Of a stretch of DNA of 64,000 nt, positions 1 through 64,000 are shown piece after piece. Every line of letters starts with the position of its first letter. Position 1 is the stretch's first letter. The position numbers and the translations under genes were made by a program. The notes beneath the pieces were generated by a model that saw only the letters and a program-made list of their open reading frames with translations, was not told the DNA's origin and did not search any database. This DNA is from Candidatus Latescibacterota bacterium (lineage in GTDB: Bacteria; Latescibacterota; UBA2968; UBA8231), in the NCBI GenBank assembly GCA_965197905.1, contig CBDAOB010000004.1, positions 576,001 to 640,000 on the forward strand, written 5' to 3'.

Positions 1-2385
1 GCGCCCCCTGGAGCCCATGTTACCGACGATCATCGGTCCCGAGGTGAGCCCCATACGGACGTGGGCAAAAAGGCGTCCCTGTTTCTCCCATCGCTCGCGT
101 AGTTGGTGTAGTGCGACCGGGAGTGTCTCGCTCTCTTCCCAACGCTGCCTGAGCTCCACGAGCTTGCGCTGTTGGTCTATACACGATAGACAGGCGCGCA
201 CGGCGTGGTCCTCATAGACGACCGGGGCTCCGAAGAAAGCCACGATGGCATCCCCTTCGAACTTATCTATCGTGCCGCCGTAGTACTCGACGATGTCGCA
301 CATCTCGCTGAGGTACTCGTTGATGAAGGCCACGAGTTCCCCGGGAGTGAGGCATTCGGAGATGGTAGAGAAACTGGCAATATCGGAGAAGAAGGCCGTC
401 ATCACCCTCTCCTCTCCTCCAAGCTGACCAACCATACCAGGGTTGTTCATGATCTGATCGACCACGGCCGGCGACAGGTAGTGTCCGAAAGCCCCTTGCA
501 CGAACTCCTTTTCTTGTTCCTTGATGACATACCCGTAGATCGTTAGGGCAAGATATCCGACCACGAGCATCATCATGGGACCGATCATTTCGAGCCACAT
601 GCCGCCATGGGTGAACGCGGCGAAAGTCGCGATCGCGTAAATGAGGACGACCGCGAGAATCAAGAAGGCACCGATTAGCACCTTGAGGCGAGGCACGATG
701 ACAGACAGCAGGATTCCAAGGCCCACGATCAGCGCGGCATTGAGCCACGGGGAAACCCGGCGGATGAACTTCTCTTGCAGAATCGTGTTGAACACGTTCG
801 GGTAGATCCCGACCATCGGATAGGATCCTTCAAACGGAGTTACACTCAAGTCTGTTGTTCCCGGTGCCGTCAAACCGTAAAACAGAATCTTCTGGTCGAC
901 TTCCGACGGCGTGATCATTCTATCCTGGAAGACCTTGTAGGGGTAGAAGTACAGCGGGCGCTCGTCGGGGGAAATGAGGCCATCCGACAACAATGACCGA
1001 ACGAAATATTCGCTCTGGCGCAGGTCGTTTCGATCGTGGCCGGGCAGCAATGTCTCGAGCCGTTCTGGATTCAAACTTGGATCTTGGCGGAGAAAATCAA
1101 CCATCGAATTGTTTCGCTGTATCTGTTGAAACAACCGTAGCTGGTCGGCGTTGGGATCGGCAACCCCTTTTGAGCGCCAGAAATCCTCGGCGCCGAGCTC
1201 CTTGTCGCGCGTGACCGCACGTTCAATGCCGGATGCCTGAAACCATGTCACCAGGGCGGTCCTGTTGGCTGCGCGATCGCCGAAACCTTCCTTCGCCAAC
1301 TCCCCGGGGATGGCACGCGGATTCCGAGCTTTGCCGGGATCGGATGCTACGATCGCTTTGACGCGGTTGAGGAGCTGTTGCTGTTGGTGCCGTTGAGCTG
1401 CCCGCCGAAGGGCAATATGAGGATAGTGCACAAAACACTCAGCCCAACCGCCGGCCCAGTTGACGTTCATATTGCCGAATTCGTCGATGGGAATTTCGAT
1501 GTCCCGAACGGTCTCGGCGTTCACCTGCGCACCCGGCAGCAGGATATGGCTTCCGGGCCACACCTCCGCCGTTTCTATCGGAACCCGCATAAAATCGCAT
1601 GCCATCAACAACGCGATCGATGGGAAAACGACATCCTTGTACTGATAGACGAGTGGGTACCTGCGACGGGCACCGTCAACATCGTGAACCGTTTGGGCGT
1701 AGGCGAAACCACGGGTCACATCGCGCAATAGCTTCAGCGGCGGCTCAAAGTCGAATCCGCGCCATATAGTACTTTCCTCGGGATTCACCATCAGTTTTGG
1801 CGACCGTTTGCGGATGATAGCCAGGGCTTCTTCCTGGTCCGGAGTCAAGGTCTCCATCTTTGCAAGCACGGCTTCCTTGTGTAGATCGTCGTGCGGCACG
1901 ACGACCGTTTGGGCCAGGTACACGTTGTCCGCTTTCTCTATTGTGCGTTCGAACAGTGCATCGTAGTCAGCGCGGTCCAACAGGCTGCCAACCGATGCGC
2001 TGTCGATCCGCGAGAGCTCGGAAATCTGATCCGAAGAGATCAGCTTTGTGCTTGGCTCGATGAAATAGACATCAAACCCTACCAGCTTCGCGCCGTAGTC
2101 GCTGAGGATGCTCACCACTTCCGTATATTTGTCGCGCGTCCAGTCTTGATACCTGCCTTCCACCTCGACGCTTTTGAGGTCGATGTCGATGGTGCCCAGC
2201 CTGGGATCTGTGGGCAGCAGGCCGAAGATGTTGTTGCGGATATTGAAGCGCCAATCGTAGGTGACCAGCTCGGCCCGTTCGTACACTTTGCTCTGCGAAA
2301 ACAGCAGCACCAGCAGGGCCACGATTGGACCGAGAAGAAGCTGCAGTTTACTCTGGTCGCCGCCCTTCTTTTCTTCTTCCGCCAT
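1..2385 (-). CDS. Sensor (CHASE2-type) class III adenylate/guanylate cyclase; 3' end runs off the window
   Basis: Manual translation from ATG 2385 (GGAG upstream). The same frame at the window start reads MTAFFSDIASFSTISE, IDKFEGDAIVAFFGAP, HAVRACLSC and GPMIVGNMGS. N-terminal TM helix and TM helices before the cyclase domain. Missing from the ORF track because it has no stop in the window. Confidence 0.88.
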   Translation of the reverse strand, partial: MAEEEKKGGDQSKLQLLLGPIVALLVLLFSQSKVYERAELVTYDWRFNIRNNIFGLLPTDPRLGTIDIDLKSVEVEGRYQDWTRDKYTEVVSILSDYGAKLVGFDVYFIEPSTKLISSDQISELSRIDSASVGSLLDRADYDALFERTIEKADNVYLAQTVVVPHDDLHKEAVLAKMETLTPDQEEALAIIRKRSPKLMVNPEESTIWRGFDFEPPLKLLRDVTRGFAYAQTVHDVDGARRRYPLVYQYKDVVFPSIALLMACDFMRVPIETAEVWPGSHILLPGAQVNAETVRDIEIPIDEFGNMNVNWAGGWAECFVHYPHIALRRAAQRHQQQQLLNRVKAIVASDPGKARNPRAIPGELAKEGFGDRAANRTALVTWFQASGIERAVTRDKELGAEDFWRSKGVADPNADQLRLFQQIQRNNSMVDFLRQDPSLNPERLETLLPGHDRNDLRQSEYFVRSLLSDGLISPDERPLYFYPYKVFQDRMITPSEVDQKILFYGLTAPGTTDLSVTPFEGSYPMVGIYPNVFNTILQEKFIRRVSPWLNAALIVGLGILLSVIVPRLKVLIGAFLILAVVLIYAIATFAAFTHGGMWLEMIGPMMMLVVGYLALTIYGYVIKEQEKEFVQGAFGHYLSPAVVDQIMNNPGMVGQLGGEERVMTAFFSDIASFSTISECLTPGELVAFINEYLSEMCDIVEYYGGTIDKFEGDAIVAFFGAPVVYEDHAVRACLSCIDQQRKLVELRQRWEESETLPVALHQLRERWEKQGRLFAHVRMGLTSGPMIVGNMGSRGR

Positions 2386-2429
2386 CGTCGCTGGAATCTC
2401 CTAGGTGTTGCCAACAAGTGCCCAAATAT

Positions 2430-2471
2430 AAAAAAACCGGAAGGCAGGGGAATTTGATCCCGCCCTCCGGC
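2430..2471 (-). terminator. Intrinsic terminator-like hairpin just upstream of the cyclase gene
   Basis: Minus strand reads GCCGGAGGGCGGGA-TCAAAT-TCCCCTGCCTTCCGG followed by T7. Confidence 0.6.
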
Positions 2472-2490
2472 TATATTCGACGCTAAACCT

Positions 2491-2654
2491 AGTAGCCTGT
2501 CGCGGAAATAGCTTATGGAATTCGGGCGCCGAGGCGCCCGGCCCGCAAGGCGCCTGCACGCGCCGTACTGGTCGAGTACGGCGAGTGCAGGCAACGCCAG
2601 GGGTCGGGATGGATCGGCGCCCGAAAACGCAATGTATTTATGCGACAGGACACT
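2491..2654. repeat. ~165-bp nested palindromic element (MITE/REP-like)
   Basis: Terminal IR 2491-2510 vs 2635-2654 (16/20), perfect 12-bp IR 2521-2532 vs 2614-2625, and a central hairpin at 2552-2592. Confidence 0.6.
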
Positions 2655-2661
2655 GTATCGC

Positions 2662-3180
2662 TCAGGGACCCAGTTGGGTCAATTTCTCCTGGGCTTTCGC
2701 CCCCCACGATGTCGACGAATGCTGGGTCGCCAGCCGGGTGTAGTAGCCCCGAGCTTCTCCGATTTGGCCCAATTTCTCGTAACATTGTCCGACGAAGTAG
2801 GTCTGTTTCGGAACGGTGTCCGCCTTCGGATTACGCGCGATGCTCTCCTTCAAGGTGTCGATCGCTTTTTTCAGCTTGTCCTGACTGGGATAGCGTTTGC
2901 CACCTTTGTAATAAAGCTTGTCGAGGATGTTGTCCGTGGCCTCAGCACCGCGCACACCTGCCACGGTGACCGTCTCTTGCAGCTTGAACTCTTCCTCTTT
3001 AACCATGTCATCGACTTGGGTCCAAACCGTGTTGAGCCATTCGTCATCGACATCCTCGCCGCTCGCCGGCGGTGCCGTCTCGGAAGACGCTTCGTCGGTT
3101 TCAGCTGCCCACGCCGATTGGAAACCACCGGCGATCAACGCCAGAAGCGCCAGTAAGAAAAACCAATTGAGCCGTTTCAT
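2662..3180 (-). CDS. Secreted tetratricopeptide repeat protein
   Basis: Signal peptide ending AWA, C-terminal TPR (YFVGQCYEKLGQIGEARGYY), AGGAGG RBS. Confidence 0.8.
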   Translation of the reverse strand: MKRLNWFFLLALLALIAGGFQSAWAAETDEASSETAPPASGEDVDDEWLNTVWTQVDDMVKEEEFKLQETVTVAGVRGAEATDNILDKLYYKGGKRYPSQDKLKKAIDTLKESIARNPKADTVPKQTYFVGQCYEKLGQIGEARGYYTRLATQHSSTSWGAKAQEKLTQLGP

Positions 3181-3360
3181 TTTTCTTTCCTCCTACTTGG
3201 AAAGGTCAGGTCCAATGTTCGCCTTTACCATCAATATCGTTCTTTTTGGCCCGAGAAAACATGATCTGGATCACGAAGGTCGAACTAAATTTTATACCCT
3301 GGCCAAACCGGTCCGGAACACAGTCGTTGAGATGGGCAACAAAACAGTCCTAAATTACTG

Positions 3361-6300
3361 TTATTCAACAAATTGCAGGTATCCTTCGTAGCGATCGTCC
3401 ATCTCTACCGCCTGCTGATATATCACCGCTGCTTCGTTGCGTCGGCCCTGCAGAAAACGCACGATAGCCATATTCAGACGCACACCGGCATGCTCCGGCA
3501 TCAGCTCCTCGGCTTGCTCCAACATCTTATACGCCGCGTCGAAGTCGCCGCGCTTGGCCAGGGCTACACCCTTGGAGTTGTAGGCGTGCCCCATCTCGGG
3601 AGAGCTACGGATTATTCGGTCGAAACGTTCGATGGCGCGGTCTATCTCGCCCTGATTCAGGTAGGAGGTAGCGACGCGGAAATTCTCCTCAACGGATTCT
3701 ACGCTGGCCAGGAAATCGAGCAGCCCTTCGTAGGAATCGTCTTGGTCGATCACCTGCTGGTACAACACATCTGCCTTCTGGTGCTCGCCCTTGAGATAGT
3801 GGACGAGAGCCACGTTCAAACGGAATCCCAGCTGCTCCGGCACCAGAGCGGCTGCCGCTTCGAACATCGACAGGGCTTCGTCGAACTGCCCCTTCCTGGT
3901 AAGCACCACTCCCTTGGCGTTGATCGCGTCGGCGTATTTGGGATCGGCCTGCAGCGCCGCGTCGAACTGCTGCAGCGCCTGGTCCAGCCGCAGTTGCCTA
4001 AGGTAACTGGCCCCGATCTCGTAGGACTCCTGGGCTTCACCCACTGAAGCCAGGAAATCGAACAGCTCCATGTAGGAATCGTCCGTCGCAACTACTTCTT
4101 CGAACAGCCGGTCCGCCTTTTCGCGCTCGCCTTTCAGGTAGTAGGTCAGCGCGATGTTCATGCGCACCCCGTTGTTCTCGGCGATCTGCAGCGATTCGCG
4201 ATAGAAGGTCAACGCGCCGTCGAAATCTTCCTGTCGCGTCAAGACTACACCTGTGGCATTGAGAGCGTCGGCGTGGTCGGGATCCATGCTGAGAACGCGA
4301 GCAAACATCGCGGACGCCTTCTCGAGATGATTCACCCTCAGGTAGGCGGCCCCGGCATCGTAAGCTCCCTCCGGTGTTTCGAGGGAAACGGCGCTGGAAA
4401 GGGCGATCTGATCGACCCGGTCGTCGAAGAACTGCAGATCCTTTTCCAATAGGCTGTCCAATGCGGCAACATCCGGAAGACTAATCTGCGTTGGAGAGAG
4501 GGCAGCCGGTTTGTAAACTTGCAGCCAGTTCTGCACGTAGACTTCGTCGACCAATTGTCGGGGTTTAAGACGTTTGTATTCCGCAACACCGTTGCGCCAG
4601 GCATCGGCGAAGGTGAAGCCGAACATGGTCGTCTCCACCGGAATCCAGACCCGGCCTTCCCACGCCACGTATTCGGATGAACTCACGAAGTGGTCCGGTG
4701 CCCGATCGGGCGGTATGCCGGTATCGAACATCAGATAGATGTGCCCCTTCCCCGGATCATTTGCTTCCAGGAACGCCGTGTCGATGCTGAGATTCTCCAG
4801 CATGGAGGCGTAGAGCACAGTCAGGTCATCGCAGTCGCCAATCTTGGTGTCGACCCCTTCCGGCATTTCCAGCAACTCGCTGGGATATTGCACGGTGTCG
4901 AAGATGGTTTTGTCGTCCGAAATGCTGGTGAATGGGGTTTTCTGATCGGCTTGGTAGCGGATCTTGTAGACGCCCATCGCATCGAACAGGACAGCCGCTT
5001 TGCCCATGTTGGAGCGATTGAACTTCGTTGTGAGCACGTCGTTGTAACGCTGCACCAATCCACGTGCCATCCCGGCCACTGCAAGGTCAGCGGGGGTCAC
5101 GAAAGCAGCCGCCATGCCGGGTATGTTCCAGCTCAATTTGCCGCGTCCGGCCACGTAAACCCGCTCCAACTGTTTCTCCACAGCCTGTTCGCGCCGGTTT
5201 CGAGAATAGGTCACCCGGACGATGGGGGTCACGAAATTGTCGAAGTAGGCTTCCGGTCGGTTGAACAGATCGGGATCGAACGTCACGTTGAAGGCGTACT
5301 TTTCGGTGCTCTGGGGAGGCAGCAGTACCTCCTCCTGATGCGGTACGCTCATGACCTTGGGCAGCATCAGACTCACGGTGACCGCGATCGGCTCTGGAGC
5401 CGAGTTGCCCAACACCACGTCGGCGAACTCGATCTCCTCGTAGTGCCGATACAAGGATCGAAAGATCGGCGACGGCCTGATCGTCGCATCCTTGATGGTC
5501 ACGACCTTGGGGTTGTAGGAAAGGATCAGTGAGCTGTAATGAGTTGCACCCAACTCCGGATGTGTCTCGTAGGCGTACTCCACCTGCGCGAAACGATGTT
5601 TCACGCCAATCCCGAACGCAGCGGTTGTACCGTCGGCGAAACTCTCCGGTGTGTCGCGCTCGCTTTTCAAGCCGGCCCGTAAGGCCAGGAGGCCGCGAAA
5701 CCAGTATTCGGCACCCACCCGATAGTGATCGTCGATCTCCGCCGCCAGGGTCAACCCTTCGATCGGTTTGTACGCGGCTCCAAGCCGGTAGTGCGCTGGA
5801 AATATCTCTTCACTGGTGCCGCCGTTGTGTTCGAGGGAAGTGCCACCGAGATCCTGGGCCGCAAATCCCAGGCGCACGCCGTACGGAAGCGGAGCCAGAA
5901 AACTCAGGTCCCAGCCCCAACCGGACGCGTTCAGGACTTCCTGCTCGTCCAGATCGATCCCCTGCGAAATGTATTTTCCCCGGACGCCGACGGCCAGATT
6001 GCCGATGTACGGTTTCAACCGTTGGATGCTGTTCCGATAGCCGTAGGCGAAGCCGATCTTGTTCTGGCTCGACTTCAAACCCAGGCCGGATTCCACGTCG
6101 TCGAAGCCCTCCCTGAACCAGTCGATCCCCAGGGCGTGGTTGTCCTTGACCGGTAGCAGATATCCCAGGTAGGAATCCGATAGCAGGCTGAAGCGATCCG
6201 CGTAACCGAAAGCCGCCTCCTGACGCTGCAGCGACGCCAAACCCGCGGGATTCCAGGTCACGGCAGTGGCATCGTTGGCAACGGCGACGAAGGCTCCTCC

Positions 6301-6414
6301 CATGGAGATCGCACGCACCCCAACTTCCACCTGTTTTGCCGTTTCGGCATGGGCAACAGTACCCGTAACCGCCAGCAATCCCAGAATCAGCAATCTCGGA
6401 GGAACCCGTATCAT
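3361..6414 (-). CDS. PorV/PorQ-like barrel + transglutaminase-like domain + TPR array fusion protein
   Basis: Signal peptide; GVRAISMGGAFVAVANDATAVTWNPAGLA (PorV/FadL-like N-terminus); GDCDD..GHIYL..WIPVETT motif set; multiple C-terminal TPRs. Confidence 0.8.
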   Translation of the reverse strand: MIRVPPRLLILGLLAVTGTVAHAETAKQVEVGVRAISMGGAFVAVANDATAVTWNPAGLASLQRQEAAFGYADRFSLLSDSYLGYLLPVKDNHALGIDWFREGFDDVESGLGLKSSQNKIGFAYGYRNSIQRLKPYIGNLAVGVRGKYISQGIDLDEQEVLNASGWGWDLSFLAPLPYGVRLGFAAQDLGGTSLEHNGGTSEEIFPAHYRLGAAYKPIEGLTLAAEIDDHYRVGAEYWFRGLLALRAGLKSERDTPESFADGTTAAFGIGVKHRFAQVEYAYETHPELGATHYSSLILSYNPKVVTIKDATIRPSPIFRSLYRHYEEIEFADVVLGNSAPEPIAVTVSLMLPKVMSVPHQEEVLLPPQSTEKYAFNVTFDPDLFNRPEAYFDNFVTPIVRVTYSRNRREQAVEKQLERVYVAGRGKLSWNIPGMAAAFVTPADLAVAGMARGLVQRYNDVLTTKFNRSNMGKAAVLFDAMGVYKIRYQADQKTPFTSISDDKTIFDTVQYPSELLEMPEGVDTKIGDCDDLTVLYASMLENLSIDTAFLEANDPGKGHIYLMFDTGIPPDRAPDHFVSSSEYVAWEGRVWIPVETTMFGFTFADAWRNGVAEYKRLKPRQLVDEVYVQNWLQVYKPAALSPTQISLPDVAALDSLLEKDLQFFDDRVDQIALSSAVSLETPEGAYDAGAAYLRVNHLEKASAMFARVLSMDPDHADALNATGVVLTRQEDFDGALTFYRESLQIAENNGVRMNIALTYYLKGEREKADRLFEEVVATDDSYMELFDFLASVGEAQESYEIGASYLRQLRLDQALQQFDAALQADPKYADAINAKGVVLTRKGQFDEALSMFEAAAALVPEQLGFRLNVALVHYLKGEHQKADVLYQQVIDQDDSYEGLLDFLASVESVEENFRVATSYLNQGEIDRAIERFDRIIRSSPEMGHAYNSKGVALAKRGDFDAAYKMLEQAEELMPEHAGVRLNMAIVRFLQGRRNEAAVIYQQAVEMDDRYEGYLQFVE

Positions 6415-6417
6415 TAT

Positions 6418-7878
6418 CTATTGTTCCAGCACGGTTAGGGAATCGCCGGCGCTCAAATTCGTTTGTGTGACCGGAAGCTGGCTTCCGGGAAATAACACCG
6501 CGACGGTGTACGGACCGGCCGGCGCACCGAAGATGAGCTCAGTGTTGCTTTGACCGGCGCTGACCTGTCGGTAGGCTCGCAGCTCGCCCGTCGCCGAATC
6601 CAGCAGGCGGACCCGGGCACCGATCCCGTCCACATTACTACCCCCCGCTGCGGGTCCCAGCCCGCGCACGCGGATGCGGAGGAACTGATCCGCGGCGGTA
6701 TCGTTCTGGAACAGTCGGTTTCCCGGATCGAATGTGCCGCCGAAACCGCTGCTGGCGTATACGTCGGGAGAGCCGTTGCTGTCGTAATCCGCCCACCCGG
6801 CGGCCATGTGAAACGATATACCCGTGGGCAAGCCGGCCTCGGCTGTAGCATTGCGGAAGGTGCCATCGCCATTGCTGGCGAAGAGCACATCGGGCTGCGG
6901 CTGTTTGTCTCCTCCATTGGCCAGAAAGAGATCCTGGTTGCCATCCCCATCGTAATCCGCCCACGCCACTGAGGCGGTTATCCACCCCGATCCGCTGTCG
7001 CGAACGTTTGCATCACCGGCAACATCGACGAATTGATCGTTGCCGTCGTTCCGAAACAGCGCGTTGCCGCCTACGTTGCCCAGGTAGAGATCCATATCCC
7101 CATCATTGTCGTAGTCTGCCCATGCCCCGCTCTGACCTATCTCCCGACTGCCGATGCTCGCGGCGCAAGCCACGGCAGCAAAACTTCCGTCGGTGGTCAG
7201 ATCGTTGCGAAACAACCCGTTTTCCTGTTCACGATTGGTTACGTAGACGTCGAGATCCCCGTCATCGTCATAGTCGACCCAATCGACATGTTGGGAATCC
7301 CTCTTGTCGGCAATCCCAATTCCAGTGACCGATGCAAATGTGCCATCTCCGACATTGCGATAGAGCTCGTTGTCGAAGTAATATTTGCCGAGGTAGATAT
7401 CCAGGTTGCCGTCCAGGTCGTAATCGCCCCAGTCGACGGAATTGACGGATCCGCGAGTTTCCCTATTTATCGATCCTCTGGCGCGACCTATCTCTTGAAA
7501 CCCGCTCTCACCGTTCTCGTAGAGAAAATCCTGGTCGAAGAAATCGGCCACGTAGAGATCTAGATCGCCGTCGTTGTCGAAGTCTGCCCATGCAGCGGCG
7601 GTACTGTTGTTCTTGTTGTCAACACCCAATTCGACAGCGACGTCGGTAAACGTGCCATCGCCGTCATTCCGATACAGGGCGTTTGCGGGAACCGAAACAG
7701 CGGTGGCCCAGTTGGTGACGTAGAGATCGGGGTCTCCATCGCCATCGTAGTCTCCCCACGCCAGCCCGGTGCTGTAAAGGCCCTGGTTTCCGGTACCCGC
7801 AATCTCCGTCGCTTCTTGGAAGGTTTGGGCAACCGCCGTGCCAGCTAGAAACAGTGTTGTGAAAACGATTCTTTTCAT
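6418..7878 (-). CDS. CRTAC1-like FG-GAP/VCBS repeat protein with ASPIC/UnbV-like C-terminus
   Basis: Signal peptide, repeated WGDYDxDGDxDLYV motifs, C-terminal SNVDGIGARVRL. Confidence 0.85.
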   Translation of the reverse strand: MKRIVFTTLFLAGTAVAQTFQEATEIAGTGNQGLYSTGLAWGDYDGDGDPDLYVTNWATAVSVPANALYRNDGDGTFTDVAVELGVDNKNNSTAAAWADFDNDGDLDLYVADFFDQDFLYENGESGFQEIGRARGSINRETRGSVNSVDWGDYDLDGNLDIYLGKYYFDNELYRNVGDGTFASVTGIGIADKRDSQHVDWVDYDDDGDLDVYVTNREQENGLFRNDLTTDGSFAAVACAASIGSREIGQSGAWADYDNDGDMDLYLGNVGGNALFRNDGNDQFVDVAGDANVRDSGSGWITASVAWADYDGDGNQDLFLANGGDKQPQPDVLFASNGDGTFRNATAEAGLPTGISFHMAAGWADYDSNGSPDVYASSGFGGTFDPGNRLFQNDTAADQFLRIRVRGLGPAAGGSNVDGIGARVRLLDSATGELRAYRQVSAGQSNTELIFGAPAGPYTVAVLFPGSQLPVTQTNLSAGDSLTVLEQ

Positions 7879-9107
7879 GGTCTACTTAATCACAGCGACG
7901 ACCTTCTCCTGCTTCGTATCGCCGGCATTGACGACGACGATGTAGAGCCCGCTGGAAACAGTGTTGCGGTCTTCGTCCCTTCCGTCCCACTCGAATGACG
8001 CTCTGCCTGGCGCCAGCGCACGGTCGCGGACGATCACCCGCTCCAAGCGACCTGAGGCGTTGTAGACGCGAACGGTCACATTCGCCGGACCGGTGAGATC
8101 GAACGAAATGTCGGTCTCCCTCTTGAACCTCGTGCCGCCTGGCGCGAAGGCTCGAGGCTGACAGTCCAATTGCCGAATAGCGAGCTTGCCTACCTGGGTA
8201 CGCAGATCCTGGAAGATCGCGAAAGTACCCAACGCGTCGATCGCCGTGGTCACTTCCCGGCTGCTGGCATCTGCGACTCCACCTACCCGACCCCATGCGC
8301 CGCCGGACAACGCGAACACGGCGAGCTTCGAGGGATCCCCTACTGCTGCTGATTCATCGCCGGAATAAGCAACGGTCAGTGTCACCGGTTTGCGCAGGGT
8401 CGCACCCGGCGCCGAGATTGCGAAGGCTCGGCTGATTCGGGTCAGCTCGGAGTCCTGCACATTGCGTTTCGCCGGAGGATCGGCCGCAGGACGAATCAGG
8501 ACCTCGCTGGTCCCTCCTTCCAGCGCGTTGGGAGGGAAGTATAGCTCGACGCTGCCTTCCGGATTCGTGATGGTGCCACCCAGCGCAGCATTGGCAAGTC
8601 GTGCCGCCGTGCGGAAACGAAAGTTGAACCCGCTCTCCGCCAGCTGCCCAAGCACCTCTCTTGACATCTCGATTTGGTACTCCGTGAACGCCTGCAGTCC
8701 CCCTTCTGGCGAAAAGGAGATCGTGGTCCCGCTGTCATCGGCTCCGAATCCTGTAATCGGCACGACCTCTTCAGCTGCCTCGAGATCTCCGAGGGCGCGG
8801 GCAAGCAGCAGAAAGTCGGTCTGCAGTTGCCGCGCCACACTCCCCGAGAAAACCACCTGGATAGTCGGCGTCGCGGATGAGACTCCTTCCTCATCCGCTT
8901 CGGGTCGAGTCGCCACCACTTCGGGAATCTGCGTGCGGAAGTCCCACTGACGATCTGGCCTAGCGGCCCCCAAGGGACCGTACAACCTGGAGGTGACGAG
9001 CGCCTGGTAGGCGTTGCCGGACAGGAAATCGATTTCCGGGAACAACACCGTAAACGTGGTTGCGTCGTAGCCGAAAGCGAGCTTGGGTCAAATGGTGTGT
9101 AAACGAC

Positions 9108-12100
9108 TCAGGCGGCAATCTTCTTCCTTTGCGCGATGTGTGATCCATTTTCGTAGCGCACATTGGCGTACACGTCAGCCATAAGATGCGGTGCACGGAG
9201 TCGGCGAAATCGTTTCTCGGCCACCATCAGTACCCGCCATATGAGGGCGGTGGCATTGGCCACCTTCTTGTAGCGCTTGGCCGCATTGGTTCGCAGCCGT
9301 ACCGAAGCGAAGGGACTTTCAACGACGTTGGTAGTGCGCAGGTGTTGCCAGTGGGCCTCGGGAAAGTCGTAGAATGCCACCATACGGTCCCAATCGCGCT
9401 CGAGGATATCTACGGCGTCTGGGCATTCGCGGTGGAATCGTTTGGCGAATTGATCGCGGCGTTTGGTCGCGTCTTGACGGGTCGGCGCGTAGGGGATCTG
9501 TGTCAGCAGTTGCCGCGCTTCGGCCTGCACGCGTTTAGGCAGCTTATCCAACACGTTCAGGAGGCGGTGATTCCAGCACCGCTGTTCCGCCGTCTCCGGC
9601 CAGACCTGCGCCAGGGCGGCCCAAATACCCAGGTGCCCATCCGCCACCAACAACTTCGCCGCGCTCAGTCCGCGGTCACGCAAATCGCGCAGCACGCTCG
9701 TCCACGACTCCTTCGATTCGCGATAGCCTGGGACAATCGTCAAGACTTCCTTGCGCCCATCGCTCATGGCGCCGATGACCACCAGGAGAGCGGCCTTTTC
9801 TTTCTCGAGCCCGGCTTTGACGTAGTAGGGTCGGACCGGAGCGCCCTGCGCCACACGCGTGATGTGGGTTTCTCCGGCCCGCCCTCCGAACCGGACGTGC
9901 GCGTTACCACGCATCCGGCTCTCCACAAGGTGCCGTGTGACCGCAGAGTCTCATCCGGTTGTCGCAGGCCAGGGAGAAGGGATCCGCGCCGATCGATAGC
10001 GGTAACGAGTCACTGCTACTTCGCCGACGTTGTAAAGAGCAATCCCGTCCTCGGTGGGCCACCATCCTGGCAGGTAGCGGCGTTTCAGCTTCCTCCAATT
10101 AAAGCGCGGGTGCTTGCGGCGCAGCCAATGCACTACGCGGCGCCAAGTGAAGCCCCGCACGTAGTTGAAAGTGGCCTTCGACACCCCGTACTGAAAGTAG
10201 TTGGCCCACCCCCGCAACACCGGATTGAGTTGGCGCAGAAGGCTCTTCAACGGCCTCTGCCGACCCGTTCTCGTGACTGCGCGCACCGTGCTCTTCAACC
10301 GGGCCAGAGATTCCTTTCTTGGCCACGTATAGATGCGTGCGCCAACCGGGCCCGGTTTCCGTCGCTTCTGAATGCGAAAACCCAGGAAATCGAAGCCACG
10401 GCTGATGTGCGTGATGGCGGTCTTCGTCTCCGACAGGTGCAGACCCATGGGGGTGAGAGTCACCCCCGCTTGGTCGCGCAGGTCATACGCTGCAGCTTCG
10501 GTGCCCGCCACCAGCAGCACGAAATCGTCAGCGTAACGGACAAGCCGACAAGTCGGTAGCCCCTTTCGCCGATGCGCTTGTCGCGCACTGGAGGTAGCGC
10601 CCACCTTTCTCCAGACCTCAGTGAAATAATCGTCGAGGACGGATAAGGCGATATTTGCCACCAGCGGTGAGAGAATACCGCCTTGCGGAGTGCCCGAAGT
10701 GCTTTCTTGCAACACCGATTGTTCCGTGAGGACACCGGCCTTGCAGAACGCTTTTACAAGCCTCAGAACATGCTTATCACCGATACGTCGACGCACGCGG
10801 TCCAAGAGGGCTGCGTGATCAATCTCATCGAAACAAGCACGGATATCGCCCTCCACCACCCACTCATAAGAGCGGGAGCAGAATTGATGAATCTCGGCGA
10901 TGGCGTCCTGAGCCCGCCGATTCGGGCGGAAGCCGTAGGAGCACGGCTTGAAGTCCGCTTCGAAGATCGGTTCGAGCACCAGCTTGAGTGCGGCTTGGAC
11001 CACTCGGTCCCGAGCGGTTGGGATGCCGAGCCGGCGCTTCTTCGTTGTGCCAGGTTTCGGAATCAACCGCTCGCGTACGGGCAGAGGCCGGAAACTGCGG
11101 GTCTTCAGATCAACCCGCACCTCGGCGAGAAAGGCCTCCTCGCCGCGTTCCGTCTCCACAGAGTAGGCCGTTTGTCCGTCCACTCCGGCCGAACGAGCAC
11201 CCTTGTTGCTGCGCACCCGACGCCAGGCTACACTCAAAAACGCCGGGTCACACACCAGGTTGAACAGGTCGTCGAAGCACTTGCTTCGATCCTCTACAGC
11301 CCAACGGTGCAGTTTGGTCTGGATTTCCAGTACTCGATTACGGGCTTGTTCTGCCTCGGGCCACGAAGCGCTGGCATTCACCGGCGTCCTCCTGTTTTTC
11401 CAGTACCCCACTGCGCAACTTGCTGCCTCCCTTCGCCATGTAAGCGGCTTTCCCGCTCGCGGACTACTACAGAGGCTCCGTCCCTTGCCAAGCCCCACAG
11501 CGGACAGCGCGCTGCCCCGATAACGGTCGGACTCGGCTCGGTTCCCACGTTCACCATGAACCGTTTGACGGGGGAGGTGCCCAGCTTTTCCCCTGCAACT
11601 TCGCCTTGGGTACGCCGCAGGCATTCTCCAAGGCCTCTGCTTCGGTGGGTATCACACCTCCCCAGAGTCGCAGTCGGTCATATATCCGACCACGTGCGTT
11701 GCGTACCAACCCTTATCCACCAGGTTTGGGTTGGCGGGCCGCTAAAGGGGGTTCCATCACTGGTTCACTTCGGGTTACACCATTCCGTCTTGCTTGCCAG
11801 ACGTGGAGTGTCTGGAGGTGCCACTCCACTCTGTCGTTGTCGAGGCTGCTTCCACCTTCCCCTGCGCTCCCAGGGTCAGGCTGCCTCCAGCTTCAACGGG
11901 CTGCTGCGACAGCCCGTTGGTGGGTCCTTGCATCCCACCCGGTTCTCTGGCGCCTCGTGGCGCACGATCCCGTCGGCCCAGGCGTACACCAGCTCGCACT
12001 CATCCAGCCGTCGGCTGCGCCAGGCGTGGTATTCGACGATCCACTTATCCCGCAAACGCGCGATTGAGGACGGCGACAGCGGCGCTCCCGCTCCCAGCAG

Positions 12101-12487
12101 GCCGCGCAGCGCCAGCTCGAAGTCACCTTGAGACAGACCGTGCAGATACAGTTCCGGCAACAGCTGACCCACCTCCTTCGTACGCCGCGCAAACAGCGGC
12201 AGAATGGCGCTCTCGAAGCGCTCTTCCAGACCTCGCACGCGTGGACGTTTTACCTCGATCGTGCCCGAGGTACAGGACAGTCGCCGCCGCTTCCCGTAGC
12301 CATTTCGATAGCCGCCGGGTGCGTCCAACGGGGCCTGACGCTGGTAGCGCGACCGCCCCAGCACCTGCGTCACTTCTTCATCCAAAACCGACTGCATCAA
12401 AGACTGAATCTGCGACCGCGTCCACGCTTCCAACGTTTCGAACGTGGGCATGGACATTTCCGCGGTGCTCAGCTTAGGTTGTGGCAT
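9108..12487 (-). CDS. IS256-family transposase in two exons (12487-11966 and 9824-9108; 412 aa after splicing)
   Basis: YRNGY, LYLHGLS, WADGI|YVKA, LLVADG, QRCWNH and RTTNVVES motifs; GAGGAG RBS before ATG 12487. Confidence 0.92.
9825..11965 (-). mobile_element. Group II intron with RT/maturase ORF, inserted in the IS256 transposase
   Basis: 5' GTGCG at 11965; domain V GAGCCGGATGCGTGGTAACGCGCACGTCCGGTTC at ~9888-9921; 3' end CGACCCTAC at 9825; removal restores the transposase frame. Confidence 0.95.
9951..11381 (-). CDS. ltrA: Group II intron reverse transcriptase/maturase (no recognisable HNH domain)
   Basis: RRLGIPTARDRVVQ, SYGFRP, GTPQGGILSP, RYADD, FDFLGF and LRGWANYF motifs; GTG start at 11381 with AGGAGG RBS. 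Confidence 0.93.
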   Translation of the reverse strand: MNASASWPEAEQARNRVLEIQTKLHRWAVEDRSKCFDDLFNLVCDPAFLSVAWRRVRSNKGARSAGVDGQTAYSVETERGEEAFLAEVRVDLKTRSFRPLPVRERLIPKPGTTKKRRLGIPTARDRVVQAALKLVLEPIFEADFKPCSYGFRPNRRAQDAIAEIHQFCSRSYEWVVEGDIRACFDEIDHAALLDRVRRRIGDKHVLRLVKAFCKAGVLTEQSVLQESTSGTPQGGILSPLVANIALSVLDDYFTEVWRKVGATSSARQAHRRKGLPTCRLVRYADDFVLLVAGTEAAAYDLRDQAGVTLTPMGLHLSETKTAITHISRGFDFLGFRIQKRRKPGPVGARIYTWPRKESLARLKSTVRAVTRTGRQRPLKSLLRQLNPVLRGWANYFQYGVSKATFNYVRGFTWRRVVHWLRRKHPRFNWRKLKRRYLPGWWPTEDGIALYNVGEVAVTRYRYRSARIPSPWPATTG

Positions 12488-13089
12488 GGCGATTCTCCTC
12501 TTCCTGCCGGGACAGCCCCGGCGCGTGTAATGTCTAATTACAAAGGAAGGGTAGGATCGCCTTCTGTGTATTTCCACACCTTTTGATTATAGCTCCCGAA
12601 AGCGGAGGCCTCCAAAGGCAGCGAATCCCCACTCTGACTGAGTCGCAGATTCTGGGGTGTAATCAGATCCTGGCTGATCGGGCCCGTAAACACCACCTGC
12701 ACCCGCTGTCGACCAGACGTTATGGTTGCTTCATCTCCCGGAACGGTGCGGGTGATATCCGGAATGCGTGTGCTGAACTCCCAGGCGAAATCCCCCACGT
12801 CCTGCTGCAGAGGTCCGCCGGCGACGGACGCGATCTGCAAGCGGTAGTTCGTCCCTGCCCGCAGCCCTCCTACGGGGGCGAGCGTCACGGTGTTGGTGTT
12901 GGAATTGTAAGCGGGTCCACCCCCCACGAGGTCGACGGCAATACCCTGCTGCAACATTGAGACGTTGCCCGTCAGAAGTAGGGCAGTTTCATCCAGGGGG
13001 CTGTCGAATACCGCGGTGACCGACATTGAAAGATCTGCGATCGAGGTGTCGCCAGACGCAGGAGCAACACTCGCCAGGGCTGGCACGTC

Positions 13090-14650
13090 TGTCTGGAACT
13101 GCCAGGACACCGGGATGTCGGGACCAAGAGGCCCACTGACTCCAGGGGCGATCTGAATGTTATAGCGACTACCTACCTGCCAACCGCTCGCCGGTGCGAG
13201 TCCGTAGCGCCCCGCTCCCCGGTCTACCGGATCGCCGGACCGCAGCGGCAAATTCACGCCTTCACGCGCGATTATGAAGTTTTCGGCGACCACCTGATCC
13301 GCATCGATCGGCACCGTGAACTGGACCGTAGCTTCGACCTGGCTGACCGCGACGTCGACGGCGTTCGAGTCAGGCTCCACATCGACCACTCGCGGTATGG
13401 CGGTATCGAAACGCCAGGAGATGGACTGACCGAGACCCAGGGGCCCACTCACTCCGGGAGCGATACGTACGCGGTAGGCGCTGCCCGCGTTCCAGCCAGC
13501 TTCGGGCGCAAAAGCGTAGCGAGCGTCCCCCCGATCTACCGGATCTCCGGACCGCAACGGCAGATTCACCCCGTCGCGTGCGATGGTGAAGTTTTCGGCG
13601 ACCACCTGATCCGCATCGATCGGCACCGTGAACTGGACCGTAGCTTCAATCTGGCTGACCGGGACGTCGACAGCGTTCGAATCGGGTTCCACATCGACCA
13701 CTCGCGGTATGGCGGTATCGAAACGCCAGGAGATGGGCTGACCGAGACCCAGGGGCCCACTCACCCCGGGAGCGATGCGCACGCGGTAGGCACTACCCGC
13801 GTTCCAGCCAGCTTCGGGCGCAAAAGCGTAGCGACCGTCCCCCCGGTCTACCGGATCTCCGGACCGTAGCGGCAGGTTCACCCCGTCGCGTGCGATGGTG
13901 AAGTTTTCGGCGACCACCTGATCCGCATCGATCGGCACCGTGAACTGGACCGTAGCTTCAATCTGGCTGACCGGGACGTCGACAGCGTTTGAATCGGGTT
14001 CCACATCGACCACTCGCGGTATGGCGGTATCGAAACGCCAGGAGATGGGCTGACCGAGACCCAGGGGCCCACTCACCCCGGGAGCGATGCGCACGCGGTA
14101 GGCGCTGCCTGCGTTCCAGCCAGCTTCAGGCGCAAAAGCGTAGCGAGCGTCCCCCCGATCTACAGGATCACCGGGCCGCAACGGCAGGTTCACCCCGTCG
14201 CGCGAGATAGTGAAGTTTTCGGCGACCACCTGATCCGCATCGATCGGCACCGTGAACTGGACCGTAGCTTCGACCTGGCTGACCGAGACATCGACGGCGT
14301 TCGAGTCGGGCTCCACATCGACCACTCGAGGTATCGCGGTCTCGAAACGCCAGGAGATGGGCTGGTCTTGTCCCAGGGGCCCACTCACCCCGGGAGCTAT
14401 GCGCACGCGGTAGGCGCTACCCGCGTTCCATCCAGCTTCGGGCGCGAGCCCGTAACGACCGTCCCCCCGGTCTACCGGATCACCGGGACGCAGGGTTAGG
14501 AGCTCGGCGCCGCGCAAGAGTTGGAAGTTGTCCGCTGTCAGCTTGTCTGCATCGATCGGAACGCTGAACAGGACGGATGCCTCGTCCAGATCAACGGTGA
14601 TTCCCTGGGCATCCGCCTCGGGAGTGAGCGAAACCACTCGCGGAACGGCC
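13090..14650 (-). repeat. Five tandem 312-bp (104-aa) Ig-like domain repeats, four of them near-identical
   Basis: PRVVDVEPDSNAVDV...GVSGPLG..ISWRFDTAI recurs; shadow ORFs at 13566, 13878 and 14190 are exactly 312 bp apart. Confidence 0.9.
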
Positions 14651-17541
14651 GTGCTGAAGCGCAGCGCGTACGGACCATCTCTTTGCGGTCCTCCGATGGC
14701 GCGGGGCAGGCGCACTGTATAGCTGCTTCCAGCGCGCAATCCCCCCTGCGCCTCGATCCGAACCGTCTGGGTTTCGGGGTTGTATTCTAGGGTTTGGATA
14801 GCACGTTGCTCGCCACCTTCCAGAACGGCCACAGCGTCCGCGGTCAACGCGCTGCCGTCGACCGGATTGTCGAACTGAAGAACCAAGGCCGTCGTCGAGG
14901 CCAGCACGGTCGTGTCCCCTTCGGCCGGCACCGATCCGGACAGATTTGGAACGGGTGTCTGGAAGCTCCAGCTGTAGTCGCCCTCCCCCAGTCTCAGGGT
15001 CCCGCCGAGAAGACTCGCCAGCACAACCTGGTAACGCGTTCCGGGTTTCAGACCGTCGACTAGGGCGAAACTGAGGGTATTGTTCTCCGCGCTGAAGACC
15101 GGCGTCTCCAATAATGGCTGCGCTTCGTCCTCGGCCAGGACCTGAACGGCATTCGGATCGGCCGCCAGAAGCCCGGTCAGGATGGGTGTATCGAACGTGG
15201 CCGTCAGCCGGCCGTCCTCCAGGGAGGTTCCAATCTCGTTGTCGGGCGGCACCGTAGACAACAACGCTGGAACGCGGGTGCTGAAGCGTACAATGCTGGC
15301 ATTGTCTGGACGATTCCCCACCAGATCAGCGATGGCCGCCGAAACCTCGACCTCATAGGTCGAACCCGGGAGCAATCCCCCTTCCGGCAGCAGAGTTACC
15401 CTGCGCGCATCCGCATCGTAGGAAGGATCTGTCAGTTGTGCTAGGGGGGAAACCCCCAGGCGGATGACAAAATTGTCGGCCGTGACCCCAAGGGGATCGA
15501 TCGGTTCCGAAAAGGTGAGAGTGACCTGGCTTGTGGTTGCTGGGATCTCGCTGGCTCCATCCGAGGGCTCGCTCGCTATTAATCGCGGCGTCTCCGTGTC
15601 TACCAGGAAAACATCGGTCGAGTCGAACCGGGCCAATGCGTTGAGTCGTCGATCTCGCGCGCCGCTCACCGAAAGTGTCGCGTTTCCTGAAGGATGCGCG
15701 CTGGTGATCGTAAGCTCGCCCGTCCAGGTGTCTGCAGTGAACTGCAACTGCTGGAAAGCGATCACGCTATCTCCGATTGAAGCCGTCACCGCGGGCGGAC
15801 TCGTGGGGTCGAGGCCCGAATGTTCATCTAGAATCTGCAGCGCCAGGGTGAGGGTCTGTCCAATGCCTACCTGGTTCTTACTCAGGTTTACCCCAGCAAT
15901 AGTTGGCGCGATGGTATCGACGATAAAGCTGGCCGGATCGCTCCAGTCGGACCGGGCCCAACCGTCATCCACCGCCTGCACGGACCAGTAGTAGGTTCCG
16001 CTGGGCAACCCGTTCAAGTCCTGGAAGAGATTGTTTCCGGCGGATCCCGGACCGACCGCCTGGTTGCCCGAGAGAACATTGTCGGCGCCGCGGGAGGTTC
16101 CCACACGGACATTGTAGGTGAGGCTCTGTGGCGTCGAGTCGTTGTCGTCCAGTCCCAGCTCCCAGGTCAGACGGACGGTGCTTGCAGAATCGACGGCACC
16201 CACGACTATGGGTACCCGGGGATTGGTGTTGCGATTGAACTGCGATTCCAGGTTGTCGTTGATCGTCGTGCTGGGCGAGAACCCCGCGTCGCGACCGGCG
16301 GAAAAGAGATCCAGATCTCCGTCGCCATCGTGGTCGACCGGTGCGAGCGAGCTGAAATCGACCCCTGTGAGGACAAGGATGTTCTCGATCTCAAATCCTG
16401 AGTCGGTATTTTCGTAGATCTGCAGGAAGGGGGCCTCGCCATTGTTGCCCGCCAACACGAGATCCAGGTCCTGATCGTTGTCGTAATCTCCCCAGACAAT
16501 GTCGCCTCCCCGCATTCCGGTAAGTTGAACACCGTCCAGGAGTGTAAAATCTCCATTGCCGTCGTTGGTGTAGATCTCCGTGGTGACACCGGTCTCGGCA
16601 ATGCCGCCGACAGCGAGGTCCATGTCGCCGTCCCCATCCACATCTCCCCACGCCAGGTCGCTGGACTCCAACGCTGTCAGGGTTTGTTCGACGTTGATCA
16701 ATGACCCGGACTCGTTGCGCGCGAGAATGAAGCGACGGGCGCCGCTGACAGCACTGCCATTTGCGGCCACGTCGAGGTCACCGTCTCCATCCATATCCGC
16801 GAAGGCTACTTCGCCGTTGTTGAGGCCCTCCAAACCAAAGTCGCCGTCTTCGAAATCTCCGAGACCGTCGTTGATCAGTACGCGGGTGTAGGATTGTATC
16901 ACCCCGTCGATGACATCGTCACTCTGCCCCAACACGGCGAGATCCAGATCGCCATCATTGTCCACATCCCCCCAATCCGCCGAGCTTGATGACAGATTTT
17001 GTAGCTCGGAGCCGAGGCTGAGGTTCCATTGGCCGCCGTCCGAATCCGCCAGGTAGAGCGCGCCGCCCCGATTCTCAAAGCTATCCTCGCCTAACACGAC
17101 CAGATCGAGGTCACCATCGTTGTCCGCGTCCCCCCATGCGGCGTCGCCGTTTTGCAGCGGTTGTATATTGGCGTCGTTTGTGATGGAGAGGCCTGAAGTA
17201 GCATTCTCATAGACCAGTGACTGGGCTTCGCCGCTTCGATTTTGACCGGTGATGGCTAAATCCACATCGCCGTCGTTGTCGTAGTCTCCCCAGTCCATTG
17301 CACTCGATTGCAGGGACCGGAGGATTTGATTGGAAGAGACGAACTGCTGGACGTTTAGAATATCCTCCTGCGACCATTCCGAGCGTGCGAGCCCGCCGTC
17401 TATCGTCTGAACGGACCAGAAGTAGGTGTCCCCTGCGCCAGGGGGCGCTGTAGAACCTTGGTGGTCTTGAATCCGGCATTTCCGATTTCCAGCGGAATTT
17501 CGCCCGATACGATGTCGTTGCCGCCGGAAACGGTCCCGATG

Positions 17542-18290
17542 GTAGGGTCGAGAACTGGCGCGCCAGCCTTAGGGTTCGGTGGGTTCCCCATGGCTTTCGC
17601 CATAGCCCTCAGTCCGACTCCCATCGCTACGTTTCCAGTTCCCGCCGCCTCAAACCGGACGTGCGGATCTCCCGCATCCGGCTTCCCGACGAACGTCACA
17701 TCCAGGCACACGCCACAAGGACTTCACCTGGTAGTCAAGCTGCTTCCGATGCATACTAGTCTTACTGCTGGAGGCAATAGGCTCACGCCACTCTCCAACC
17801 CTCTGCACTTCCGCAGCATGTCCGAAGTCAGGCCCCTTCCCTCCACCGGAGTTACCCGGCTTCCTCGGTACTACGCGCCTGTCCGCCACCTCATCCAGCC
17901 CAGTCTGGCCCTCGCGGGTTACCGGTTGGAGGCACTCGCTGCTTCCACCGGATGAGGCTTCCCGTGTTGCGCCACATCTCCTCTTACACACATGCTGTCG
18001 CCACTACCCCGGCGGAACAGCTGGGTGCGCTTGTCGCTCGACTTCCCCAGCTGCAGCGGCCTTCCCTGGTTTACGGGCAGGTCGGCTTCCGCATTACACT
18101 TTTCGAGGCCTGCTCAGCGTTTACTCACGTTACGGCCTGTGTGCTCGCCAAGTCGCCCAAGGCGACCCTCTACACCGGAGGCTTCAGCGGCTTCGTCGCC
18201 TCCACCACTGCTCCGATTGCTACCGGCTGGAGCGACCCTTGCCGGGTGGGATTCGCACCCACTGAAGATGTGCGCCTTAGCACGGCGCAC
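17542..18290 (-). mobile_element. ORF-less group II intron (749 nt) in the giant surface-protein gene
   Basis: 5' GTGCG at 18290; domain V AAGCCGGATGCGGGAGATCCGCACGTCCGGTTT at ~17652-17684; 3' end CTCGACCCTAC at 17542; splicing joins CG|C (Arg) in frame. Confidence 0.92.
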
Positions 18291-19738
18291 CGCAAATTGT
18301 ATGTTAGTGTTGAACTCTCGGCGTCATTTCCGGGACCCCAGCTGAACAGCACGCTCTCGCTGGTAACCCTGGCGGAATTTAGCCGTTGCGGTGGCGACGG
18401 CGCCCCGTTGGTGACCGTAGTACCCACGTTCGAGTAGAGCGTGCTGAAGCGCTGACCGTCAGCGTCAACGCCGGCCAGGAGCAAATCTGCCTTGCCGTCC
18501 GCATCGTAATCAGACCAGGCGGTCGCGCCTCCGGCTAGACCCGAAAGATTGGTTTCATCCGACGCACCGGTTACCTGGCCTTCATCGTTGCGAAACACGA
18601 ACGCCTGATACACGGACAGGATTGAGAGGCCCGACGCCGCCAGATCCAGATCACCGTCATTGTCGTAATCGATCCACGCGAGACGCCCAGCAACGCGCCG
18701 AGTGGTTGGCAGCGAAAACGACTCGTCGAGGTTGAATACGCCCGTGGGCCGGTTTCGATAGATCTGGAAAACGGCGTTCCAAGAATTGTCCCGACCCGAT
18801 ATAGCAAGATCGGAGTTTCCGTCGCCGTCATAGTCTCCCCATGCAACCGAGCCACCTTTGACGGGGGTCGAAACGTTTACAGTCGCATCGAGCGTTAGAG
18901 ACCCCACCGGTTCATTCTTGTAAAATTCGGTGACGGAACCAAGGCCACCCGAGGTTGTGACGTTGTTGCCCGATAAAATCAAGTCCAGATCACCATCGTT
19001 GTCGTAATCCCCCCAATCGGCATCGCCATTGTGGACGCTGACCAGATTCTCAGAGTTCACCTGGTCTTGTTCGAGAAGGCCACTGGTATTGGTATAAAGG
19101 CGGGTCAGGGACGTTCCGTTTTCTTCCATCCCCAGCACCAGCAAATCGAGATCGCCATCGTTGTCCGCATCTCCCCACTCAATGGTCGCGTAACGAACTC
19201 CGCGGAGGGTAGGGCTCCCAGTCTCGTCTATCTGTGTTCGATCGACACTCAAGATTCGCTCGCCGGGACCAGACGCTCCGTCTTCGTTCACATAAAGGCG
19301 CAGACTCTCCTCGTTTTGGACGTCCCAGCCCGCGACAGCCAGATCCCGGTCGCCGTCGTTGTCGTAGTCTCCCCACGCCACGTCACCATGATATACACCG
19401 ACCAGCTGAACCTGTGCCAAATCTTGAAAGAGGAGTGACTCGTCGTTGCGGTAGATTCTGGCGATGCGTGCGCATGCACCATTTTCGTCCACGATCTCGC
19501 CGACGATGGCCAGATCCGGATCGCCGTCGTTGTCGTAGTCCGACCATGAAGCCTGCCCGGCCCAAACGCCCGGAAGCGATTGCGGGGTGGACTCGAGGCT
19601 TTGAGAACCGATCGGGACTGCGTAAGCGAGCAACCCGATCAGTAGCGAGCGCAGCAAGATGGACATGGAGTTACTGTTGTGTGTAAAGTTTCGCGCCGAA
19701 TTGGCGAAAAGCAGGGAAGCTTTTCCGTTGCCGTCCCA

Positions 19739-19767
19739 AGTATAGCTAGGGCGGAATGATAAGCCAA
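19739..19767 (-). promoter_or_regulatory. Putative sigma70 promoter of the giant surface-protein gene
   Basis: TTGGCT-17 nt-TATACT, about 70 nt upstream of ATG 19666. Confidence 0.45.
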
Positions 19768-19788
19768 GAATCATTTCCAGGGGCTGAA

Positions 19789-20334
19789 TCATAGCGCTTC
19801 CACGTCGTCCATATCGAGCTCGGCAGACACCGCGGTATTGAGAATCGTCACATTGAGCACGATGCGAAACGATTCCTTGCGTTTGGAGACCTTGCCGGTG
19901 ACGCCGCTCAGCGGCCCCCTGACAACTCGCACATGCCTGCCCCTCTTGAGCAAGGGGTATAGGACCAGATCGGTACCGCTGGAGGTTGCCCGATGTATGT
20001 TCGCCAACTCAGCTAGCAGTCGCCCCTGATCGATGACCTCAATGGTTCGCACCAGGTACCCGCTGCGCAACACGGCGAGCCGTTCCTCCCGGCTGCAGCA
20101 ACCGAACAAATATCCCGGAAGCAACGGGACATCGAAGCTGTATTTCCGCTTGCCGGATTGTCCGCTGCTCTTGCGGAGCGGTAGGTAATGTCTGACGTCC
20201 GCATCGAAGCAAGTGCTGGCCACTTTTTTTTCGCACCTTGGACGGGAGTGGAAGACATACCACTCTCGCTCGCCGTCAGCTGGGGTGAAAAGCCGGGCAA
20301 CAGCATCCTCTGGGGAAAGAGCGGCGTCCGTCAG
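19789..20334 (-). CDS. NusG-paralog transcription antiterminator (RfaH/UpxY type)
   Basis: WYVFHSRPRCEKKV (in frame, upstream of the called GTG), HYLPL, VPLLPGYLF and KOW motif VRVVRGPLSGVTG. Start inferred at CTG 20334. Confidence 0.8.
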   Translation of the reverse strand: MTDAALSPEDAVARLFTPADGEREWYVFHSRPRCEKKVASTCFDADVRHYLPLRKSSGQSGKRKYSFDVPLLPGYLFGCCSREERLAVLRSGYLVRTIEVIDQGRLLAELANIHRATSSGTDLVLYPLLKRGRHVRVVRGPLSGVTGKVSKRKESFRIVLNVTILNTAVSAELDMDDVEAL

Positions 20335-20819
20335 GGATCCAGCTCCTTGGCTTTGGCGATCAACCCGGTGGTAGATCTGTCATGCCAGAACGACAGGGAC
20401 CGCACCACACCACCGTTCTGCTCAACAACCTCGCGCCCGACGATTTGATCAAGCGGATAGTCTCCGCCTTTTACCAGGATATCAGGGAGAATCACGGCTA
20501 TCGTAGACTCGACGCTGATCTCGTCGAAGATGCAGATGTAGTCCACCGAGCTCAGCTCCGCGAGAAGATGGGCTCGATCCTGCTGGGGAACCAGAGGTCG
20601 GCCAGCGCCCTTCAACGCCCTAACGCTGTCATCGCTGTTGAGACCGACAACCAGCAAATCCCCCAAGCCGCTCGCTTCGCGGAGAAATTCGACATGGCCT
20701 CGATGCAACAGATCGAAGCAACCGTTGGTGAAGACCACGACCTTGCCCTGCTGACGCCAGCTCTTCCGGAGTTGCTCGAGCGCTCGAAGTGAAACAATCT
20801 TGTCGCTCGATGTTATCAT
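20331..20819 (-). CDS. rfaE2: D-glycero-beta-D-manno-heptose 1-phosphate adenylyltransferase
   Basis: VVFTNGCFDLLHRGH, VGLNSDDSVRALKG and PDILVKGGDY motifs. Confidence 0.9.
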   Translation of the reverse strand: MITSSDKIVSLRALEQLRKSWRQQGKVVVFTNGCFDLLHRGHVEFLREASGLGDLLVVGLNSDDSVRALKGAGRPLVPQQDRAHLLAELSSVDYICIFDEISVESTIAVILPDILVKGGDYPLDQIVGREVVEQNGGVVRSLSFWHDRSTTGLIAKAKELDP

Positions 20820-20820
20820 G

Positions 20821-22554
20821 TCAGGGTTCCGAAGCCGCGCGCGTAAGGCGGGCTTTGCGGACGTACTCAAGGAGGAAAACCAGAAACGTGGATACGATCA
20901 ATGCGACTGCTCCGCTGATCGCGGCTTTCTGTTTTGGGGACTCCTGCGGAACGACGCGTGCCTCGATGGCCCGGCTGAGGATCTGGATGTCGCCGGCCGC
21001 CTTTTCGCGAGCGATTCTGGTTTCTTCAAGGAGCTTGGAGAATCGATCGAATGTGCCCTGGTAGGTTTGCTGGCTTCTGTTGAGCCGGTCGCGCCGACTG
21101 AGCAAAGAAGAAAGTTGCCCCTCGACCTCCTTCAGGCTGCTTCGTACCTGCGTGAGCGCCCGATTTTTTCCGGAGATTCTGGCTTGCAAATTCTGCAGCA
21201 GGGGACGCAGGGAGGCAACTTTGCGTCTGCTGTTTGATTGACCGCTTGCACTAACCTCGTATGCATTGCGCAAGCTTCTTATTTGGCGGACTAGGTCCTT
21301 GCGTTCCCGGTTGAATTGCTCGACGAACCCTTCTCTTACCCGACGCAGCGGATAGTAGAGTTTCCGTAGACGAATCAAATTTGACTCTGCCTGGCGCAAA
21401 TCGTTTGCCACCGACGACTTATGCCGACTGGCGGTTGTTTGTTGGTCGGCTTTCAGGCTGTCAAGTTTTTGAGCAATCTCGACGTAGGCGGGGTTTGGCG
21501 TAGAGTTGTCGTTGCCCAATCGCAAGGTGGGCGATCGCGTTTGTAGGGTCCGCTCCACCTCTTGGATCTCTCTTTGAAGGTACAGGTTTCCGCTTTCCGA
21601 CTGCAATAGGTCGGATCGATACAACCGTACGAGACTGTCCAAATCTGAAATTTGTTGCTCCAATTTTTCGTATCCATGCGTCTGATTGAATTCCACTAAT
21701 TTCAAGCCATGTCTCTCATCGAGCTCCTGCAAAGACTGCTCATGCGAATCCAGTTTCAACATGTTGGCGATTACGGAACGCGCCGCAGCTGAGGAAGGCC
21801 AGTCTGAGGAATCTGTCAACACAGAAATGTTGGAGAAAGATAGTGATTTTCCGTTGAACTCAATGGAGGCGAGCCGCTCTTCGGCATTGTGGAGTTCCGC
21901 GCGGTGTGCTTGTTCCTCGACCTGAAAAATGATTAAGGAATCTTGGAGAGCGTTGCGCGCACGCCCTAACATTGAGCGTTGCTCTTCAAGCTCAACTACC
22001 TGGTTGGTAGCTTCGAAGAACTGAAGCGAGTCCTCCGCCGATTCTAGTAACCTGCGACTCCTGTCATATTGGCTGGACACGTAATCGAAAAAGCTCTCAA
22101 CCTCGTCCGAGCTGAGACCCTGGTTCCGGACGAGGAAAATCTCCGCCCACGCGTTGACCAATTCGATCGCCAACGCGGCATCGGTGGATTTTACCTTCAA
22201 CCTGATCCCTGTCTGGTCAACGTTCTCAACTTGAAGGACCCCGTCTAGAGACGAAATTCGACCTCCAAGACCGAGCGAATCTATGAGCGCTTGTTTCAGG
22301 TCGTCCGCCAGCGCGAGCGAATGGTAAAATTGGCTGGAAAGGGATGGCACAGCGACTTCGGTTCCAACTGCCGTACTTGCCATCGGTTTCACCATCAACA
22401 TCACCGCAGCCTCATACCGCGTGGGCGGTGGATCGGCTCGAAAGAACCATCCGCCTGCGAGACCGGCCAGTGTCGCGGCCGCGATCAGCCATTTTCGCTT
22501 CAGCACAACCTCGATATAGTCGATCAGTTCGATCTCTCGCTCGATATCTTTCAT
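20821..22554 (-). CDS. Wzz/GumC-like polysaccharide chain-length determinant
   Basis: EIELIDYIEVVLKRKWLI, two terminal TM helices flanking a long coiled coil. Confidence 0.78.
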   Translation of the reverse strand: MKDIEREIELIDYIEVVLKRKWLIAAATLAGLAGGWFFRADPPPTRYEAAVMLMVKPMASTAVGTEVAVPSLSSQFYHSLALADDLKQALIDSLGLGGRISSLDGVLQVENVDQTGIRLKVKSTDAALAIELVNAWAEIFLVRNQGLSSDEVESFFDYVSSQYDRSRRLLESAEDSLQFFEATNQVVELEEQRSMLGRARNALQDSLIIFQVEEQAHRAELHNAEERLASIEFNGKSLSFSNISVLTDSSDWPSSAAARSVIANMLKLDSHEQSLQELDERHGLKLVEFNQTHGYEKLEQQISDLDSLVRLYRSDLLQSESGNLYLQREIQEVERTLQTRSPTLRLGNDNSTPNPAYVEIAQKLDSLKADQQTTASRHKSSVANDLRQAESNLIRLRKLYYPLRRVREGFVEQFNRERKDLVRQIRSLRNAYEVSASGQSNSRRKVASLRPLLQNLQARISGKNRALTQVRSSLKEVEGQLSSLLSRRDRLNRSQQTYQGTFDRFSKLLEETRIAREKAAGDIQILSRAIEARVVPQESPKQKAAISGAVALIVSTFLVFLLEYVRKARLTRAASEP

Positions 22555-22651
22555 CCTGAATCCCGATCAACCTCGTAAGCTACTGGAGATTTCATACAGT
22601 TGTGGCCTTCCATAACCCACTGGGTTCAATCGGAAGGCCACAAAGAAGAAT

Positions 22652-22729
22652 TGGGGTGAGTGACGGGAATTGAACCCGCGGCCTCCTGGGCCACAACCAG
22701 GTGCTCTAACCAACTGAGCTACACCCACC
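22652..22729 (-). tRNA. tRNA-His (GUG) with G-1 and encoded CCA
   Basis: GGTGGGTGTAGCTCAGTTGGTTAGAGCACCTGGTTGTGGCCCAGG...GGTTCAATTCCC...CACCCCA. Confidence 0.96.
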
Positions 22730-22788
22730 ACACTATGGTTTGCCGGCAAGTAAGCGTTTTGAATATCCGCTGAAGACGTGTGGCATCA

Positions 22789-22865
22789 TGGCGTGCCCAG
22801 CAGGATTCGAACCTGCGACCGGCTGCTTAGAAGGCAGCTGCTCTATCCAGCTGAGCTATGGGCAC
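22789..22865 (-). tRNA. tRNA-Arg (UCU) with encoded CCA
   Basis: GTGCCCATAGCTCAGCTGGATAGAGCAGCTGCCTTCTAAGCAG...GGTTCGAATCC...GCACGCCA. Confidence 0.96.
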
Positions 22866-23005
22866 TTCTGCGATTCGACTAACCAAATAATTAACGATGA
22901 GGGGTATATTTGGGCAAGCCACCTGCCTAGGCGGCAAACGGGAATCGATGCCCAGCGGAGTGGTCTATGATGGTCGTGGTCTGTCGCTCTGACCCGGGGC
23001 GGATC

Positions 23006-23518
23006 CTAGTCGGATCGGGTTATGTGAACCACCACCAACAGGGTGCGCAACAGTTCGATGTCGGATGGTTGTCGAATCCGTATACGGAATTCCCCACTAA
23101 CTTCATCCATGCCCCCTGGTCCGAGGCGGATCGGTTGACCAAATGGATTAAAGACATCGATGGTAAAGTCGTCCCTATCCAGGAACCTGAGCTCGTATCG
23201 AATCTCCAAGCTGGCATTCGTGACGTTTGTGAAGCGAATGGTGAAGGATCCAGCCACCTCCTGACCGCCGCCGAATTCTACCGGAAAAAAGCTGGGAAAC
23301 CAGGAAACGCTGTCGACCTGGACGGCTGTGTTTAGTCCGTCTTCGGATACAAACTCCACTCTTGATCGAAGCGATCCTGAAGTAGGTCCGTTGCTTCTTT
23401 CCGGCAAACCGCAGGCGACGAAGCTGACGCAGAAAACCCCGACACCGAGCAGGGTTAACATCGCGCAGATGGAAATCTTCATCGCTTCGGTAATTCGCAA
23501 CGGTCGGTGCGTCTTCAT
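23006..23518 (-). CDS. Hypothetical exported protein or lipoprotein
   Basis: Hydrophobic stretch ending FVAC (lipobox-like); start overlaps the stop of the upstream gene. Confidence 0.55.
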   Translation of the reverse strand: MKTHRPLRITEAMKISICAMLTLLGVGVFCVSFVACGLPERSNGPTSGSLRSRVEFVSEDGLNTAVQVDSVSWFPSFFPVEFGGGQEVAGSFTIRFTNVTNASLEIRYELRFLDRDDFTIDVFNPFGQPIRLGPGGMDEVSGEFRIRIRQPSDIELLRTLLVVVHITRSD

Positions 23519-24516
23519 ATCGGTCCGGCATCCGTTTTCTCAGTTTCAAAAGATCGGGTTTTCTGCAGCATACAGATGAAGAAGCCTTGCATGATCGCAT
23601 CGGGCAGGATGCGCACGGATCGGCCTAGTTCAGGGCGAAATACCAGGCCTTCCCACTGGGTAAATCCCGGCTGCCAGTTGGAGATCGGCAAAGCTAACGG
23701 CCGTGTGTCCAACGCACCGTCGAATCGATCAAGCACCCTGCTTACCACGGCTTCGTTTTCCTCGGGCGAAAACGAGCATGTGGCATACAGCAGCAACCCG
23801 CCCGGCTTGAGGCATTGCGCTGCAGACTGCAGCAGACGTATCTGTTTGCGGCTCATCTCGGCGATCTTGCGTTTGCTCCAATAGCGGTAACTTGCCGGAT
23901 CCGATGCACGGATACGGGATTCTCCCGTACATGGAGCATCCACAAGAACCCGATCGAACTGCTCCAGGCACTGCCGCCACAATCTCGTTCCATCTTTGTG
24001 GTAGACGCGCGCATTGGAGACACCGCAGAGTTCAATATTCCGTCTAAGGCGAAAAAAACGCGAGCGCACCGAATCTACGGCCGAAATCTTGCCATTATTC
24101 TCCATCAGGCCGGACAAATGTACAGTCTTACCTCCGGGAGCGGCGCAGAGATCTAATACCCAATCGGTCTGCTGCGGATTCAACAGGTCAGATGGAATCA
24201 TGCTGGAAACGTTTTGAACGTAGAGGCGACCCTCCGCCTGCGCCGATGACTCGGTCAGCAGGCGACGCTCCTCGGAAGGAACCAGGAAAGCGTCGTTGCG
24301 CCATTCCAGTGGGATCGGGTGCAATCCATCATTCCTGAGTTGTCGCCAGAGCTCAGCCGGTGTTGTCTTCAAGGTGTTCGTCCGAAACGCCGTTGGAGCC
24401 TCGTCCTGCATGTTGCCGAGATGGCGTTCGAGGCACTCCGATGGCAGAATCGATTGCAGCCTTTCGACGAATCCTGCGGGCAGGACTTCATCCGATGCGT
24501 GAGACCCGTCAGTCAT
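23515..24516 (-). CDS. RsmB/RsmF (NOP2-family) RNA m5C methyltransferase
   Basis: VLDLCAAPGGKT, VLVDAPCTGE and YATCSFSPEENE motifs. Confidence 0.9.
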   Translation of the reverse strand: MTDGSHASDEVLPAGFVERLQSILPSECLERHLGNMQDEAPTAFRTNTLKTTPAELWRQLRNDGLHPIPLEWRNDAFLVPSEERRLLTESSAQAEGRLYVQNVSSMIPSDLLNPQQTDWVLDLCAAPGGKTVHLSGLMENNGKISAVDSVRSRFFRLRRNIELCGVSNARVYHKDGTRLWRQCLEQFDRVLVDAPCTGESRIRASDPASYRYWSKRKIAEMSRKQIRLLQSAAQCLKPGGLLLYATCSFSPEENEAVVSRVLDRFDGALDTRPLALPISNWQPGFTQWEGLVFRPELGRSVRILPDAIMQGFFICMLQKTRSFETEKTDAGPI

Positions 24517-24526
24517 GCAACCTCGA

Positions 24527-25003
24527 CTACGCTTCCGGCACGTGTTTGTCAGCCAACCTTAGCTTGCGACAGATCGTCAACAGCACAGCTTGTTCCGACG
24601 GAGACAACCTATCCGCCTCCGCTACCATGGCCTGAAGGTGAGTAGGCAAAACCGCTTCGATCAAACGGCGACCCTCGTCTGTCAATTGCACGGTGACGAC
24701 TCGTTTGTCCGTCGTCAGCCGTTGGCGCACCACCAGCCCCCGCTTTTCAAGATTGCCCACAACCATGGTGACGTTGCCACCCGTCCTGGACAACTCAGTG
24801 CCAAGAGCGCGTTGGGACAACGGTCCTTCACGCAGCAAGGCCGTCAGCGTGTCCAGCTGGGTAGCCGTAAGCCGATCCCCGATCCGCCGGCGAGCCAGTC
24901 TGCGCCCCACGGCCTGAGCAGCTTGGTGTAATTCAAGGATTACCTCGGCGGCACTGACCCTTGGCGATGCAGGTTCGTCTTCAGATTCCGCTGGTCTGTT
25001 CAT
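24527..25003 (-). CDS. MarR-family transcriptional regulator
   Basis: GPLSQRALG..GNVTMVVGNLEKRGLV.R..DKRVVTVQLTDEG winged HTH. Confidence 0.88.
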   Translation of the reverse strand: MNRPAESEDEPASPRVSAAEVILELHQAAQAVGRRLARRRIGDRLTATQLDTLTALLREGPLSQRALGTELSRTGGNVTMVVGNLEKRGLVVRQRLTTDKRVVTVQLTDEGRRLIEAVLPTHLQAMVAEADRLSPSEQAVLLTICRKLRLADKHVPEA

Positions 25004-25004
25004 A

Positions 25005-25037
25005 TACTTCAATATTAAACCTTTTAACATTGAAGTA
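25005..25037. promoter_or_regulatory. Probable MarR operator
   Basis: 15-bp inverted repeat TACTTCAATATTAAA-3 nt-TTTAACATTGAAGTA (1 mismatch) abutting the marR ATG. Confidence 0.65.
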
Positions 25038-25201
25038 AAGTCTGCGCTGTGTCCGACCAGTAGCTCAGGCCGGAAAATATCGCCAAATTATTGCATGCCG
25101 CCCCATGTGATCGAAATCACTAGTGAGGGCGCTGGAGATCGTATCTTTTGGTTTGTATTATCGGAGGAGTGCACGCGTCTACGCGACATCGCGATAACGA
25201 C

Positions 25202-26977
25202 ATGGTAAAAGAAACCGAGAACCTGGCTGCGACGATAGCCGACATGCGGCAGGAACTGGCGACCCTGAATTCCAGGAAACTCGCCGAAGAGCGAGCTCTG
25301 GATGAAGTCGAGAAGTCCCTGCTCGCCATTGTCAATGTCGTTCCGGATCTGATATATCGGATTTCCCAGGATGGCACCATCGTATTTATCAACGAAGCGA
25401 TCCGCTCCTATGGCTACGATCCCGAGATCCTCATTGGGACCAGCATCTTCGAGCTGATTCACCCCGACGACGTGGGGAAGGCGCGACACCGAATCAATGA
25501 GCGCCGCACGGGGGGTCGGGGCACCAAGGCCCTTGAGCTACGAATCGTCACCGGCGACAGGAGTTCTGTTCCGTTCGAGTTCAAATCCAGTTCCGCCATC
25601 GAACCCACTCTTATGGTAAACGCGGAGGGTATATACGGATCCTCCGTACCACAGACGGAAAACTTCCTTTTTACTCAAGGCATAGGTCGGGACGTTACTG
25701 AACGCAAGCAGGCAGAGCTCGAGCTTCGAAGGGCTCACGATGAACTTGAAAAGAGGGTTCAGGAACGCACTGAGGAGCTTCGCCAGACGAATCAGCAGCT
25801 ACAGGACGAGATTCTCGAGCGCGAGCGCATGGAAGAGCAGCTTCTCCACGCTCAAAAAATGGAAGCGGTCGGCCAGCTGACCGCCGGCATTGCTCACAAC
25901 TTCAACAACATGCTTCAGGGGGTCGTGGGAAATTTGGAGTTGGCCACGGAGATCGCACAGGGGGATATGCAGATCTACATCCGCGATGCCAACCGGTCTG
26001 CGGGTCGGGCTGTGAAAATGATACAGCAGCTCATGTTGTTCTCAAGAAAGGATCCCACATATTTCTACGCGCCCGTATCGCTCAGAGCTCTGGTGAACAA
26101 CACGGTCGAAATATGCCAGCGTTCGATTGATCGCAAGATCGTCCTTGAGATTAGCGTCCAGGAAGATCTGTCGGTGCTGGGCGACTTGAACCAACTGGAG
26201 CAGGTGTTGCTCAACCTGTGTATCAACGCCCGCGATTCGTTGGAGGAAGCCGAGCAGTCGGCGCCACGTATTTGCGTTGAAGCGTCCGTGCCCACGAGTG
26301 ACCGTCGAGTCGCGGACCGGGGCGGTAGATCAGCGGAGAATTATGTTTGTCTGCGCATCTCGGACAATGGGACGGGCATGGATGAACGGACCCGCGGCCG
26401 CGTCTTCGAACCCTTTTTCACCACCAAGGATGTGGACAAAGGCACCGGATTGGGGCTCGCGACGACCTTCGAGATCGTCAAGCGGCATGACGGTTGGGTC
26501 GAGTGCGTCAGCGAGCTCGGGGCAGGAACGAGCTTCTCGGTGTTTCTGCCCCGAGAAGAGAGCACTTATGAAGAACAATCCTATGAACCGTGCCAGACGT
26601 CTCCTGGGGGCGACGAAACCATTCTCGTCATTGACGACGAAGAGTCGGTGCGCTCAGTAACGAGACGCCTGCTCGCAAGGCAAGGATACACCGTTTTTGA
26701 AGCTGCGAATGGGGAGAGCGGGTTGGAGATTCTTCATGACAAGGAGGAGGAAATCGATCTGGTACTTCTCGATCTTTCCATGCCGGGGATGTCCGGCAGC
26801 GAGGTTCTGGAAAAGCTGGCAGCCGAGCAGTCTCGAACCAGAGTGGTGATATTGACTGGCTACCCAGTTCGAAGCCACGAGTTCACGAACGTGTCGGAAG
26901 TGATTACGAAACCGTTTACCCAGAACGCATTGCTGGCGGGAATCCGAAATGCCCTGAAAACGCCGATCGGGCATTGA
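25202..26977 (+). CDS. PAS-domain hybrid sensor histidine kinase/response regulator
   Basis: PAS domain, GIAHNFNNML H-box, LNLCINARD, DNGTG, PFFTTK..GTGLGL, C-terminal receiver (LLDLSMP). Confidence 0.92.
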   Translation: MVKETENLAATIADMRQELATLNSRKLAEERALDEVEKSLLAIVNVVPDLIYRISQDGTIVFINEAIRSYGYDPEILIGTSIFELIHPDDVGKARHRINERRTGGRGTKALELRIVTGDRSSVPFEFKSSSAIEPTLMVNAEGIYGSSVPQTENFLFTQGIGRDVTERKQAELELRRAHDELEKRVQERTEELRQTNQQLQDEILERERMEEQLLHAQKMEAVGQLTAGIAHNFNNMLQGVVGNLELATEIAQGDMQIYIRDANRSAGRAVKMIQQLMLFSRKDPTYFYAPVSLRALVNNTVEICQRSIDRKIVLEISVQEDLSVLGDLNQLEQVLLNLCINARDSLEEAEQSAPRICVEASVPTSDRRVADRGGRSAENYVCLRISDNGTGMDERTRGRVFEPFFTTKDVDKGTGLGLATTFEIVKRHDGWVECVSELGAGTSFSVFLPREESTYEEQSYEPCQTSPGGDETILVIDDEESVRSVTRRLLARQGYTVFEAANGESGLEILHDKEEEIDLVLLDLSMPGMSGSEVLEKLAAEQSRTRVVILTGYPVRSHEFTNVSEVITKPFTQNALLAGIRNALKTPIGH

Positions 26978-27004
26978 GTTCAGCACCAGCCAACGCCGCA
27001 CGAA

Positions 27005-28498
27005 TTATTGAACTGGAAGCCGCAACCCTCTCGGCACCAGAAATCTTTCGCCCAATTCGAAGAGCCCCTGAACTAGCAGCGCCAAAATGGCCGCGGGAAT
27101 AGCCCCCTGAAGTATCAACCCAACGTCATCCAGCCGGATTCCGGTAAGTATGGGTTGCCCCAACCCTCCGGCACCTATTAGCGCTCCCAGGGTTGCGAAA
27201 CCGACGTTGATCACCGCCGAAGTCTTGATACCGGCAAGAATAGCACGTGAGGCCAGCGGAAATTCCACCAGCCGCAGGCGTGTGCCCTCGGGCAGTCCCA
27301 GGGCTTCGGCCGATTCGCGAATATGTTGGGGTATGTCGGTCAATCCTGTCGCGGTGTTGCGGACAATCGGCAACAGGCTGTAGAGAAACAATGCCGCTAA
27401 AGCGGGCGGACCTCCGATCCCCAGAAGCGGAATCATGAGGACGAGGAGCGCCAGCGCCGGAATCGTCTGAATGATGCCGACGACTGCCAGGATCGCCTGT
27501 CCGATTCGCGGTTTTTTCGCGGCCAAGACCCCCAGCGGCACCGCAATCGCGATCGCCGCGATCAAAGAAAGCGCGACCAGAATGAGGTGCTCCCGGGTAC
27601 GGGTCAATAAACGCTGAGGCGCCGAAACCGCCACCGCCTGTACGGCCTCGGCGATATGCGTAGTGAGAAATTCGGCAGCCACCAGGTTCTCGGGGGTCTT
27701 GTCGAGCTTGGCTTTGGCATTCATTTCGACCATTCGCACATCGCTGATGGCGCCTTCGAGCCTGAGTATCGACTCCACGACCCGTGGCGCGCGAGCCAGA
27801 AGATCCTTGCGGTAAAGCAGGACGCCATGATACTCTGGAAAATGGCTGAGATCGTCCCGGAGGACACGTAGATTGTAGTACCTAATCTCAGCATCGGTGG
27901 AATAGAGGTCGGTGACATCGATGGTACCGGCGGCGAGACCGCGATATGCAAGGTCGTGGTTCAGGCCACGAACCTCGCGATGGGCGAATAGGTACCGGTC
28001 TTTCAGGCTTGGCCAGCCGTCACCGCGATCCATGAACTCATTGCTGAAGCCGAATCTCAGGTCGGTCAATCGACGCAGGTCCGAGATGGAATGGGCGCCC
28101 AACCCCGCGGCCACGTCTTCAAGCATCCCCAGCGCATAGGTGTTGTTGAACCCAAGTGGCCGACTCATGGCAATTCCGTGTTCGGCGAGCGCTGAGGCTG
28201 TATCACGGCTCTCGGTCCCTTTTAGTATCTCCTGCACGATTGTCCCCGTATACTCCGGGTAGATGTCGATGTCCCCCCTCAGGAGCGCGTTCCACAGTAC
28301 ACGCGTACCACCTAACTCCCTCTTATAGTCGGTTTCCGCACCGGCTATTTTCCCCAGGTGAACGACCATTTCACCTAGAATCACGGATTCCGTGAACGCT
28401 TTGGATCCGACAGTAATGTGAACTTCCCGGCTCGGTTCGGATGCATGAGCCAAGCCGAACAGAAGGAATATCAGCGGCCAAAGGCGGGCAGCAATCAT
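27005..28498 (-). CDS. Betaine/ergothioneine-type ABC transporter, fused substrate-binding and permease subunit
   Basis: VGSKAFTESVILGE, YPEYTGT, GFNNTYAL, QTIPALALL and ESAEALGL motifs. Confidence 0.88.
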   Translation of the reverse strand: MIAARLWPLIFLLFGLAHASEPSREVHITVGSKAFTESVILGEMVVHLGKIAGAETDYKRELGGTRVLWNALLRGDIDIYPEYTGTIVQEILKGTESRDTASALAEHGIAMSRPLGFNNTYALGMLEDVAAGLGAHSISDLRRLTDLRFGFSNEFMDRGDGWPSLKDRYLFAHREVRGLNHDLAYRGLAAGTIDVTDLYSTDAEIRYYNLRVLRDDLSHFPEYHGVLLYRKDLLARAPRVVESILRLEGAISDVRMVEMNAKAKLDKTPENLVAAEFLTTHIAEAVQAVAVSAPQRLLTRTREHLILVALSLIAAIAIAVPLGVLAAKKPRIGQAILAVVGIIQTIPALALLVLMIPLLGIGGPPALAALFLYSLLPIVRNTATGLTDIPQHIRESAEALGLPEGTRLRLVEFPLASRAILAGIKTSAVINVGFATLGALIGAGGLGQPILTGIRLDDVGLILQGAIPAAILALLVQGLFELGERFLVPRGLRLPVQ

Positions 28499-29256
28499 AG
28501 AAGGTCCCCAGAGAAACCGCGCTGGGCATTGATGAATTTCGTTACGAACGGGTCTTTTGGTGCATCGACCAGCTCGTCCATCGCCCCCTGTTGGACGATC
28601 TTTCCCTCCTTCAACAACACGATGACATCGCCGAAAAACCCAGCTTCGTGAATGTCGTGGGTTACCAACACCACTGTCTTTCTCAATTCGAGAAAAATCT
28701 TCCTCAGATCCTCCTGAAGGTCCGACCGAACCATTGGGTCCAGGGCGGCGAGGGGTTCGTCCATCAGCAGAATCTCGGGATCGAGGAAGAGGGCACGCAT
28801 CAGGCTCACGCGCTGGCATTGTCCCCCCGACAACTGCGAAGGGTAGCGATCCAATCCGTCCACGGGAAATCGCGTGAGTTCTGCAAGATCGATGATTCGG
28901 CTTTCAAGCTGCTTTTTGCTCCACCCGAGGTAACTGGCCACCAGGGTCGCGTTTTCTCGCGCCGATAGATGGGGAAACAGACCGCCGTCTTGAATGACGT
29001 ATCCCATTCTCCGGCGGAGTTCCATCGTGTCCTGGGCGGTAAAGCTCGCATCGTTGAAAAGCACCTTGCCGGAGTCGGATTGGATCAGATTGATCATCAG
29101 GCGAAGCAGCGTCGATTTGCCGCATCCGCTCGGACCGATTAGTACCGTTGTTTTCGCCACGGCGAGATTCAGATCCGTCGGATGGAGAGCTATGGATCCA
29201 TCGAATGCTTTGGAGACGTTTTCTAGTTTTAGCATGATGTTCAGGGTGCCGCTCAT
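28495..29256 (-). CDS. Osmoprotectant-type ABC transporter ATP-binding subunit
   Basis: GPSGCGKST, LSGGQCQRV and LLMDEP motifs. Confidence 0.9.
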   Translation of the reverse strand: MSGTLNIMLKLENVSKAFDGSIALHPTDLNLAVAKTTVLIGPSGCGKSTLLRLMINLIQSDSGKVLFNDASFTAQDTMELRRRMGYVIQDGGLFPHLSARENATLVASYLGWSKKQLESRIIDLAELTRFPVDGLDRYPSQLSGGQCQRVSLMRALFLDPEILLMDEPLAALDPMVRSDLQEDLRKIFLELRKTVVLVTHDIHEAGFFGDVIVLLKEGKIVQQGAMDELVDAPKDPFVTKFINAQRGFSGDLL

Positions 29257-29278
29257 TGCCGTTGGACTTCCAATCTAA

Positions 29279-30828
29279 CCTTGATTCGGCATTAACTCGG
29301 TGAAATTTTGGCTGTTCAGTGCGCGCCATTCGGCGGTGAATTTGAGAATCTCCCATAGCAAAAAGGCCTTTCGTTCCGGTTATTTGGAAGTGGCGATACT
29401 CCCTTTTCACCAAAAACGAAAGGCCACGTACTGTGAGACGAAAGAAAGCGGATTTGAGGACGCGCGTCAACCACAATTTGGCCGTCGAATTCACCGCCGA
29501 AGGCCTCACTTCGTATGCCGGTTTGGAGCTGTTGATCCGGTATTGGCGCGGCATCGGATGGAACCGTCAATTGCGTCGGCACCTGTCTGCCGTCGTTCCG
29601 GGCAGTGATTTCGGCATGGTAGGTCTGTGTCGGGTGCTCCTCGGTCTGCTGCTGGTGGGTGGCCGTCGACTGCGACATCTGGGCTTCTTGCAAGGAGATC
29701 CTTTGCTGCAGCGGTTTTGCGGTCTGAAAGACCTGCCCACCGACGGCAGTGTCAGCCGCTGGCTCAAACGCTTCACGGTGGCCGCCGAAGAGGCGTTGAA
29801 AACGCTCAACGCCGATGTCGTCGCCGGGGTGATCGGTCTGTTGAAGGCCCGCACACTGAGCATCGACATCGATGGCACGGTGCTGTGCACCGGCCACAAG
29901 GTCGGCGGTGCCTGCCGTGGGTACAACCCGCATCATCGCAAGGTCCCCAGTTACTATCCCATCACCGCTTACCTGGCCGACAGCGGTCATTTTCTCCGGC
30001 TCCACAACCGTCCGGGCAACGTCAACGATGGCGCTTCCTCCATCCCGTTTCTACAGGCGGTGTTCGAGCAAATCGAACAGACCTTGGGGCGCTCATACCG
30101 GCTGCGATTTCGCATGGACGGCGCCTTTTTCAGGGAGGATGTGATTGCGACCTGGATGCTCATCGTGCCCAGTATGCTATCAAGGTGCCGTTCTGGCGCT
30201 GCCTGGACCTGCAAACCCAGATCCGCCAACGTCGTCGTTGGCAGCGCGTCGAAGACGGCGTCGACGGCTTCTTTTCTTCGGTCAAGGTCGGCAAGTGGAA
30301 ACGCACCCTTAACGTGGTCATCTTTCGCAAGCGGGTGATGCATCCCACGCGCAAGAATTACCAGTTGGACCTGTTCGAGCCGGATAACGGCACCTGGGAA
30401 TACTCCGCGCTGGCCACCAATCTACCTTTCGATGCAAAATCGCTCTGGCGCTTCATGGGTGGTCGCGGCCTACACGAAAAAGCCATCGGCGAACTCAAGA
30501 CGGGGCTGGCCTTCGACGCCATTCCCACGGATGACTACCGGGCCAACAGCGTCTGGCAACAATTTGTCGTGCTGGCGCACAATCTCCTAGCCAATTTCCA
30601 GATCGAATCCGGGCTCATAAAGCGCCACCGAACCAGGAAGAATACCGCCCGCTGGGCCCTGAAATCCGTGCGCACGCTACGTTTCGAGCTGTTCAACCGC
30701 GCCGGACACTTGATGCACCCGGAAGGACGAGCCACTTTGCGTCTGCAACGCAACAAGAAGGCCGAAAAACAGTTCCGAAAAATCAGCGCAGCTCTACGAA
30801 AAGTCGCCTGATTTTTGCCGAATCAAGG
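29279..30828 (+). mobile_element. IS1380-family insertion sequence (1550 bp)
   Basis: Perfect 13-bp TIR CCTTGATTCGGCA at 29279-29291 and 30816-30828; 4-bp TSD CTAA at 29275-29278 and 30829-30832. Confidence 0.9.
29433..30811 (+). pseudogene. IS1380 transposase with a frameshift near 30150
   Basis: LTSYAGL, IDIDGT, RPGNV and RMDGAFF in one frame; YAIKVP and RGLHEKAIGELK in another; one base missing at ATT GCG AC CTG GAT. Confidence 0.85.
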
Positions 30829-30972
30829 CTAACCCTTGATTCCTCTCTAGGCTAAGTCGCCGAGAGTGCCGTGCCGGGTCCCCCATATTCAGGTTTTGCG
30901 TTCTGGAAAGCGAATGGTGAGTATATTTGTAGCAACGCCGAACCGCGCCCACCCCATAAAAAAGAGGAACCT

Positions 30973-32019
30973 TTGTTCAAAAAGAAAAAGACCCTCACAG
31001 GTCTGGCCAAAACCTGCGGCTGAGCAGCGAAAGTCAGTCCGGTCGGACTGGAGAGGCTGCTTTCAGCAATACCGCAAGCGAGCGATCCAAACATTCTGGT
31101 GGGGTTCCAGACTTCGGATGATGCCGGCGTCTATCGTCTCGACGATGATACGGCACTTGTGCTGACCGCCGACATCATTACGCCACCGGTGGACGACCCC
31201 CACATGTTCGGGCAGATCGGAGCGGCAAACTCTCTGAGCGATGTCTACGCCATGGGGGGACGTCCGTTGACCTGTTTGAGTCTTGTAGGATTTCCATCCG
31301 AGGTGTTGGATCCGGAGATCCTGGCGGGGATAACCGCCGGTGCCGTGGACAAAATCACGGAGTCCGGCGCGGTCCTGGTAGGAGGACATACGACAGAGGA
31401 CGCCGAGCCGAAGTTTGGACTGTCGGTTACCGGGCGGGTTCACCCCGATCGGGTTTGGCGAAATTCGGGTGCACGAGACGGCGACCTTCTGATCCTGACC
31501 AAACCGATCGGCAGCGGAGTCCTCTTCAATGCGAATCTCAAAGGCTGGGTCTCGAAGCAAGCTATGGAGGGGTGTCTGGGGATCGCCACTACGCTCAACA
31601 AAGCTGCGGCAGAATCGATGGCGGATCTCGATGTGCACGCCGCGACAGACGTCAGCGGTTTCGGTTTGGCGGGTCACGCGTTGGAAATGGCTCGCGCTTC
31701 CGGGGTGCTGTTGGAAATCACTGCCTCAGAGGTGCCGATCATGGATGAAGCCTTACACATGTATCAGAAAGGCGTATCCACTGGGGTAAATTCCGCGAAT
31801 CGGGAGCTCATCCAGGATGTTACTCGTTTCGAGCACCGTCTCCCGGCCAGGCATGAGGAGGTCTTCGTCGATCCCCAGACGAGTGGCGGTTTGCTATTCG
31901 CCATAGCGCCGGGCGATGGATCCGCCGTCTTGCAAAGACTTCGTGATGTGGGGGTTGAGGCGGCTACCGTGGGCCGCGTTTCACCCTACTCAGAACCGCA
32001 TCACCTGGCGTTTGTGTGA
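30973..32019 (+). CDS. selD: Selenophosphate synthetase, selenocysteine-containing (UGA at 31021-31023)
   Basis: TTG start with AGAGGA RBS reads MFKKKKTLTGLAKTCG-U-AAKVSP in frame with DDAGVY, ANSLSDVYAMGG, TDVSGFGLAGH and DPQTSGGLL. Confidence 0.93.
31035..31050 (+). promoter_or_regulatory. Bacterial SECIS hairpin
   Basis: CAGTCC-GGTC-GGACTG beginning 11 nt after the UGA. Confidence 0.8.
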
Positions 32020-32038
32020 GAATTGCGCCCTGATATGT

Positions 32039-33028
32039 TTAGGCGTTGGCAATTGCCAGCAGGTTCAGACTGAATCGATGGCGTTCGTCGAACGATTGTT
32101 CTTGGAGACGCAAACCAGCGCTAAGGGCAAGCTGCTCAATCTCCGCGAGGGAATATTTGTAGGAGTTTTCGGTGTGAATCCTTTCATCCTGGTCGAACCT
32201 CACAGTACAGTCTAAGTCAGCTATGTGCACGACCTGAATCGTCTCACTCACGAGATACATCTCCACCCGTCCTTCCTCCTCGTTGTAGATCGCTTCGTGG
32301 CGAAATCTTTTCGAATCGAACGTCCCACCTAGATCGCGGTTGATTCTATTCAGTATATTCACGTTGAACCGTGCGGTGACACCCTTGACATCGTCGTAGG
32401 CCGCCTCCAGAACCTTCTTGTCTTTGCGCAGATCGATGCCGACCAAAAGGCGATCATCGGCTGACATGTACTGTTTTATGGACTCTATGAAGAGCGCCGC
32501 CTCGCTACGTCCAAAGTTGCCAACGTTCGACCCCAGCCAAAGAATCAACTTCGGCCCGGAAACCAGTTGGTGGGCGCGCGCAAGACCCTCCCGGTACTCA
32601 GCAGCGACGGGATTCACCTCGAGGTTTGGATAGTACTCCCGTAAATCTCTTGAGCTCTGTTCGAGAATCGTCGGGGAGATGTCGATCGGAACAAACTGGA
32701 GATACTCTTGCTGTTCGATCAATGCCTCGATCAATATCCGCGTCTTTCGCGCACTGCCGCTGCCCAGCTCGAGCAGCGTAACGTCGCCTTGGAATCGAGC
32801 AGCAATCTCGCCCGCATTGACCTCGAGGATCTCCTGCTCAGCGCGGGTAAGATAGTACTCAGGCAGGGCGCAGATCTCCTCGAATATCTTCGAGCCATAC
32901 ACATCGTAAAAGAACCGACAAGACAACCGTTTGGGGGTCGCAGAAAGGCCTGTCCTAACATCCTCGGCGAACCCGTCAAGAGCTGGAGCGCTCGACGTTA
33001 GGTCAATCAGTTCGTTGCGGTGAGGCAT
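32039..33028 (-). CDS. egtD: L-histidine N(alpha)-methyltransferase
   Basis: FFYDVYGSKIFEEICALPEYYLTRAE, ELGSGS, AYDDVKGVTARFN and IHTENSYKY motifs. Confidence 0.92.
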   Translation of the reverse strand: MPHRNELIDLTSSAPALDGFAEDVRTGLSATPKRLSCRFFYDVYGSKIFEEICALPEYYLTRAEQEILEVNAGEIAARFQGDVTLLELGSGSARKTRILIEALIEQQEYLQFVPIDISPTILEQSSRDLREYYPNLEVNPVAAEYREGLARAHQLVSGPKLILWLGSNVGNFGRSEAALFIESIKQYMSADDRLLVGIDLRKDKKVLEAAYDDVKGVTARFNVNILNRINRDLGGTFDSKRFRHEAIYNEEEGRVEMYLVSETIQVVHIADLDCTVRFDQDERIHTENSYKYSLAEIEQLALSAGLRLQEQSFDERHRFSLNLLAIANA

Positions 33029-33044
33029 CCAGACCGGAGTTCGA

Positions 33045-33395
33045 TCAGTCCAGGTTTTTGAAAGGCGCCGTGTGAACAAAATCTTCAACAATGTTGCCAC
33101 CGATCAGGTGTTCCTGAATGACCCGCTCCACTCGCTCCTCCGTCATGGAATGGTACCACACGCCCTCGGGGTATACCACCATCGTGGGACCGCTTTCGCA
33201 TACGCGAAGACAATCGGCCTTCGTCCGATGAATGCCTCCCTTCCTGGGATCACCGTAGCCGAGCTCCTTGAGTCGTTTCTTTAGATAGTCCCAGCACCTT
33301 GCCCCTGTGTCATCCTTGTGACATTTCGGTTTCGTCGGCGTAGCACAGAGGAAAACGTGCCTTTTTATTCCATCGTCGGTCGATCCGTTGGACAT
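33045..33395 (-). CDS. Thioredoxin-like [2Fe-2S] ferredoxin
   Basis: HVFLC..C and CLRVCESGPTMVVYPEGVWY motifs. Confidence 0.88.
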   Translation of the reverse strand: MSNGSTDDGIKRHVFLCATPTKPKCHKDDTGARCWDYLKKRLKELGYGDPRKGGIHRTKADCLRVCESGPTMVVYPEGVWYHSMTEERVERVIQEHLIGGNIVEDFVHTAPFKNLD

Positions 33396-33400
33396 GAGCC

Positions 33401-34741
33401 CTATTCTCGGCTTGGGGAGGAATGCGCCTCCAGATCGCGGTGGGTGTAACTTTTGCTCGACCCCTCCCCTTCGAAATCTGCCACCACATGGCCATCCCCT
33501 CGCACGATGTATTTGTAGATGGTCAAACCTTCGAGTCCGACGGGTCCGCGGCTGTGTATGCGGTTCGTGCTGATTCCCACCTCCGCCCCAAGACCGTAGC
33601 GAAACCCGTCCGCGAATCGGGTCGAAGCGTTCTGGATCACGGAGGCCGAATCGACCTTAGCAAAGAAGGTTCGTGCCGTTTCATCGTTCTCGGTGACGAT
33701 GGCATCGGTATGGTGACTTCCGTAGGTGTTGATATGGTTCACGGCTTCGTCCAAGTCATCTACCACTTTTATCGAAATGATGTAATCCAAGTATTCGCTG
33801 CACCAATCCTCCTCGGCGACGGGCCGAACGGCGCCGTTCGCTTGTGCCATTTGGATGGTGAGTTGATCCCCCCGAAGTTCGACGCCCGCCGCCTTCAAGG
33901 CCGGCACGGCTGTGGCGAGGAATTGTGGCGCAATGGACCTGTGAACGAGCAAGGTTTCGGCAGCATTACAAACCGCAACGTACTGGGTTTTGGAATCGAT
34001 GACGATCGGTAGCGCTTTCTCGAGATCCGCGTCGCGATCCACGAAAACATGGCACACCCCGTCAGCATGTCCCATGACCGGAATGCGCGTATTCTCCATG
34101 ATGTACTGCACGAACTCGTTTGAACCGCGGGGAATTATCAGGTCGACTTCACCAACTTGCCGCAGCAGCGATCTCACATCGTCACGAGTTTCGAGCAGAC
34201 CCAACCAGCCATTGGGAATACCTTCACCAGAGGTTGACTCCCGCACCAACTGTGCCAACGCCGCATTCGACAAGGCCGCTTCTCGCCCGCCCTTCAGGAG
34301 CACCGCATTCCCAGACTTCAGACAAAGCGATGCGATCTGTACCAGGGCATCTGGCCGCGATTCGAATATGACGCCGAGCACCCCGATGGGCACACTGATT
34401 CGGTAGAGATCCAGTCCGCTGGCAAGCTCGGTCGCCCGTTGCGTCTCTCCGAGTGGATCGCGCTGTTTCCGGACGCTGTCTACAACATCCAGCAGGATCT
34501 CGAATTTGGATCCCTGCAAACTCAGGCGTTTCAGCAACGGCTCGCCAAGTTCACCTGCTGCCACCATTTTTTCGGCCGCCTCGAGATCCTTGGCGTTGGC
34601 CGACAAAATGTTGTCACGCTCGCCGTCGATAGCCGCCGCAAGGCGATCCAAAGCCTCGTTGCGCTGAGCCTCGGTGGCAGTAGCAAGGATTCGCGCGGCA
34701 CGCCTGGCGCCCGAAGCCAGTTCTCCTACTGATGAGGTCAC
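33401..34741 (-). CDS. proA: Glutamate-5-semialdehyde dehydrogenase
   Basis: VIFESRP, VCNAAETLL and NASTRFADGFRYGLGAEVGIST motifs. Confidence 0.95.
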   Translation of the reverse strand: MTSSVGELASGARRAARILATATEAQRNEALDRLAAAIDGERDNILSANAKDLEAAEKMVAAGELGEPLLKRLSLQGSKFEILLDVVDSVRKQRDPLGETQRATELASGLDLYRISVPIGVLGVIFESRPDALVQIASLCLKSGNAVLLKGGREAALSNAALAQLVRESTSGEGIPNGWLGLLETRDDVRSLLRQVGEVDLIIPRGSNEFVQYIMENTRIPVMGHADGVCHVFVDRDADLEKALPIVIDSKTQYVAVCNAAETLLVHRSIAPQFLATAVPALKAAGVELRGDQLTIQMAQANGAVRPVAEEDWCSEYLDYIISIKVVDDLDEAVNHINTYGSHHTDAIVTENDETARTFFAKVDSASVIQNASTRFADGFRYGLGAEVGISTNRIHSRGPVGLEGLTIYKYIVRGDGHVVADFEGEGSSKSYTHRDLEAHSSPSRE

Positions 34742-34742
34742 G

Positions 34743-36650
34743 TTAAAGATCCTTCACTCTCAACTCAGTGGCGGCAGCCAAGACCTTGGAGAGGGTCTTG
34801 GTAACCTGCTGTGGTTCTGACACCGTTCCTTCTCCGATCAGGACGTAGTCAACCAGCAAATGAGCCCATTCCTTCAACTCTTCCGAATCGCGGTTCACGG
34901 TGAGAATCTCCCCCATATTGCGGAGGATAGCATGGGTAGGATTAATCTCCAGTAAACGCTTGGTCGCCTCGAATTCGCGGTCGGCAGCCTGCATCAGGCG
35001 TTCGATATTGCGGCTCATTCCGCCCTTCGGGGTCACCAGCACGCATGGACTACCTGTCAGGCGCGTTGACTCCTTGACGTCGGACACGCGCTCCGCCAAC
35101 TCCTTCTTCAGGAAGTCGATCAATTCTATGGTCTGTTCTTTGTGCTGCTCGACACCCTCGAGTTTCACTTTCTTGTCGCCCAGATCCAGGTCCTCGTCAT
35201 CTATCGCTTTTAGCCGCTTGTTGTCGAATTCCGGAAGGGCGTTCACGACCCATTCATCCACCGGATCGCCGAGGTATAGTACCTCCAGACTGCGCTCGCG
35301 AAATGTCTCCAGCAGGGGGCTTTGGGCCACGGCCTCGGCGCTTTCACCAGTCAGGTAGAAGATCTCCTCCTGCTCGCTCTGCATACGATCGACGTACTCC
35401 TGAAGCGTCACGGTATCTTCAACCTTGTCGCTCAAAGACGAGGGAAAACGCAGCAGTGCTGCCACCTTGTCTTTATTCTCGAAATCCATGGCGACACCCT
35501 CTTTGAGGACCATTCCGTACGCTTGCCAAAACTTCTCGTACTCCTCCGGTCTGTTCTTCGCCATGTCTTCGAGCATGCCGAGGATTCGGCGCACCAGGGT
35601 AGTGCGGATCTTCGCGACCACGGGATTGTGTTGTAGGGTTTCACGCGACACGTTGAGTGGCAGATCGTCGCAGTCCACCGTACCTCGAATGAAGCGCAGG
35701 TACAGCGGCACCAGCTCCTTGCAGTCGTCTTGAATAAAGACCCGGCGGACGTAGAGATTGAGCGACACCTTCGGCTCGGGACTGAACAGAAAGTTCATCG
35801 GAGCCTGTTTCGGAATGTATAGAATACTGTAGAACTGGATCGGCACGTCTACGACGATATGTTCGTACGCCAACGGCTTGTCCGGATCGCCGGTGAGGTG
35901 GGTAAAGAATTCCTCATACTGCGCATCGGTGATTTCGGATCGAGGACGAGTCCAGATTGCCGCCGTGTCGTTGGCCTGCTTGCCCGCTACCTTGATCGGA
36001 TACGCCACGAAGTCCGAGTGCCGTCTGATGATATCTTCGAGGCGGTGGGCGTCGAGATACTCTTCGCAGTCGCTGCGCACATAGATTTTGATCTCGGTGC
36101 CTCTGTCAGCCTTGTCGGTCGCGGATATCGTGTAGGTCCCTGCCCCAGTCGATTCCCACTGGATTGCTTCGGCGTCTTTGTCCGCGCTGCGCGTATTCAC
36201 GACAACCCGCTCGGCGATCATGAAAACGGAATAAAACCCAACGCCGAATTGACCGATCAGCTGCATTTTCTGGTTCTCATCTTCTTCCTTGAGTTGGGAG
36301 ATCTGTTTGAGAAACTCGGCTGAACCGGAGTGGGCAATCGTACCGATATTTTCGTTGACCTCGTCTCGAGTCATGCCGATACCAGAGTCTCTGATCGTCA
36401 ACGTCTTGGCATTCTTGTTGACCTCGATCTCAATTTCCAAGGGGGCATTGGGATCGGCGATATTGTGATCGGTGAGCGAGCGAAAATGCACCTTGTCCAA
36501 GGCATCAGACGCGTTGGAAATAAGCTCTCGGACAAACACCTCCGAATGGGTGTACAGAGAGTGAATGAGAATCTGCAGTAACTGTTGAACTTCGGTCTGA
36601 AAAGCCCGCTCCTCGGCCCCCTCTTCCCGTTCCGCTGAATCACCTGACAT
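34743..36650 (-). CDS. htpG: Hsp90 chaperone
   Basis: RELISNASDA, IGQFGVGFYS and DLPLNVSRE motifs. Confidence 0.96.
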   Translation of the reverse strand: MSGDSAEREEGAEERAFQTEVQQLLQILIHSLYTHSEVFVRELISNASDALDKVHFRSLTDHNIADPNAPLEIEIEVNKNAKTLTIRDSGIGMTRDEVNENIGTIAHSGSAEFLKQISQLKEEDENQKMQLIGQFGVGFYSVFMIAERVVVNTRSADKDAEAIQWESTGAGTYTISATDKADRGTEIKIYVRSDCEEYLDAHRLEDIIRRHSDFVAYPIKVAGKQANDTAAIWTRPRSEITDAQYEEFFTHLTGDPDKPLAYEHIVVDVPIQFYSILYIPKQAPMNFLFSPEPKVSLNLYVRRVFIQDDCKELVPLYLRFIRGTVDCDDLPLNVSRETLQHNPVVAKIRTTLVRRILGMLEDMAKNRPEEYEKFWQAYGMVLKEGVAMDFENKDKVAALLRFPSSLSDKVEDTVTLQEYVDRMQSEQEEIFYLTGESAEAVAQSPLLETFRERSLEVLYLGDPVDEWVVNALPEFDNKRLKAIDDEDLDLGDKKVKLEGVEQHKEQTIELIDFLKKELAERVSDVKESTRLTGSPCVLVTPKGGMSRNIERLMQAADREFEATKRLLEINPTHAILRNMGEILTVNRDSEELKEWAHLLVDYVLIGEGTVSEPQQVTKTLSKVLAAATELRVKDL

Positions 36651-36788
36651 CGGTGTTTTGCTCCCTCGATCTGAAGATTTACTTTTTCATAACTTAGTGT
36701 CGCTTAGTGAGTTAACAATGTACTAAAGCGTTTGACGTTGGCAAGTGCGCCTTGTCCGGCGAACTCCGAACCGTATCTTGTGAAAGCC

Positions 36789-38051
36789 ATGATTCAAGCT
36801 CCCGACGATGTTTACGACCTGATTATCGTAGGCGGTGGTCCGGCCGGCGCCATCGCCGCTATCTACGCCGAAAAGCGAGGGTTGACGACCCTGCTATTGG
36901 AGAAAGAACGCTTTCCCCGAGACAAGATATGCGGTGACGCGCTCTCTGGGAAAGCGATCGCCATACTGCACGAGCTCGACCTGCTTGAGGAGGTCAAGCA
37001 CCTTCCCGGAGCCACGATACGGCATGTCGTTTTTGGCAGCGCGGAGCATCAGGATGCGGACATCGATTTGAAGCGCCACGGCTACCGCGACAACCTGACC
37101 GGCGCCACGTTTCCCGGCCTCGGTTTTGTAATCCGTAGACAGATCTTCGACAATTTCCTTTTCCAAAAGGCGCGCAACAAGGTCGGAAAGTGCGTCGAGG
37201 AATTCGCGGTAGATGAGCTGGTCTACGACGACAGTTGCGATCAGCAGGTGGTGCGAGGTCGAAGCCGCGATTCGGATCTACAAACCGAGTTCCGAGGGCG
37301 TATCGTTCTCGGTTGCGATGGTTTCAACTCGGTTGTCGCCCGGCAATGCGGATTGTACCGACATGAGAGCCGCCATTGGGTTGTGGCACTGCGCTGCTAC
37401 TATGAGAAGGTCGAAGACCTGACTGACCAGATCGAGCTGCATTTTGTCGACGCCGTTCGCCCCGGATATTTCTGGATATTCCCGCTCGAGGAGGGATGTG
37501 CCAACGTCGGTATCGGTTGTGTGCACAAGACGTTGAAGCGCAAGGGTATCAAATTGAAGGAGGCCCTCGCCTCGACCATCGAAAGTCCGGAATTTCGCTC
37601 GCGATTCGCTAATGCCCGCCGTTTGGAGGAGCCGATTGGGTGGAATCTTCCAGTGGGCAGCAAACGGAGAAAGATTCACGACCGCAGCGTGATGCTGTTG
37701 GGCGATGCGGCCTCCCTCATCGATCCGTTTACCGGAGAGGGCATCGGCAACGCCCTTTATTCCGCCCGTTTCGCGGTTGAAACGGCGGTAGCCGCGCTTG
37801 GAGCCGGTGACTGCAGCGCGCAGTTTCTAAAGCGGTACGAGGATGGGCTCTGGAGCGAATTGGGAGACGAGTTGCTGGTAAGCACTCGCATGCAACAGCT
37901 GGGTCGTATCCGGCCGCTGCTCAATTTCGTGATTCGCAAAGCTGCAAAAAATCCGGCGGTGGGCGACCTCATCGGCGGCATGATTGCCAATTCGGTACCC
38001 AAGAAGGCTCTAACCGGTCCGCGGTTCTACCTCAACCTCTTGCTGAGATGA
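36789..38051 (+). CDS. Geranylgeranyl reductase-family FAD oxidoreductase
   Basis: VGGGPAG, FPRDKICGD, GYFWIFP and GDAASLIDPFTGEGI motifs. Confidence 0.88.
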   Translation: MIQAPDDVYDLIIVGGGPAGAIAAIYAEKRGLTTLLLEKERFPRDKICGDALSGKAIAILHELDLLEEVKHLPGATIRHVVFGSAEHQDADIDLKRHGYRDNLTGATFPGLGFVIRRQIFDNFLFQKARNKVGKCVEEFAVDELVYDDSCDQQVVRGRSRDSDLQTEFRGRIVLGCDGFNSVVARQCGLYRHESRHWVVALRCYYEKVEDLTDQIELHFVDAVRPGYFWIFPLEEGCANVGIGCVHKTLKRKGIKLKEALASTIESPEFRSRFANARRLEEPIGWNLPVGSKRRKIHDRSVMLLGDAASLIDPFTGEGIGNALYSARFAVETAVAALGAGDCSAQFLKRYEDGLWSELGDELLVSTRMQQLGRIRPLLNFVIRKAAKNPAVGDLIGGMIANSVPKKALTGPRFYLNLLLR

Positions 38052-38852
38052 CTATATCGACGTGGCCAGAAAACCACCGTCGACCTTGATGTCGGAACCG
38101 GTAACGAATCCGCTCGCCTCCCTGCAGGCTAGAAAAACCGCGGCACCCACCAGTTCACCAGGATCCCCGAATCTCGCCATCGGCGTGCGTTTCAGGATTT
38201 CCTCAGCTCTCGGGGTCGGCGTCCCATCCTCGTTGAAGAGCAGGCGACGGTTCTGTTCACCTGGGAAAAACCCGGGGACGATGGCGTTTACCCGGACGCC
38301 CGTATCTCCCCATTCGCGGGCGAGAAATTTAGTGACGCTTAAGACCCCTGCCTTCGCTGCCGAATACGCCACGACCCGCGACAGCGGTTCGTAAGAGGAC
38401 ACGGAGGCAATATTGATTATGGATCCGCTGCCTTCCGCGATCATCGTCGGCCCGAATACCTGACAGGGAAGCAGAACGCCGGCAGCGAGATTGAGATCAA
38501 AATTTCTACGCCATGCCTCCAACTGTATTCCTTCGAACGGCAACTCCGGCGTCACCGTCACACCCGGCTCGTTCCCGCCGGTGGCGTTGACCAGGATAGT
38601 GGCCGCTGCGAACCGCTGGTGAACCTCGGCGTGAGCCGCTACTACCGCGGCGAGCTCGAGGGCATCGTAGCTGATGAAACAAGCCTCACCACCAACGCCC
38701 TCGATGGAGTTTACGCGGTCGGCGCCCCGCTCCTCACTGCGGCCCAATACGGCTACCCGGGCTCCCGCTTCTGCCAAACCCTGTGCCATCGCGCCGCCCA
38801 GCGCACCCGTACCGCCAAACACCACCGCAACCTCGCCGCTTAGATCAAACAT
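38052..38852 (-). CDS. SDR oxidoreductase (sugar-acid reductase-like)
   Basis: GGTGALG, YSAAK and VNAIVPGFF motifs. Confidence 0.88.
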   Translation of the reverse strand: MFDLSGEVAVVFGGTGALGGAMAQGLAEAGARVAVLGRSEERGADRVNSIEGVGGEACFISYDALELAAVVAAHAEVHQRFAAATILVNATGGNEPGVTVTPELPFEGIQLEAWRRNFDLNLAAGVLLPCQVFGPTMIAEGSGSIINIASVSSYEPLSRVVAYSAAKAGVLSVTKFLAREWGDTGVRVNAIVPGFFPGEQNRRLLFNEDGTPTPRAEEILKRTPMARFGDPGELVGAAVFLACREASGFVTGSDIKVDGGFLATSI

Positions 38853-38871
38853 GGTCACGATCCGTTCCCAT

Positions 38872-39591
38872 TCAGTACCCGAGCCTATGTGACAGCAGCC
38901 CAATACATCCGCCGAATACGTTGCCCCACACGATCAACCATCCAAGATGCTGGCGCATGACATCCTCCATCATTCGTTTTACGGCCTCGGGCGTCAACTC
39001 CTTGAGCTTCGCCTCCAGCAGTTGATTGACTTGCTCGCGCAGCGCCCCCACTTCCACACCCGGTCGGGCGAATTCATTTGCAATCAGAGGAGCTACGTCT
39101 TCGCCCATGCCACTGAGAAAACGTTTGACCAGGGGTTTGACCGTTTCCGTGCCGACCATCTTCAATATCATTCCGGCCGGCGTTTGCTGCATCTCCTGCA
39201 ACTTGCGCTCGATGATCGCGTCCACCTCGTCCGATTCAAGGATCGCCACCAGTCTGGATCCCAGATTCTCGTCGTGGGAGATCGTTTCGAGCCGTTCGGC
39301 GAAGAATCGGGATAGATACTCCTCGTCGAAGAAGTGTACCATTATCAAGTCCTTGACCGTCTCCCGAATCTCGCGGAAACGGCTTGGAATCACACCGGAA
39401 CCGTACAGCAGCGGGATACGATCAAACAACATTTTGACCGCCAGCCAGTTCGTGACCCCCCCAGCAAACCCGAAGAGGCCAGCCGCTACAAGCCATTCCG
39501 CCCATGGGTACTGACGCGAGGCGACCAAACTCCCGATGAGGACGGTGCCCGAAATCCAGTTCGAGACTCTGCCCTTGTCGAAAAAACTCAC
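38872..39591 (-). CDS. DUF445-family membrane protein
   Basis: GGVTNWLAVKMLF and HLGWLIVWGNVFGGCIG motifs. Confidence 0.8.
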   Translation of the reverse strand: MSFFDKGRVSNWISGTVLIGSLVASRQYPWAEWLVAAGLFGFAGGVTNWLAVKMLFDRIPLLYGSGVIPSRFREIRETVKDLIMVHFFDEEYLSRFFAERLETISHDENLGSRLVAILESDEVDAIIERKLQEMQQTPAGMILKMVGTETVKPLVKRFLSGMGEDVAPLIANEFARPGVEVGALREQVNQLLEAKLKELTPEAVKRMMEDVMRQHLGWLIVWGNVFGGCIGLLSHRLGY

Positions 39592-39636
39592 GCGCGTTTC
39601 CGTGTTCCGTATGCTAAGAGTCGAGATAGAGAGGAC

Positions 39637-40743
39637 CTAGAGCGAAGAGCGGTTCTGCCGCCTGTCTTCCCGCCGTTCCAGTGCCAGTTGAATCAGTCGA
39701 TCGATGAGCTCGCCGTACTCAAGACCGCTGGCCTGCCACAATTTGGGGTACATGCTGATCGGGGTAAAACCCGGGATCGTGTTGATCTCATTGACGTAGA
39801 CCTCGGACTCGTCCGCCGAGACGAAAAAATCAACGCGGGCCATGCCCGCGGCGTCCACGGCGCGAAAAGCCTCTACCGACAATCGTCGGACATGGTCCGA
39901 GGTGCGTTCCGACAGCGTCGCCGGTATGATCAAATCCGAGTTGTCGTCAAGATACTTGGCGTTATAGTCGTAGAACTCGTTGCCCGGTACGATTTCTCCG
40001 AGTACAGAGGTTTTCGGGTCCTCATTGCCCAAAACGGCGCATTCGACCTCGCGGCAGTCCGCGGCATTCGCCTCCACCAGAATCTTGGTATCGTAGCTGG
40101 CAGCTTCGTCCATGCCATCCTTTAGCTCGGCAGGTTCGTGGACCTTCGTGATGCCCACACTCGATCCCAGGTTGGCAGGTTTCACGAAAACCGGATAATT
40201 GAGCACTGCTTCGATCTCCCGTTGGACTTGCATCGGTTCCTGACGCCAACGACCCCTGAGAAAAACGAGATAGGGCAGTTGCTGCAACCCTTCGGCGCGG
40301 AAAACCCGTTTCATCAGCTCCTTGTCCATGGAAACCGCAGAGCCACCCACGCCGGCGCCGACGTAGGCGACGCCGGCAAGTTCCAACAAACCCTGCACAG
40401 TCCCGTCTTCGCCGTACGGACCATGGAGGATCGGAAAAACAACGTCCACGGGCCGGTTTCGGCCGCCGTCGAGCACGCTGCCGTTGGTGACGATCAGGTC
40501 GCTGGTGCCTGGATAATCCAATAGAACCGGTACGAGGTCGTCACCTTGAACGGTTCCCGCAGACAGCACCTTCTGCGCGTCGCCGGCCAACAGCCAGTCC
40601 CCCTCCTTGGAAATTCCTATCATCGTCACGTCGTATTTTTCGGAGTCGATGGCCTCCAACACGGAGCGCGCCGAGGTCACCGAAACTTCGTGCTCGCAGG
40701 ATCTGCCTCCAAAGAGAACACAGACGCGGATCTTTTCTGGCAT
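39637..40743 (-). CDS. ddl: D-alanine--D-alanine ligase
   Basis: GGRSCEHEVS, LHGPYGEDG, GSSVGI and NEINTIPGFT motifs. Confidence 0.95.
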   Translation of the reverse strand: MPEKIRVCVLFGGRSCEHEVSVTSARSVLEAIDSEKYDVTMIGISKEGDWLLAGDAQKVLSAGTVQGDDLVPVLLDYPGTSDLIVTNGSVLDGGRNRPVDVVFPILHGPYGEDGTVQGLLELAGVAYVGAGVGGSAVSMDKELMKRVFRAEGLQQLPYLVFLRGRWRQEPMQVQREIEAVLNYPVFVKPANLGSSVGITKVHEPAELKDGMDEAASYDTKILVEANAADCREVECAVLGNEDPKTSVLGEIVPGNEFYDYNAKYLDDNSDLIIPATLSERTSDHVRRLSVEAFRAVDAAGMARVDFFVSADESEVYVNEINTIPGFTPISMYPKLWQASGLEYGELIDRLIQLALERREDRRQNRSSL

Positions 40744-40921
40744 GAAGAAACCTTTTGGTTCTGCTCTACTAAGGAGGAAACCGATCGGGAAGAGGGCTAT
40801 TTACAAATATATTTGGGCCTTCAAACGGTGTCCATGCGATTGTCTTGCCGCGCCGCAGGCGCTGTGGTAATATCTACCCCTCCTGGAAAAACCCACTCCT
40901 AACCTCCGAGGACGGCACTCC

Positions 40922-42340
40922 GTGAGTGACCCGGCTGAGTTTTCAGTTCCTGTTGGGCAGCGTCAGCTATTTCTGGACGACGTCGGCATCGATCAGCTGA
41001 CTGATCTCAAACGAACCCTGCATCAGCCTGACAAGAAGGGTGCTGTGATTCGCAGTCCGGATCCGGATTCGACGATTCAAACGCGAAATGCTCCTTTTTG
41101 GGACCCTGAGCAGGAGGCATATAAGCTTCGGGTCTTGGCGGTGGAGGAAAACGCCTGGCAGAGTCCGGATGGTTTGCATTGGACACCGAGCCCCGGACCG
41201 GGGCCTGAAAGTGAGCTTAGCGGCGTCAGTATGGTGGTGCGCGATGGACGGGACACAGACTCCGGTCGGCGCTACAAAGCGGCTCTGCTTAATTCCGGAT
41301 TTGCAGTATCTCCGGACGGCATCGATTGGTCCAAGCTGGACGTGCCGCCGATTGAGAGTTCGGATGAGGGCAACTTCAGCTACAATGAAGATGAGGGACT
41401 GTTTATCCACACGGTGAAGCGAGGGACCGACTTTGGACGCTCGGTTGCAATAGCGACCAGCACCGACTTCGAACACTGGGATGATTTCGGAGTTGTATTC
41501 AGCACCGACGCCAAGGACCAGGAGATTGGGCGCGAGGTCATAGAAGCCAGAAGATCCGCTCCGTTGCTGCAGCAGACCGAATTCAACGACCCCGAGCATT
41601 ACAGTATCGAGATCTACAACATGGGGGTGTTCAGGTACGAGGGTTTGTATATCGGCATGCCTTCGGTCTACCATCACACCGGCAAGGTCCCGCCCGAATG
41701 GGAGGGATTCAAGACCATGAACCTGTCGCCCTACATCCGCGAGTGCGTAGAAAAATACGGTGACTACACCGGCTTCTATAACGTGCAGGTTGCCTGCAGT
41801 CGAAATCTCAAGGACTGGAACAGAGTGGCCGAACGTCGGCCCTTCATCGAAACATCGCCAGCAGACAGCGGTGCGTACGATCTACAGACCATCATCGGCC
41901 CCTCCAATGCCATTCTGCGAGGTGACCAGCTGTGGCTCTACTATACGGGAATAAGGAACTACGCGTTTATCACCTCAGGCGGCATAAAGGGATACGACGA
42001 CTATCGAGCGGATTGTGGCGCCATTTGTCTGGCGGTGCTGCGGCGCGACGGATTCGTCTCCCTCGACTCCAGAGATCAGGAGGGATCGGTGCGTACGAGC
42101 CCGTTCCAGCTACAGGGCAATTTTCTGAATGTCAACAGCGACGCTGCACACGGCGAGCTGCGAGTCCGGGTTCTCGACAGCGAGGGCGAGTCACTCGCGG
42201 AATCCGAGATTATCCGCGAAGACAAAATTTGCGAAACCGTGGCTTGGAGGAGTGGGGAAATCGCCAAACACAAAGAAGAAACCGTTCGTTTGGAATTTTT
42301 GTCCCGGAACACTCAACTGTTCTCCTATTGGTTCGATCAG
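40922..42340 (+). CDS. Beta-propeller glycoside hydrolase-like protein; reads through in frame into the next gene
   Basis: QLFLDD, SPDGIDW, LAVLRRDGFVSL and terminal-type LFSYWF motifs. Confidence 0.65.
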
Positions 42341-42352
42341 AAGGGACATGGG

Positions 42353-43105
42353 ATGTTCTCAACTGGGCTCGGCCCCTCGTCCCGTCAGCTGTTGTTTACC
42401 GTTTTCCTTGGATTCCTGCTGACTGACTGTGGCCGTGGGCCGCGGGGGTTAGCACCGGATCTCGAAGCGACAAAGGGTCCTCGACCGAGCACCCGTGAAA
42501 TCCCCGACGATGTCGATTATTTGTTACCCCTGGAAAACTCCATCGTGCGGGAATACAACCTTGCCCGTACCGATCCGCGTCGTTACGCCTTTTTCGTGTC
42601 CCGGGTTAGACCATATTTTGACGGTAACGTCATGAAACGACCGGGATACAATCCGGTGGTCACCCTCGAAGGCGTTGAAGCGGTCGACGAAGCGGTCCGT
42701 TTTCTGCGAAAGGCACGACCGCTTTCTCCTTTGACGGCTTCCCGCGGTCTCTCACGGGCGGCTTTGAGACATGTTGAAGATCAGGGACCGAAAGGAAACG
42801 TCGGCCACGGAGGTAGCGATCGGAGTCTTCCGGGACAGCGGATTGAGATGTTCGGGCGCTCGCGAGGTCGCGTCGGCGAGAACATCGCCTACGGCCCCCA
42901 CGCTGCCCGCGAGGTGGTGATGGGACTGATCATCGATGACGGCGTGGAGAGCCGCGGCCACCGCAAGAACATCTTCAACAGTATCTTCAGGCAGATCGGG
43001 GTGTCGTGCGGGTACCACGAGACCTTTCAGATTATGTGCGTCATGACATTGGCGGAATCGTTCGAAGACGACCCGAAGCTCGAATCCAGCCAGGGAAAGG
43101 AGTAG
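42353..43105 (+). CDS. CAP (SCP)-domain putative lipoprotein
   Basis: Own ATG with hydrophobic leader and Cys; GENIAYG and LIIDDGVESRGHRKNIF motifs. Confidence 0.75.
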   Translation: MFSTGLGPSSRQLLFTVFLGFLLTDCGRGPRGLAPDLEATKGPRPSTREIPDDVDYLLPLENSIVREYNLARTDPRRYAFFVSRVRPYFDGNVMKRPGYNPVVTLEGVEAVDEAVRFLRKARPLSPLTASRGLSRAALRHVEDQGPKGNVGHGGSDRSLPGQRIEMFGRSRGRVGENIAYGPHAAREVVMGLIIDDGVESRGHRKNIFNSIFRQIGVSCGYHETFQIMCVMTLAESFEDDPKLESSQGKE

Positions 43106-43109
43106 ATCG

Positions 43110-44213
43110 ATGCCGCAGTCTGGTTCAATAGGGACGCCCGCCGACAAGCTAGACACCCCTGTGTTGCTGGTGGACCTGGACAAGCTCGAGGCGAATATCG
43201 AGCGCATGGCCCGGATCATAACCAAAGAAGCTGGCGTGGGCTGGCGCCCCCATACGAAGGCGATGAAGATTCCGGCACTGGCCCACATGCTGCAGGACGC
43301 GGGGGCACACGGTGTCACCTGTGCAAAGTTGGGGGAAGCGGAGGTAATGGCGGCAGGCGGAATTCGCGACATCCTCATCGCCAATGAGATCGTCGGCGAA
43401 CCGAAGATTACTCGGCTTGTCAATCTACGCCGTCACAGCGACGTGATGGTCTGCGTCGACTCTGTCGTAAACGTCGAGGAACTGGATCGCGCGGCACAGG
43501 AAAAAGGCGTGCAGCTGCGGGTTTTGATCGAGGTCAACGTGGGGATGAACCGGGCGGGGGTCGAACCGGGAAAACCAACCCTGGAACTGGCGCGCAACAT
43601 AGCTCGGCGCAAGGGGCTGCGTTTGGCAGGATTACAGACCTGGGAAGCGCAGGCAGTAATGGTCGATCCTGAAGAAGAAAAACGGAAGGTAGTGACCGAG
43701 GCGCTCGAAAAGTTCGTCGGCACTGCCGATATGTGCCGCGACGCCGGCATCGACCTAGAGATTCTCAGCTGCGGTGGCACTGGAACCTATTGGATCAGCG
43801 CCTTCCATCCGGGAATCACCGAGGTGGAGGCAGGAGGCGGCATCTACGGCGACGTTCGTTACGTCAAGGACTTCCACGTCGACCATGTGGCGGCACTCAA
43901 GGTGTTGTCGACCGTTAGCAGCCGCTCGAACCCGTCGCGGATCGTCTGTGATGCCGGCCGAAAAACCTTGAGTACGGATGCCTCCGTTCCCGAACTGCTC
44001 AATATTCCCACGATGAAATCTATGAATTTCTCGGCGGAGCACTGCACCATACAGCTCGAGGAGCCGAGTGATCTGCCCAGGGTAGGCGAAAAGATTGAAT
44101 TCGTGGCCGGGTATTCCGATACCACAGTGCTTCTTCACAACGAACTCTATGGAATACGGAACGGGATCGTTGAGACTATCTGGCCTGTGCTCGGCCGGGG
44201 AATGCTCCAGTAG
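43110..44213 (+). CDS. DSD1/D-threonine aldolase-family PLP enzyme
   Basis: LDTPVLLVD, RPHTKAMK, GGTGT and SAEH motifs. Confidence 0.88.
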   Translation: MPQSGSIGTPADKLDTPVLLVDLDKLEANIERMARIITKEAGVGWRPHTKAMKIPALAHMLQDAGAHGVTCAKLGEAEVMAAGGIRDILIANEIVGEPKITRLVNLRRHSDVMVCVDSVVNVEELDRAAQEKGVQLRVLIEVNVGMNRAGVEPGKPTLELARNIARRKGLRLAGLQTWEAQAVMVDPEEEKRKVVTEALEKFVGTADMCRDAGIDLEILSCGGTGTYWISAFHPGITEVEAGGGIYGDVRYVKDFHVDHVAALKVLSTVSSRSNPSRIVCDAGRKTLSTDASVPELLNIPTMKSMNFSAEHCTIQLEEPSDLPRVGEKIEFVAGYSDTTVLLHNELYGIRNGIVETIWPVLGRGMLQ

Positions 44214-44266
44214 CGTACCAACGCCGAACCTCGGGAGAATTTCCGATCGTTGAAGGAGCTGATAAC

Positions 44267-45667
44267 ATCACAAACTCGTTAGATCAACAGCTGGCCGGCC
44301 TGATTTTCACATCCGCGGACGTGCGCTCAAACTTCGAGGTGTTGTGCGACGACCTTGGCAGCCGCTTCGCCGGGACCAAGGAGGAGGAGCAGGCGGCGCA
44401 CTTCCTGGAAGACAAGCTCCAGCAGTACGGTCTTACCGGCGTCCATGCGGAGGCGTTCGAATACCATGGATGGACTCGCGGTGAGGCGCGACTGCGAATA
44501 ACCGAACCGTGGGACCGCGAATTGAAATGCGTCTCGTTGCCCATGTCCCCGCCAGGGTTGGTGCGAGGAACCGTCGTCGACCTGGACCGTGGCGCCCCGG
44601 AAGCCTTCGATCACAACGAGGCGAAACTTCGGGGAAACGTAGCTTTGGTGAACATCGAGAACCCGGTCTCCGCGGGGCGGTGGATCCAGCGGATCGAAAA
44701 ATACAACCGCACGATGCTCGCCGGGGCCAGTGCCTTCATCTTTATGGCAAACGAGGAGGGGTACGGTCCGGTCACGGGCGCCCTTGGTTTCAATCGTTGG
44801 GGTTTGATCCCTGGAATTGCCATATCCCGCGAGACCGGCCTGCAGCTGCGCCGGTTGCTGCGGCGTGGCGACCTGGAGATCGAGATCGAAACGACAGACG
44901 AGGTAGTTCCCAAGACCTCCTGGAATGTGATCGGCGATATCGAGCCGGCCGACGCTCATGACTCCGATATGGTGGTTTTCGGATCCCACTACGACGGGCA
45001 CGACCTCGCCCAGGGCGCCCATGATCCCACCTCGGGTCTTGTAGCGAGTCTGGAGACCATCCGCGCGCTCGCCCTACACAAAGAGCAGCTAAAGCGACCG
45101 GCCCGCGCGATCCTGTTCGGCGTTGAGGAGTTGGGTTTGATCGGCGCACAGGCGTACGTCGATACCCACGGAGAGGATCTCGATCGCACTCGGTTTATGC
45201 TCAACCTGGACGCCGCCGGCGGACCGACCCAAAATGCCCTCTTCGTCTACGGTCAGGATACCCGCGCCTATTTTCGCACCCTTGCAGCGGAATTCGACGA
45301 CGACCTCATCGTGGAAATGGACCTGTCACCCCTAAGAGAGCCAGAGCACATATCCGCCGACCACTATCCGTTCATGGCGGCCGGTGTTCCCAGCGGATTT
45401 GTCAAAGACCCCGGCTTCAGTATCTCCTCCGGATTCTACCATACTGCTCACGACACCATAGACAAGATTCGCCTCATCGACATTAAAGAAGCGGCTTTCC
45501 TCGCGGCGCAACTGTTGTGGAGGGTCACTAACGACGACCATTGGCCGTACTCCAGAATACCCCCCGATGAGCGGCGGAAGCAACTAGAGGAGTACCGACA
45601 GTCCGAAGTGTGCCTTATCGAAGCCGCGGTGGAAAAGCTGCGTGAACAAGCGGAGAAGAAATCATGA
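44267..45667 (+). CDS. M28-family metallopeptidase with PA domain (start uncertain: ATC 44267 or GTG 44321)
   Basis: GSRFAGT, GSHYDG, GVEELGLIGA, SADHYPF and YHTAHDTIDK motifs. Confidence 0.85.
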   Translation: MTNSLDQQLAGLIFTSADVRSNFEVLCDDLGSRFAGTKEEEQAAHFLEDKLQQYGLTGVHAEAFEYHGWTRGEARLRITEPWDRELKCVSLPMSPPGLVRGTVVDLDRGAPEAFDHNEAKLRGNVALVNIENPVSAGRWIQRIEKYNRTMLAGASAFIFMANEEGYGPVTGALGFNRWGLIPGIAISRETGLQLRRLLRRGDLEIEIETTDEVVPKTSWNVIGDIEPADAHDSDMVVFGSHYDGHDLAQGAHDPTSGLVASLETIRALALHKEQLKRPARAILFGVEELGLIGAQAYVDTHGEDLDRTRFMLNLDAAGGPTQNALFVYGQDTRAYFRTLAAEFDDDLIVEMDLSPLREPEHISADHYPFMAAGVPSGFVKDPGFSISSGFYHTAHDTIDKIRLIDIKEAAFLAAQLLWRVTNDDHWPYSRIPPDERRKQLEEYRQSEVCLIEAAVEKLREQAEKKS

Positions 45668-46809
45668 AATGGGACCTGCTGATCAAGGGAGGCGAGTTGT
45701 TGGACCCCGCGCAGCGAATGCGGAAGAAGCTGGATGTGGCGTTCAATGCGGGGCGGGTTGCGGAGACCGGACAAGATCTTGATGCGGATCAGGCGCGCGC
45801 GACTCTGGATGCTTCCGGATTGCTGGTTACCCCCGGGATGATCGATCTCCACGTGCATGTCTTTCCGATGGTCAGCTACCTGGGCGTCGATCCCGACAGC
45901 AGCTGCCTGGCCCGGGGTTCCACGACGGTCGTTGATGCCGGCAGCGCAGGCGCCGACACTTTCGATGCCTTTCGCCATTGGGTAATTGACGTGAGCGCCA
46001 CCGATATCCTCGCTTATCTCAACATAGCGTCCACGGGCATGCTCAGTCCGGAGGTTGGGGAGCTCATGGATCTGAACCACGCGAATGTGGGTAAAGCGTG
46101 TAAGGTCATAGAGCGGCACCGCGATCGCATTCTGGGGGTGAAGGTCCGCCTCACGAGGGATCTGATTGTCAGCGAGCAATCGGGGCTGACTCCTTTGCAT
46201 CGTGCCCGTGAAGCGGCGGATGCGGCCGGTCTTCCGATCATGGTTCATCCACAAGATGCCTATTGCGAATCATTGGACGACATCCTTGCCGTGATGGGTA
46301 AGGACGATGTTTTGACCCACTGCTTCCATAACAAGGATGGGTGTGGTATTCTCGACTCGGGGGGAAAGGTTCGCGACGCTGTGCGGGACGCTATCGAGCG
46401 CGGCGTATTGCTCGACGTCGGTCACGGTCGCGGCTCTTTCGGATGGGACATAGTGGAAACGGCACTGGCCGACGATCTGTTGCCGCACACGATCTCTACG
46501 GACCTGCACACATTGAACATTCACGGGCCGGTATACGATCTGGGCAACGTGTTGAGCAAGTTCATCTACCTGGGCATCGGCTTGGAAGAAGCGTTCACCA
46601 AGGTTACCTCGGTTCCCGCACGTTTTCTTCGCTTGGAGGACCAGATCGGCACCCTAAAACCCGGAGCTCGAGGGGATGCCGTTCTCTTCGAATTGCGCGA
46701 AGGCAGCTTTCAACTTGTGGATGCCTACGACGAGACTCGAACCGGCAGCCAGTACCTCGAGCCTTTAGCGGTGGTCAAGAACGGAGCCGTATACCGGCAA
46801 CAGAGATGA
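45664..46809 (+). CDS. Amidohydrolase/deacetylase (dihydroorotase-like) metallohydrolase
   Basis: PGMIDLHVH, DAGSAG, DVGHGRGSF and ISTDLH motifs. Confidence 0.88.
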   Translation: MKWDLLIKGGELLDPAQRMRKKLDVAFNAGRVAETGQDLDADQARATLDASGLLVTPGMIDLHVHVFPMVSYLGVDPDSSCLARGSTTVVDAGSAGADTFDAFRHWVIDVSATDILAYLNIASTGMLSPEVGELMDLNHANVGKACKVIERHRDRILGVKVRLTRDLIVSEQSGLTPLHRAREAADAAGLPIMVHPQDAYCESLDDILAVMGKDDVLTHCFHNKDGCGILDSGGKVRDAVRDAIERGVLLDVGHGRGSFGWDIVETALADDLLPHTISTDLHTLNIHGPVYDLGNVLSKFIYLGIGLEEAFTKVTSVPARFLRLEDQIGTLKPGARGDAVLFELREGSFQLVDAYDETRTGSQYLEPLAVVKNGAVYRQQR

Positions 46810-46818
46810 TGGTGGGTC

Positions 46819-48048
46819 ATGACCTATCAGCAGATCGGAGGAGTGCCAGTATGGGGCGATCCACTGCAGAATGCGGTCGATCAAATTGGGAACTGCACCC
46901 GCGACGCCGAGTACTGCGCCCTCATGGCCGACCATCACCTCGGTGACGCAGTGCCCATAGGCGGCGTCGTCGCGTATGACGGCCAGATCAGTCCTTCGGG
47001 TGTAGGGTACGACATTTCCTGCGGCAACAAGGCGGTGTTGCTGGACGCCGACGCCAGCGAGATCCGCCACCATATCTCCGAACTCATGGATGCCATCTGG
47101 AAGTCGTTGTCCTTCGGCATAGGCCGCCAGAACCGTGAGGCAGTTGATCACGATCTGTTTTACGACGACCCCGCATGGCGATTGAAAGTAGCCGCACCGC
47201 TGAAAGACCTGGCGCGATCTCAATTGGGAACGATCGGCTCAGGAAACCACTTCGTCGATCTCTTTGTGGACGAACGGGAGCGAGTGTGGTGCGGAGTTCA
47301 CTTCGGATCGCGGGGACTGGGACACAAGCTGGCGACCCATTTCATAAAGGCGGGCGGCGGACAGGACGGGATGCACGTGGATCCCGTCTTGCTCGATACA
47401 GACTCCGAATTGGGACAGGAATACATTGCGTGCATGTCCATGGCCGGCCGCTACGCCTATGCCGGAAGGGATTGGGTGTGTGAAAGGGTAGCTGCGATTC
47501 TTGGAACAGGAATCCTGCAAGAGGTCCACAACCACCATAACTTCGCCTGGCGCGAAACCCACTTTGGACGGGATCTGTGGGTCGTGCGCAAAGGGGCGAC
47601 CCCGGCATGGCCCGGCCAACAGGGTTTCATCGGCGGCACCATGGGTGACATATCAGTCATCGTCGATTTCATCGGCGGCACCATGGGTGACATATCAGTC
47701 ATCGTCGAAGGCGCGGAATGCGAGGAAAGCGAGATCGCGCTCTATTCCACAGTGCATGGGGCGGGACGAGTGTTGTCGCGGACCCAGGCTGCAGGGAAAA
47801 AGCGATGGCGACGGGGCAAAGCCAAAACGCGACAGCCCGGGCTGATCAGCCGTAAGATGATGGTCGACTGGGTGCGTCAAGCAGGTGTGGAGTTGCGGGG
47901 CGCCGGAACCGACGAATCGCCGCACTGCTACAAGAGGCTTCCCGAGGTACTGAAACACCACAACGAGTCCATAAAGATCCTGCATACCCTCACGCCCATA
48001 GGCGTCGCCATGGCCGGCGAGAACGAGTACGACCCCTTTCGCGATTGA
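46819..48048 (+). CDS. rtcB: RtcB-family RNA ligase with an internal 14-aa duplication
   Basis: GYDISCG, GTIGSGNHF, HFGSRG, NHHNFA, RKGATP and STVHGAGR motifs. Confidence 0.92.
   Translation: MTYQQIGGVPVWGDPLQNAVDQIGNCTRDAEYCALMADHHLGDAVPIGGVVAYDGQISPSGVGYDISCGNKAVLLDADASEIRHHISELMDAIWKSLSFGIGRQNREAVDHDLFYDDPAWRLKVAAPLKDLARSQLGTIGSGNHFVDLFVDERERVWCGVHFGSRGLGHKLATHFIKAGGGQDGMHVDPVLLDTDSELGQEYIACMSMAGRYAYAGRDWVCERVAAILGTGILQEVHNHHNFAWRETHFGRDLWVVRKGATPAWPGQQGFIGGTMGDISVIVDFIGGTMGDISVIVEGAECEESEIALYSTVHGAGRVLSRTQAAGKKRWRRGKAKTRQPGLISRKMMVDWVRQAGVELRGAGTDESPHCYKRLPEVLKHHNESIKILHTLTPIGVAMAGENEYDPFRD
47625..47708 (+). repeat. Perfect 42-bp tandem duplication inside rtcB
   Basis: TTTCATCGGCGGCACCATGGGTGACATATCAGTCATCGTCGA occurs twice in tandem. 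Confidence 0.95.
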
Positions 48049-48156
48049 AACCTCAATAGAGCGGTTGCCACGCTGCCGGACGCGTTGCCGCCTACCAGGA
48101 CCCGCCGTATACTTACTCCCTCCAATATCTCAACAGCCGAATCAGCGGAGGTTAGA

Positions 48157-48747
48157 ATGGTGGACATTCATCAATCCTGGAGTCGAGATTTCGACGTCTA
48201 CGACCGCGTGAAGGAACTGAAGATGGACCTGGGGACGAAAGAGACCGCGTTACCCCCATCCGGTTTTCCCATCTGTGGCGTGACCTTCACACCGTCGGGC
48301 CTCGTGTTTATGTCAGGAACGGGAGGTGGCACTGGAGCGGTAACAAACGACGACGGCGACGTCAAAACCGGAAACGCCGCCGGACGCGAAGCAGGCATCA
48401 AACACATCGGGGCCCTGCACTGGGCGCTCGATTCCTACGGAACCCTGAACGACGTCTGGTACTGCGTGAAATGCATCGGCATGGTCAACTCCCACGGCGG
48501 CGCCTCATTCTCGAAATCGCCGGAAGTAGTCAACGGGTACAGCAAAGTATTTCACGACGTCTTCGGAGGCCCCCTGTCAGAATACGCCAACAATGGCTCT
48601 GACAGCTCACTTTCGGGCTGGCACGCACGCAGCGCCGTTGGGGGATTCGATCTTCCCGGCCACTGCATGATCGAACCGGAAATGATCGTGCAGGTCGATC
48701 CCGACTTGGCCTGTCGCATAATAAAGGATCGGGGACCTTGCCTGTAG
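48157..48747 (+). CDS. RidA/YjgF-like protein
   Basis: LVFMSG, GMVNS, VVNGYS and HARSAVG motifs; GGAGG RBS. Confidence 0.7.
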   Translation: MVDIHQSWSRDFDVYDRVKELKMDLGTKETALPPSGFPICGVTFTPSGLVFMSGTGGGTGAVTNDDGDVKTGNAAGREAGIKHIGALHWALDSYGTLNDVWYCVKCIGMVNSHGGASFSKSPEVVNGYSKVFHDVFGGPLSEYANNGSDSSLSGWHARSAVGGFDLPGHCMIEPEMIVQVDPDLACRIIKDRGPCL

Positions 48748-48867
48748 TTTGCGCCACAGATCCAATCTCCTATATTTAGTCCATCATAAAGTGGTCATTT
48801 GACGGCAGCTTGCAGCCACTGTAAAAACTCGCTAAAAAGCCAGCGCACAGGTTTAACCTGAATCGAC

Positions 48868-48932
48868 AGCCCAGGCCTTTGGCCTGGGTTTTTGGTTTTA
48901 GCCCAACGCTCTTTGGCGTGCGGGCTTTTTTT
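48868..48932 (+). terminator. Two tandem hairpin + U-tract structures directly before the metB-like gene
   Basis: AGCCCAGGCC-TTT-GGCCTGGGTTTTT and AGCCCAACGC-TCTTT-GGCGTGCGGGCTTTTTTT. Confidence 0.55.
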
Positions 48933-48947
48933 ATCACTGGAGTAAGA

Positions 48948-50129
48948 ATGGAATCAGCACACAGTCACGGCAGTTCGACCCGTTCGGTTCACGCGGGCGA
49001 AGCTCGGGATAAACCGGATAAATCGCTGACCACGCCAATCGCGCAGACGGCGACCTTCGTGTTCGATACGCTGCAGGAATTCGAGGCTTTTAAAGCCGGT
49101 GAGCGGCAAAACTTCGAATACGGACGCTACGGGAATCCGACCCAGCTGGCGGCAGAGCGAAAGCTGGCGGCATTGGACAACGCCGAGGATGCCCTGCTTT
49201 TCCCGACGGGCATGAGCGCCGTGACCAGCGTACTGATGGCCATGCTTCGAAGCGGTCAGCACATGATCGTCGTCGAGGACTGTTACCGGATGACGGCAAA
49301 ATTCTGTTCGATCATCCAGAAGTTTGGTATCGAGTCAACCTTCGTGAAACCGGGCGACTACGAAACCCTCAACTCTGTGGTGCGACCCACTACGCGGTTG
49401 ATTCTGACCGAGTCACCGACCAACCCGCATCTGAATGTGTTGGACCTGAAGAAGCTGGTGCCGTTCGCCAAGGAACACCGTTTGAAGGTGCTCATAGACA
49501 GCACGCTGGCCACGCCGATCAATCAACGCCCTCTGGAGTTCGGCGTTGACTTGGTGCTGCACAGCGCCACCAAATATCTCGGTGGTCATAACGATCTGCT
49601 GCTGGGTTCGGTGTGCGGGGCCGCCCCGATCGTGGAGGCCATTCGCGAATACTGCAAGGTCGTTGGCACCTCTCCCGATCCAAACTCGTCCTACCTTCTG
49701 ATACGCGGATTGAAAACGCTTTCGCTGCGCGTGCAGCGCCAGAATGAAACGGCCATGCACATCGCGCAATATCTGGAGGGTCACAAAAAGGTCAAACGCG
49801 TTTTTTATCCGGGGCTCGAAAGCCACCCCGACCACCAGATCGCTGTCGAGCAGATGAACGGCTTCGGAGGTTTGATCAGCTTTGAGATCGACGGGGGCTT
49901 AGACTGTGCTCAACGCTTTCTCCACGAGCTGGAACTCCCGTACTTGGCGCCCAGCCTGGGCGGCGTGGAGACGCTCGTATCCCATCCGGCAACCGTCTCT
50001 TATTACGATCTGAGTCGCGAGGAACGCCTCTCGATCGGAATCACCGACGAGCTGGTACGTTATGCTGCCGGCATCGAGGACAGGGAAGATCTTATCGCAG
50101 ACATCGAGCAGGCGCTGAAAAAGATCTGA
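48948..50129 (+). CDS. Cys/Met metabolism PLP enzyme (cystathionine gamma-synthase/lyase family)
   Basis: YGRYGNPT, ESPTNP, HSATKYLGGHND and SLGGVETL motifs. Confidence 0.92.
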   Translation: MESAHSHGSSTRSVHAGEARDKPDKSLTTPIAQTATFVFDTLQEFEAFKAGERQNFEYGRYGNPTQLAAERKLAALDNAEDALLFPTGMSAVTSVLMAMLRSGQHMIVVEDCYRMTAKFCSIIQKFGIESTFVKPGDYETLNSVVRPTTRLILTESPTNPHLNVLDLKKLVPFAKEHRLKVLIDSTLATPINQRPLEFGVDLVLHSATKYLGGHNDLLLGSVCGAAPIVEAIREYCKVVGTSPDPNSSYLLIRGLKTLSLRVQRQNETAMHIAQYLEGHKKVKRVFYPGLESHPDHQIAVEQMNGFGGLISFEIDGGLDCAQRFLHELELPYLAPSLGGVETLVSHPATVSYYDLSREERLSIGITDELVRYAAGIEDREDLIADIEQALKKI

Positions 50130-50203
50130 CTGGAGTCGACCGAGTATTCGCTTTGATAGGCGAGGGTCGTCGCCCAAGTGGGATATTGGACCCGCTCCTA
50201 TGC

Positions 50204-51781
50204 TCACGCCGTCCCGGCGTGGTTTGATTCCAGCTGTCCGTAGGATTCAATCAGTGGACCATAGACCGTCCTCGAATCCGCTCGGGGTTGGATGGTGGAG
50301 TCGGGGACCGGACGGGTAAACGGGGCCACGACGGTCTGCCATTCCGCCGGTTCGCCCCGTTGCCGACGAAAGCTGAAACATGCTCTCAAGGCCGCGCCCA
50401 GGGCGGCGGAGTTTGTCGTTTCGAAGCGGTGAACCGGACAGCAATGGACGTCGGCGAATATTTGCAGTATCTCGGTGCTTTGAGACGCTCCACCGGTGAC
50501 GTAGAGTGAACTGATCGGCACCCCCATCCACCGTGAGTGAATGACCGACGACATTGCCTGCGCCTCAATGACCCCGCGTACGTTTCGCGGGACATCACCG
50601 GGATCGAGATCTTCCCTGATTACCTTGGGCACCTCCACCTTAGGAGCGATCTCCGGACCAAAGAAAGGGAGCATCATCCCTCCGTCGTTGCCGGGGTGGC
50701 TGCGACGTAGCATCTCCTCAAACCCATCCCAGTCGAGTCCGAACTGATCGCGCACGGCCTCCCGTGCCAGGCTTCCATTCATGAAGCAAATCAGCGCCAT
50801 GTAGTTGGTCCCGTCCGGAGAGGCAAACAAACAACCTTCGCCCTGGGAAGATGTCCGGGGCGCGCTCATGCAGGCGAAAAGGGTATCTGACGTGCCGAGA
50901 CTCAAGGCGACCATTCCCGGTTCCACAAGTCCCATGCCGATCAAGCTACAGGGGTTGTCGCCAGAAAACGGAAGAACCTTGCAGTCTTTCGAAAAGCCGT
51001 ACCGCTCGACAAAATAAGGGCTGATGTTTCCGACGATCTCGTCGGAATGAATTATCGGCGGCATCCTCTCGTCGAGATCGGGCGCGGTGGCGGCCATCGC
51101 TGCCGCACTCCATTGACGACTCGAAATGTCCATGAGATTGGTACCACTTCCGTCACCGGGATCGACGGAAACCAGCCGGCCTGCCAGCAGACTGGCCATG
51201 TAGGAGCTCACCAACCCGATGTAGGCGGTGTCCCGATACCTGTTTGGTTCAGTTTGGCAGAACCGGCGAATCTGGGGACCGCTAAAACGCTCGAATGCGG
51301 TGTTTCCGGTGAGTTCCAATAGCGCCTCTGCCCCCCCGAGCGCGGTTTGAATCTCTTGGCATTGCGCCGCCGTGGAGGTGTCCATCCAGATTGGGGAGCT
51401 GGGGCGGGAGAAAATATCGCCGATCTGAGGTGCCAGCGGTTGGTCTGCGTCGAGTTGGCCCAGCGCTCGGGATGCCCGGTCGTTCAAGTAAACCGTTCCG
51501 TGCTGCTGACCACTGCCCGCGACGGCTGCCAGCGAGCTGAGATCCACGCCGCCGTCACGCATCGATTGGGCAAGTAGATCTACAGCTTCCGCCCACATGA
51601 GCGGGAAGCTATGTACGACGCCGCCGCCGCGATCGACGACCCCGTGCTCGACCCCGTAGGAAGAGGCGAAATGCGCGTCGAAGTTCACCGACACCTCAAG
51701 CTCGATTTCGCCCTTTTCGGCATCGATGACTACGGCGGTCATCGATTGGGTGCTGGCATCGATTCCGAGAAATTTGCTCAC
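50204..51781 (-). CDS. FGGY carbohydrate kinase, xylulokinase-like
   Basis: GIDASTQS, GSGQQHG, ERFSGPQI, GDNP and SLGTSDT motifs. Confidence 0.88.
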   Translation of the reverse strand: MSKFLGIDASTQSMTAVVIDAEKGEIELEVSVNFDAHFASSYGVEHGVVDRGGGVVHSFPLMWAEAVDLLAQSMRDGGVDLSSLAAVAGSGQQHGTVYLNDRASRALGQLDADQPLAPQIGDIFSRPSSPIWMDTSTAAQCQEIQTALGGAEALLELTGNTAFERFSGPQIRRFCQTEPNRYRDTAYIGLVSSYMASLLAGRLVSVDPGDGSGTNLMDISSRQWSAAAMAATAPDLDERMPPIIHSDEIVGNISPYFVERYGFSKDCKVLPFSGDNPCSLIGMGLVEPGMVALSLGTSDTLFACMSAPRTSSQGEGCLFASPDGTNYMALICFMNGSLAREAVRDQFGLDWDGFEEMLRRSHPGNDGGMMLPFFGPEIAPKVEVPKVIREDLDPGDVPRNVRGVIEAQAMSSVIHSRWMGVPISSLYVTGGASQSTEILQIFADVHCCPVHRFETTNSAALGAALRACFSFRRQRGEPAEWQTVVAPFTRPVPDSTIQPRADSRTVYGPLIESYGQLESNHAGTA

Positions 51782-51889
51782 TAGAAACCACTTACGTAGG
51801 TTGTTAATTTTGTAGGAAATAGGTTAAGAAATTGGTTTTGGTCGGCAAGGTGCGAGCATCGATGAAGCACCGAACGAAGTCGGAGTTGT

Positions 51890-53179
51890 ATGGAAGCTTT
51901 ACGAGATACCGATCCGGAAGTCGCTGCGATCGTCGAGGCCGAAAACAGAAGGCAGCATAATAAAATTCGTCTGATCCCATCGGAAAACTACGTCAGCCGG
52001 GCCGTTTTGGAAGCGACCGGTTCCGTCTTGACCAACAAGTACTCCGAGGGATACGCAGGGAAACGTTATTACGAGGGGCAGCAGCAGATCGATCGCCTCG
52101 AAGCGTTGTGTGCGGAGCGAGCCCTTGATCTGTTCGGCGCCGAGCATGTCAACGTGCAGCCCTATTCGGGTTCGCCGGCGAATCAAGCAGTTTATGTCGC
52201 CATGGCCAAACCTGGAGATACGATCATGGGCCAGGCCCTTGATCACGGCGGCCATCTAACCCATGGTGCACCGGTCAGCGTGTCCGGCATTCATTATGAA
52301 TCGATTCAATACGGAATCAACAAAGAAAGCGGCACCCTCGACTACGACCAGGTCGAGCATCTGGCGAAGGAGCACAAACCGCGAATCATCTTTTGCGGCG
52401 CCACGGCTTACCCCAGGATTATCGACTTCGAACGTTTTGCTGCTATCGGACATGGCGTCGGTGCACTCGTAGTTGCCGACATCGCACACATCTCAGGTTT
52501 GGTAGCCGCGGGAGTGCATCCCAGCCCCATTCCGCATGTGGACGTCGTCACCTCGACGACACACAAGACACTGAGGGGTCCGCGGGGCGGCATGATCATG
52601 TGCAAACGCGAATTCGCAGCCGCCATAGACAAGGCGGTTTTCCCGGGATTGCAGGGTGGTCCCCACAATCACACGACAGCAGGATTGGCGGTGGCGCTGA
52701 AGGAGGCGACCTCCGATGAATTCCGCGCGTATGCAGCGCGGATAGTAGAGAACGCCAAAACCCTGGCGGCGGAATTGCAAAAACGCGGATTCGAGCTGGT
52801 CACGGGAGGTACCGAAAATCACTTGCTGTTGATCGACCTGACCAGCCGAGGCATCACCGGCAAACAGATGTCGAAAGCGCTGGATCCGTCGGGTATCGTC
52901 TGCAACTTCAACACGGTGCCTTTCGATCCTAAACCGCCGCGGAACCCGAGCGGCATACGCCTGGGAACACCGGCGATTACGAGCCGAGGATTTGGCGCCG
53001 ATGAAATGAAACTCCTGGCAGGGTGGATGGAGCGCATCGCCGACGCCAGAGCGAACGAATCCTTGGACCTGGATGGCCGGAAGGAGATTTACCGGCAAAC
53101 GGCAGCGGAAGTCAAAGCCGTCTGCGATCGGTTCCCGGCACCCGGTCTGCTCTACACCGAAGTAGGTCAGCCTGCCTAA
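51890..53179 (+). CDS. glyA: Serine hydroxymethyltransferase
   Basis: LIPSENY, GGHLTHG and STTHKTLRGPRGG motifs. Confidence 0.96.
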   Translation: MEALRDTDPEVAAIVEAENRRQHNKIRLIPSENYVSRAVLEATGSVLTNKYSEGYAGKRYYEGQQQIDRLEALCAERALDLFGAEHVNVQPYSGSPANQAVYVAMAKPGDTIMGQALDHGGHLTHGAPVSVSGIHYESIQYGINKESGTLDYDQVEHLAKEHKPRIIFCGATAYPRIIDFERFAAIGHGVGALVVADIAHISGLVAAGVHPSPIPHVDVVTSTTHKTLRGPRGGMIMCKREFAAAIDKAVFPGLQGGPHNHTTAGLAVALKEATSDEFRAYAARIVENAKTLAAELQKRGFELVTGGTENHLLLIDLTSRGITGKQMSKALDPSGIVCNFNTVPFDPKPPRNPSGIRLGTPAITSRGFGADEMKLLAGWMERIADARANESLDLDGRKEIYRQTAAEVKAVCDRFPAPGLLYTEVGQPA

Positions 53180-53359
53180 TCTCAGCCTGGAAACAGATCC
53201 ATGCCCAGACGTAAGAAGAGCCAGGTCAGCGCGGCGATTACTAGAAACGGGGCTACGTGTCTGCCCGTGGTTTTCATACTAGTCTCCCGGGGAGGAAGGA
53301 GCCTAAAACTCAGTGTACTATAATAAATACGACGGGGATTCGCACGAAAAAAACGCATT

Positions 53360-54469
53360 ATGGAGTGGAAACCTGTGAATCGGAGCTCACTAAAGACGGC
53401 TGGTCAGGTCCTTCTCCTGATGCTGGTTCTATACACTTTCCTGGTCAGCATAGGTCTGCTGGGTGCCTCATTCAAACTTTTCGGCAAAGACCTGGCAAAA
53501 CAGATAATAGAAATGACCGCCAATCCGTTGGTGGGACTGTTTGCCGGTATTCTTGCCACGACAATGGTCCAAAGCTCCTCTACCTCAACCTCGATTGCCG
53601 TAGGGATGGTGGCGGGCGGCGCCCTCACGATAGAAGGTGCCGTACCGGTCATCATGGGGGCAAACATCGGCACCAGCGTAACGAACACCCTTGTTTCCAT
53701 GGGGCATATCACGCGCAAGGAGGAGTTCCGCCGGGCGCTGGCCGGCGCCACAGTGCACGATTTTTTCAACTTGATCGCGGTGGCAATCATCCTGCCAATT
53801 GAGATTCTCTTTCACCCCTTGAAATGGTTCTCGGAGAATGTAGCAACCGTATTTGAAGGCGTCGGCGGCATGAAATTTTCTAGCCCGTTGAAACTCGCCA
53901 CCAAACCCGTTGTTGCATGGCTGGTCGAGTTCATGGGCGAGAATCCGACCCTTTGCATCATCGTCGCTCTCCTGCTTATGTACGGGGCGCTCAAGTTTCT
54001 GGTAGATCTCGCCCGTGGCCTGGTGGTCGCCCGGTCAGAGCGTTTCTTGCACCGCTACCTGTTTGGTGCCCCTCTCACCACCATGTTGTTCGGGGTGATC
54101 CTGACCATTTTGGTGCAGAGCAGCTCGATCACTACCTCCATGGTCGTACCGCTTATCGGAGGTGGAATACTAACGCTGCAGCAGATCTTTCCATATATGT
54201 TGGGGGCAAACATAGGAACCACGGTAACGGCTATGCTCGCCTCGCTGGCCACCGGAAATCTCGCCGCAGTGACGGTCGCGTTCGCTCATCTCTTCTTTAA
54301 CCTCTCGGGCATCCTTTTGATCTACCCCATCCCTGCGATCAGGCGTATCCCCATGGCCATGGCCGCCGGCTTGGCAAATCTTACCAGCAGGTCGAGACTC
54401 ATCGCCATCGCCTACGTGGCTCTGGTATTCTATTTGATCCCGCTGCTTCTGGTATTTTCGTGGAGGTAA
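53360..54469 (+). CDS. Na+/phosphate cotransporter (NptA family)
   Basis: Two QSSS and two GANIGT repeats. Confidence 0.92.
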   Translation: MEWKPVNRSSLKTAGQVLLLMLVLYTFLVSIGLLGASFKLFGKDLAKQIIEMTANPLVGLFAGILATTMVQSSSTSTSIAVGMVAGGALTIEGAVPVIMGANIGTSVTNTLVSMGHITRKEEFRRALAGATVHDFFNLIAVAIILPIEILFHPLKWFSENVATVFEGVGGMKFSSPLKLATKPVVAWLVEFMGENPTLCIIVALLLMYGALKFLVDLARGLVVARSERFLHRYLFGAPLTTMLFGVILTILVQSSSITTSMVVPLIGGGILTLQQIFPYMLGANIGTTVTAMLASLATGNLAAVTVAFAHLFFNLSGILLIYPIPAIRRIPMAMAAGLANLTSRSRLIAIAYVALVFYLIPLLLVFSWR

Positions 54470-54472
54470 ACG

Positions 54473-55120
54473 ATGTTGAAGGAACTGTTGTCCAAACAAA
54501 AGTCCTCACTGGTGTACGAAGCCCTTGAGGAGATCCTGAAGATGTTGGAAGGGGCGGAACGGATGTTCGCGATTGGCTGCGACTTCGCTGCTAGAGACGA
54601 AGAAAACGCCCGGGTTATAGCCCAAAGCGATCGCGAAATCAATATCGGTGAAAGGATGGTGCGACGGCTCATCTTTCAACACCTGACGGTCAATCCGAAA
54701 TTCGATCTCCCGGCGAGTCTGGCGATCCTGAGCATCATCCACGACGTGGAACGTCTGGGAGACTATGCGAAAAGTCTGTTCGAACTGAATCAATGGGGAG
54801 ATCTATGTAACGAGGAGAACGCTCACCGCCAACGGTATGCCGAGATACGCAAGGAGGTCGAGCCTCTTTTCTCCCTTACTAGGGAAGCACTCAGCAACGA
54901 CGACGCCGAAACCGCCCGCCAAGTTATGCAAAAACATGAAGCGACCAAGACACTCACCGATGAATTCGTGGCCGAGCTCGTGCAGGATCCAAACGCCGGC
55001 TCGGACTCGGTACTCTATGCTTTGGCCTCCAGATTCCTGCGTCGCACCAGTGGACATCTTTCCAACGTTGCCTCCAGCATTACTAATCCTCTCGACCGAG
55101 TTAGCGGCAAAGTGAGTTAG
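54473..55120 (+). CDS. PhoU-domain protein
   Basis: DREIN..ER and DVERLGDYAK motifs; adjacent to the Na/Pi transporter. Confidence 0.85.
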   Translation: MLKELLSKQKSSLVYEALEEILKMLEGAERMFAIGCDFAARDEENARVIAQSDREINIGERMVRRLIFQHLTVNPKFDLPASLAILSIIHDVERLGDYAKSLFELNQWGDLCNEENAHRQRYAEIRKEVEPLFSLTREALSNDDAETARQVMQKHEATKTLTDEFVAELVQDPNAGSDSVLYALASRFLRRTSGHLSNVASSITNPLDRVSGKVS

Positions 55121-55196
55121 ATGGAGCTGACTACTAACCCCAATACACGCTGACTGAAGTACCGCGAGGCGGAGGGATGTAGCCATCGCATCCGTC

Positions 55197-56087
55197 ATGG
55201 GAAACCAACGCAAGGCGTACGTCTGCGCGGGCTCCGCCGTCTTTCTCTGGTCGACGGTCGCGACCGCCTTCAAGATCGCGCTACAGTACCTGACCGTTCC
55301 GCAACTCCTGTTTTTTTCCAGCCTCGCTTCTGCAGCAGCGTTGGCCGCCATCGCCGTGGTCCAGGGGACTATCGGCCAGCTCTTTTCGGGGACCGCGCGC
55401 CAATATCTTCGCTCCTTCTTGCTTGGTCTACTAAATCCAGTCGCATACTACCTGGTCTTGTTTGCCGCCTATCAACGACTTCCAGCTCAGGAAGCGCAGG
55501 CGCTCAACTATACCTGGGCGCTGACGATCGTTCTGCTATCCGTTCCGCTCATGCGGCAACGCCCAAGAGTTCGCGACATCTTGGCAGGACTGATATGCTA
55601 CGCGGGAGTGCTGATTATAGGAACGCGGGGCGAACCACTGAGTTTGAAGTTCGCCGACGCCACAGGCGTCGCTCTGGCCCTGGGCAGCACCGTGTTGTGG
55701 GCGCTGTATTGGATTTACAATACGAAAGACGATCGGGATCCGATCATCTGTCTACTTCTGGGATTTATCAGTTCGCTACCGGCAAGCGCCGCAATTTGTT
55801 TCGCGACCACCGGATTCGAACTGCCGGGGTGGGAGGGTATCGCTGGGGCCGCCTACGTAGGACTGTTCGAGATGGGCTTCGCGTATTTCCTGTGGTTGTC
55901 TGCTCTTAAGTACTCTGTGAGCACCGCCCGGATAGCCAATCTCATTTTTCTCTCGCCGTTTTTGTCCCTGGTACTGATACACTACATCGTCGGGGAAGAG
56001 ATTCTCGTGTCCACCCTATCGGGTCTCGCCCTGATCATAGCCGGTTTAGGTGTGCAAAAATCCAGACATCGAGCTGACACCGGGTAA
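55197..56087 (+). CDS. EamA/DMT-family transporter
   Basis: About 10 TM helices; LWSTVATAFK and AQALNYTW motifs. Confidence 0.88.
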   Translation: MGNQRKAYVCAGSAVFLWSTVATAFKIALQYLTVPQLLFFSSLASAAALAAIAVVQGTIGQLFSGTARQYLRSFLLGLLNPVAYYLVLFAAYQRLPAQEAQALNYTWALTIVLLSVPLMRQRPRVRDILAGLICYAGVLIIGTRGEPLSLKFADATGVALALGSTVLWALYWIYNTKDDRDPIICLLLGFISSLPASAAICFATTGFELPGWEGIAGAAYVGLFEMGFAYFLWLSALKYSVSTARIANLIFLSPFLSLVLIHYIVGEEILVSTLSGLALIIAGLGVQKSRHRADTG

Positions 56088-56095
56088 AAAAACGC

Positions 56096-56254
56096 TCACT
56101 TCCCGGCCTCGATGATCACCGACGACAAGCTCCGCTGTTTAACGAACTGGACGTCGCCGAAATTTCCACGGAACGCGAAGTAGAGAGCTACCAGCACGAT
56201 CACCAGCATATATACGTACCCGGCGTTTTTTATTTCCTGTCTCACCTCTCTCAT
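56096..56254 (-). CDS. Small hypothetical membrane protein
   Basis: ATG preceded by AAGGAG; single hydrophobic helix. Confidence 0.4.
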   Translation of the reverse strand: MREVRQEIKNAGYVYMLVIVLVALYFAFRGNFGDVQFVKQRSLSSVIIEAGK

Positions 56255-56347
56255 TTCATCTCCTTTCCAACCGTACATTGGAGAACGTCCCGGAGGGCGT
56301 GAACAGTGTCAAGCACGTGAGATGCAACAGGCAGATCGAGGTTTAGC

Positions 56348-56899
56348 TCATGGTATTCCGTATTTGTCCAGAATCGAACTCCACGAACCCTGGGCTTTCA
56401 TAAGAAGCTCGATGACCTCGCGAACGGCCCCATTCCCACCTGGTGCGGTCGTCACGTAGTCGGCGCGCCGACAAACCTCTTCGCGGGCATTGGCGACAGC
56501 CACACCCAAACCCACTCGCTGCATTAGAGGTACGTCGGTCAAGTCATCCCCCATGTACGCCACTTCTACATCGGTCAAACCTGCCTTGGAGCAAATCTCC
56601 TCGTACGGCGGTATTTTCTCCAGATAATTTTGGTAGATGTAGGTAACACCCAACATCTCGGCTCGATGGTTGACGGCTGGCGATTCACGGCCGCTGATGA
56701 CACCCGTTTGAATTCCCGCGCCGTGAGCGAAGCGTAGCCCCATGCCGTCCTGAGTGTTGAACGGTTTGGTCTCCACCATCTCTCCTTGGGATCCAGGCAC
56801 ATAGTAGAGACGTCCATCCGTCCACACGCCATCCACATCCATCAGTAGCAGCCTTATCTTTTGCGCTCGAGCTTGCTGTTCTACCGTCGGCTGGCTCAA
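56348..56899 (-). CDS. kdsC: KDO-8-phosphate phosphatase (HAD family)
   Basis: MDVDGVWTDG, YMGDDLTD and GGNGAVRE motifs; TTG start with GGAGG. Confidence 0.88.
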   Translation of the reverse strand: MSQPTVEQQARAQKIRLLLMDVDGVWTDGRLYYVPGSQGEMVETKPFNTQDGMGLRFAHGAGIQTGVISGRESPAVNHRAEMLGVTYIYQNYLEKIPPYEEICSKAGLTDVEVAYMGDDLTDVPLMQRVGLGVAVANAREEVCRRADYVTTAPGGNGAVREVIELLMKAQGSWSSILDKYGIP

Positions 56900-56900
56900 T

Positions 56901-58404
56901 TCAAACCTCCATCCATTGTCGTCCTTCACCTTCGAGCAGGGATGCAGCTTGAGCCGGACCCCAACTGCCGGCGGGATACGATGGAACCTTCGCCGCCGAA
57001 GACGCACCCCAGGCCTCCTGGATCGGCATGAGCAGCTCCCAGGATTTCTCGATCCAATCGTTGTGGGCGTAAAGGGTAGCGTCCCCCATCAAACAGTCGA
57101 GGATCAAGGTTTCGTACGCCTCCGGACTCCGGGCCCCGAAGGTCTCCTCGTAGTCGAAGTCCATCTTCACGGTACCCAAATTCATGTCCGGACCTGGGGT
57201 CTTTCCGCTGAACGACAGAGAGATGCCTTCTTCCGGCTGGATGCGGATAGTAAGCGTACTGCAGCGAACATCGCTGTGTTGGAAAATAAGGTGAGGGGGT
57301 TCCCGAAATTGCAAGGTTATGGCCGTCGCCCGCCTTGCCAATCGTTTGCCGGTGCGAATCGCAAACGGTACTCCCTGCCACCGCCAGTTGTCGATCGTAA
57401 ACATAACGGCAGCGTATGTCTCGGTTTTGGATATGCGATCCACGCCGCTTTCCTCGAGGTACCCACTGGCGTTCTCCCCGTCGATCGCGCCAACGCCGTA
57501 CTGGGCTCGAACGGCATACCGATCAACCTCGCCGATACTAAACGGCCGAATCGACTTGAGAACCTTTAGTTTTTCGATACGCACGCTTTCCGCATCGAAC
57601 GCGCTTGGTGGTTCCATGGCGATCACGCACATGACCTGCAGAAGGTGATTCTGGAATCATGTCGCGAAGGGCACCGGCCACTTCATAATATTGAGCGCGG
57701 TGCTCCACGCCCACGGTTTCGGCAGCCGTGATCTGTACGTGATCGACGTACCTGCGGTTCCACAGCGGTTCGAACATCGAGTTGGCCAGGCGAAACACCA
57801 GGATGTTCTGAACCGTTTCCTTGCCCAAGTAATGATCGATGCGATAGATCTGATGCTCGGCAAACACGCGGTGCAGAGACTGATTGAGCTCCCGAGCTGA
57901 ATTAAGATCATGCCCGAACGGCTTTTCGAGGATGATTCTAACCCACCCATCGGAGCTATCCCCTTCCTCATGCAGGCCGGCAATGCCGAGCTGCTCTACG
58001 ATTGCCAGATAGATCTGTGGCGGCACGGAACAGTAGAAACAGCGATTCCCCTTGGTGGAACAGGTGCGATCGAGCTCATCGAGGTGGGACCTCAACCTGA
58101 TGTAGGTCTCCGGATCCTGCGGATCTCCGCTGATATACGACAGCTTCCCCAGAAAACCTTCCAGGGCTTGCGCATCTACGTCGCCGACGAACGTGTGCAC
58201 CGCCTCCCCCATCTGTTGGCGGAAACCGTCGTTGTCCATTGAGCTGCGCGCCGCGCCGACCAGTGCGAACTGTTCAGGTAGACGCCCTTGCTGGTTCAAA
58301 TGCCATATAGCTGGAAGCAGTTTGCGGCGAGTCAGGTCGCCGGAGGCGCCAAAAATCACGAGAACGCACGGATCTGGAGTGCGTTGGGACGACATGAACG
58401 ACAC
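56901..58404 (-). pseudogene. zwf: Glucose-6-phosphate dehydrogenase with a +1 frameshift near 57655 (possibly a sequence error)
   Basis: GASGDL and RIDHYLGKE in one frame; the expected RDMIQNHLLQ is broken as ATG ATT C CAG AAT CAC; NWRWQGVPF..RTGK in the second frame. Confidence 0.88.
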
Positions 58405-58456
58405 GGTCGCGGACCTCTTGGAGAATTCTGCTGAAAGGCCGATCGGTTGAGGCCGA

Positions 58457-59590
58457 TCAGGCGCGCTTGGGAGTGGCTTCGCGCTGGGACTCGATCTCGC
58501 CGAGCAGCTTGTTGAAAGGCTCCTCGAACAACCGGACGGCGTCCACCTGAAGCTTATCGGTAACCTCCGCGATGGAAATACCGAGTTCGTCTAGCTTTGC
58601 GATAGTGGCCCGAGCACCCTCGACATCATCTTGAATCGTCGATTTGGGCACACCGTGATCGCGGAATGCCTTCACGGTGGCTTCTGGCATCGTATTGACC
58701 GTATCGGGCCCGATCAACTCTTCGACGTACATGACATCTCTGTACTCTGGATTTTTTGTGCTGGTACTTCCCCACAGAAGCCGCTGTGTGCGGGCGCCCT
58801 TGCCGGCCAGCTTCTCCCATCGCTCGCTCTGACACAACTCGCTATAGGCCTGGTACGCCAGCTTGGCGTTGGCGATGGCTACCTTGCCCATGAGCATGCG
58901 AGCCGACTCTGCGCCTTCAGCTTCGATTTCCCTTGCCTTTCGCTCTAGGATGTCGTCAACCATCGAGTCGATCCGGCTGATGAAGAAGCTGGCGACGCTG
59001 GAAACCGAATCCAAAGGACCTCCCTTTGCGGCCAGCGCCTCCAAGCCGCCCAAATATGCTTCCGCCGCCTGCAGGTAGTTGTCCACGGCGAACAACACCG
59101 TCACATTGACGTTTATTCCGTCCCCGATCAGTTGCTCGATCGCGGGGATCCCGGCTGCCGTCCCCGGCACCTTGATCATCAGATTCTCCCGGTCTACTTG
59201 AGCGGCCAGTCGGGTAGCCTCCCGAATTGTACCCGACGTATCGAAAGCTAGATGGGGCGATACCTCCAGGGACACGTAGCCATCTCTTCCGACGCTGGAA
59301 TCGTAGACCGGCTTGAGCAGATCAGCTACCCATTGAATGTCTTCGATGGCGATGGCTTCGTAGATCTCCTTCGCGTCCTTTCCGGTACGCGCAAGAGCCC
59401 GCAACGCCTGGGTGTAGTCGGAAGAACCAGATATCGCTTTCTCGAAGATCGCCGGATTCGAAGTGAGCCCGCGAAGACCATCGTTTTCGATGAGAGAAAG
59501 CAGTTCGCCGGACACGATGAGACGCCTGCTTATGCTGTCGAACCAGACGCTTTGGCCGAGACTGTGTAGCTCCACCAGGGGATTTGGCAT
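58457..59590 (-). CDS. tal: Transaldolase (type 2)
   Basis: GQSVWFD, GLTSNPAIF, VSLEVSP, NLMIKVP and SFFISRID motifs. Confidence 0.93.
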   Translation of the reverse strand: MPNPLVELHSLGQSVWFDSISRRLIVSGELLSLIENDGLRGLTSNPAIFEKAISGSSDYTQALRALARTGKDAKEIYEAIAIEDIQWVADLLKPVYDSSVGRDGYVSLEVSPHLAFDTSGTIREATRLAAQVDRENLMIKVPGTAAGIPAIEQLIGDGINVNVTVLFAVDNYLQAAEAYLGGLEALAAKGGPLDSVSSVASFFISRIDSMVDDILERKAREIEAEGAESARMLMGKVAIANAKLAYQAYSELCQSERWEKLAGKGARTQRLLWGSTSTKNPEYRDVMYVEELIGPDTVNTMPEATVKAFRDHGVPKSTIQDDVEGARATIAKLDELGISIAEVTDKLQVDAVRLFEEPFNKLLGEIESQREATPKRA

Positions 59591-59900
59591 TGCAACTAAC
59601 TCCTTAGACATGAGGCCGGTTACCATCCCGGACAATCACTGCATCGGACACAAAAAAACTCGCACCGGGGTTTGCGGCATAATTAACGAACATCCCCAGG
59701 TCCGAGCAATAAAGAAAGGCTACAGCGGCAGTGCCACCATAGCCCCCCACTCCGCCTCGTTTGATGGTACCAAGGTAATTTCGCATGGCGAGATTGTCAA
59801 CGAGTATAACTCATCCTTCGCAGTTGCCTTGCGAAGATTGTTGGGGCACCACGCGTCCACTTTGTTGTAGCGTGCCTGGACGCAAACTATATTCTCGTTC

Positions 59901-60783
59901 ATGGAGAGATACCTGGTAACGGGCGGAGCGGGATTCATCGGATCACACATGTGCGAAAAACTGCTGCGGGACGGCCACTCCGTTCGCATTCTGGACAATT
60001 TCTCCTCTGGAAAGGAAGCAAACCTCGCCGCCGTTCAGGCAGACGTGGAGATTCTCGACGGTGATGTTCGCGAAGAAGAAATGGTAGGTCGCGCGGTCAA
60101 AGACGTGGACATCATAGTACATCACGCAGCCATCGCTTCCGTCGCCCACTCTGTGGAAAACCCGATACTTGAGCACGAAGCGATTTGTTCTTGCCAGCAC
60201 GGCGGCAGCGTACGGCGACGATCCAACACCGGCGAAAAAGGAATCCTTAAGACCTCGACCCCAGTCTCCCTATGCCATCTCGAAGGTTTCGTCGGAACAC
60301 TACTGCCGCGTATACAGCGACCTGTTCAGCCTCGAAATGATTGTGTTGCGCTATTTCAACGTTTTTGGTCCGCGCCAGGATGCTAGTTCGGATTACTCGG
60401 GCGTCATTTCGATCTTCGTCGATCGCATGCTCGAAGGTCGGCGACCGAAAATCTTCGGCGATGGTGAGCAATCACGCGATTTCGTATTCGTCGACGACGT
60501 GGTTAATGCGACATTGTCGGCCTGCGAGGCGCCACGTGCCAGCGGAGAGATCTTCAACGTGGGATGCGGGTGCGGTATTTCCGTTGGTCAGCTTGTGCGA
60601 GAGCTCAATTCGATTCTCGATTCCGCTATCGAGCCCGAGTTCGCAGCGCAACGGCCGGGAGACCTGAGATCCTCGCTCGCGGACATATCAAACGCCGAGA
60701 AGCACTTGGGATACGCTCCGACAGTCAGCTTCGCCCTGGGTCTGAGACGAACGGTCGACTGGGTTCGAACGCAAGGCTCCTGA
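59901..60783 (+). pseudogene. NAD-dependent nucleotide-sugar epimerase/dehydratase with an internal deletion near 60180
   Basis: VTGGAGFIGSH in one frame; YAISK, RYFNVFGPRQ and RDFVFV in another; the N..GT.N.L helix is missing. Confidence 0.82.
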
Positions 60784-60905
60784 CTCAAGGTTGAATTCGA
60801 CATGTTTGGTATTCGAACTTCAACAAACCTATATTGCACAGAAGTATTTCGGGACCAAAACGGCGAAGGAATTGAAAAGGCGCGTCTACTCGCGAATCCG
60901 ATCTC

Positions 60906-62081
60906 TTGGCAACCATCGTAGACGGCAAAAAACGGATCCCGTTCATGAGAGGAATGCTGGTGCATTATCTCATAGAGCGAGATTTCAGCCATGAGGAGGC
61001 TTCGAGCGTAGCCAACGCCATGCGCGATTCGCTGGCGAAAGAGAAGGAGATTCCCCGCAAGGAATTCCTGAAGATCCTGACCAAGCAGATTCGCAAAGAT
61101 TACGGCGAGCGGTCGGTCGGGGACCTCGTCTTCTGGGAACCTCCTCCGGCAAGCCTCACCGTTGAGACGGAAGACGGCAGCCGACCCTTCTCACACGAGG
61201 TACTTTCTCACTCCATACAGGCCTCCGGGCTACCTCCGGACAGCTCTTATCAGATTGCTCGGGCCATCTCCTCCAGGTTGACGGATGAACGGCGGATCCA
61301 GATCACTCATCGCGTATTGGAGGATCTCGCCGCCGACATGCTTGCCGCAGAGCATGGCAAAGCGTATTCAGAGCGATATCGACTGTGGAGGAGTTGGGGG
61401 GAATCAGGAAAACCACTCATCGTGTTAATCGGCGGCGCCAGCGGAGTCGGGAAGACATCGCTGGCGATCAATCTTGCAAGCATGCTGGACATCCCTAGGG
61501 TCGTGGCGACCGACGACATACGCCAGATCATGCGTTTGATGCTGGCGCGGGAGTTGATGCCCTGCCTGCACACCTCGTCCTATGCCACCGAGCCCCCCGA
61601 TTCTGAAGTAGCGGTATTGGATCCCGTGGTGACTGGTTTTCGCGAGCAATCGCAGACCATCTGTGTTGGTGTACGCGCTATTATGAGCAGGTGCATCGAA
61701 GAAAGTACCAGCGTTATTCTGGATGGAGTGCATCTGCTACCCGATTTTCTCGATATCGGAAAGTTCGCCAAGGACGCTTTCGTGGTGCAGATCTGCCTCG
61801 CACTTCTGGACAGGGACGTTTACGAAGCTCGATTCGCCAAGAGGGCAACGGAGGCGCCTGCGCGCCCGGCGGATCGCTATCTCGCCCATATCAAGGAGAT
61901 TCTACAGGTTCAGGATCACATTGTGGAACGCAATATCGCCTACGAGAATCCGGTCATAGAAGTAGGTATAATCGAAGATGTGACCAGTGCTGCCGTTTTG
62001 ATGGTCGGCGAACGCCTGCAGGAGCAGCAAGAGGCTCAAAAATCGGGGACAAACGGACACAAGAAGAAGAAGCGCGCGTGA
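60906..62081 (+). CDS. 2-phosphoglycerate kinase-like P-loop protein with ATP-cone-like N-terminal domains
   Basis: PFMRGML and PFSHEVL repeats, LIGGASGVGKTS, TDDIRQIMR, LHTSSY and DGVHLLP motifs. Confidence 0.8.
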   Translation: MATIVDGKKRIPFMRGMLVHYLIERDFSHEEASSVANAMRDSLAKEKEIPRKEFLKILTKQIRKDYGERSVGDLVFWEPPPASLTVETEDGSRPFSHEVLSHSIQASGLPPDSSYQIARAISSRLTDERRIQITHRVLEDLAADMLAAEHGKAYSERYRLWRSWGESGKPLIVLIGGASGVGKTSLAINLASMLDIPRVVATDDIRQIMRLMLARELMPCLHTSSYATEPPDSEVAVLDPVVTGFREQSQTICVGVRAIMSRCIEESTSVILDGVHLLPDFLDIGKFAKDAFVVQICLALLDRDVYEARFAKRATEAPARPADRYLAHIKEILQVQDHIVERNIAYENPVIEVGIIEDVTSAAVLMVGERLQEQQEAQKSGTNGHKKKKRA

Positions 62082-62201
62082 AAACTCGAGAACGCGCTAC
62101 AGAGCCGGCAATATAGTTTGCTTCCCCTTCTCTAAATTGATATATTCAGAAACTTGGTCTAGCATCAGTCGGCAGCATCTCTAAACCATTGGGAAAATAA
62201 G

Positions 62202-62681
62202 ATGTTGGGTAAGAAGGAAAACGGCGCGATTCCGAGCGGCAATCAAACGCTGAATACGATTATCGGTCGCGGCACCCTCTTCGAAGGAACCATGCAAGTA
62301 GAGAATAGCGTTCGTGTCGATGGCATCTTCAAGGGTGAGCTGACTTGCTCCGGAGCGCTCACTATTAGTCAGTCCGGTGAGGCCTACGCACACCTGGAAG
62401 GCAAAGACATCTATATCAATGGCATCGTGCGAGGCACGGTTCGCGCCGAAAAGGTGCGGCTCGACAGCCAAGCGCGATTCATCGGCGATATTCATGCGAA
62501 CGCCCTTTCCGTCTCTGAGGGCGCGGTATTTCACGGCAGCTGTGCCATGGAAGTCGACGAGGATGAAACGGCAACCGCTTCCAAGCAGGTATCGCTGGCC
62601 TCTGCTGAATCTAGGCGGAAAGAAGAATCCCCGCAGCCATTGCGGGCTGCCGGAGGCGAAACCCAGATCGTCAAGAACTAG
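62202..62681 (+). CDS. Bactofilin (polymer-forming cytoskeletal protein)
   Basis: TIIGRGTLFEG..VRVDGIFKG..GAVFHGSCAM pattern. Confidence 0.88.
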   Translation: MLGKKENGAIPSGNQTLNTIIGRGTLFEGTMQVENSVRVDGIFKGELTCSGALTISQSGEAYAHLEGKDIYINGIVRGTVRAEKVRLDSQARFIGDIHANALSVSEGAVFHGSCAMEVDEDETATASKQVSLASAESRRKEESPQPLRAAGGETQIVKN

Positions 62682-62801
62682 CCTTCTGCTGCGGCGATCC
62701 TGGCCGTCGCGGAAAATCTGTCCGTTCTCGCCATCGCAGGGCGCTTCTCCGTTCCACTATAACTGATTGGTTTTGTTGGCTTTACTGCAATGGCCTGGCC
62801 G

Positions 62802-62817
62802 TGGTATAGGCTTTGCT
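62802..62817 (+). promoter_or_regulatory. Sigma54 -24/-12 promoter of the flagellin gene
   Basis: TGGTAT-AGGCT-TTGCT with exact consensus spacing, 37 nt before the ATG. Confidence 0.65.
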
Positions 62818-62854
62818 ATTGATGTGATCGAACCATTTCGATTGCGGAGGAGCC

Positions 62855-63682
62855 ATGCCGGCAAGAATCAATCACAACGCCCATCTCAAACAGATCCACC
62901 AAAATCTCTCTCTTCACGCAGCTGAGAGCGCCAAACAGATTAGGCAGCTCGCCTCTGGACGTCGGGTGGATCGCTCCAGCGACGATCCCGCCAGTCTCGC
63001 TCTTGCCAACGGGATAAAATCTGAGATCGCAGCCCTCTCCGAGGGCACCCGCAACATGCAGCAGAGCATCAGCATGTTACAGGTTGCCGATGGCTCCATG
63101 GGCGAGATCAACAACATGATTCGGCGCATGAGCAGCCTCGCCGCCCAGTCCGCTAGCCTAACCTACAACGACGTCGATCGGCGCAATATCAATCAGGAAT
63201 TCCAGCAGCTAAAGCTGGAGATCGATCGAATAGCCAATTCCACCACCTACAACGGGGTTGTCCTGCTAAAGGAACCCAACCTGTTCCTAATTCAGACGGG
63301 TCCCACCGAGACCAGCAACGATATATCACGGGTAACCATCGACGATATGCGGGCCTCCGGTCCGAAACTGAGTATCGGCACTACATCCATAAACACTGCT
63401 ACGGATGCTCAGGCAGCCCTGCCAGATTTACAAAATGCTCTTCGCGTCGTCATCAGTGAGCGCAATCGCATCGGTGCGTTTCAGGGTCGTTTGGAGATGG
63501 CCATGAACACGTCGGCTCGCGTAATCGAGAGAATGAGTGACTCCGAGTCCTCCATCCGCGACGTTGATCTGGCCAAGGCGGTCACCGGGTTGAGCAGCTC
63601 GCAGATTCTCGCTCAAACGGCAACCAGCTTCGCCCTAGAAGCAGACCTAAATATCGAGCGCGTCCTTTCGCTGCTGCAATGA
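62855..63682 (+). CDS. Flagellin (short form lacking the large variable domain)
   Basis: LASGRRVDRSSDDPASL, SMLQVADG, EIDRIANSTTYNG, IGAFQGRLE and SIRDVD motifs. Confidence 0.9.
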   Translation: MPARINHNAHLKQIHQNLSLHAAESAKQIRQLASGRRVDRSSDDPASLALANGIKSEIAALSEGTRNMQQSISMLQVADGSMGEINNMIRRMSSLAAQSASLTYNDVDRRNINQEFQQLKLEIDRIANSTTYNGVVLLKEPNLFLIQTGPTETSNDISRVTIDDMRASGPKLSIGTTSINTATDAQAALPDLQNALRVVISERNRIGAFQGRLEMAMNTSARVIERMSDSESSIRDVDLAKAVTGLSSSQILAQTATSFALEADLNIERVLSLLQ

Positions 63683-63716
63683 CCTTCTCGGTTCAAGCGA
63701 CTGGACCGACAATCCT

Positions 63717-64000
63717 TCAAAAAATCAGATAGAGCCGAAGGTCGGGATAGAACCGTACCGTTGGCGCCGGAAAGTGCAGCCAATTGAGCTGCTCTTTGAA
63801 AAATCCCCACACACGTCCAGACCTTGGCAGATAGCGGGCATCATAGTCCAGCGCCAGGAACAGCTCGGAACGGGCGTTGGGTCTATCCCGATAGAATCTG
63901 TTGGGTCCTTTGCTCTTCACGTTGCTACCGTGGAGCCCGTTGGCGCCGTAACCGACGGCGACTCCGAGAAAATCCGGCCATAACTCCTTGGCGCGACCCT
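63717..64000 (-). CDS. DUF2279/YfiM-like protein, C-terminal part; 5' end outside the window
   Basis: Manual translation WPDFLGVAVGYGANG...LFLALDYD...LNWLHFPAPTVRF. Confidence 0.55.
   Translation of the reverse strand, partial: GRAKELWPDFLGVAVGYGANGLHGSNVKSKGPNRFYRDRPNARSELFLALDYDARYLPRSGRVWGFFKEQLNWLHFPAPTVRFYPDLRLYLIF

What the first reader, a model, noticed from the sequence alone, without database searches (positions are those of the whole stretch)
7882..19666. One ~7.5-kb gene carrying three nested mobile elements, all exactly reconstructable
What the ORF track shows as several unrelated ORFs is a single ~2,503-aa gene. It is interrupted by an ORF-less group II intron and by an IS256, which is itself interrupted by an RT-encoding group II intron. 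All are on the same strand, so both introns can in principle splice out of their host transcripts. Removing the elements and one TSD leaves 7511 nt, one base short of a full frame. Expression would need RNA splicing, DNA excision and repair of one indel.
Basis: seen in the sequence. Interest (0 to 1): 0.8.

Follow-up and report, generated by a model that had tools for sequence, protein, structure and literature searches.

The report
Dead gene, integron-homing miniature intron
A large cell-surface protein gene has been wrecked by a pile-up of jumping elements, which is ordinary; the more interesting part is that one of them, a self-splicing intron with no enzyme gene of its own, has recently spread through the genome and lands mainly at one spot in the recombination sites of an integron gene-cassette array.

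Summary
Confirmed, with corrections. One FG-GAP/Ig-repeat gene (19666-7882, minus) holds a 749-nt ORF-less group II intron (I1) and, separately, an IS256 (8-bp TSD) whose transposase holds a 2141-nt RT intron (I2). Only I2 is nested. The frame defect is +2, not -1; the protein is 2502 aa and aligns with intact orthologs across every junction. It is a recent pseudogene, not a splice-and-excise switch. All three elements are young and multicopy (I1 13 copies, I2 10 full loci). I1 (class F-like) is probably moved in trans by a related intact RT intron with the same EBS1. Seven of its 13 copies lie in integron cassette arrays (1.9% of the genome), on the top strand at the end of the attC left arm, unlike IIC-attC introns; RT-coding relatives do this in two other genomes. 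The window site is an attC look-alike. In a congener, four IS256 copies share one RT-less intron, hinting that IS plus intron moves as a unit. The scan earlier noted I1 in nuoH of this genome, and top-strand attC introns and WADGI|Y introns in other genomes.

The parts
18291..19666 (-). Host gene piece 1 (ATG at 19666; signal-peptide-like N terminus by eye, FG-GAP repeats); ends in IBS1 of I1 and an attC-like YAAC motif 16 nt before the junction
17542..18290 (-). I1, ORF-less group II intron, 749 nt, class F-like; 13 copies in the genome
18069..18075 (-). EBS1 of I1 (CGUAAAC, loop of a DI hairpin)
   Evidence: best 6-mer of an unbiased pairing scan over 12 distinct sites, 5.54 of 6; fold
12596..17541 (-). 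Host gene piece 2 (FG-GAP, fn3, Big_5 Ig repeats); ends with the first TSD copy at 12603-12596
17430..17433 (-). Run of four G on the coding strand holding the +2 frameshift
9079..12595 (-). IS256-family element (1376 nt plus I2), imperfect terminal repeats, 8-bp TSD
11966..12487 (-). Transposase exon 1 (174 codons, ends ...WADGI)
9825..11965 (-). I2, RT-encoding group II intron, 2141 nt, class G (g1)-like; RT frame 11456-9951 with YADD; EBS1 GAUACC at 11653-11648
9108..9824 (-). Transposase exon 2 (238 aa plus stop)
9071..9078 (-). Second TSD copy
7882..9070 (-). Host gene piece 3 (Big_5, ZU5, C-terminal FlgD-type Ig domain; stop at 7882)
3361..7878 (-). Downstream genes of the same apparent operon: FG-GAP protein (7878-6418) and PorV-family/TPR protein (6414-3361), both intact

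Best explanation
A conserved ~2500-aa secreted or surface FG-GAP/Ig-repeat gene was recently inactivated during a genome-wide burst of mobile elements. Shown: the anatomy, the copy numbers, the empty orthologs, the target motifs. Inferred: (a) I1 is a non-autonomous retroelement whose RNA borrows the RT/maturase of a related intact intron (G000:C3:1187174-1189158) and reverse-splices where EBS1 pairs with GTTTACG-like DNA followed by C, helped by a YAAC motif about 16 nt upstream; this combination is the R'' box plus left arm of one subtype of this genome's attC sites, so I1 mostly homes into attC top strands, co-oriented with the cassettes, and the window site is an off-target look-alike; (b) the IS256 then transposed in, and I2, whose natural homing site is the WADGI|Y codon of IS256 transposases, either came with it or homed in afterwards; (c) the +2 slip arose once selection was gone. 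Splicing could remove I1 and I2 from RNA but not the IS or the frameshift, so no full protein is made.
For: I1: 12 full copies and one of 700 nt, 99.7-100% identical. I2: 11 full rows and 1 partial, two rows being one locus where C5 overlaps C2. Helper: 441-aa RT over the TIGR04416 cut-off, 91% identical to I1 over nt 1-467, first 225 nt and EBS1 identical. +1 base C at 12 of 12 distinct sites. attC identity: hairpin family of 60 nhmmer rows from intron-free seeds; in the C2 array the upstream R' matches the cassette's own R'' in 15 of 25 scored pairs against a shuffle mean of 1.3, max 7 in 10,000; intact IntI at C3:204281-205219. 7 of 13 I1 copies lie in arrays covering 1.86% of the genome; of motif-matching sites 6 of 8 in arrays and 2 of 79 outside are occupied; among attC rows 4 of 5 with a good IBS1 and 0 of 55 without are occupied. 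A second ORF-less intron with EBS1 GCACGG sits at the same position in the other attC subtype. RT-coding relatives sit in complete attC sites inside arrays in G002 and in G020, another genus. I2 relatives sit at WADG(I)|Y in several different IS256 elements of G002. dN/dS against G002 is 0.09-0.13, so loss is recent. Order: X2 lacks the +2, its contig runs 23 nt into I1 and another stops matching at the IS edge; X5 contigs stop matching at both edges (below the tool's 31-nt bridging rule, so a hint).
Against: No splicing, mobility or trans-action was observed. 6 of 13 I1 copies are outside arrays (flgE-like, ankyrin, nuoH-like genes, this gene, two others), and only 5 of 13 rebuild a site that the attC profile finds. 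Array bounds were drawn after the fact from the attC hits. I1's 3' end is closer to G002's introns (93%) than to the local helper (87%), so the helper is not its direct parent. The YARC motif is class-wide (18 of 28 related loci), so attC use may be a by-product; survival bias and local re-insertion could add to the enrichment. No attI was identified and the intact IntI lies about 84 kb from the nearest array. No clear EBS2 was found.
Confidence: 0.8

Rival explanations
1. A reversible switch: the gene is expressed after splicing of I1, precise IS excision and slippage in the G run.
For: All elements are co-oriented and exactly removable; both introns keep intact DV/DVI folds (z -4.1 and -4.6); the frameshift sits in a short homopolymer; X2 seems to hold the gene with I1 alone.
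Against: Three independent repairs are needed; no joint across the IS in the host gene is among the rows shown (258 rows were not shown); the elements are generic multicopy parasites; G002's ortholog was lost independently by a 229-nt deletion.
Confidence: 0.04
2. I1 has no attC specialisation: it homes by EBS1, +1 C and a class-wide YARC preference, and attC copies are over-represented because the motif is dense there and insertions between cassettes are harmless.
For: YARC upstream in 18 of 28 related loci from many phyla, none of the 25 distant ones matching this attC profile; 6 of 13 copies outside arrays; 77% relatives in G027 have other EBS1 and non-attC flanks.
Against: Motif-matched occupancy 6 of 8 inside versus 2 of 79 outside arrays; EBS1 differs between three introns (CGUAAAC, CGUGAAU, GCACGG) yet each lands at the same attC position. 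This rival differs from the best reading only in mechanism, not in the verdict on the gene.
Confidence: 0.35
3. The IS256 transposes as a composite with its intron, its transposase being made only from spliced mRNA.
For: In G000 every IS copy with both halves carries I2, three with their own perfect TSD. In G002 four 2172-bp copies, at most 3 differences apart, carry the same 796-nt RT-less I2 derivative, two with own TSDs and two with swapped TSDs; no intron-free copy of that IS among 40 of 46 candidates scored; its two longer I2 copies lack RT residues 268-314, including YADD.
Against: The window's IS allele differs at 4 positions from the other copies while I2 is identical, as expected of separate homing; I2 also sits at non-IS sites; intron-free IS joints occur in X1 and X5 contigs, organism unknown; RmInt1 is reported to block its IS because it splices poorly (PMC5894124, passages).
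Confidence: 0.45
4. Assembly chimera or sequencing error.
For: No listed contig bridges a whole element; TSDs are mismatched between some IS copies elsewhere, so IS copies are joined wrongly or recombined somewhere in this assembly.
Against: Single-copy host gene in correct order, perfect TSD on both sides, exact exon fusions, X1 contigs enter the IS and I1 from unique flanks and match the +2 allele with no difference.
Confidence: 0.04

Closest known systems
ORF-less Thermosynechococcus elongatus introns mobilised by related RTs (PMC2882425; outline and abstract read)
   Same: Many ORF-less copies beside an RT-coding relative; divergence of target specificity; insertion into non-essential mobile DNA.
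   Different: Here a class F-like intron in a mesophilic-looking Latescibacterota-type genome, with integron attC sites as the renewable target; trans action is inferred, not assayed.
Group IIC-attC introns (as described in PMC7923331, passages; PMC4424553, passages)
   Same: Group II introns resident in attC sites of cassette arrays that also use look-alike sites.
   Different: IIC-attC insert in the bottom strand, opposite to the cassettes, at TTGT/T with 3-4 bp EBS1; I1 inserts in the top strand, co-oriented, about 16 nt after R'' with a 7-nt EBS1 and a non-C RT.
UHB.I2 (IIB1/CL1) and an Enterobacter cloacae IIC intron in an attC top strand (PMC7923331, section 7 and passages; the cited original and the supplements not read)
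   Same: Co-oriented with cassettes, associated with attC.
   Different: Single cases, other classes; UHB.I2 lies immediately after an attC, whereas I1 splits the left arm from the rest, is ORF-less, and recurs in three genomes.
RmInt1 in ISRm2011-2 (PMC5894124, passages)
   Same: An En-less group II intron whose homing site lies in a multicopy IS.
   Different: Class D in IS630 versus class G-like I2 in IS256; here all intact-ended IS copies are occupied, and in G002 by an RT-less derivative.
Class F/g3 intron Ni.ha.I1 and class G/g1 intron Rh.js.I1 (PMC3552965, text parts 1-3 of 4 and Table S2)
   Same: Best matches among five references: helper RT 47% to Ni.ha.I1; I2 RT 52% to Rh.js.I1; intron sizes similar.
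   Different: Only five references, no tree; listed host loci there do not include attC.

Membership tests
Group II intron (I1) | GUGYG 5' end, AY 3' end, bulged A in DVI, DV with AGC triad | tested here: met
   Rfam DV/DVI score 39.2 is just under the gathering score because DVI is long
Group II intron (I1) | EBS1-IBS1 and +1 recognition across sites | tested here: met
   window site scores 5.5 of 7, the weakest of 13
Group II intron (I1, I2) | Splicing in vivo | tested here: inconclusive
   only contigs of one RNA run; no exon joint among the rows shown
Trans-mobilised ORF-less intron | Intact related RT intron in the same genome | tested here: met
Trans-mobilised ORF-less intron | RT acts on the ORF-less RNA | not testable with these tools
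   needs a mobility assay
Group IIC-attC | Bottom-strand insertion opposite to the cassettes at TTGT/T | tested here: not met
   top strand, co-oriented, after GTTTACG-like left arm
Group IIC-attC | 3-4 bp EBS1-IBS1 and class C RT | tested here: not met
   7-nt EBS1; helper RT far closer to Ni.ha.I1 than to solved IIC RTs (different programs)
Class F / g3 (I1 and helper) | RT groups with class F | tested here: inconclusive
   best of 5 references; no tree, no class D or E references
Class F / g3 (I1 and helper) | Long structured DVI (PMC3753933, passages) | tested here: met
   about 105-nt DVI
Class G / g1 (I2) | RT groups with g1, intron of about 2.16-2.21 kb | tested here: inconclusive
   52% to Rh.js.I1, best of 5; 2141 nt; actinobacterial top hits; no tree
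IS256 family | Mutator-family transposase, terminal inverted repeats, target duplication | tested here: met
   PF00872 on both exons; 19 of 25 TIR, 8-bp TSD; that 8 bp is typical is recalled
IS256 family | Complete DDE triad and activity | not tested
   that the D of WADG is the first catalytic residue is recalled, not checked
attC / integron array (I1's main target) | R''/R' boxes, bottom-strand hairpin, one co-oriented ORF per repeat, R'-R'' complementarity within a cassette | tested here: met
   (15 of 25 scored pairs; 2 of 27 unscored; five misses are rows where the script took an ATT word for R')
attC / integron array | Adjacent intI and attI | tested here: inconclusive
   intact IntI 84 kb away; truncated integrase-like frame before the C2 array, below cut-off; attI not sought
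attC (the window site itself) | Hairpin and R' box | tested here: not met
   no profile hit and no candidate fold; only the left-arm-like motif
Twintron | Intron nested in an intron (PMC4424553, passages) | tested here: not met
   I2 lies in an IS, I1 stands apart
IStron | Intron that splices the whole IS out of the host mRNA (PMC4227781, search listing only) | tested here: not met
   splicing I2 leaves 1376 nt of IS in the host gene

The most novel reading that the evidence does not exclude
A class F-like group II intron lineage has specialised on the left arm of attC top strands, retunes EBS1 to each attC subtype, spreads as RT-less miniatures, and by splitting the hairpin locks cassettes in place while splicing itself out of the cassette transcript; in the same genus an IS256 travels with a spliceable (even RT-less) intron in its transposase, making transposition depend on splicing.
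Probability: 0.35. Interest if true: 0.65.

Novelty: new variant of a known kind. Interest (0 to 1): 0.4.

Why it matters
The wrecked gene itself is ordinary. If the attC left-arm homing holds, integron arrays have a further intron lineage beyond IIC-attC, one that could freeze cassettes against IntI excision and that shows how a retroelement finds a renewable target. The genome also offers natural tests of whether an ORF-less bacterial intron splices well enough to spare a host gene (flgE-like and ankyrin genes with I1 as the only visible lesion near the site) and whether an IS can move with an intron in its transposase.

Tried and rejected
-1 frameshift and 2503 aa: rejected. EBS2 for I1: no window scored above about 3.6 of 6. 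Whole-intron fold of I1 was not informative (z -1.33). A generic attC scorer on 28 of 80 related loci failed its positive control (L072 scored 6), so it says nothing about other attC types; the profile test covers only this attC family; 52 loci were dropped because a junction was not recovered. RNA run X9 holds I1 pieces with no difference over 583 nt and little of the host gene, but contigs cannot show transcription, strand or strain; small-share runs were not used for habitat. Promoter scan: 4 sites against 2.7 expected, uninformative. Family-wide DNA searches scored only 3-7 candidates per genome, so blanks are not absences. PMC12584367 (abstract) concerns groEL introns and PMC3942029 (passages) gave no IS256-intron case. 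Print searches for top-strand attC introns returned only PMC7923331 as a direct case; searches for IS-plus-intron composites and for this phylum showed none in their listings. The library lacks most subscription journals, and the supplements of PMC7923331 were not read and may bear on novelty. No structure or complex prediction was run.
Full report
Observation. The region is one minus-strand gene from 19666 to 7882 cut by three insertions. I1 spans 18290-17542 and I2 11965-9825; the IS spans 12595-9079 with an 8-bp duplication on both sides and 19 of 25 matching terminal bases. Rfam finds DI of I1 and DV/DVI of both introns; both DV/DVI folds beat 200 of 200 shuffles. Without I2 the IS encodes a 412-aa PF00872 transposase.

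Ortholog and read tests. The congener G002 is empty at all three sites, has one copy of the duplicated target, and lacks two bases at the shift. Contigs of runs X2 and X5 also lack two bases at 17430-17432, whereas the X1 contig over 16304-17498 equals the window. The lesion is therefore +2 and real; the protein is 2502 aa and aligns through the I1, shift and IS positions with 6 of 6 orthologs aligned (91% for G002, 50-52% for five intact 2267-2500-codon frames). It has FG-GAP repeats, fn3 and Big_5 Ig domains, ZU5 and a C-terminal FlgD-type Ig domain, and heads an apparent operon with a second FG-GAP gene and a PorV-family/TPR gene; a secreted or surface role is inferred from these domains. 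dN/dS against G002 is 0.09-0.13, so the loss is recent; G002's copy is separately broken by a 229-nt deletion. The closest RT relatives come from records titled Candidatus Latescibacterota. X2 appears to have I1 but neither the IS nor the +2, and X5 none of the three; this rests on where contigs stop matching, below the tool's bridging rule, and on tables that were cut.

Copy numbers. I1 has 12 full copies and one of 700 nt at 99.7-100%. I2 has 11 full rows and one partial; two rows are one locus because C5 overlaps C2. All IS copies with both halves carry I2, three with their own perfect duplication; one internally deleted copy and one 88% relative are empty. This is a young genome-wide burst.

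How I1 moves. An intact 1985-nt intron with a 441-aa RT lies at C3:1187174-1189158, directly behind an I1 copy, 91% identical over I1 nt 1-467 and identical over the first 225 nt including EBS1. ORF-less bacterial introns nearly always have such a relative (PMC4424553, passages), and trans mobilisation is reported for T. elongatus (PMC2882425, abstract). An unbiased scan puts EBS1 at nt 216-222, pairing with GTTTACG-like exon ends; the next base is C at 12 of 12 distinct sites; no EBS2 stood out, in line with its being dispensable for splicing in IIE/IIF introns (PMC3753933, abstract and passages). The helper RT is closest to class F/g3 Ni.ha.I1 and the I2 RT to class G/g1 Rh.js.I1 among five references taken from Table S2 of PMC3552965; this is a best match, not a tree.

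The attC target. A profile seeded with four intron-free hairpins finds 60 rows, nearly all in arrays on C1, C2 and C3. In the C2 array the R' in front of a cassette complements that cassette's own R'' in 15 of 25 scored pairs (shuffles: mean 1.3, max 7), the mark of integrase-inserted cassettes, and the bottom strands fold as hairpins. An intact IntI is present but 84 kb from the nearest array. Seven of 13 I1 copies lie in the arrays (1.86% of the genome, bounds drawn after the fact), on the top strand about 16 nt after R''. Five rebuild a site that the profile finds; eight do not, the window site among them. Among attC rows, 4 of 5 with IBS1 of at least 6 of 7 are occupied and 0 of 55 others; among motif-matched sites genome-wide, 6 of 8 in arrays and 2 of 79 outside. 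A second ORF-less intron (827 nt, C3:349k) has EBS1 GCACGG and sits at the same place in the other attC subtype. RT-coding relatives with EBS1 CGUGAAU sit in complete attC sites in arrays of G002 and of G020, another genus; two further full copies and two fragments have left-arm-like flanks by eye but no profile hit at the site. Against specialisation: the YARC motif is class-wide (18 of 28), 0 of 25 distant relatives hit this profile, and six I1 copies lie elsewhere, in flgE-like, ankyrin and nuoH-like genes among others. The window site has the YAAC motif and the weakest IBS1 (5.5 of 7): an off-target hit.

I2 and the IS. I2's EBS1 GAUACC fits 6 distinct sites; its usual site is WADGI|Y of IS256 transposases, also in several different IS256 elements of G002, while most family relatives of the IS are empty there. 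Intron-in-IS is known from RmInt1 (PMC5894124, passages). G002's four IS copies all carry one 796-nt RT-less I2 derivative, with own or swapped duplications, and its longer I2 copies lack the YADD region, which favours movement of IS plus intron as a unit; the window's private IS alleles with an identical I2 favour separate homing. Unresolved.

Comparison and novelty. IIC-attC introns use the bottom strand in the opposite orientation; PMC7923331 (passages, section 7) reports one IIB1 intron just after an attC and cites one IIC intron in a top strand. My print searches gave no other direct case. Earlier notes of this scan describe top-strand attC introns in other genomes, mostly at R', one class D case at the left arm, the same I1 in nuoH here, and a WADGI|Y intron elsewhere; these are unchecked notes, and the attC reading here was reached before I opened them.

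Verdict. The left-arm, top-strand attC homing of an amplified ORF-less class F-like intron, and the possible IS-plus-intron unit, are a new variant of known kinds. Interest 0.4.

Noticed in passing
G000:C2:3300-36800, C3:289400-363100, C1:172400-189600: Large chromosomal integron-type cassette arrays with two attC subtypes whose right spacer is about 4 nt longer than the left; truncated integrase-like frame at C2:37267-37707, intact IntI at C3:204281-205219.
   Followed up: partly
G000:C3:1186425-1189158: I1 lies in tandem directly in front of its probable helper intron, at an attC-left-arm-like site.
   Followed up: yes
G000:C3:348603-349430: Second ORF-less group II intron (827 nt, starts GTGTG) in the other attC subtype, with matching EBS1; no close RT partner was seen.
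   Followed up: partly
G000:C5:2488115-2488863 and C3:919022-919770: I1 in the sense strand of a flgE-like gene and an ankyrin gene whose frames run on across the site once it is removed (498 and 670 codons); good tests of splicing rescue.
   Followed up: partly
G002:C1:146213-148384, 206220-208391, 1368245-1370416, 3554149-3556320: Four IS256 copies with the same RT-less mini-intron; two have swapped target duplications, suggesting an inversion of about 60 kb.
   Followed up: partly
G000:C2:3325 and C3:314046: An IS256 copy lies inside an attC; its two flanks are on different contigs or loci, so IS copies recombined or were mis-joined.
   Followed up: partly
G002:C1:459255-465872 (L020:6256-12872): The congener's ortholog is broken by a 229-nt deletion and has fewer Ig repeats; the gene may be dispensable in this genus.
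   Followed up: yes
window 29433-30811: DDE_Tnp_1_4 (IS1380-type, name recalled) transposase split over two frames.
   Followed up: partly
G000:C1:176341-177703 and C5:668277: A third RT-coding group II intron near the C1 array, and one more DV-like motif on C5; neither was delimited.
   Followed up: no
window 22655-22865 and 48781-48856: Two tRNAs and a SAM-alpha riboswitch match in Rfam.
   Followed up: no
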